DNA of 20,000 bases from IMG/VR virus record IMGVR_UViG_3300005521_000001. One strand, 5' to 3'. The stretch comes from an uncultured virus (IMG/VR IMGVR_UViG_3300005521_000001) (taxonomy: Duplodnaviria; Heunggongvirae; Uroviricota; Caudoviricetes). This document shows, in pieces, positions 1-20,000 of the stretch; the first letter of the stretch is position 1; each line of letters opens with the position of its first letter. The notes under the pieces are model-generated. The model had not been told where the DNA came from and made no database searches. It saw only the letters and a list, made by a program, of their open reading frames with translations. The translations under genes and the position numbers were made by a program.

Positions 1-29
1 GTTTCATCGTAGGTTTCCGGTTCGGGCAT
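1..29 (-). CDS. 5' end of a truncated gene (MPEPETYDE...)
   Basis: ATG at 29-27 with a TATA box (+ strand cctatataag, 50-59) at the same spacing as the other leaderless genes. Confidence 0.65.
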
Positions 30-49
30 GTTTAATCGTAGGAGTCGCC

Positions 50-71
50 CCTATATAAGCGTTGTGTCTAT
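50..71 (-). promoter_or_regulatory. Archaeal-type TATA promoter with upstream ATAGAC element
   Basis: Minus strand reads ATAGAC-N-GCTTATATAGG, 20 nt before the ATG at 29. Confidence 0.75.
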
Positions 72-337
72 TCTTCCACTATTTCAACCAAATCGTCAGG
101 TGGTAGGCTCGCCAAGCCCCAAAAAATACCACATGGTTTGCCACATATAATTGCTATATTTGGGTATTTATCTCCAGAGCCTAACCAAAGAGCGTCTATT
201 GGACCATCTCGTTTACAGTTAGGGCATTCTTTTACAGTGCCTACTCCACTAACTTTAGTTTCGTAGCCTTTTCCAAAATCATTATTTGGAACAAGAACGG
301 TTGATGGTATCTGTTTGTTAGTCAGCCATCTCGTCAT
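68..337 (-). CDS. Small Zn-finger protein (CPNC...CGKPC)
   Basis: ORF track. Start moved to ATG 337, which follows an SD-like GCAGGTGG. Paired Cys motifs. Confidence 0.7.
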   Translation of the reverse strand: MTRWLTNKQIPSTVLVPNNDFGKGYETKVSGVGTVKECPNCKRDGPIDALWLGSGDKYPNIAIICGKPCGIFWGLASLPPDDLVEIVEE

Positions 338-593
338 CAATTCCACCTGCTAAAATGTATTCACAACGGACTCTCCTATTACCATGATGGTTCACTCCGT
401 TTTTAGAAACTTCGATGGTGTTAATAACACCCTCCCGTGCCATTTGCTTTAGAATGAAACTCATCTGTTTGGGTGTGCGGTGGGATTTCTGAGTATTATT
501 GCAGTATTCAGCCAATACACCACTACCCATCGGTCTTTTTTCAGTAGCCAGTTTTGCTTTAATCGCTTGTCTTATGCTTTTTGGTATCTTCAT
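318..593 (-). CDS. Putative winged helix-turn-helix DNA-binding protein
   Basis: Basic ~91 aa protein with a helix-helix-helix-beta-hairpin pattern (..QMSFILKQMAREGVINTIE..RVRCEY). Strong SD AGGAGTGA before ATG 593 and TATA at 626-635. Confidence 0.6.
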   Translation of the reverse strand: MKIPKSIRQAIKAKLATEKRPMGSGVLAEYCNNTQKSHRTPKQMSFILKQMAREGVINTIEVSKNGVNHHGNRRVRCEYILAGGIDDEMAD

Positions 594-644
594 ATTATCA
601 CTCCTATTTACGCCCACATGTTGTCAGTATATAGTTCTTTCTGC

Positions 645-1676
645 CTATTCAACAATTATGCCCTTTTTCTTACAATCAGGACACTTTAACTTGAGAGTAG
701 GTGGCGGCATATCTTCCTTAGAGAGCGAGACTATAACCCTTTGCCCGCATTCAATACAACGGAACTGGTTTATGTAAAAATCACTATCCGCCTTTATTTT
801 GAGTTTTATAGGCAACCTTTTATCGAGATGAATTGCAGGTATAGGTTTAGAAACCTTTATAGACTCCCCGCCCACCTGCGTATCGCTTGGGGCATGTTTT
901 GCATCATCATGGGCGGTTCTTGCATGAGTAAAAAATCTATTAGTAAATGCGTTATCATCCCATGTTGTTGTTGCTCCAGATGTTATTGATATGTCTATTG
1001 CGCTCATTACGAAGCATCCTTTGTTCAATATATCTTTGACCTTTTCACACATGATATTCATGCTATCACAATATACATCAACACTGAAACCTACATTTTT
1101 AAATCCATCTTTTCCACCCTTAGAACCTGCAAACGCCATAGTAGCCATTTTAGAAACATATCTATGTGCGTTTTTCATAGACTTATGATACCTTGTATAT
1201 CCCTCTAAACGGTCCATACACTCTGCAACCCATATACCATAAGTCATTTTGTTATTGACGGCATGAGGATAAGCAACTGACACAGATGATGACTTCATTA
1301 ACAAACCTTTATTTGTTGAAGTTTCTCTTAAGACAAAGTTTAGAGTTTTTTCGTCATCATCTCTGTATCTTGGGTCATATATAATCACATATTCCTTTCT
1401 TCCTATGTTATCAATACAATCCCCATCGAGTCCTTCATTGGTGTAAATATATCCAAGTGGTATGCATCTATCATCAAAGAAGGTTAATTCATCATCATTT
1501 ACTGTCAAATTCCATTTCTTGGTAATGAATGATTCATCAGTAATACATTGCATTATATGGTTGCCTATATCATCGGCTGAAAGGTTATTTTCATGGGTCG
1601 CCCATGATACAATGTTAGGCTTAACATCAGCCAAAGTCAAAAGTTCTTCAACACCATCAAAGTCAAATTCACTCAT
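645..1676 (-). CDS. Hypothetical protein with C-terminal Zn ribbon (CIECG...CPDC)
   Basis: 343 aa ORF, GGAGG SD, ATGA overlap with the upstream gene. Confidence 0.8.
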   Translation of the reverse strand: MSEFDFDGVEELLTLADVKPNIVSWATHENNLSADDIGNHIMQCITDESFITKKWNLTVNDDELTFFDDRCIPLGYIYTNEGLDGDCIDNIGRKEYVIIYDPRYRDDDEKTLNFVLRETSTNKGLLMKSSSVSVAYPHAVNNKMTYGIWVAECMDRLEGYTRYHKSMKNAHRYVSKMATMAFAGSKGGKDGFKNVGFSVDVYCDSMNIMCEKVKDILNKGCFVMSAIDISITSGATTTWDDNAFTNRFFTHARTAHDDAKHAPSDTQVGGESIKVSKPIPAIHLDKRLPIKLKIKADSDFYINQFRCIECGQRVIVSLSKEDMPPPTLKLKCPDCKKKGIIVE

Positions 1677-1879
1677 GCTTCAACCTCCTTCATGGCTTGA
1701 TTCCAAGTGTCAGATTCAACGCCCCCATAGAGTATTTCTAAGCCACCCTTAACGCCAGTTTCACCCATTAGGTTGTGAACCTCTGTCGCTATCAACAGAG
1801 CCAATTCCTGTATGTTAGGAATGTCTATTGGTAGTCCTTCGTCAGTTTGCATTCTTATTGCTATTGTATCGTATTTCAT
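1673..1879 (-). CDS. Hypothetical protein (68 aa)
   Basis: GGTGA SD at 1884-1888; translationally coupled to its neighbours. Confidence 0.7.
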   Translation of the reverse strand: MKYDTIAIRMQTDEGLPIDIPNIQELALLIATEVHNLMGETGVKGGLEILYGGVESDTWNQAMKEVEA

Positions 1880-1883
1880 TTTA

Positions 1884-4199
1884 TCACCTATTATTTCTCA
1901 ATGCCTTTTTCAAACAAGCCTTGAGTGGGATTAGTATTTGTTCAGCCAAGTTAGCCGTATTTGTGACGGAAGCATGACCGTGATTTCCATAGTATTTTGA
2001 AGTGTCCATACCTGCAATACCAACAGAGAAAATAATAACATCTTCATCTTCCGCTTCTTTCAATACACTAACTAAGTGAGAGCGTGAAGAATGACTTGGT
2101 GGTGCTGGACCGGCAGGTGAACCGTCACTAATTACAAAGACAATTCTCTTAGCATTTTCACTACCAAATCTCGCCGTTCTATCAATAGCCCATCTTAGAG
2201 CGAACCCATCAGCATTTTCTCGGCCAACATGGGATGAAGCAATTTTGCTCTTAGTCTTGTTATTCAAAGTTTCATTAGCACCTTTTCTAATTGTAATTCT
2301 GGTTTCACCGTTAGGAGCGTCGCCCCTATAACTTCGCCCATATTGTGAGTAAAAATCAACCACTTCATATTTAGCCCCTATTTCCTCAAGAACTGAACTA
2401 ATAGAAACCGCCGCTTCACCCGCACAGTCAGCACGGTTTTTGTAAGCACCACTTCTTATTCCACTAACAGAGCAACCCATAGACCCGCTTGCATCAATTA
2501 GGACAACAACATTAGCATTAAATTCAGGTGATAATTTGTCAGTTTTGAAAACTTTATCACTTGTTGAATGCGCCCAAAGTCGGCGTGTATCAAGGCGACC
2601 TCTTTTCTTGTGTGAGTTAAATTTGGTATCAGCACCCTTGACTAAGTTCTTCATGACTTTACCAATTCTTTTAATTCCGCCTTTGTTGGTTCTTTCAATT
2701 ACAGAATATGCGCTTCCATCCGAGCATGTAGTCTCTTTTTCATTAGTTTGGGTTTGAATAGAAACTTCATGACCAAAGAAACGACCTCCGCCCATTTCGC
2801 TATTTTCATCTTTAAATAACTCTCCGTGTTCTTCAATTTGTTCACACTCAAAGTCTATCATTTCGCCTAATTCATCAACAAGTGCTTGCATTTCACTAAA
2901 CATTTCAACCGTTTTAGTTCCTTCGCCAGTTCTTGCTAAAGCATTACCTACACTGTGACCGGAGTTCTCATTTACTTTCGCACTCTCTGTAATGACTTCG
3001 CCCTCATAGTTTGAAGCAGTTTGGCTTTCACCTTGACCTTCTTCGCCCTCTCCTTCGCTTCCATAGACTTCATCACCTTGACCGTCAGGAGCGGAAGAGT
3101 CGCCAGTTTGAGAACCGGACTCGCCGTTATCGCCGTTATCGCCGTTATCGCCCTCTCCTTCGCTTCCTTCGCTTCCTTCGCCTTCATCGTCACCTTGACT
3201 ACCGGACTCTCCGCCTTCGCCGTCAGCACCCTCTAAAGCATCATTAAGAGCATTTACATCTTCATCATCGGAGTCGGACATATCTCGACCCTCTGTTGGG
3301 CGTTCCATTTTCTTGAACCTCTTGGTTCTAACTTTCTCTGCCTCTTTCTTCATTCTCTTTTGGTTGTTAGCGGCTTCTGTAATTTTGTCCATTGACATAT
3401 CATCAGCAAACAAAGCCTTTCCTTCGGCTGAATCGGAAGCCCCATACTCGCTACCATCGGTTTCATCGGCGGGGAAATGAGTTCTGTATATTTCCAACAT
3501 AACTCTTGCTTTCTTAATTACTGTGGAAGTGTCCTGTGAAGCAATTGCATCAGCAAACAAAGGTCGAATTTCATCCATCATAGCAATTACTTTTTCATTA
3601 TTGACAAAGTGTGGAGTAGCCAAGATAACCTCTGTGGCAATAGCAATAACACCAAGTTTAGGTGCTTCATTGTCACCAATGGTTCTTCCTTTCAGGGTTG
3701 CTTTATGTGAAGCCATAAGTCTGTTTTGAGTGTAGTCTAAACGCTTCTTAGAACCTGCAAAATCTTGGCCTAATAGGTAATTGACTCTTGCATCTTCAAC
3801 AATGTTCACCATGTCATGAAGTAGTTTATCTTCGTCGCCTCTTTTAATTCCGTCAGCAACCCTCTTCCATGCGTTAAAGTTAGTGTATCTCAAGTGACCT
3901 GCCGCTTCGTGGGCTAAGATTGCTTCGCTGATAATCAAATTCTCCGCTTGGCTTGTCACATCAGGTAAAATAGGATAAGATAGCCAAACAGTGCTACCAT
4001 CGGTTGCACATGGGTTGCCGTCGTTAATATCAAGTTTCTTAATACAACGGCCTTTGCCGTTTAGTTCACCGGATAGAACCTTAGCAATACGGCTTAGGTG
4101 TATTGTGACTCTTCGACGGCTTGATTCATTAAATGTATTCATATCCGCTTTTTGTTCACTGGCGAACATTGGGTTTACGGGGGTTTCTGTTTCGGTCAT
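1884..4199 (-). CDS. CobT/NorD-like vWA-domain protein, partner of the MoxR AAA+ ATPase
   Basis: MIDAS motif DASGS and ISDGSP; N-terminal HEAAGH...NIVEDARVN motif; long acidic Gly/Glu/Asp linker. Start moved to ATG 4199, 20 nt from the TATA box at 4220-4229. Confidence 0.88.
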   Translation of the reverse strand: MTETETPVNPMFASEQKADMNTFNESSRRRVTIHLSRIAKVLSGELNGKGRCIKKLDINDGNPCATDGSTVWLSYPILPDVTSQAENLIISEAILAHEAAGHLRYTNFNAWKRVADGIKRGDEDKLLHDMVNIVEDARVNYLLGQDFAGSKKRLDYTQNRLMASHKATLKGRTIGDNEAPKLGVIAIATEVILATPHFVNNEKVIAMMDEIRPLFADAIASQDTSTVIKKARVMLEIYRTHFPADETDGSEYGASDSAEGKALFADDMSMDKITEAANNQKRMKKEAEKVRTKRFKKMERPTEGRDMSDSDDEDVNALNDALEGADGEGGESGSQGDDEGEGSEGSEGEGDNGDNGDNGESGSQTGDSSAPDGQGDEVYGSEGEGEEGQGESQTASNYEGEVITESAKVNENSGHSVGNALARTGEGTKTVEMFSEMQALVDELGEMIDFECEQIEEHGELFKDENSEMGGGRFFGHEVSIQTQTNEKETTCSDGSAYSVIERTNKGGIKRIGKVMKNLVKGADTKFNSHKKRGRLDTRRLWAHSTSDKVFKTDKLSPEFNANVVVLIDASGSMGCSVSGIRSGAYKNRADCAGEAAVSISSVLEEIGAKYEVVDFYSQYGRSYRGDAPNGETRITIRKGANETLNNKTKSKIASSHVGRENADGFALRWAIDRTARFGSENAKRIVFVISDGSPAGPAPPSHSSRSHLVSVLKEAEDEDVIIFSVGIAGMDTSKYYGNHGHASVTNTANLAEQILIPLKACLKKALRNNR
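3121..3152. repeat. Coding 9-bp tandem repeat (tcgccgtta x3.5) encoding GDNGDNGDNG
   Basis: Read directly; lies inside the acidic linker of the vWA protein. Confidence 0.9.
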
Positions 4200-4204
4200 G
4201 TTTA

Positions 4205-4242
4205 GTCCTATACACCACACCTATATAAGGACTTCGGCCTAT
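4205..4242 (-). promoter_or_regulatory. Promoter of the vWA gene
   Basis: gtcctatacaccacacctatataa (4205-4228) is identical to 6564-6587; TATA 4220-4229. Confidence 0.8.
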
Positions 4243-4248
4243 TGAAAA

Positions 4249-5067
4249 TTATAGCCTTTTATTTGAGCCTTTTATTTGACGCTTGGTGTATCGTGGTTTG
4301 AAGGTTGTTTCAGTTCTAAATTGCTCTAATAGGGTTCTTGATATTTTAGACAAGTCATCAATTTCCCATGCCATAGAATACAATCTAAGTGCCTCTAAAC
4401 ATTTTGTTGGATTTGCTTTATTGTGTATTGCCATTTGTATAATAGAAAGAGGATGGCATGAAGAATAATCATATCCCTGTTTCAAAATAACTTCTGGTTG
4501 CTTTGTATCTGGAACTGTTTGTCTAATCCTATTGGGTTCAATACCATACTTCAAACAAAGGGTTGCCAATCTCCACGACTCCGCCTTGTCGCTAATTTTT
4601 TCAATTAGCGAATCGGCTTTGTTGAGTCCAAGATGGCGGTTCAATTCCGTAAGACCTGCAAATAAAAATCTCTTGGCGGGTTTAGGTATCTCAACAATCA
4701 TGCATTTGGCTCTTAGCCTGTAAGGTATTGCTTCAAGGTATTGACATTCTAAAACAAACGGTGGAGGGTTGTCTATTGTGTTAATTTTATTGTATAAAGA
4801 TGGCTTTAGATAATCAGCACCCTCTATCAAAGCAAGCCTGTAATTCCCATCAAAAGTCGGATGGCGTGCATTCTCAATACATACCAGTGGGTCATCATGT
4901 TCCACGACCTCTATCTTATATTTGTCAGCCAAGAATCTGATAATTGTTGTTTTGCCAACACCTGTATTGCCATAAATGATTAACGGTTTAGATGGTGTAT
5001 TCATCCATGCCTCTATCGGTGTCAATACTGATTTGATTATGTGCTTAGTCGGATTCATAAATATCAT
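4249..5067 (-). CDS. Clamp-loader (RFC) large-subunit-like AAA+ protein, short and degenerate
   Basis: Walker A GNTGVGKT, degenerate Walker B LIEGAD, PFVL..LRAKC sensor region of RFC-type ATPases. Confidence 0.6.
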   Translation of the reverse strand: MIFMNPTKHIIKSVLTPIEAWMNTPSKPLIIYGNTGVGKTTIIRFLADKYKIEVVEHDDPLVCIENARHPTFDGNYRLALIEGADYLKPSLYNKINTIDNPPPFVLECQYLEAIPYRLRAKCMIVEIPKPAKRFLFAGLTELNRHLGLNKADSLIEKISDKAESWRLATLCLKYGIEPNRIRQTVPDTKQPEVILKQGYDYSSCHPLSIIQMAIHNKANPTKCLEALRLYSMAWEIDDLSKISRTLLEQFRTETTFKPRYTKRQIKGSNKRL

Positions 5068-5191
5068 TTAGTTTCCTTTGAAAATAATTTTTGTATTTTT
5101 GATTAGGGTCAAATAATTGCCTTAAGTTCGCTACTAATTCCTCTAATGCTTCTATTCTTGCTTCTAAATCTTCCACTCTTATATTGCTCAT
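5045..5191 (-). CDS. 48-aa coiled-coil protein (MSNIRVEDLEARIEALEELVANLRQLF...), not in ORF track
   Basis: Translated manually; TATA at 5212-5221 at leaderless spacing; heptad pattern; overlaps the start of the RFC-L-like gene. Confidence 0.7.
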   Translation of the reverse strand: MSNIRVEDLEARIEALEELVANLRQLFDPNQKYKNYFQRKLNDIYESD

Positions 5192-5232
5192 ATCACTTGA
5201 GTTAATATCCACCTATATTAAAGGGGAATAGT

Positions 5233-5301
5233 GAGAGGGGGAGCGTCAGGAATCACCCGTTGTCCTCCCCCTCTCGTTTTAACCCAAATTCGACAACGGG
5301 T
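5233..5301 (-). other. Predicted H-type RNA pseudoknot in the 3' UTR of the MoxR gene
   Basis: Two crossing perfect helices: 5255-5264/5292-5301 (10 bp) and 5233-5243/5265-5275 (11 bp). Confidence 0.7.
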
Positions 5302-5308
5302 TTTGAGT

Positions 5309-6529
5309 TCAATAATCAGCCAATCTTGCTCTGCAAGCCGCTTCAATATGTGGTCTTTCATCGGCATTGTATTTGCCAAGCATAGAGTATTCAATAGCCT
5401 CATTCAAGGACAAGTGCTTCATCAATCCAAACATTTGAACAAGAGTTCTTGTTGAAGTATCAGTTTCAAGAAGTCCTTCTTTCTTCAATTGTCTTAAGTC
5501 ATTAGCAACCAATACCATGCCTCTAATAGTTTCTTCATCTGTGAAGCCACTTTGACCCATTACAACCTCAATTTCTTTTGCTTCCTTAAGGTAGTCAAAT
5601 GTCAGGTTCATTGTGAAACGGTCTTTTGTTGCTTGGTTCATAGCATTGACACCTGCATAATCTTCCGGTGGGTTCATGGTAGCAATAATTTGAAAACCAT
5701 TCTTAGCCTTGACTACACGGTTGTTATCTTCACCAATAACCAAAGTGCCTCTGTCCATTGCCGCATGAGTAGCAATCAAACATGCCTCTCTTGCCGCATT
5801 TAGTTCATCAGCCAATAGGCCGAGTCCATAGTCCATAGCAAGTGTCAGGACTCCATCTTGGAATACTACATTACCATCAACAATAGTTCTTGAGCCAATA
5901 AATGTGTCCTCTGTGACACCATCGGACATATTAATTTGAAGAAGTGGAGTGTTAATGTTGCCGTAAAAATCTTGAGCCAACATAGATTTGCCACACCCTT
6001 TAGGTCCTTCAAAAATCATGTGAGAGTCTTGTGTATTACCATTCAAACTTTGTTGGTAGCACATAGCCATTAGTCTAAATTCCTGTCTGTCGGACTCAAC
6101 AAAGCCTCTTGCAGTAGGTATCATAGTTTGTAAGTGTGCTGAAAATTCATCAGGGTGTCGGCGTGGTATGCCATAGAATACTCCGCCTTGAGGCGTAGCC
6201 TTTGGTGGTGAAGTCTTTTGTTCTTCAATTACACCTGTTTTTGATTGTTGCATCATCATTATTGGTGTTGGTTCAGCACGGCGACCTTCAAGGGTTGCTT
6301 TTATTGCTTCAATTTCCCATACTTGCTTATCTTTGCCAATGGAAACTCTAACTATACCGGCTTTGTGCATTCTGTTTGCAGAGAACGCATTACTCTTTAG
6401 TGAGGTTATGCTACTATCTCTTCCTTCCGCTATGCACGCTTCTTGTATAGCCTTGAGGTAATCCTCTTCGCTAATCATTCCACCTTCTTTTCTTACTACA
6501 TCTTTCATTATTTCAATTGTTGTTTTCAT
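5309..6529 (-). CDS. MoxR/CobS-family AAA+ ATPase with N-terminal extension
   Basis: Walker A GPKGCGKS, FQDGVL, Walker B LLADELN, ATMNP sensor, ATKDRF arginine finger. Confidence 0.9.
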   Translation of the reverse strand: MKTTIEIMKDVVRKEGGMISEEDYLKAIQEACIAEGRDSSITSLKSNAFSANRMHKAGIVRVSIGKDKQVWEIEAIKATLEGRRAEPTPIMMMQQSKTGVIEEQKTSPPKATPQGGVFYGIPRRHPDEFSAHLQTMIPTARGFVESDRQEFRLMAMCYQQSLNGNTQDSHMIFEGPKGCGKSMLAQDFYGNINTPLLQINMSDGVTEDTFIGSRTIVDGNVVFQDGVLTLAMDYGLGLLADELNAAREACLIATHAAMDRGTLVIGEDNNRVVKAKNGFQIIATMNPPEDYAGVNAMNQATKDRFTMNLTFDYLKEAKEIEVVMGQSGFTDEETIRGMVLVANDLRQLKKEGLLETDTSTRTLVQMFGLMKHLSLNEAIEYSMLGKYNADERPHIEAACRARLADY

Positions 6530-6563
6530 CTTAATTCCTTCCTTATTTTTCTTGGGTTATTTT

Positions 6564-6690
6564 GTCCTATACACCACACCTATATAACAGTTATTATAAT
6601 GTTATGTTTCATGTTGTCTGTCTGTCTCCTGTTTTTGGTGCGGGTATAGATAACCCTATACACCACTCCTATATAAGGATATTCCCTATA
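6564..6690 (-). promoter_or_regulatory. Tandem promoters upstream of MoxR (TATA 6579-6588 and 6668-6677)
   Basis: Two cctatacaccac-cctatataa units. 6668-6690 is identical to 11368-11390. Confidence 0.75.
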
Positions 6691-7129
6691 TCAAATTAGG
6701 ATGAAGCAAACCTTTCACTATCAAATATGTTTTCAGTAAGCGTGTTTTCCACTCTTCACGGGCAAACTTTTGTTCTTGTCTTTTCTTAGGCCGTTGAGCA
6801 TTCCACATCTTCATTCTCTGGTCAGGTGCATACTTTTGACAAGTCGCCACCCAATCAACAACCAATGAAGTTATTGCATACGATAGGTCTTGTGTATGAG
6901 TTTCTATCGCTTGTATTGATTCTTCAAGAGTATTCCTAAGACATGATATGCCAATCTGTTCAACAATTTCTTCGCATGAGTCTTTTAGTATTCTCTTTTC
7001 AGCCTTCAAAACATCAGCCCATCTTGAAGAAGGCATTAATTTACTACACTCTTTTATCATTTCATGAGTAAAATGGCATTCATCTCTAAGTGTTCTGTAT
7101 ATCCGTCGCTCTCTGTTTAATCCTGTCAT
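6686..7129 (-). CDS. Hypothetical alpha-helical protein (147 aa)
   Basis: ORF track; ATGA overlap with the polB stop. Confidence 0.75.
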   Translation of the reverse strand: MTGLNRERRIYRTLRDECHFTHEMIKECSKLMPSSRWADVLKAEKRILKDSCEEIVEQIGISCLRNTLEESIQAIETHTQDLSYAITSLVVDWVATCQKYAPDQRMKMWNAQRPKKRQEQKFAREEWKTRLLKTYLIVKGLLHPNLI

Positions 7130-9741
7130 TCAAACCATTCCCCCATAGATGATACACCAACACCGGACATACACCGTTGCCAATTAGTGCCTAATGCACT
7201 TAATATGGCTAAGAATGAATTACTATCAGCAAACATAGTCTGTATTGACATATCCCTATCAATAACTACATTGTAGTCATCTGGAGAGTCGCCCCATTCA
7301 ATTGCTATCCTTCTATTGGTTGGTAATGGTTTATCACTGGATTTGGCGAAGTAAATACATGGCTTATCTCCTAAATCAAACTCTGTATCAAGGTTTTCAT
7401 TACTCCACATTGCCGCATTATAGGCAAATGTGCCTTGTTTCTTCATGCCATATGGCTGACCAAAGGATATGGCGGGGGTTATGTCAGGGTTTTTCATGTC
7501 CTCCACCTGCTTTCTAAGAAGTTTGCCTATTTCAGTCTTGCCCGCTCCATCTAATATAGCACTAAACATCTCTTGTTGAACTGTTTTTACTACCTGTGGA
7601 GTGGAAGAACGGCGCATTTCAACGCCTCTAAAGCCGTGTTTATCGTTATAATCAAGGTATGCATATCTCTTTTTGACCCCCCATTGGAAGTATCTTTTGT
7701 AATATGCATCAGGTTTTATGTTGAAAAATTCATTTTTATCCACATTTAAACACTCTTTGACAAAATCATCAAAGGAATTATTTAATTCATTACAAAGAAT
7801 CTCTGCCATATCAATAATATCCCTCTCTGTAAAGGGTCTAATCTTATTTTCAATCTCATCATGGTTGGATATTGCCACCTTGCATGAGTCGGTGTCCTGA
7901 TATAGCGTGCTGAACCGGACTTCCATACCCTCATGAGATGGGGGCATATAGTCTTTATGGGTATATACTCCTTCTTTACAGAACCATAGAGTTCTTTTGT
8001 TGATATAATTCTTGTTCCAGTCATTATGACGGCGGGCAGTATCGGTAATATCCGACCCAATTTCAGGGTCAGCCAGTCTAAATGGTCTGTTTTTTGTCTT
8101 TTCAGTTCGCCCCGACCCCAAAACACCATACCAAGAGTTCATGTTTTCTTTCATGACCCTCTGTTGCCTATCTAAAACCATAAGTCGCTTAGGGTCTTTC
8201 TCTATTTTCATCTGGTTTTTTAATTCCTGTCTTGCTGATGCAAGTTCTCTAAGAACGGTTGGCATAATTCCCACCCTGTCTCGACGGTATATTCTCCCAC
8301 CTTGAGTCTTAGTTATTGGAAATGGATAACCGTTAGGGTAGTCATCGGGATTAATTTTTGTGTCAGGAGAAAAATTACCTGTGATAATTGCTGATGGATA
8401 TTCCATTGAGTTATCTAACTCAAATGCATTTCTCCAAATTCCAATAGGTGCATCCATAACAAAACCCCCCTGCTCAATTCCACCTTCGGGCATAGTATCA
8501 GCAACCACTTTAGCGGAAGGCATGATAATATCTTGATTCCATAGCAAATGACCCATCATATCTTCAACCAACATCATATTACTGTGGCTTTTGTGTAGGG
8601 TGCTATTGTGATAAGCAGTTTTCATAATATAAAACGGTAGTAAATCTAAGACCTCCATACATCGTGCCGCCACTACATTATCCCATGCGTTATAGACGGC
8701 TAACATCATTGGGTCTTTGACCATTAAATCTGTAATTCTGTTTCTCGGAACTTTACCATAGCCAAGTGTTGTTGTCGCCATCCAAGATAAAGAAGCCGCT
8801 CCGGTTGTAGTCGCAGTTCCTTGAACTTGTTCAGCGTATGCAATTTTAGTATCAAACTGTGGTAGTTTCTTAAGATAAGTTAAACTCGGAACTTTCATTC
8901 CCTCTTGTTTTAGAATCTTAGCCCTGTTATACATATATGGTATATCGTAGCCTTTGATATTTTGACCTGCTATAACATCGGGGTTATAGTGATTCAATCT
9001 TGCATGAAACCATCGAAAAAGTTCGGCTTCTCTCTGGCTTAGGTCAGGATTGTCAAAACTTTTAACAAATATCTTATCGGCCTCAATAGGCTCAATTGGA
9101 TTAGTATGCTCGACCACTGAATGCAAAGCCGCTTGTGAAGAAAGAAACCTTCTAACCATACGCTCGGAGGTTGGTGAACAAGTTCCAATTTCATGTATTC
9201 CAGTTTTCTCATCGTAAAATGCAATTGACACCACTCGCCCTGTTGGGTTCTGTGTATCTAAACAATCCTCTGTTTCAATATCCCAATACCATAAGTCGAG
9301 TGAAAATTCACTGGCCGGAACATCTGATTTGTGAACATTGACAGGTCTTAGGTTGTTCCAGTCTTTGTCCGTATCTATCTCAATAACTGCTTCCCAACCA
9401 TATATCCATCTAACCAAAGATGACCATTTTGCATCAGCCGAATAATGAGGATAAAAATAATCTCGCACTTCTCTTATGTCAAATGGGGAATTAACATTGA
9501 CTTCCATCAACGGTTCTCCTTGAATCGTCGTTTTATCGCTTGGTTTAACCGACTTGATGCAAGGAAGGTTCGTAAGTGGAGGGTGTAATTTTTCAGGCTT
9601 CGTAGTCCAAAATTTAGGCTGACAACCAACAACCCTAACAACATGACTTGAACCATCCCGTTTCTTAACTCGTAGCACTGTCGCCCAGTCTTTAATGTCG
9701 CCTGTTGTTCCAATATCAACAATCAATAATGGTTCACGCAT
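7126..9741 (-). CDS. polB: Family B DNA polymerase with 3'-5' exonuclease
   Basis: Exo I WDIET, Exo II NIKGYDIPY, Exo III YNAWD; polymerase motifs DNSMEYPS, KENMNSWYG, YQDTDS, KKRY. Start moved to ATG 9741 (TATA-like element at 9762-9771). Confidence 0.95.
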   Translation of the reverse strand: MREPLLIVDIGTTGDIKDWATVLRVKKRDGSSHVVRVVGCQPKFWTTKPEKLHPPLTNLPCIKSVKPSDKTTIQGEPLMEVNVNSPFDIREVRDYFYPHYSADAKWSSLVRWIYGWEAVIEIDTDKDWNNLRPVNVHKSDVPASEFSLDLWYWDIETEDCLDTQNPTGRVVSIAFYDEKTGIHEIGTCSPTSERMVRRFLSSQAALHSVVEHTNPIEPIEADKIFVKSFDNPDLSQREAELFRWFHARLNHYNPDVIAGQNIKGYDIPYMYNRAKILKQEGMKVPSLTYLKKLPQFDTKIAYAEQVQGTATTTGAASLSWMATTTLGYGKVPRNRITDLMVKDPMMLAVYNAWDNVVAARCMEVLDLLPFYIMKTAYHNSTLHKSHSNMMLVEDMMGHLLWNQDIIMPSAKVVADTMPEGGIEQGGFVMDAPIGIWRNAFELDNSMEYPSAIITGNFSPDTKINPDDYPNGYPFPITKTQGGRIYRRDRVGIMPTVLRELASARQELKNQMKIEKDPKRLMVLDRQQRVMKENMNSWYGVLGSGRTEKTKNRPFRLADPEIGSDITDTARRHNDWNKNYINKRTLWFCKEGVYTHKDYMPPSHEGMEVRFSTLYQDTDSCKVAISNHDEIENKIRPFTERDIIDMAEILCNELNNSFDDFVKECLNVDKNEFFNIKPDAYYKRYFQWGVKKRYAYLDYNDKHGFRGVEMRRSSTPQVVKTVQQEMFSAILDGAGKTEIGKLLRKQVEDMKNPDITPAISFGQPYGMKKQGTFAYNAAMWSNENLDTEFDLGDKPCIYFAKSSDKPLPTNRRIAIEWGDSPDDYNVVIDRDMSIQTMFADSNSFLAILSALGTNWQRCMSGVGVSSMGEWFE

Positions 9742-9762
9742 GGTAGTCCATCCTATACCCAC

Positions 9763-9999
9763 CTATTTATTACGCTTTCTTGCTTCTTCAATGCGAATCA
9801 ATTGTGTAGCCAAATAAACTGATAAGTCAAGTGCTTCTTCCAAAGCCATTTCGACCCATGAATCATCTTCCGTTCCCCATTGGGTCGTATCGTCGCCATG
9901 TCTAAGACCATGACCGTATTCTTTGACTCCCTTCGCCATAGCGGTCTTGATGAGTTCTAAGATGCGTGGGTTATCGTCTGTCTGGTGTGCATCACTCAT
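9763..9999 (-). CDS. Small all-alpha NTP pyrophosphohydrolase (MazG-like superfamily)
   Basis: GVKEYG...W..MALEEALDLSVYL pattern typical of phage MazG-like proteins; GGGTGA SD before ATG 9999. Confidence 0.6.
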   Translation of the reverse strand: MSDAHQTDDNPRILELIKTAMAKGVKEYGHGLRHGDDTTQWGTEDDSWVEMALEEALDLSVYLATQLIRIEEARKRNK

Positions 10000-10168
10000 C
10001 CTTGTCACCCCAATGGTTGTCGCTGACAATCTTATATTTGCCAAAGACTCTATCCCAAAAAGACCGTTGAATCCAACAATCAATTCCTAAGTGGTGTTCA
10101 ATTTCTCGCTTCATGTTATTCGCTTCAACCCTTGTTGAAACACTTGTCAGTATTACTTTATCATTCAT
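9992..10168 (-). CDS. 58-aa hypothetical protein (MNDKVILTSVSTRVEANN...), not in ORF track
   Basis: Translated manually; GGTGA SD; ATGA overlap with the RFC stop; fills the gap exactly. Confidence 0.7.
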   Translation of the reverse strand: MNDKVILTSVSTRVEANNMKREIEHHLGIDCWIQRSFWDRVFGKYKIVSDNHWGDKDE

Positions 10169-11166
10169 TCAATCATCACCTTTCGCCACCAACATTTTAC
10201 TGCCAGTATATCATCCTGTGAAACTGATGCGTAGTATAATCCCTCGCCAAGCGATTTCAAAATATCTTCCTTAAGCGCACGGGGCATTGGGTCATCTTCG
10301 TCTGTTGTCAGGTTGTAAATTGAATGTAGGATTTCTCCACCGCTCATACCTCGACCTGCTAAATCATCAATAGACCTATCTAACTCCCTACTTAGTTCGT
10401 GAACCTTATCTTTATTCTTATGACATTGAATAATTTTTCCAAGCATATATTTTGCTTGTATTGGATTTAGTGTTGAAATATATTCTTCAACATCTTCCGG
10501 CTTGACCTCTGTTGGAATACGGGTCAAAGTCCAAAGTATATTGAGAGCCTTTCTCATAGAACCACTTGACGCTTCACTAATCATTAGTAATGCTTTGTGG
10601 CCGATATTGAAGCCCAATGAATCAAGGTAGTTTGTCATGTCCTCTTTACTAATTGGTTTGAATCTGGTATTGGAAAAAGCGCATCGGTCAAGCACCGGAC
10701 TAATTATTCTGTGCGGGTAATTGCCCGATAAAATAAATCGGGTGTTCTTGTATTTCTCCATGATGCGTCTTAGAGCCGACTGTGCTTCCTGTGTCAGGTT
10801 GTCGCATTCATCTAAGAATATCACATTGAACGGTATCGGCATTTGCACACCATCAACCTCAAATGAACCTAAAATTCCTTTCTTGGCGAAGCCTTTGACC
10901 TTTTCTCTAATGACACCAATAGACCTCTCATCGGAGGCATTGAGTTCAATAAAATTCCTATCCCAGTCATCACCGAATGAATCTTTCAGGAATGCAATAG
11001 CCGTTGCAGTTTTACCTGTGCCTTGTTTGCCAAAGAAACCCATGTGAGGTATCGTATTACCTTTACCTTCTCTAATAACATTGACCATAGCCTTGAGGTA
11101 TTTTATGATGTGGTCTTGACCCACTATATCATCAAGAGTCTGTGGTCGAAGTTTTTCAGTCAGCAT
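10165..11166 (-). CDS. rfcS: Replication factor C small subunit (clamp loader)
   Basis: EKLRPQTLDDIVGQ, GKQGTGKT, ELNASDERSI, FLDECD, AQSALRRIME, LDRC, GSMRKALN. Confidence 0.93.
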   Translation of the reverse strand: MLTEKLRPQTLDDIVGQDHIIKYLKAMVNVIREGKGNTIPHMGFFGKQGTGKTATAIAFLKDSFGDDWDRNFIELNASDERSIGVIREKVKGFAKKGILGSFEVDGVQMPIPFNVIFLDECDNLTQEAQSALRRIMEKYKNTRFILSGNYPHRIISPVLDRCAFSNTRFKPISKEDMTNYLDSLGFNIGHKALLMISEASSGSMRKALNILWTLTRIPTEVKPEDVEEYISTLNPIQAKYMLGKIIQCHKNKDKVHELSRELDRSIDDLAGRGMSGGEILHSIYNLTTDEDDPMPRALKEDILKSLGEGLYYASVSQDDILAVKCWWRKVMIE

Positions 11167-11347
11167 TCTTAGTCCTCATCTTTTCTTCTTCATACTTGTC
11201 CATACCCACTCTCAAACTATGTTCATAGTCCTCATTACATGGAGGGCATAAATCACATTCAAGGTGATGACTTGGGCTAAGAACAAACTTAACATTACAA
11301 TTTCGGCACTTTTTCTTAACAACAAACAATCTTATCTTCTCGCTCAT
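11156..11347 (-). CDS. Small Zn-finger protein (CRNC...CDLC)
   Basis: Start moved to ATG 11347; TATA at 11368-11377. Confidence 0.7.
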   Translation of the reverse strand: MSEKIRLFVVKKKCRNCNVKFVLSPSHHLECDLCPPCNEDYEHSLRVGMDKYEEEKMRTKNAD

Positions 11348-11412
11348 GTCTAATGCTACGAAGCACACCTATATAAGGATATTCCCTATAAGTCCTTGAT
11401 GGGTTATGAATT

Positions 11413-11895
11413 TCACCAAGCAGACTTACGCTTTGCATCCATCTTAGCCTTTCGTGCATCAGATTTAGCCTTTTTGTCAGCCTTTAATTTTGCCGATTCA
11501 ATCTCCGCATCTCTTAGACCTTGATGTAGTTCAACACTTAGGCGAACTATGTCTCCAATGATAGGGTCGTTAAAATCAACAATATCAATCTTCCAGTCTA
11601 AGCCTCTCTTAAAGAAAGAAATATCTTCGACATTGTGACTTCCTTGCTTTATTAGTTCTAATCCTTTCAATTGTGTCAATACACTGTCTCTAACCCATAT
11701 TGAAGCACCTACGCCTCTTCCGCCATAGATACATGCTACATTCCATTGCGAATCTTCGCTGAATCTAACTGCCTGATAGCCTACTGCTCCGGCTGACCTT
11801 TCAATGATGGTCATGTTGTGTTTATTTTCAAACAAATCTAAGATGAATTGTTTGGTCGCTTTTTTAATCTCGTTTTTGGACATTTCACTGTTCAT
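11413..11895 (-). CDS. Hypothetical protein with Lys/Ala-rich basic C-terminal tail
   Basis: 160 aa ORF; ATGA overlap with the SprT gene. Confidence 0.75.
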   Translation of the reverse strand: MNSEMSKNEIKKATKQFILDLFENKHNMTIIERSAGAVGYQAVRFSEDSQWNVACIYGGRGVGASIWVRDSVLTQLKGLELIKQGSHNVEDISFFKRGLDWKIDIVDFNDPIIGDIVRLSVELHQGLRDAEIESAKLKADKKAKSDARKAKMDAKRKSAW

Positions 11896-12416
11896 GTTTC
11901 ATTGTGTGTCACCCCACCTATATGAAGGGTGAACCTGTCGTCATAATTTCCTTTAGCATGTTTTTCACAACAAGAACGGCATACTGCGCCACATAAAGGG
12001 GTATTTTTGACGATAACTACCTCACAATGGAGACAATTATGAATGAATTTATGTTGATTGCGGGAGAGCATTCTGGCAAATGTTAGTGTTTTTTCTTTAA
12101 AGAAGTAATAAAACTGCCATTCTTCCTCATATTTTTGAAACTCTTCACTGTGTCCTTTGTCTAATCCTATCATATAATGGCATAATTCGTGGTGAATTAA
12201 GCCTTTTATTAGGTATTTATGCAAAAATGCATGGGGATGGAGTTCAATAACTGGTCGGTTTCCTTCAAAAAACAAACGGGCTTGAACATTTTTGTAGTCA
12301 TATGGAAGATAACGCCATTCAAAAGTAGTAGGAAGTCCGATAGACCAACCACGCTCAAGGCATAATTGATAGAATACATGGTGAATATGTGTTCGGTGTG
12401 TCTCGCTTAATGTCAT
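11892..12416 (-). CDS. SprT-like zinc metalloprotease
   Basis: HELCH, GHSEEF and a C-terminal CxxC..CxxC Zn finger. Confidence 0.8.
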   Translation of the reverse strand: MTLSETHRTHIHHVFYQLCLERGWSIGLPTTFEWRYLPYDYKNVQARLFFEGNRPVIELHPHAFLHKYLIKGLIHHELCHYMIGLDKGHSEEFQKYEEEWQFYYFFKEKTLTFARMLSRNQHKFIHNCLHCEVVIVKNTPLCGAVCRSCCEKHAKGNYDDRFTLHIGGVTHNET

Positions 12417-12553
12417 TTTTCATCAATTATTAATATCTCGCCATCTCTGGATAAAATGAATGATTTGTTAGGATTCATGAGTAATAACGCTTGTAATTTT
12501 GCGCCTAAGATTGACGGGTTATCCATCAACAAGAATTGAGCCACTTTTGGCAT
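12413..12553 (-). CDS. 46-aa hypothetical protein (MPKVAQFLLMDNP...), not in ORF track
   Basis: Translated manually; its stop overlaps the SprT ATG; weak TATA-like element near 12583-12591. Confidence 0.5.
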   Translation of the reverse strand: MPKVAQFLLMDNPSILGAKLQALLLMNPNKSFILSRDGEILIIDEK

Positions 12554-12601
12554 ACCCACTCATACTACCCTAAGCATATCTGGTTTATGAACCTGCCTAT
12601 A

Positions 12602-12904
12602 CTAATTTGACTTATATGGCTCTAATCCCATTTCAAATGATATTACGGTGGGTATATCGCCCCATGTGTTGTATGAAGTCATTGCTCTAACATTAAAAAT
12701 CTGAAAATCGAAGCCTTGTTGTTTCTTCAACCTCTCGGCAAAAATATACACCGCATCATTATGGTCTTTATCATCAACATGAATAACATCATTGATAGTC
12801 CAACCTTCTTCATCACCCAATGAAGGGTATTCAGCCACTACTGCATAGACCGCTTTTCCCGCTTCCATGTATTTGTAGGTTAATGTCACATACACTAAGA
12901 GCAT
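12602..12904 (-). CDS. Hypothetical protein (start 12904 or 12868)
   Basis: ORF track; TATA-like cctatttaaa at 12924-12933. Confidence 0.7.
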   Translation of the reverse strand: MLLVYVTLTYKYMEAGKAVYAVVAEYPSLGDEEGWTINDVIHVDDKDHNDAVYIFAERLKKQQGFDFQIFNVRAMTSYNTWGDIPTVISFEMGLEPYKSN

Positions 12905-12933
12905 GTATATCCCTATACCCACACCTATTTAAA

Positions 12934-13266
12934 TCAAGCATGGTCTATTACTACTGTGACCGTGCCATGATTGTTGGAGATTACCATACCTGATAGACCA
13001 TTGAAAACCTTCCTACCTGCGGGATAATCGAATTGATAAAACCCTCCATTTTGGTTTTTCATTGTGATATAGGCTAATCCATTTGCCGGACCAACCTTAG
13101 CCGCAGTATCGGTGTCACCTATCATGAGTTCTAAATTGTCAGTCGGTGCGCTACCATGTGGTGCTATGTCAATTGTAATTCCAAAGATGATAGAACCGCC
13201 CTCGGCAGGGGCAAGCATAGCATCTCCGTTGTTTTCCATATCTAAAATCAAAGTAGTATCGCTCAT
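12934..13266 (-). CDS. Beta-rich hypothetical protein (110 aa)
   Basis: ORF track; TATA-like element at 13289-13298. Confidence 0.75.
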   Translation of the reverse strand: MSDTTLILDMENNGDAMLAPAEGGSIIFGITIDIAPHGSAPTDNLELMIGDTDTAAKVGPANGLAYITMKNQNGGFYQFDYPAGRKVFNGLSGMVISNNHGTVTVVIDHA

Positions 13267-13312
13267 GAGTTATGCCTGTGTGATGCATGGTTAATAAGCA
13301 ATTTCTCGCCGT

Positions 13313-13549
13313 TCACAGTTCTTGCCATTCACAAATCATTTCACCGTTAATCATCCAGATGAAATGGTTCTTGATTTCCGAATGAGCCATACAATATGCT
13401 TCAAACATATCCAAAGAGCGTCGGCAATCATAAACTGCTTCTTGTCTTTCGTAAATTTTTTCGCCGTATTCGATTACCCCGTAGTATCTAAAATATACAA
13501 AGGTGATTTCTGTTTTTTCTTCTTCCCATTGAGTTTCTGTTCCGCTCAT
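13313..13549 (-). CDS. Acidic hypothetical protein (78 aa)
   Basis: Leaderless ATG with TATA at 13569-13578. Confidence 0.75.
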   Translation of the reverse strand: MSGTETQWEEEKTEITFVYFRYYGVIEYGEKIYERQEAVYDCRRSLDMFEAYCMAHSEIKNHFIWMINGEMICEWQEL

Positions 13550-13599
13550 GTTTAGAGGATAGGGTGCGCCTATATAAAGATACCCCCTATTCGATTTAA

Positions 13600-14069
13600 T
13601 TATCAGAATTATTCGGACATTTTAGCCCCAAGTGAAAAGTTTGCCTATACATCTCGATACCGCTTAAACCAAAAACACCCTATTAATTCCAATAATTAAT
13701 TTGGGGTTAAAACTGTGGTCTGTCAATTGAAAACACCCTATCGAATCTAATAATGATGCAAACGGCACATACTATACCACACACACACCTTACCCCCTCT
13801 GTCCTGTGTGTGTGATAATACTTTTTTATTTGTTTAATTAATTTATAATAATAATATATAATAATAATATATAGGTAAACATAAGGAAGAAAAAAAATTC
13901 TCGCTGAAAAGGTGTATGCTGAAAAAAACATTAAAAATTATCTTACTTTCAAAACATAGGGGGGGCTATGTCAATTTTAAAAAAAGCCGCTTTAAATCAG
14001 ATTTTTGGCCTCGTTTCTGATTTGGGCGGTTATACACCACCCTATACAAAACGACGGCATATAGCGTGC
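13600..14069. other. Long AT-rich intergenic region with a (CA)5/(TG)5 inverted repeat
   Basis: IR at 13778-13787/13805-13814; nearly pure A/T at 13815-13873; no credible ORF. Confidence 0.6.
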
Positions 14070-14825
14070 TTAATTATAGCGTGCCATGACTGTATTGATT
14101 GCAGTTTGGAAGCCCTCATACTTGAAGGTCATCATATAGTTCAATGAGTATGCGTCTTTTGGCTTCATGTTGTAAAGTTCTTTCAAGATGATGTAGGATA
14201 GGCGGTGCGCTTGCTTTTCATGGCGCATTGTATAATATCCGGCGGTGGTGGTGGCCTTCCTTGATGTTTCGCCGTAGCCAGTAGTAAAGGTGCATCCTTC
14301 GGCGGTGTAGGCATTGAAGCACGCTTCATACGCTCTATAATTTAGGGTCGTCATGTTGTTTAGGTTGTAATGATGTAGGATTTTTTGGAAGGTGCGTGTT
14401 TGTTCCGATGTTGAATAATATGCTCCTACTTTGCCTTGTATGTAATGAATCATCTCATGAATTAAAATTATTGTCCACTCGGCCTCGTTGTCTTGTGGGG
14501 AGTGTGTGCCAGTTTGTAGGTTAATGTCAATAAGTGTGTTCTCATCGTGGCGAGTCTCGGATAGAAGAGTTAATACTTGACCTCTTGAGCCGAGTTTGCG
14601 CCCTGTTTCGTGTAGTTTTTGTTGAATGAATCCTTGTGTTCGACCTGCACCACTTCGGCGCAATTGCACGGTTATGGTGTCGTTTGAATAGTCAATTTCA
14701 GGAGTAAAGATGTTTAAAACTTCACTGATTCTTTGAGATATAACATTTTTTAGTTCGGGGCTTCCGACTCTCTTTGGAAAGACGATTTGTGGCGGGTTCG
14801 GGTGGCTCATTAATTGGCGGGTCAT
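14070..14825 (-). CDS. Putative zincin metalloprotease
   Basis: ILIHEMIHYIQ (HExxH) plus downstream HEKQA; start moved to ATG 14825 (TATA 14845-14854). Confidence 0.7.
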   Translation of the reverse strand: MTRQLMSHPNPPQIVFPKRVGSPELKNVISQRISEVLNIFTPEIDYSNDTITVQLRRSGAGRTQGFIQQKLHETGRKLGSRGQVLTLLSETRHDENTLIDINLQTGTHSPQDNEAEWTIILIHEMIHYIQGKVGAYYSTSEQTRTFQKILHHYNLNNMTTLNYRAYEACFNAYTAEGCTFTTGYGETSRKATTTAGYYTMRHEKQAHRLSYIILKELYNMKPKDAYSLNYMMTFKYEGFQTAINTVMARYN

Positions 14826-14965
14826 ATCCTTGCGTGGTGGTGCAAGTATATAATATGTAGGTAAAATGTATAGATTCATAAAGACTATATACTGTCAGTG
14901 TCACCCTTCCAGTGGATGCGCTCTAAAAAAAAGCGGCTCAACCAAAAACTTGCGCTCTGTCTATC

Positions 14966-15015
14966 GTTTTTCAAAAAATCTGAATTTTTGTTTTTTCAAA
15001 AAGTCTGAATTTTTG
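14966..15015. repeat. Tandem ~25-bp repeat (gttttt[t]caaaaa[a/g]tctgaatttttg x2)
   Basis: Read directly. Confidence 0.85.
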
Positions 15016-15017
15016 TT

Positions 15018-15560
15018 TCAATCCTCATAATATGAAGCGGGTCTTTCTTCTTCTTCTTCTCTGTTCCAACGGCTACCCCAAAAAGCCGAAGTTATCCCCA
15101 AAGTTTCAAAGATAGGTGCATAATAATTATTTTCGCTTATTCCCCATGATAAGTCCTCGCCTACATGAAAGCCCATGTTGATGACTTCTTGGTCTGTGTA
15201 AGCCCCTATGATGGCCTCTTTTGGTATATCGCCCATAACATGAGTATCACCGTTTGCGCCGTAGCCATCTTCCATCCACTCGCCACCCATAGAAGCGAGA
15301 ATGTTCATATCAACACAAATGTTCATTCCATCAGTAGCCCATGAAGTCTCAACGCCACCAAATTTAACAAAGGTTGAGCGTGAAACCCACTCGGCAGTAT
15401 TTGTTGAAGTGCATAACTTGAAACCTGTTCCGCCCTTCTTGATTTGTTCAAAGGTGTAGCCTTGAGATTGCATGGACAATATACCATTTTGAAGAATGGT
15501 TTCAACATTGGCGGAGTCGGTTCGGTGGAAGGCGACAGGGTAAGATTCGGGGCGGGTCAT
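15018..15560 (-). CDS. ADP-ribosyltransferase-fold protein (KptA/Tpt1-, DarT-like)
   Basis: FHRTD..NVETILQNGI, LCTS...A, ICVD and V.GDIPKEAI match the H-x-T ART pattern; TATA at 15580-15589. Confidence 0.65.
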   Translation of the reverse strand: MTRPESYPVAFHRTDSANVETILQNGILSMQSQGYTFEQIKKGGTGFKLCTSTNTAEWVSRSTFVKFGGVETSWATDGMNICVDMNILASMGGEWMEDGYGANGDTHVMGDIPKEAIIGAYTDQEVINMGFHVGEDLSWGISENNYYAPIFETLGITSAFWGSRWNREEEEERPASYYED

Positions 15561-15787
15561 ATATGTGCGTAGTAGTGGGAGTATATAATATGTCGGTTTT
15601 TTGTATATATTAGAAAAGACTATATACTGCCAGCCTTATGTTCAAGTGGATGATGATTAGCCGAGAGGCCGTCGGCCTCGCAGTATAGCGTTTAGCCTAA
15701 AATTTCAGGGCTTCGGCTCGCCCCTGATATTTGGAGGCGTGGCAGTTTCCCACCCGCCCCCATTGGTCGCCCAAGTGGTCGCCGTGT

Positions 15788-16132
15788 TCACTCTTCGCCG
15801 TATTTGTCACGGCTTAGGTTGAACTCTTTTGAGTCGTCTGTATAGGTTGGAGAGTGGTTCATATCATCTTCGATGGTGTATGAAAATTCTCGCTCATCTT
15901 CGGAGTCAATGAAAATTATTCCAGTTTCAAACCTGCATGGTGTTTTATTAATTTTAAAGCAAGGAGTGCAAATGTTAAGGTCTGCGGAGTATTCATATTT
16001 CCAACCTTTAACAGTAGTCTTTGAAGTGTATTGTTTGACTTCGTGGACATGGGTCATATTCTCAAGGGTTGATTCTCTGTCGCAAAAGTCGCAACAGTAT
16101 AAGGCATCGGTGTTAATCGCTTGTCGGCTCAT
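15788..16132 (-). CDS. Zn-finger protein (CDFC...CTPC)
   Basis: ORF track; TATA at ~16153-16162. Confidence 0.75.
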   Translation of the reverse strand: MSRQAINTDALYCCDFCDRESTLENMTHVHEVKQYTSKTTVKGWKYEYSADLNICTPCFKINKTPCRFETGIIFIDSEDEREFSYTIEDDMNHSPTYTDDSKEFNLSRDKYGEE

Positions 16133-16375
16133 AACCTTCCGTAGGCATGAGAGTATATAGTATTAACTCAATATAGTTTGATGCATCTATAAATCAAATG
16201 ACCCTAAAGTTTATATGCTTACATGATGTAGTTCAAGTGGATGAGAGAGAAAAAAAAGCGGCTCAGGCTCGCAGTAATGCGTTTTTAACTTCCGCATGTG
16301 GCGACGGCTCGCCAATTCGCCAAAAATCTGAATTTTGCCGTGTGACCTGTGGCCGTCTGTGCGACCTGTGGCCGT

Positions 16376-16678
16376 TCAAGCCATCTTGATGACTCTATCA
16401 ACCCTCAAGGCGGTTCGTGTTGGTGGTTGGTTATCCCTGCGAAGCATGACGGTTTTAACAACGCCCTTACGCACTATCGCTACTATGTTTTGACCGTTGC
16501 TCTTAGAGTCACAGTTTGTCGCTCTGTGAGCGTCTAATTTGAGGGCATAAACGGCCACATCAATTTGACGGCCTACTACTTCAAGAACTGCCTTCACATT
16601 TTGGATGACTTCTCTTTTTTCTTCTTCGCTGACTCTTATGTTCAATCGGTCTAAGGCGTGGGTGCTGATTCGGCTCAT
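16376..16678 (-). CDS. Possible RelE/DUF4258-like ribonuclease-fold protein
   Basis: N-terminal ISTHALDRLNIR and C-terminal VAIVRKGVVKTV; TATA at 16700-16709. Confidence 0.5.
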   Translation of the reverse strand: MSRISTHALDRLNIRVSEEEKREVIQNVKAVLEVVGRQIDVAVYALKLDAHRATNCDSKSNGQNIVAIVRKGVVKTVMLRRDNQPPTRTALRVDRVIKMA

Positions 16679-16799
16679 ATTGTCTATACTGTCGGCTCTC
16701 CTATATAAGGAGTTTGTTAAAAATCATCAGATTTAGCCGCTTAACGGCATTTCCACCCCGCCCCGAATGGGGCAGGGTTCGCCCTGTTGTAGGTGGTAA

Positions 16800-16934
16800 T
16801 TATTCAAGGCCGGAGATGTCTTGGCCGTTTTCTTTCATATTTTGGATTGCTTCGGCTCGGCTCATACCAAACCGACCCATTAAAAATCCGACTAAAATTT
16901 CTCCGCTTATTGCTACTTCTCTAAAATTGCTCAT
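16800..16934 (-). CDS. 44-aa hypothetical protein (MSNFREVAISGEILVGFLMGRFG...), not in ORF track
   Basis: Translated manually; TTTATTAA box at 16957-16964 at leaderless spacing. Confidence 0.7.
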   Translation of the reverse strand: MSNFREVAISGEILVGFLMGRFGMSRAEAIQNMKENGQDISGLE

Positions 16935-17012
16935 ATTATATCCTAAAGGCCGTCGGTTAATAAAGGTTTGCTTGACCGATATGTTTATATGCTTACACGC
17001 ATACGGACATAC

Positions 17013-17129
17013 ATGAGCAGAGAAGAGTTCAACCCCGACGCTGACAAAGTGGCCGACATTGGAGGCGCAATTTTGACCGGAATTTTAATGGCCGGAATTA
17101 TTTTAATTTCACCATATTTGGCTTTTTGA
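17013..17129 (+). CDS. 38-aa single-pass membrane peptide (MSREEFNPDADKVADIGGAILTGILMAGIILISPYLAF)
   Basis: Translated manually; + strand TTTATATG at 16984-16991 at leaderless spacing; MSR start like neighbouring genes; hydrophobic C-terminal half. Confidence 0.7.
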   Translation: MSREEFNPDADKVADIGGAILTGILMAGIILISPYLAF

Positions 17130-17334
17130 AAAATTTGGCTTTTTGTCAAATTTTGAAAAATTCCAATAAATTTAAAATTCCAGTAAATTTTGAAAAATTC
17201 CAATAAATTTCAGGTGTAAAAAATACACCTGATTTTTAGGTGTAAAAAATACACCATTTTTATTTTTCAAAAAAACATAATCAGATGGCGTTAGTATCGG
17301 CTAAACATGATGCAACCTGATAAGTATCGGCTAA
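17116..17334. repeat. AT-rich cluster of paired direct repeats and palindromes
   Basis: 13-mer 17116/17133, 26-mer 17148/17185, palindromic 18-mer aggtgtaaaaaatacacc 17212/17238, 12-mer 17293/17323. Confidence 0.85.
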
Positions 17335-17394
17335 GTGAATCAGATAGAGCGACAGACGGCTTGCCGCCTATTCGCCCCTTTGTAAGCATGTCGC

Positions 17395-17574
17395 CTATTG
17401 TGGGTATGTTTCGACTAATAATTGAAATTCGGTTTCTTTCAAGGTTTGAAGTTCTTGCTCTAACTTCCAAATTTTCATTTGTGTAAGTCTCAATTTTGCA
17501 TCTAACTCAATTCTTTTCTCATGTTCGCTTCTTTTTGTCTCGCTCATAAACACGCTCGTTCTTGTTCCGCTCAT
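17395..17574 (-). CDS. Small coiled-coil protein
   Basis: Start moved to ATG 17574; TATA at 17594-17603. Confidence 0.7.
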   Translation of the reverse strand: MSGTRTSVFMSETKRSEHEKRIELDAKLRLTQMKIWKLEQELQTLKETEFQLLVETYPQ

Positions 17575-17661
17575 GTTTAGACATTCGGCCACTCCTATAT
17601 AAAGATGCCGTCTATAATCTGATTATCGGTCCTGTTTTCCGGTCCTGTTGCTTGACCCAGT

Positions 17662-17850
17662 TCAAAGAGCCGTAGTTATTAGACCCAATAAGAAAGGAAT
17701 CCAACACAAGGCGCAATGAAAGCGAAACGCCATCAATTCGCCACCTTCTCGGACTTCATCAAAATCCCAACGCCAATACGCTCTCAAAATTTTCCCATAC
17801 ATAATAACAACCTTCCAGTCTAACGGTTTATTACTTATTCGGCTCGCCAA
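17662..17850 (-). CDS. Small protein with hydrophobic C-terminus (start uncertain)
   Basis: ORF track; lies downstream of the 30-aa leaderless ORF. Confidence 0.5.
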   Translation of the reverse strand: MASRISNKPLDWKVVIMYGKILRAYWRWDFDEVREGGELMAFRFHCALCWIPFLLGLITTAL

Positions 17851-17927
17851 AAATCAACATCAGATTCTAATTCTCGCAATAATGCTTTAAATTCTTCGTC
17901 GCTCATTTCTCTTATATCTCTGCTCAT
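17835..17927 (-). CDS. 30-aa acidic peptide (MSRDIREMSDEEFKALLRELESDVDFWRAE), not in ORF track
   Basis: Translated manually; TATA at 17947-17956 at leaderless spacing. Confidence 0.7.
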   Translation of the reverse strand: MSRDIREMSDEEFKALLRELESDVDFWRAE

Positions 17928-17969
17928 GTTTAACGGTAGGCATACTCCTATATAAAGATGCCGTCTATT

Positions 17970-18197
17970 CTAAAGGCATTTTGCCTGATGTAGGTCTAAA
18001 TAAGGTGCGTCGTTTGTTATGCCCTCATTCTCCATCCAGTATAATTTAACCTTGCATATATTACAAATTGGGCGGTTAAAAATCTGATATTTTATAATGG
18101 CTATCGGGTTGAATACCATCGAGAACACAGAGACAGAAGCCCGCCCACACTTGCAGGGGCGTTTAATCTCCTTCATGGTTTGAATTAAGCCGCTCAT
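17970..18197 (-). CDS. Small Zn-finger protein (CKCG...CNIC)
   Basis: ORF track; ATGA overlap. Confidence 0.65.
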   Translation of the reverse strand: MSGLIQTMKEIKRPCKCGRASVSVFSMVFNPIAIIKYQIFNRPICNICKVKLYWMENEGITNDAPYLDLHQAKCL

Positions 18198-18361
18198 CTT
18201 TTAATCCCCTTCATGTCATAATACTTATTTAACTCTATAAGTTCATCCTCGCTCAGGGTTTCTAAAATTAAATCCCAGTCGGTATCGTCAAGGTATCTCT
18301 TCATGGCTCTAAATTCTAATTCTTTAATCAAAATTTCACAATTCCATATTTTTTGTTTCAT
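18194..18361 (-). CDS. Hypothetical protein (55 aa)
   Basis: ATG 18361 directly follows the stop of the upstream ORF. Confidence 0.65.
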   Translation of the reverse strand: MKQKIWNCEILIKELEFRAMKRYLDDTDWDLILETLSEDELIELNKYYDMKGIKR

Positions 18362-18363
18362 TT

Positions 18364-18516
18364 TTAATCCCTCATCGTTATTTTTCCACATTCTTTGAAG
18401 GCTAACTCTGTAAAAGCCTTGAACCTTGCCTCGGAAATAATTATCCCTTCCTCTTCTTTGATTTCATTTTCTCTTGCCATAACTGCTCGTATAAATTCTA
18501 TTACTTCGGTGTTCAT
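18364..18516 (-). CDS. 50-aa hypothetical protein (MNTEVIEFIRAVMARENE...), not in ORF track
   Basis: Translated manually; short leader with GAGGCG; TATA at 18551-18560. Confidence 0.7.
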   Translation of the reverse strand: MNTEVIEFIRAVMARENEIKEEEGIIISEARFKAFTELAFKECGKITMRD

Positions 18517-18568
18517 CTTTGTTCGCCTCTAAACTATCCTATGCACCACTACTATATAAAGATGCCGT

Positions 18569-18757
18569 CTATTCTTTCCTAAACTTTTTTGAGAATCCAA
18601 CGCCTCTTAGTAATGCGTTAAAGCAAGGAATACAAATAATATCACCACGCTCTAAGCCATAAGCCTCATTGAGTTCCGTCACCTTATACATCTGATTTTT
18701 ACACCCCTTACAGGTTCTATCAGCCGCTTGCACCTTTAATTCACTCATCATCTTCAC
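18569..18757 (-). CDS. Small Zn-finger protein (CKGC...CIPC)
   Basis: ORF track. Confidence 0.7.
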   Translation of the reverse strand: MKMMSELKVQAADRTCKGCKNQMYKVTELNEAYGLERGDIICIPCFNALLRGVGFSKKFRKE

Positions 18758-19032
18758 CTGCTCTCTATAATCTCAATGGTTTCCATCAAGGAAACAATTT
18801 TCATTCTTAATGTATGAACGGGGTAGCACCCTCTTTGACCGCCCCCGCAGTTATCGTAAGCCTTGACCAATTGGTTTAACGCTTTTCTCAGGTGTTTGGT
18901 GCATTGCTCAATATCCCTCGGCGTGGTGTGCATGATGCCTACCTCTCCGCATAGAGCGTCGAACTGATAACCCAGTTTAGCGGCTCGGTTCTTTTGTCCT
19001 ATGTTCTTTACTTCGTTTAATTTAGTCGCCAT
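18754..19032 (-). CDS. Hypothetical protein (92 aa)
   Basis: Leaderless ATG; TATA at 19053-19062. Confidence 0.75.
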   Translation of the reverse strand: MATKLNEVKNIGQKNRAAKLGYQFDALCGEVGIMHTTPRDIEQCTKHLRKALNQLVKAYDNCGGGQRGCYPVHTLRMKIVSLMETIEIIESR

Positions 19033-19062
19033 GTTTATTCCTACCTGTCACTACTATATAAG

Positions 19063-19311
19063 TTATTCGCCTATTGGTTTTACACCGTTTGACTCTTTCC
19101 ATTCTTCAAAATCAATGCCTTCATCGTCGCATTCTTCTTCAATGTTCTCATAACATCTTTTACACAATCCTTCAACCGACCATGCATCATTTACCAGAAA
19201 AATTACATTCTCGACAGAACCACACCACAGGCAGGTTTCTTCGCCTACTGTGTAGTCAATCGTTATTTCTGTCTCTTTAGGCTCTGTCAGGTTCTCTTCA
19301 TCTCTGCTCAT
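19063..19311 (-). CDS. Acidic Zn-finger protein (CLWC...CKRC)
   Basis: Start moved to ATG 19311; TATA at 19331-19340. Confidence 0.75.
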   Translation of the reverse strand: MSRDEENLTEPKETEITIDYTVGEETCLWCGSVENVIFLVNDAWSVEGLCKRCYENIEEECDDEGIDFEEWKESNGVKPIGE

Positions 19312-19361
19312 GTATCTCCATACTACCACTCCTATATAAGCATTTTGCCTACCGTTTTACC

Positions 19362-19542
19362 TATATAAACTTTTCGCAAACCTTATATACCCCCAAAATC
19401 TTTATATACCCCCATGTAGTAGCATGTATGAGAGCGGAGAACCAGAACCCCCTGAATCAGGCACGGGGGGAGATTGCTACTATACTTTTTAGGTATATAA
19501 ACTTTTCGCAAACCTTATATACCCTAAAAAACTTTATATACC
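19362..19542. repeat. 49-bp direct repeat (19362-19410 / 19494-19542), each copy with three BRE-TATA elements
   Basis: Identical 31-bp core tatataaacttttcgcaaaccttatataccc; 3 mismatches over 49 bp. Confidence 0.9.
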
Positions 19543-19873
19543 GTCAGTTATATGCTCAACATGTCCGGCCTGTTGGGAGGCGAGCGCACCCCTGCACCCG
19601 CCCCCCTGAGCCTGTGAATTGGATGACACCCACACAAGACCGTTCACTTGGCGGATTTTCACCGCCCCCGAAGGGAGAACCGTGCGCCTTGTATGGGCAT
19701 CTAAGAAGCGTGCCTTCATGCCCGTGCGTCGCAAGCAATCTTCAACGGATGCGAACCGTTGAACCCCCATACCCTCAAGGTAGCACCCTGATAACACAGT
19801 GGTGGGGGTGGCAATTGGTGTGGTGTCCAATTTTTACGCCTTGAAGTTCGCCCCTGTTAGGGGGGTCGCCTCT
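19526..19873 (-). ncRNA. Candidate structured ncRNA of ~340 nt, family not recognised
   Basis: Own TATA promoter (19894-19903) with no ATG at the start site; GC-rich; many helices whose G-U pairs work only on the minus strand; cUUCGg loop; 3' U-run. Confidence 0.6.
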
Positions 19874-19916
19874 AAACTATCCTATGCACCACCCCTATAT
19901 AAGCATGTCGCCTATA

Positions 19917-20000
19917 TCATGGGTATTTATAGCAATACCTGCACCTGTGGTTATTGCCTGTATCAATATCAGGGTGTTTGATAGCCCCTTCTTTATTGCT
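19917..20000 (-). CDS. 3' end of a truncated gene (...HPDIDTGNNHRCRYCYKYP*)
   Basis: Open frame to the window edge; stop lies just upstream of the next promoter. Confidence 0.5.
   Translation of the reverse strand, partial: SNKEGAIKHPDIDTGNNHRCRYCYKYP

Follow-up and report, generated by a model that had tools for sequence, protein, structure and literature searches.

The genes of the window analyzed here, a 20,000-nt stretch of DNA from an uncultured Caudoviricetes virus (IMG/VR IMGVR_UViG_3300005521_000001), include those for a family B DNA polymerase, for subunits of a clamp loader and for a MoxR/vWA pair. Each of the 15 best matches listed for the polymerase, out of 255 phage records, is a halovirus (22-24% identity), and the top named match of the clamp loader is from a Thermoplasmata archaeon (41%). 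Terminase, portal and capsid genes were found in a second record, G002, which shares 99.8% identity with the window across 15 kb, and all three sequencing runs containing most of the stretch are marine metagenomes, from which the window may come. A tailed virus with an archaeal-type PolB and clamp loader from a marine source agrees with the magrovirus gene set as given in excerpts of PMC5434244. Because the PolB, the clamp loader, the G002 terminase, portal and capsid genes and the marine runs fit those viruses, the window probably derives from a tailed, magrovirus-like virus with an archaeal host. Methylase-like genes lie side by side near the accessory region of relatives (L114 14086-14937 and 15041-15916; L112:8907-9833), and the product of L112:8907-9833 scores as a C-5 cytosine DNA methylase. 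Also in L114, positions 13085-13210 hold a cluster of short tandem-like direct repeats adjoining a 199-aa gene, possibly iterons or a genome-end/packaging site.

Near the end of the window, the minus strand carries the cassette laid out in the table below. Its TATA box was correctly placed by the initial annotation, as was the 27-bp identity between 19866-19892 and 18523-18549. No start codon lies behind this promoter; a T-run replaces the leaderless ATG of the protein-gene promoters, defining an RNA-promoter subtype, and we infer that transcription starts at 19873-19874. The L116 promoter is near-identical to that of the window, and the core of L116 begins 2-3 nt past the inferred start. In L114, a locus almost identical to the window, an ATG lies 22-24 nt downstream of 7/11 listed minus-strand TATA sites. 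The proposed contrast with the other minus-strand promoters stands insofar as the ATG is missing here, but the twin promoter (at 18559) likewise lacks one, so the contrast is not absolute. The sequence behind the promoter is the GC-rich island that had been described, with 58.8% GC for 19561-19873 against 40.3% for the whole window, and its folding z-score against 100 shuffles is -2.44 for the minus strand, a level reached by 1/100, compared with -1.40 for the plus strand, reached by 10/100. No sigma-70-like sites occur within 19000-20000. The gene after the cassette (19063-19329) has its own promoter at 19339, with a U-run and a promoter module in between, and no downstream ORF relies on the cassette, which does not have the riboswitch arrangement of an aptamer in a gene leader followed by an expression platform.

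Table. Features of the RNA cassette and its surroundings; two-sided changes are those among the three distinct core sequences.
Feature	Position	Strand	Remarks
Viral TATA promoter	19874..19915 (TATA 19894-19903)	-	spacing equal to that of 7 ATG-bearing promoters
Variable 5' extension, small hairpin at about 19851-19865	19841..19873	-	copies the first bases of the core 5' strand
Conserved RNA core, 134 nt	19707..19840	-	aligned in 3 distinct sequences (window, L112, L116)
P1	19836-40/19707-11	-	two-sided changes: none
P2, invariant 8-nt loop 19819-26	19827-32/19813-18	-	two-sided changes: 2
P3	19810-12/19712-14	-	two-sided changes: none
P4	19803-08/19764-69	-	two-sided changes: 2
P4b, triloop	19785-91/19775-81	-	two-sided changes: 2
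P5	19756-63/19741-48	-	two-sided changes: 2
P6	19732-37/19719-24	-	two-sided changes: 1
Variable 3' extension	19621..19706	-	long helix at about 19686-19701/19625-19640
Fixed trailer with 14-bp hairpin 19575-19606	19545..19620	-	trails the RNA, or the protein-gene stop codon in relatives
First U-run past the cassette (U6; U5 in L112)	19526..19531	-	
Repeated module, back-to-back and facing TATA boxes	19355..19545	.	not part of the RNA cassette
Twin of the RNA promoter, including the first 7 nt of the RNA	18523..18560	-	now precedes a protein ORF

A metagenome scan with the neighbouring promoter motif returned 20 loci, of which 7 span the slot occupied by the RNA, one (L102) matches a different module copy and the other 12 have no relation to the region. 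The RNA is present in 4/7 slot-spanning loci, L101 and L114 (at least 99.7% like the window), L112 and L116. In the other three, L100, L105 and L118, the same promoter position drives a gene for an 86-aa protein, identical in L100 and L105 and 88% alike in L118, which makes three different alleles for the RNA and two for the protein. In run X8 the slot holds 278 unlike letters, the length of the protein allele. Between the RNA alleles, only 19707-19840 can be aligned. The 86-aa protein belongs to no Pfam or PHROG family and matches only unnamed Atlas clusters, at 0.81-0.82; its L105 copy (L105:6140-6400) is a paralogue of a 78-aa protein of the window (13313-13549), with 31% identity over 67 aa (E 4e-08). 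On the minus strand of L105 and L118, a promoter retains the leaderless ATG minus its T and is followed by a hairpin like a tRNA T arm (L105:3867, L118:6208).

By this computational comparison, the RNA is an optional accessory gene, swapped slot-for-slot with a small protein gene. With its own promoter, no reading frame, no dependent gene and a protein gene as its replacement, the cassette is expected to supply an accessory product that acts in trans. Its neighbourhood consists of small, individually promoted, strain-variable genes, and such regions are the usual place of host-takeover and anti-defence genes. The twin promoter keeps the first 7 nt of the RNA and matches the L116 promoter across 36 nt, which suggests recombination between promoter repeats, and it is likely a trace of cassette shuffling. 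A similar arrangement exists in T4-type phages, where promoter and stem-loop repeats (PeSLs) flank non-essential genes and cassette swapping by recombination has been shown, according to the excerpted text of PMC2839356. Here, too, a repeated promoter and a stem-loop flank genes that differ between close relatives, and recombination of this type would explain both the RNA/protein exchange and the twin promoter. Excised mini-circles are a further mark of PeSL cassettes. In contrast to PeSLs, which carry sigma-70 promoters, the promoters here are archaeal TATA elements and the cargo is itself a structured RNA; recombination at this slot is inferred.

Folding of the three cores with RNAalifold on the minus strand gave a consensus of -51.2 kcal/mol with 43 pairs, none broken and 9 showing two-sided changes, which is covariation of the kind that the initial annotation proposed to look for in homologues. 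The predicted layout joins a three-way junction (P1, P2, P3) to a four-way junction (P3, P4, P5, P6), with loops that are invariant, a word that is weak here since the alignment holds only three distinct sequences, ~85% alike. A pair is kept in all 22 variable paired columns, and with three kissing pairs added between the loops of P5 and P6, a possible contact in the model, 138/138 cells are paired; none of 500 shuffles did as well and slid controls reached 35-47%. These counts of pairs and changes come from three related sequences and are not probabilities. Together they argue, at the level of sequence, for a real structured RNA fold. Contigs of the DNA run X5 show similar paired changes in P2, P4b and P5; they are L112-like and hence not independent. 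Variable columns are found at 11/50 unpaired and 22/86 paired positions of the three-core alignment. The loops and junctions thus vary no more than the stems, as expected if a partner reads them.

Energy is what the predicted P1 and P3, which close both junctions, rest on: in 3/3 isolated cores closing both junctions gains 4.8-6.3 kcal/mol over the local alternative, and P1 and P3 have pair probabilities of 0.86-1.0. In the whole window transcript, the probability falls to 0.01-0.02 for P1 and P3 and to about 0.3 for P4b, as the 5' extension, with its repeat of the P1 strand, competes for pairing. Local pair probability of P2 is 0.47-0.96. The single-sequence z-score of the isolated window core is just -1.3. 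We considered and dropped a second UUCG loop in P4b, where the base change is a compensatory partner within the 7-bp helix.

This fold changes the picture of the element. The initial annotation had drawn a single structured unit of ~340 nt closed by a long-range helix (19617-35/19818-32), whereas what is conserved is the 134-nt core; its flanks are exchangeable, and the trailer also occurs on mRNAs. The long-range helix has a pair probability of at most 0.002, is incompatible with a local hairpin bearing two compensatory changes, and lacks its partner strand in both homologues. A primary transcript of ~345 nt may still hold. Among the smaller helices of that model, those of 8, 7 and 5 bp are complementary as given, while the 6-bp helix 19695-19700/19718-19723, also complementary, has a probability of 0.0 and clashes with the covarying P6.

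The flanks of the core differ from allele to allele. The 5' extension is missing in L116 and replaced in L112 by a hairpin of ~70 nt (L112:4062-4132, minus strand), in which 18 unpaired nt separate two helices. A likeness between this L112 extension and the 5' part of the G002 unit at L243:6050 (p 0.02, uncorrected among 42 comparisons) is not significant and was set aside. In the window, the helix of the 3' extension is capped by a hairpin with the cUUCGg tetraloop at 19668-19673, present as annotated, and by a 7-nt-loop hairpin (19650-19666). L112 has no 3' extension, the main variant in run X5 lacks 19621-19704, and the L116 extension loosely resembles that of the window (local alignment p about 0.003-0.007, uncorrected, 42 comparisons). 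The cassette flanks may be shared modules.

The trailer with its long hairpin, in contrast, is retained in 5/5 aligned sequences, the hairpin being cut to about 9 bp in L116 and L118. The minus-strand bias claimed for the 14-bp hairpin is correct, with 14/14 pairs against 11/14 on the plus strand, but the hairpin is not specific to the RNA, since it follows the protein gene in relatives. The same applies to the U6 run proposed as the end of the RNA: it is present and plausible as an archaeal terminator, yet it follows the protein gene too and doubles as the A-run before a plus-strand TATA box (19533-19540). Because the trailer stays whether an RNA or a protein gene is present, the hairpin and U-run read, in the sequences compared, as a fixed end-piece for any gene occupying the slot. 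An 18-aa plus-strand ORF at 19561-19617 was rejected as a candidate gene, being frameshifted in L116 and L118. Beyond the U-run, the repeated module centres on an invariant G-string motif (19459-19472) and has three copies in the region (window 19355-19545; L114 10790-10960 and 11955-12130). Bases 5' of the G-string vary without compensation, and the motif could be a DNA site, serving as an origin or bound by a regulator, or could form the 5' ends of small RNAs. Plus-strand TATA promoters at 14885, 15620 and 19534 face short GC-rich hairpin stretches instead of genes and are conserved in relatives.

The RNA matched no recognised family, in line with the absence of SRP, RNase P, tRNA and hammerhead motifs noted initially. 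Searches of the window, L112 and L116 with the Rfam 15 covariance models (E up to 10) gave the element best scores of 12-18 bits, with E >1 and far below the gathering scores, and no hits in L116 or the L112 copy; the unmatched families include SRP, RNase P, riboswitches, self-cleaving ribozymes, GOLLD, ROOL and pRNA. By eye the plus strand recalls SRP RNA, a resemblance that we discarded, as Rfam support was absent and polarity favours the minus strand. ARAGORN found no tRNA genes in the window or in 10/10 loci, including L112 and L114. Copies of the core were not found in viral contigs, where 50 + 45 loci proved to be unrelated short matches (by blastn and context) and one further match lay in an unrelated gene, and blastn against phages and plasmids left the core unmatched. 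A genome scan gave at least 120 stretches; the 80 listed are all bacterial by title and were assumed to be chance matches. Across 12 sources, the core model R1 recovered no sequences besides its own 5 copies. No score exceeded 12 bits in a further 7 sources, and 7 whole records, among them that of halovirus HVTV-1, gave no matches; these sources are mostly fragments. In the open literature, we found no description of non-coding RNAs of magroviruses, and a term search of PMC11706807 and PMC10160649 did not return 'ncRNA' or 'non-coding'. In a catalogue of viral candidate RNAs (PMC10690425), the core motifs are absent from 4/6 supplementary files, and the remaining files could hold the family. 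We conclude that the core represents a new, small structured RNA family within a known broad kind, the virus-borne structured RNAs.

Two known junction RNAs resemble the core in part. Like tRNA, it has a four-way junction with two 7-nt-loop hairpins ordered as anticodon arm then T arm, and in 2/3 sequences the P5 loop fits an anticodon-loop pattern. Unlike tRNA, the core has no T-loop (3/3), D arm or CCA end, carries 4 nt between P6 and P3, and has an altered P5 loop size in L116. The phi29 prohead RNA is a junction RNA with two mutually complementary loops, essential and present in all close relatives. Complementary loops are shared by the core, but unlike the prohead RNA it is dispensable and has no Rfam match, and its neighbours are small accessory genes at a distance from those for packaging; as judged from the slot, the RNA is missing in 3/7 loci.

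The nearest kind to the core, though far larger, is GOLLD/ROOL. These RNAs of phages and prophages are, according to excerpts of PMC12286853, virus-borne, ornate and non-coding, non-essential and of unknown function, and form RNA-only cages via kissing loops; GOLLD, like the RNA here, has one conserved and one variable region. They differ from the RNA described here in size (over ~600 nt, with values of 659 nt and often >800 nt, against 134 nt for the core and ~345 nt for the transcript) and in often lying beside tRNA genes, of which there are none in the window or the 10 loci scanned; the RNA here also has no Rfam match and probably an archaeal host. Their precedent favours an oligomer or scaffold in which the P5 and P6 loops would pair between molecules, as a ring or cage, or the core would dock with the other cassette RNAs of the virus. 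Three to five P5/P6 loop pairs are possible in 3/3 sequences, one with a one-sided A-to-G change, and as the two hairpins are just 3 nt apart, pairing within one molecule may be hindered. Candidate docking partners are found in G002, where same-subtype promoters with no ATG drive two further GC-rich folded units of ~300 nt in the same sense as the RNA (L243:6050-6370 and L243:11715-12010), which have no Rfam match and no similarity to the 134-nt core. We regard this reading as unlikely, since the kissing pairs show no two-sided change, the core is far below GOLLD/ROOL size, the cassette is dispensable, unlike a packaging RNA, and duplex energies of the core loops with the G002 units are no better than those of shuffles in 3/4 tests (p 0.13, 0.28 and 0.33; one 0.04, uncorrected). 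Behind a fourth RNA-subtype promoter, at L242:10040-10150, lie about 90 nt in which the ATG is missing from its usual position, and the next promoter comes after them.

Riboswitch aptamers typically combine multi-way junctions with short, invariant linkers, and the core has both. A junction pocket could accordingly act as a sponge that soaks up a nucleotide signal or metabolite during infection, and as neither an expression platform nor an ORF lies downstream, binding would act in trans. We consider this rather unlikely as well, given that no riboswitch family matched even at E up to 10 and that the neighbouring genes offer no clue to a ligand. The tertiary-looking compact core, its invariant junction bases and its freely varying flanks could also suit a ribozyme that cleaves itself or acts in trans to trim a partner RNA. 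This is improbable: no Rfam ribozyme model matched, the supported fold has no nested double pseudoknot, there is no adjoining tRNA, and in a stand-alone transcript with nothing downstream to process, self-cleavage would have little purpose.

It is quite improbable that the loops instead base-pair with host or viral RNA or DNA as a guide or antisense RNA. The invariant P2 loop would be the obvious candidate, and 10 nt of its region match the spacer that follows the TATA box in each of two viral promoters (window 4212-4221 and 6571-6580); a 7-nt word from the 3' strand of the core also recurs in three neighbouring repeat modules. However, unpaired stretches are at most 10 nt, such matches in about 56 kb of viral DNA are near chance (0.3-5 expected; about 0.3 for the 10-nt P2 match), both promoter matches are copies of one repeat within an untranscribed spacer, and the 7-nt word is paired in P1/P3. 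A role in cis at a replication origin, in which the transcript would prime DNA synthesis at the AT-rich repeated module, draws on the fact that the transcript ends in a G-run trailer and enters AT-rich repeated modules with the G-string. This is very improbable for the core, because a protein gene replaces it in 3/7 loci while the module stays, so that only the trailer or module could serve.

That the region is not an RNA gene on this strand at all, being a 98-aa minus-strand ORF, a 138-aa plus-strand ORF, a plus-strand RNA or a neutral GC-rich insert, is largely refuted: both ORFs are open in the window and the plus-strand TATA box at 19533-19540 points into the region, but the 98-aa frame stops early in 2/2 homologues (L112, L116), run X5 disrupts the 138-aa frame by an 84-to-2-nt replacement and single-base losses, ORFs of the region have no PHROG matches, the plus-strand consensus is poorer (-42.6 kcal/mol, 36 pairs, 2 broken), its 8 two-sided changes being those of any mirror image, and the minus strand has the lower core z-score in 3/3 sequences. 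The homologues thus show a broken 98-aa TTG frame together with covariation, not a conserved frame without it. The covariation, the strand-specific G-U pairs, the interrupted ORF and the empty Rfam search bear out the central proposal of the initial annotation, a virus-encoded structured RNA on the minus strand. One of the 22 runs listed is recorded as RNA and gives a single 152-nt contig identical to 19712-19863, a weak hint of expression, as its strand and level are unreadable, DNA is possibly present and the DNA run X4 gave a similar short contig; the gap outside 19712-19863 in the RNA run carries no evidential weight.

We therefore favour a stand-alone accessory viral RNA that acts in trans by its shape, as a decoy for a host protein, and give this reading a probability of roughly 0.4. 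The loops vary as little as the stems and are too short to guide, so that recognition of the RNA's shape by a protein is the simplest interpretation; no complement of the core beyond chance occurs in about 56 kb of viral sequence. On the view that this is an RNA gene, which is very probable, host TBP, TFB and RNA polymerase would start at ~19873 and read to the U-run at ~19531, yielding a transcript of ~345 nt. The flanking hairpins and trailer would guard the RNA ends, and the cassette would move by PeSL-like recombination between repeated promoters and fixed trailers, which we consider probable. The compact core, with its invariant exposed loops and junctions, may then sequester a host RNA-binding protein, candidate targets being nucleases or sensors of host defence and factors of RNA decay or translation; this step, to which architecture and gene context point, is tentative. 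A decoy useful in only some host strains would explain why the cassette is present in some relatives and absent from others. Small, separately transcribed viral RNAs that bind a host defence protein by shape exist in the adenovirus VA RNA and the EBV EBERs; the analogy to these eukaryotic systems is functional, and we claim no kinship in sequence or fold.

The core is a new small RNA fold, defined by covariation, from a virus of probably uncultured marine archaea, and at 134 nt with three natural variants it makes synthesis, probing and structure solution directly feasible. The one-for-one exchange with a protein gene suggests that RNAs serve these viruses as accessory effectors. We speculate, with more doubt than attaches to the decoy itself, that in marine archaeal viruses interchangeable folded RNAs share promoter slots with small accessory proteins, and that the 134-nt RNA is an RNA-only anti-defence or host-takeover factor, a decoy or signal sponge. 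If true, this would be a role for which we found no prior description for an archaeal virus RNA in the literature searched. Finding a host partner would reveal what RNA-level conflict these archaea are engaged in and may help to account for other orphan viral RNAs.
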